Below, piece by piece: positions 1 through 6,357 of a stretch of DNA of 6,357 nt. Below the pieces are notes generated by a model that saw only the letters and a list, made by a program, of their open reading frames with translations, ran no database searches and was not told the origin of the DNA. A program made the position numbers and the translations under genes. The stretch lies in the UHGV virus genome UHGV-1371426. One strand, given 5' to 3'. Each line of letters opens with the position of its first letter. The stretch's first letter is position 1. This DNA comes from a virus.

Positions 1-122
1 TCCAAAATCGTTTGCGGAAACTTGATAATATATAAGCAACTGACACACCTTGTGTATCAACCGTTTACGGTCATTGCGATTTGATGTAAAGTGCTCCTTC
101 TGTGAGCTGGAATATATAAATT
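1..122 (+). promoter_or_regulatory. Non-coding leader upstream of the replication initiator gene. It probably carries the Rep promoter, and if the genome is circular it is contiguous with the terminator at the window end.
   Basis: No ORF is present. The region is AT-rich, with TTTG (11-14) followed about 20 nt later by TA-rich tataat-like stretches (taatatataag 27-37; aatatataaatt 111-122) directly before the ATG at 123. This loosely resembles Bacteroidetes -33/-7 type promoters, but I could not pin down an exact match. Confidence 0.25.
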
Positions 123-1511
123 ATGAATGAAAAAATATTTTGTCTTGATCCTGTAATTATACAGGCACATACATTGGCTTACAATTTGTCTATATATAAG
201 CGTTATCATACTCCTAATGGTATGGTGTTTATTAACGAAGATGTTGCCGCAACGTATCGTTATTATTTCCCTAAATACAAGTATTCCTGTCGTCGTTTAG
301 GTGTAACCATTGATAATATAGATGAGTTTTATATACCCACATTTGATGGTGAAATTATATCTATGTTTATGGTCGTTCCCTGTGGTAAGTGTAATCTCTG
401 CCGTGACAAGAAGAAGCGTGAATGGTCATTTCGTGCTATTTGTGAGAATGTGTATTCTACCTCTCAACCTCTGTTTATTACATGTACATATAATCCTAGG
501 CATTTGCCCGAACATGGTGTATTTAAGGAAGAATTTCAATTATTTATGAAACGTCTCCGTATAAACTTAACTCGCAAAGGTATTGATTCCTCAAACATTC
601 GTTATTTTGCTGTTGGCGAGTATGGTCATAAATCCGGTCGCCCTCATTACCATGCTATATTATGGTCATTTCCTTCTGAACATTTCCCAAACATTACCGC
701 CGTATTACATTTCATTGAACGTTGTTGGCGTGTACCTACCGGAGAATATTTTTCTGACGGTATGCCTGTTACTGATTCCCTTGGTTTCTGTCTTGTAAAA
801 CCCTGTGATAAAGGTGTTATTTCCTATGTTATGAAATATATGAGAAAAGAGCCTGCTGTTCCTAAAGGTTGTAACCCTGTATTCTTTCTGTCTTCTCGCA
901 AAAATGGAGGTCTCGGTGCTCGTTATGCTCGTGATCATAAAGATTTCTATATGAAACACCCTGAATGTCTAGATATGTCTGTTACAGATCCGTTTTCCGG
1001 TAAAACTGAAACTGCATTCCTCCCTTCGTATTTTAAACGACTATATTATCCTAGTAACTCCTCTGTATTGGATAAACCTACCCGTGATGCATTTAAGAAG
1101 TTTACACTACTTATTTCCGAACGTATCCAAAATGAATATCAATTAAACAAATTACTCGGAGATCCCCTTCGACCAAAGGTTTCAAATCTTGAAAAAGAAA
1201 TCTATAAGAAGTTTTGGTTTTTGAAAGTACAAACCTATTGCAAACCCGAAATACTTAATCCTGATTCCCGCTATTATAATCGCATTTATAAGCGTAATCT
1301 TGCTATTGAGTTGGAATTAGACTATTACATTCGTTTCTTATCATTAGTAACCTATGACGAGACGTATATTTCTGTCCGTTCTGAACTGCTTGAAAAAAGA
1401 GACTTTTCTCTTAAACGTAGATTTGCTTCAAAAGAACAGGTGGATTTAAATGATGTTAATTACAACATAATTCAAAGCATAAAACTTTCATATGAAAAAG
1501 AAATATTGTAA
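123..1511 (+). CDS. Rolling-circle replication initiation protein (Microviridae VP4 / phiX174 gpA-like HUH endonuclease).
   Basis: 462-aa ORF. The three HUH superfamily motifs are in canonical order: motif I LFITCTYNP (aa 117-125), motif II GRPHYHAILW (HYH at aa 175-177, nt 645-653), motif III VISYVMKYMRK with two tyrosines spaced YxxKY (aa 235-239, nt 825-839), as in phiX174 gpA. There is a CxxCxxC cluster (CGKCNLC, aa 86-92) upstream of motif I. An in-frame stop TAA at 117-119 lies just before the first ATG. Confidence 0.9.
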   Translation: MNEKIFCLDPVIIQAHTLAYNLSIYKRYHTPNGMVFINEDVAATYRYYFPKYKYSCRRLGVTIDNIDEFYIPTFDGEIISMFMVVPCGKCNLCRDKKKREWSFRAICENVYSTSQPLFITCTYNPRHLPEHGVFKEEFQLFMKRLRINLTRKGIDSSNIRYFAVGEYGHKSGRPHYHAILWSFPSEHFPNITAVLHFIERCWRVPTGEYFSDGMPVTDSLGFCLVKPCDKGVISYVMKYMRKEPAVPKGCNPVFFLSSRKNGGLGARYARDHKDFYMKHPECLDMSVTDPFSGKTETAFLPSYFKRLYYPSNSSVLDKPTRDAFKKFTLLISERIQNEYQLNKLLGDPLRPKVSNLEKEIYKKFWFLKVQTYCKPEILNPDSRYYNRIYKRNLAIELELDYYIRFLSLVTYDETYISVRSELLEKRDFSLKRRFASKEQVDLNDVNYNIIQSIKLSYEKEIL

Positions 1512-1543
1512 ATTTGTAGTATAATCAAAAAAGAGATATAACT

Positions 1544-1729
1544 ATGAAGCTAAAATTAACATTTAAATCGGCAGACAAGAGTACTAAAAGGAAAGTAATT
1601 AAAGTAGACGCTTACACTTTGATGTCTTTGTTAAACGATGAAGCCGTTATTGAGATTGCCAAACAAGTATATGATGGCACTTATGAGAAATCTGGATTTT
1701 ATCTTTCTTCCATCTCTGATAATGATTAA
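1544..1729 (+). CDS. Hypothetical small protein (61 aa), with a basic N-terminus and an acidic C-terminus.
   Basis: ORF in the Rep-capsid interval on the coding strand, with an ATG 32 nt after the Rep stop preceded by the A-rich aaaaagagatataact. Its composition is balanced and not low-complexity. No family could be recognised by eye. Confidence 0.4.
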   Translation: MKLKLTFKSADKSTKRKVIKVDAYTLMSLLNDEAVIEIAKQVYDGTYEKSGFYLSSISDND

Positions 1730-1837
1730 TATGAAAAAAGAATCTAGAGATTATTGCAAAGCTTCAAATTTTGAACTTGTAGGCGTTGTTGAAAAGCAAG
1801 CTTTAATGATAATTTTCAAATTTTTAATAGTTAAATT

Positions 1838-2065
1838 ATGGAAAAACCAACCAAACTTTATGGATCTTTGGAAATTGTTTCACGTGAAACACTCCAACCG
1901 CTACTCACTATTAATATTGGTGAGCTTCGAAGACCATCTCAGCTTGAAAGTATGCGTGCTTCTATTTCGGATAATAATCCGCATTTTATTGTTCTTGCTT
2001 CGTTTGAAGAGGTTGTTAACCCCGCTTATTCCCCCTTAAAGGATGAAAAAGGAACAGATTTATGA
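1838..2065 (+). CDS. Hypothetical small protein (75 aa).
   Basis: ORF on the coding strand with protein-like composition (MEKPTKLYGSLEIVSRETLQ...). It overlaps the next ORF by 23 nt in a different frame, the tight overlapping packing typical of microviruses. No recognisable motif. Confidence 0.4.
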   Translation: MEKPTKLYGSLEIVSRETLQPLLTINIGELRRPSQLESMRASISDNNPHFIVLASFEEVVNPAYSPLKDEKGTDL

Positions 2066-2237
2066 GATTGTAAAAATTGTAGCTACGGCGATTATTTCTG
2101 TAGCTGCTGTACTTTTCTTGGATAGCTGTACCGCTAGTATGTCTATCTTTAAGAATAATTCAGGTAGTTCTCAGAATACCGAACAGAGTTCAACATTACG
2201 TGCTGATAGCACTAGTATAAACATTAAATATAAATAA
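2043..2237 (+). CDS. Small secreted or membrane protein (64 aa) with an N-terminal signal-peptide/TM segment ending in Cys. Candidate lipoprotein or single-pass membrane protein.
   Basis: MKKEQIYEIVK (charged n-region), then IVATAIISVAAVLFL (hydrophobic core of 15-18 residues), then DSC (lipobox-like L-x-x-C with Cys at about 29). The tail is polar and Ser/Asn/Thr/Gln-rich (about 35 aa). The stop at 2235-2237 lies 1 nt before the capsid ATG at 2239, which suggests translational coupling to the capsid gene. Confidence 0.5.
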   Translation: MKKEQIYEIVKIVATAIISVAAVLFLDSCTASMSIFKNNSGSSQNTEQSSTLRADSTSINIKYK

Positions 2238-2238
2238 T

Positions 2239-3972
2239 ATGGCAAACATTTGGAATGCTACCCTAGAACCTAACAATAATGTAGAACAAAATACATTTGA
2301 TTGGACGCATGTTAACAACATTACCACTCAAATAGGTCGTATTACTCCTATTCAGTGTGAATTAGTCCCTGCAAAAACATCTTTTCGTGTAAAACCTATT
2401 CCGGCATTGCAGCTTATGCCTATGGTGTTCCCTGTGCAAACACGCATGCGTGCTAGTATCGCTTATTTCCGGTATCCTCTTCGTGCTCTTTGGAAGGATT
2501 ACAAGGATTTTATAGGAAACTTCCGTGAAGGACTTGAAGAGCCTTACCATGATTTTAACAGCCAGAACCTTTTAGAAAAGATGCTAGGCACAGGTAAGCT
2601 TATGGATTATCTTGGTGTACCGACTACTCTTATAGGCAAGTACGGTAACCCCCAGTCGGGTTCTCTTCCCGTCTTTCATAACGCGCAGCCTTCTTCTGTC
2701 TTTTCTGGCTTGAATGTCACTCCTTCCGTTGCCTATAATGAGATTTTAAACAATGTCAGTGATGTCACTTCTTTATACGGTACTGCTCCTGTCGGTTCTA
2801 ACTCTTGGGTTTATTCGTTTTATGAATTTGCTGAATTCGTCGAGTCAATTGATGTGGTTACTGCAAAGTTTACCCTTACATATAACGGAGACGCCCCTCT
2901 TAATAGTTTAGCTTCCTCTCCTATTTTTACTTTTGTTGCTAGTACTGGCGTTGCTGCTGTTTTTTACGCCTCTCAACGAAATAATGTTTCTTATTTTGTT
3001 TCAGGTAAACAGATTGAATATACTTTAACGCTTCGGAAAGAGGATCTACTCAGTACCTATGATCTTGCTAATATTACCGGATTAGGAATACTACTCCCTA
3101 ACTTTTTAAATAATGGAGGTTTCTTTAATTCTGCTAATTCTCCCTTGTTTTCTCTTACGCCGATCACTATTAACAATGTTTCTGGTTCTGGTAATGTTTC
3201 TGGTCTATCATTAACTACTTCCCCTTATTATAACTCAAATTCGTCTAATAAAAATAAACAGATTAAACTTTCCGCTTATGCAGCTCGTGCATATGAAGGT
3301 ATTTATAATTCCGTTTATCGTGACAATCGTAACAACCCATATTATATTGATGGCGTTGTACAATATAATCAATGGATCCCGTCTTACGATGGTGGAGCTG
3401 ACACATATCCTTATGAATTACGTTATGCTAATTGGGAAAAAGATTTTCTTACAACTTCCGTCCAATCACCACAGCAAGGCAATGCGCCTCTTGTAGGTAT
3501 TACTACTTACGATCAGATTTCTAGAGTTTACGACGAACAAGGCAATCCGACATTAACGCAAAATACAAAAGTAGCTATGGTTGACGAAGATGGAAAACGT
3601 TATTCTCTTGAGTTTGAATCTGATAACGACGAGTTGAAAGGTGTCAAATATGTAGAGCTCGATAATGGTACAACTGTCCGTTCTGCGCGTTCGCTTTTTG
3701 ATTTGGTGACTAGCGGTATCTCCATCACTGATTTACGTAATGTAAACGCATACCAGAAGTTCTTGGAGCTTAATATGCGCAAAGGTTATTCATACAAAGA
3801 GATTATTGAAGGTCGTTTTGACGTCAAAGTACGTTATGCTGATTTATTGTTACCTGAGTTCTTTGGCGGCTTCTCTCGTGATATCAATATGAATGCTATT
3901 TCACAAACTGTAGACCAAACTGCTGAAGGTGAAGGCTCTTACAAGGATGTTCTTGCTCTCAAGCCGGTGTAG
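2239..3972 (+). CDS. Major capsid protein (Microviridae VP1 / phiX174 F-like), N-terminal about 577 aa. The gene appears to continue in another frame (see 4035..4487).
   Basis: The N-terminal region TTQIGRITPIQCELVPAKTSF matches the conserved microvirus capsid N-terminal motif (G-x-L-x-P-I...E-V-L-P-G-D-T-F in gokushovirus VP1). It is the largest ORF and sits in the expected position. An internal Ser/Asn-rich low-complexity segment (aa about 296-340) is consistent with the hypervariable surface insertion loop. The ORF ends at TAG 3970-3972, but the conserved C-terminal capsid sequence is only found downstream in frame 3. Confidence 0.88.
   Translation: MANIWNATLEPNNNVEQNTFDWTHVNNITTQIGRITPIQCELVPAKTSFRVKPIPALQLMPMVFPVQTRMRASIAYFRYPLRALWKDYKDFIGNFREGLEEPYHDFNSQNLLEKMLGTGKLMDYLGVPTTLIGKYGNPQSGSLPVFHNAQPSSVFSGLNVTPSVAYNEILNNVSDVTSLYGTAPVGSNSWVYSFYEFAEFVESIDVVTAKFTLTYNGDAPLNSLASSPIFTFVASTGVAAVFYASQRNNVSYFVSGKQIEYTLTLRKEDLLSTYDLANITGLGILLPNFLNNGGFFNSANSPLFSLTPITINNVSGSGNVSGLSLTTSPYYNSNSSNKNKQIKLSAYAARAYEGIYNSVYRDNRNNPYYIDGVVQYNQWIPSYDGGADTYPYELRYANWEKDFLTTSVQSPQQGNAPLVGITTYDQISRVYDEQGNPTLTQNTKVAMVDEDGKRYSLEFESDNDELKGVKYVELDNGTTVRSARSLFDLVTSGISITDLRNVNAYQKFLELNMRKGYSYKEIIEGRFDVKVRYADLLLPEFFGGFSRDINMNAISQTVDQTAEGEGSYKDVLALKPV
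3933..3972 (+). other. Frame-overlap junction inside the capsid gene. Frame 1 (N-terminal part) and frame 3 (C-terminal part) are both open here, so a net -1 shift in this 40-nt window would fuse them.
   Basis: Frame 3 has stops at 3924-3926 (TGA) and 3930-3932 (TGA) and is then open from 3933 through 4487, while frame 1 stops at TAG 3970-3972. No canonical X_XXY_YYZ slippery heptamer is visible in the overlap. If TAG were read through, frame 1 would still hit TAA at 4048-4050. Confidence 0.6.
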
Positions 3973-4034
3973 GTTATTTTCGTGGAGGTTCTGATGCTAA
4001 CATTGAATGCTTCTGTGATGAAGAAAGTATTATT

Positions 4035-4487
4035 ATGGGTCTATTGGTAATTACCCCGTTGCCTGTTTATACCCAATTACTACCGAAACATTTCTTATAT
4101 CGTGGACTCTTAGATCATTTTAATCCTGAGTTTAATAATATATCGTTTCAGCCGATTACTTATAAGGAAGTATGTCCAATTCAGGCGTATAATGATAACC
4201 CTGATTCATTGACGGAAACCTTTGGTTATCAAAGACCGTGGTATGAATACTGTCAACGTTATGACCAAGCGCATGGCTTATTCCGTACTAATTTGTCTAA
4301 CTTCTTGATGCATCGAGTGTTTGACCAAAAGCCGGAACTTGCCCAAAGCTTCTTAATGATAGACCCCGACCAAGTTACAGATGTGTTTAGTGTTACAGAT
4401 GTTACCGACAAAGTTTACGGACAAATTTTGATAGAGTGTACGGCTAAACTCCCTGTCGCTCGTGTTGCAATACCGCGTCTTGACTAG
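4035..4487 (+). CDS. C-terminal portion of the major capsid protein (VP1/F-like), encoded in the -1 frame relative to 2239..3972. The open frame begins at 3933, and the ATG at 4035 is probably not a genuine start.
   Basis: The translation contains a stretch resembling the conserved C-terminal region of Microviridae capsid proteins (FGYQRPWYEYCQRYDQAHGLFR...FLMHRVF...). There is no RBS-like spacing or independent start context. The frame is open well upstream of the ATG and overlaps the end of the 577-aa ORF. The combined length of about 750 aa suits a large-capsid microvirus. Confidence 0.72.
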   Translation: MGLLVITPLPVYTQLLPKHFLYRGLLDHFNPEFNNISFQPITYKEVCPIQAYNDNPDSLTETFGYQRPWYEYCQRYDQAHGLFRTNLSNFLMHRVFDQKPELAQSFLMIDPDQVTDVFSVTDVTDKVYGQILIECTAKLPVARVAIPRLD

Positions 4488-4585
4488 TCGGTGAAAAAGA
4501 GAATGTTTTTTCTTTTTTTCTTCCGACACTGCCTCATTAAGCAGAACGAGCGACATAGCCAAGGGTTCTTGTAGTAAAAATTGTT

Positions 4586-4619
4586 AAATGCGTGCGCGCG
4601 CTTGCGTGTGCGCGTATTT
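4586..4619. repeat. GC-rich alternating purine-pyrimidine quasi-palindrome (aaatgcgtgcgcgcgc ttgcgtgtgcgcgtattt) in the main intergenic region. Candidate hairpin, origin or primosome-assembly element, with Z-DNA-prone sequence.
   Basis: Seen directly in the sequence. A 14-nt perfectly alternating Pu/Py tract (4588-4601) and a 15-nt one (4603-4617) flank a tt break. The arms are imperfectly complementary (about 12 of 16 positions), with AAAT/ATTT ends. The GC content is strikingly high against the surrounding AT-rich non-coding DNA. Confidence 0.5.
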
Positions 4620-4710
4620 AATCATTTTTAGTGCAAGGTTCATTGGACATGTCGAGCGTTCTATCTTATCTTTGCAGTTTCGTAAGATTAAAAGTAAAAG
4701 GATTCTCTCC

Positions 4711-4724
4711 CCGGCGTATGCCGG
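4711..4724 (+). promoter_or_regulatory. Small GC stem-loop ccggc-gtat-gccgg (5-bp stem, 4-nt loop).
   Basis: Perfect inverted repeat seen in sequence. It is not followed by a T-run, so it is unlikely to be an intrinsic terminator. It lies 52 nt upstream of the ORF at 4776. Confidence 0.35.
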
Positions 4725-4732
4725 ACAAAATA

Positions 4733-4745
4733 GCAACTTTGTTGC
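4733..4745 (+). promoter_or_regulatory. Small stem-loop gcaac-ttt-gttgc (5-bp stem, 3-nt loop).
   Basis: Perfect inverted repeat seen in sequence, 9 nt after the previous hairpin and 31 nt upstream of the ATG at 4776. Confidence 0.3.
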
Positions 4746-4775
4746 GTGAAAATAAACAATTAAAAATGAAAAATT

Positions 4776-5087
4776 ATGGCAAAAAGAATTTTTAAAGCAC
4801 AACTTAACCCTTGTCAGTGCGTACACAATCCTGAGACCGACCATATTTGTACAAAACCTGGTTTAGCGCTTACACCAAGTGATATTAAGGCTCTAACCGA
4901 CAAAGGTATAGCCGTTTCTTTGCCGAATGCGCAAAATTTCCTTTCACCACAAGAAGGTGCTAGTTGGAATGTCGAACCGCAATTCAGGCGAGATGCAACG
5001 ATGTGTTCTGTATGGGAAACCGAAAAGCTTTCACAAAAACGCGTAATGAATGCACAAAAGTCTGACATTCAATTATATGGAGAGTAG
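4776..5087 (+). CDS. Hypothetical 103-aa protein with a Cys/His cluster (possible small zinc-binding protein), located between the capsid and pilot genes.
   Basis: ORF on the coding strand whose stop TAG (5085-5087) lies 3 nt before the VP2 ATG (5091), which suggests co-translation. The N-terminal region carries C13, C15, H17, H23 and C25 (NPCQCVHNPETDHIC). Composition is protein-like. No family recognised. Confidence 0.45.
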   Translation: MAKRIFKAQLNPCQCVHNPETDHICTKPGLALTPSDIKALTDKGIAVSLPNAQNFLSPQEGASWNVEPQFRRDATMCSVWETEKLSQKRVMNAQKSDIQLYGE

Positions 5088-5090
5088 CTT

Positions 5091-6317
5091 ATGGGATTTT
5101 TAAGTAAATTAAACCCGAATAGTTGGTTTGGCTCTGCCCTTAGTGGCGGAGCTTCCCTTATTGGTAATGTTGTCGGCAATATTCAACAGAATGCCAATAT
5201 TGACAAACAAATAGCCTTTCAACGCGAGGAAAACGAGAGAGCAAGAGCATTTAATAAGGCTATGGCAGAACAAGCAAATCAATGGAGTATAGACCAATGG
5301 AATAGAGAAAATCAGTATAATAGTCCTGAAGCTATGCGCCAACGTCTTCGTGACGCAGGTGTTAATGCTGATTTATTCTACGGTGGTAATGCACAAAATA
5401 CTGCCTCTTCTTCCCCTTCAGTTACTCCTGTTGCTCCTGCTATACCTACGGACGTTTCTGCTATCGGACAGAAGGCTACGATTGGAGATATTACCAACAA
5501 TGTTGTAAACCAATCTCTTGCAGCTGCACAGATTCGGAAGCTAGAAGCTGATAAAGGCAAGACAAAACAAGAAACTGAAAATCTTAAGATTGAAGGTAAA
5601 ATCCTCTCTGCTGATGCTCTCACTCGTGCCGCACTAAATGAGCAGGCTTTAGAAATTGGACGATCTACCATTTATGTGAATCATTCTATTGGAAAGCTGA
5701 ATCACAAAGAGGCTGAGTTAGCTTCTGCCCGTATAACCGAAGCTGCTGCTAATGCAAATTTATTGTACCAGAAGGCAGATGAAGTGAAAGCTAATATTCG
5801 GAATATCAATGCGAATACAGCCGCTACTCGTTTTGGCATGATGATGCGCTCTAAAGAATTCCGCCAGCGTGTTGCCGAATTTCAAGAACAGGTTCGTGTT
5901 AATGATTCTACTATACGCTTGAATTATGAACAGGCTGCTACCTTCCTTGCCACTCGTGCTGCTACTGTATTGAATATAAATGCCGATACAGCTTTAAAAT
6001 CTGCTGGTGTTAAGACGCAGTATACTACCCGCACCGAAATACGTGCTCGCACTAGTATGTATGAAAAGCTTGACCGCCTTGTGAATATTCAGGGAGACCA
6101 AGCTGCGTTTAATCTTGACTCGGATAAGACTTTCAAGAATCTTGAACGTGGTGTTGGTTTAGCTACTGGTATTGTTGATTCTCTTTCTGGTGTTATCCAA
6201 TCTGCCGGTTCCTTTATTTCCGGAAGTGGTTCTATGCTTGGAGGTCTTGGTTCTCTACAAAACTCCATGAATCATATTCCTACCGCTCATAAACCTGTCG
6301 GTGGTTTCAGACACTAA
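5091..6317 (+). CDS. DNA pilot / minor capsid protein (Microviridae VP2, functional analogue of phiX174 gpH).
   Basis: 408 aa. The N-terminus is Gly-rich (SWFGSALSGGASLIGNVVGN), followed by the conserved VP2 motif QYNSPEAMRQRLRDAGVNADLFYGG (aa 75-99, compare YNSP..Q..RL..AG.NP in gokushovirus VP2). A long Ala/Glu/Lys/Asn/Gln-rich central region is consistent with a coiled coil, and the C-terminus has a Gly/Ser-rich tail (SGSGSMLGGLGSL). Confidence 0.85.
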   Translation: MGFLSKLNPNSWFGSALSGGASLIGNVVGNIQQNANIDKQIAFQREENERARAFNKAMAEQANQWSIDQWNRENQYNSPEAMRQRLRDAGVNADLFYGGNAQNTASSSPSVTPVAPAIPTDVSAIGQKATIGDITNNVVNQSLAAAQIRKLEADKGKTKQETENLKIEGKILSADALTRAALNEQALEIGRSTIYVNHSIGKLNHKEAELASARITEAAANANLLYQKADEVKANIRNINANTAATRFGMMMRSKEFRQRVAEFQEQVRVNDSTIRLNYEQAATFLATRAATVLNINADTALKSAGVKTQYTTRTEIRARTSMYEKLDRLVNIQGDQAAFNLDSDKTFKNLERGVGLATGIVDSLSGVIQSAGSFISGSGSMLGGLGSLQNSMNHIPTAHKPVGGFRH

Positions 6318-6324
6318 TGTAATT

Positions 6325-6348
6325 GGCGTCCCTGTTCGGACGCCTTTT
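6325..6348 (+). terminator. Rho-independent terminator-like hairpin after VP2.
   Basis: ggcgtcc (6325-6331), loop ctgttc, ggacgcc (6338-6344): a perfect 7-bp GC-rich stem followed immediately by TTTT (6345-6348), starting 8 nt after the VP2 stop. Confidence 0.55.
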
Positions 6349-6357
6349 ACGATTTCT

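Follow-up and report, generated by a model that had tools for sequence, protein, structure and literature searches.

In T=1 microviruses the major capsid protein is present in 60 copies per virion, and the described systems closest to the sequence considered here code for this protein as one continuous chain. The closest record in GenBank, the Rattus norvegicus microvirus ON840045.1 (capsid protein WDY38287.1), exhibits 89% amino acid and 80% DNA identity to the window in its major capsid protein (VP1), which it encodes in one unbroken ORF of 750 aa. The solved microvirus capsid chains 8des_A and 9cgm_A are shorter, at 553-566 aa compared to 749 aa for the VP1 discussed below; their C-terminal part aligns with the C-terminal 250 residues of VP1, and the extra length of the latter is explained by an insertion, large and variable, that spans approximately residues 130-335. 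Temperate microviruses of the Bacteroidetes were reportedly described by Krupovic and Forterre in 2011. The microvirus proviruses of Bacteroides (Alpavirinae-like) carry relatives of VP1, with identities reaching 72% in the best-matching segment, and such relatives are integrated in a 3.7-Mb contig of Bacteroides sp. f07 and in a 20.9-kb contig of a Bacteroides MAG.

Genome layout and the two frames of VP1

The window, i.e. the whole stretch of 6,357 nt analyzed here, holds a single unit of a circular genome belonging to a microvirus. In a longer-than-unit concatemer contig of the same virus (L034), window position 6357 is immediately adjacent to position 1 (L034 positions 4284/4285), which identifies the window as a closed circle of unit length and not as a fragment of a provirus. 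The genome codes for a replication initiator (Rep, 123-1511; Pfam REP_ORF2-G2P, PHROG 942), three short ORFs (61, 75 and 64 aa) between Rep and VP1, the major capsid protein VP1 with its start at 2239, a 103-aa ORF after VP1 (4776-5087) and the pilot protein VP2 (5091-6317; PHROG 8689). A small lipoprotein-like ORF is also present, and a long conserved hairpin lies directly downstream of VP1. A comparison with Rfam gave no family match anywhere in the window.

The coding sequence of VP1 is distributed over two reading frames. In frame 1 the ORF begins at 2239 and stops at a TAG (3970-3972; 577 aa), and the conserved C-terminal part lies in frame 3, ending at a TAG at 4485-4487. Codons 1-572, up to Leu572 (CTT, 3952-3954), occupy positions 2239-3954 of the plus strand in frame 1; this part appears in the ORF list, matches Pfam Phage_F and PHROG 514, and is equal to residues 1-572 of the database protein P0001. 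It is followed by a GC dinucleotide (3955-3956, plus strand), which is the remnant of the Gly573 codon, GGC in near-identical contigs, and constitutes the frame-breaking lesion. Codons 574-749 and the TAG stop then occupy 3957-4487 of the plus strand in frame 3 (SQAGVGYFRGG...AIPRLD, then the stop), an assignment based on the translation, on the Phage_F profile and on substitutions relative to related genomes, which fall mainly at third codon positions. The premature frame-1 TAG (3970-3972, plus strand), preceded by the out-of-frame tail ALKPV (3955-3969), is a consequence of the deletion. Upstream, frame 3 is shut by a TGA (3930-3932, plus strand), which sets the 5' limit of a 40-nt overlap of the two frames (3933-3972). 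The ATG at 4035-4037 (plus strand), with which an apparently separate ORF of 150 aa begins (4035-4487), corresponds to an internal Met of the conserved ESIIMGLL in relatives and is not a start codon.

Both parts of VP1 are recognized by the same capsid profiles. In the Pfam family Phage_F (PF02305), for which the gathering cut-off is 25 bits, the N-terminal part covers profile positions 126-319 (E = 1.3e-24, 87.3 bits) and the part in frame 3 covers 346-499 of 501 (E = 5.2e-12, 45.7 bits), both above the cut-off. PHROG 514, 'major head protein', is split likewise, into profile positions 18-337 and 347-515 of 531. A single reading frame over the whole Phage_F profile is absent in the window and is restored once one G is added. 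VP1 is one gene in two frames, and not a chance arrangement of ORFs. The initial annotation, which placed the end of the capsid ORF at the TAG at 3970-3972, observed that frame 3 is open from 3933 and took the product of that frame for the conserved capsid C-terminus, is upheld on all three points, the last by the Phage_F and PHROG 514 matches. It was also correct in describing a 40-nt overlap devoid of a slippery heptamer, and in stating that readthrough of the TAG would not rescue the protein. Readthrough is ruled out, as frame 1 reaches a TAA at 4048-4050 and the conserved sequence lies in the other frame.

The Gly573 codon in related genomes

An exact-sequence look-up of the Rep, VP2, 103-aa and 64-aa proteins of the window yielded eight contigs belonging to the same virus, L030-L037, which originate from the ENA assemblies ERZ501087, ERZ501096, ERZ501110 and ERZ501111 and from the Logan runs SRR3740125, SRR3740127 and SRR3740128. 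Three of the eight (L034, L030 and L037), assembled independently from three ENA samples, contain the junction in a VP1 of the same type as that of the window and are 99.9-100% identical to the window. L034 (ERZ501111 NODE_3, 62x) covers window positions 2075-6357 (4,283 nt) with 0 mismatches, and its sole difference is one extra G after position 3954. The same extra G appears in L030 (ERZ501110; window 2874-6357, 2 mismatches) and in L037 (ERZ501096 NODE_8; window 1-4580, 4 mismatches, which are substitutions). Positions 3952-3959 of the window read CTTGCTCT, while the three contigs read CTTGGCTCT there. One G of the GG pair in the Gly573 codon has been lost, between window positions 3954 and 3956, and through this lesion VP1 loses its last 177 residues. 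With the G restored, VP1 agrees with P0001 at every residue (100% identity, 100% of the length). In L034 and L037 the VP1 call is P0001 itself and comprises 749 aa; the copy in L030 runs off the end of the contig, giving a partial call of 538 aa in which the junction is still in frame. The lesion is confined to this sequence, and an otherwise identical genome is intact. Two strains of this virus, with VP1 proteins of 749 and 737 aa, co-circulate in the same sample series, and the ENA contigs combine two strains in chimeric concatemers.

The more distant relatives agree with the near-identical contigs. When the complete gene is aligned with ON840045 at the DNA level, a single internal gap appears, at the Gly573 position, where the window reads GAT GTT CTT -GC TCT CAA GCC GGT and ON840045 reads GAT GCT CTT GGT TCT CAA GCC GGT. 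The initial annotation had proposed that related VP1 sequences be aligned across the junction, and the alignment places the frame switch at the Gly573 codon. Related VP1 genes were drawn from GenBank, IMG/VR, ENA, Logan and two Bacteroides genome contigs (37 loci, 40 VP1 copies). All 40 copies are in frame at the site, with L-G-S-Q-[A/S]-G and a glycine codon of GGT, GGC or GGA, and the window is the only exception beside them. The tblastn match likewise continues in a single frame through the junction in 29 of the 29 loci tested. The best 120 protein relatives are single chains of 696-811 aa, all of which pass through the junction in frame, count exactly 182 residues between the junction and the C-terminal end and share the motif LGSQaGvgyfrG..daNIECFCDEESIIMGlL; none of these 120 ends at the junction, and no relative of 577 aa occurs among the top hits. 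Neither the 577-aa nor the 150-aa product has an exact match in an index of 153 billion gene positions, from which the contig of the window itself must therefore be absent. A junction pattern admitting either G or GG found no match among IMG/VR and JGI metagenome contigs, and megablast against GenBank phages returned one matching record only, with 81.6% identity. At the structural level, query residues 490-741 align with residues 314-557 of the solved capsid chain 8des_A, unbroken over the junction, and query residues 462-739 align with residues 266-541 of 9cgm_A.

The substitutions in the 176 codons after the lesion follow the same frame. Compared to ON840045 (L001), 12, 5 and 86 sites differ at frame-3 codon positions 1, 2 and 3, amounting to 79 synonymous and 10 non-synonymous codon changes. 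Compared to the 737-aa strain, the corresponding numbers are 7, 0 and 43 sites, with 44 synonymous and 4 non-synonymous changes. Judged from these patterns, the downstream part of VP1 is under strong purifying selection in frame 3. Since the window shows no other difference from L034, the lesion is either extremely recent or non-biological.

Origin of the missing base

It is almost certain that the split is a private deletion of 1 nt within one gene and was not designed as such. This bears out the initial annotation insofar as it offered a 1-nt deletion, by assembly error or in a defective copy, among its explanations: the G of Gly573 is absent in comparison to L034, L030, L037 and ON840045. 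VP1 is a normal single gene of 749 codons, from which this one sequence lacks one G of the Gly573 GG pair (GGC to GC); the sequence past Leu572 is thereby moved to the -1 frame, and frame 1 meets a TAG five codons on.

A different account of the split would be a programmed -1 ribosomal frameshift, or transcriptional slippage, within 3933-3972, by which full-length VP1 would be produced from the sequence as it stands. The frame change required is indeed -1, and the downstream frame is wholly intact and conserved. However, no X XXY YYZ heptamer occurs in any frame within 3925-3972, and no P- or A-site codon in the overlap keeps two of its three base pairs after a -1 slip. Transcriptional slippage usually involves a homopolymer of 6 or more A or T, yet the overlap contains no homopolymer run of at least 4 bases, the only such run in 3900-4000 being TTTT at 3977, past the frame-1 stop. 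A stimulatory hairpin or pseudoknot would be expected 5-9 nt downstream. In a pseudoknot-free model, however, the RNA of positions 3958-4060 has a minimum free energy of -17.6 kcal/mol, while its shuffled versions average -20.1 kcal/mol (z = +0.84), and 157 of the 200 shuffles of this downstream RNA fold at least as well. In addition, the 60 capsid copies per virion fit poorly with an inefficient shift devoid of signals, and the split is found in none of the 40 related VP1 copies, including those from genomes identical at all other bases of the gene. A full-text literature search found no report of frameshifting in microvirus VP1, its single hit being a study of virus taxonomy. Recoding at this site is very improbable, and programmed frameshifting as a conserved mechanism is effectively refuted; the proposal of such a shift in the initial annotation does not survive the three intact contigs of 99.9-100% identity, the 40 in-frame copies and the lack of signals. 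It is exceedingly improbable that the locus comprises two genuine genes, one for a capsid protein of 577 aa and another for a protein of 150 aa from the ATG at 4035. The second ORF does start with an ATG, yet its Met is internal to ESIIMGLL, all relatives have one continuous chain, 8des_A aligns unbroken over the junction, and the conserved residues 574-599, between the lesion and the ATG, would go untranslated. The two-gene arrangement, which the initial annotation had named as the outcome that would overturn its reading of one interrupted gene, is refuted by the single-chain relatives (all of the best 120 proteins), by the single tblastn frame and by the in-frame VP1 copies. A decaying provirus, the example of a defective copy given there, finds no support either: the genome is circular and of unit length, lacks host flanks, shows no further lesions compared to the intact L034, to which it is otherwise identical, and exhibits no relaxed selection.

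As to how a single base came to be missing, the deletion is probably an artefact that arose in the two-base G run through base miscalling, during amplification, or in consensus building or assembly; the real virus would then make an ordinary full-length capsid protein, with no recoding. An artefact is favored because the variant is unique to this sequence, would be lethal alone and lies in a two-base G run, and because singleton indels do arise among the assemblies of this virus, as in L033, where an insertion of 1 nt at window position 1800 is likewise private. What speaks against an artefact is that the base was lost in a run of only two G and not in a long homopolymer; in Illumina/SPAdes-type assemblies, indels are rare in such a short-run context. 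The same location outside any long homopolymer is consistent with a real deletion, whereby the window would represent a genuinely defective genome and a very recent loss-of-function mutant, recovered either through chance sampling (e.g. MDA over-amplification) or through capsid supplied in trans by co-infecting intact genomes in the same Bacteroides cells. The co-circulating strains with 749-aa and 737-aa VP1 could act as helpers, and the zero other differences from L034 fit a very recent mutation. Nevertheless, the deletion is present in no other assembly, three independent contigs of 99.9-100% identity are intact, and the truncated product is missing from the index of 153 billion gene positions. 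Moreover, the lost 177 residues have an aligned counterpart in the C-terminal part of solved capsid chains and are under strong purifying selection, and their loss would leave such a genome unable to propagate alone. A real deletion is rather unlikely. It is improbable that the single-G form is a packaged, capsid-defective 'cheater' kept in the gut population by VP1 provided in trans from the 749-aa or the 737-aa strain; if true, this would be a natural defective-interfering microvirus.

Implications and comparison with known systems

The present work is mainly a point of curation, in that the record is to be read, or corrected, as coding for one VP1 of 749 aa. Annotated instead as a capsid protein of 577 aa plus a hypothetical protein of 150 aa, it would add a truncated capsid and a spurious orphan to the databases. 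Recoding in the Microviridae receives no support from this sequence. Should the deletion be real and dominant, it would provide a modest case of a helper-dependent defective microvirus genome.

With the programmed -1 sites of dnaX and of the phage tail-assembly chaperone G/GT, the window has only the -1 direction in common; unlike those sites, it lacks a slippery heptamer and a stimulatory structure, and its split is not conserved. Compared to the microvirus proviruses of Bacteroides, the window is a free circle with joined ends, without host flanks and without decay. The VP1 of ON840045.1 is colinear with that of the window over its whole length and has the same junction motif, LGSQAGVGYFRGG, differing by GGT at the Gly codon and by 3 nt at the N-terminal end. 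The closest counterparts are the near-identical contigs, which code for the exact Rep, VP2, 103-aa and 64-aa proteins of the window, although not each of these on both L034 and L037. The gene order of L034 and L037 is like that of the window (Rep, the 61-aa, 75-aa and 64-aa ORFs, VP1, the 103-aa ORF and VP2), and in both contigs Gly573 is encoded by GGC within one VP1 ORF of 749 aa, at the position where the window has GC.

Variability of the capsid gene and composition of the contigs

Two strains of this virus differ mainly in and around the major capsid protein gene, VP1. Three ENA contigs of the virus, L030 (ERZ501110), L034 (ERZ501111) and L037 (ERZ501096), are 8.1-8.8 kb in length and thus exceed one genome unit, and in each of them two strains are joined, such that every contig contains VP1 copies of two types, the 749-aa type of the window and a 737-aa type. 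The latter cannot be aligned with the window DNA over 2628-3245 and shares ~89.7% identity with it over 3245-4564; elsewhere the genome is 98-100% identical. This pattern suggests that VP1 carries a surface insertion that is hypervariable or undergoes recombination, and that the three contigs are chimeric concatemer assemblies.

An additional irregularity is found in the Logan contig L033 (SRR3740125), which has a private 1-nt insertion (C) at its position 1798 (window 1800), in the non-coding interval between the 61-aa and 75-aa ORFs. This insertion is absent from contigs L035 and L037 and from the window, and represents a second singleton indel across the assemblies of this virus.

A small ORF preceding VP1

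Immediately upstream of VP1, on the plus strand, lies a 64-aa ORF (2043-2237), whose stop codon (2235-2237) directly adjoins the VP1 start at 2239. A protein of exactly this sequence is annotated on contigs nearly identical to the window as well as on more distant ones (SRR18467599, SRR12810229 and SRR12810235). Searches of Pfam and PHROG gave no match for the product, the N-terminus of which is lipoprotein-like, with a hydrophobic stretch followed by VLFLDSC; it might serve as a lysis or exclusion lipoprotein.

Integrated relatives and the hairpin downstream of VP1

Relatives of VP1 were found within a 3.7-Mb contig of Bacteroides sp. f07 (NZ_BAABXI010000001.1; 72% identity in the best segment) and a 20.9-kb contig of a Bacteroides MAG (56%, best segment), and several others, from IMG/VR and Logan, reside on contigs of 16-93 kb. 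Judged by this genomic context, the clade of the window's virus includes integrated forms, and Bacteroides is the likely host.

The non-coding interval between VP1 and the 103-aa ORF contains a hairpin of ~130 nt (4538-4667). One arm spans 4543-4601 and the other 4604-4662, and the apex, GCGTGCGCGCGC/GCGTGTGCGCG, is rich in GC. Folded as ssDNA, it reaches -33.6 kcal/mol (z = -7.6), and none of 200 shuffled sequences folded equally well; an Rfam search assigned it to no family. The apex GCGTGYGCG is common to the hairpins downstream of VP1 in the window, in its closest GenBank relative (ON840045) and in an IMG/VR relative (L002), whereas the arm sequences differ. Besides the alternative that the element could be a recombination site serving integration, it could be a complementary-strand origin, a role suggested by its position, which resembles that of the primosome-assembly hairpin in the F-G intergenic region of phiX174.
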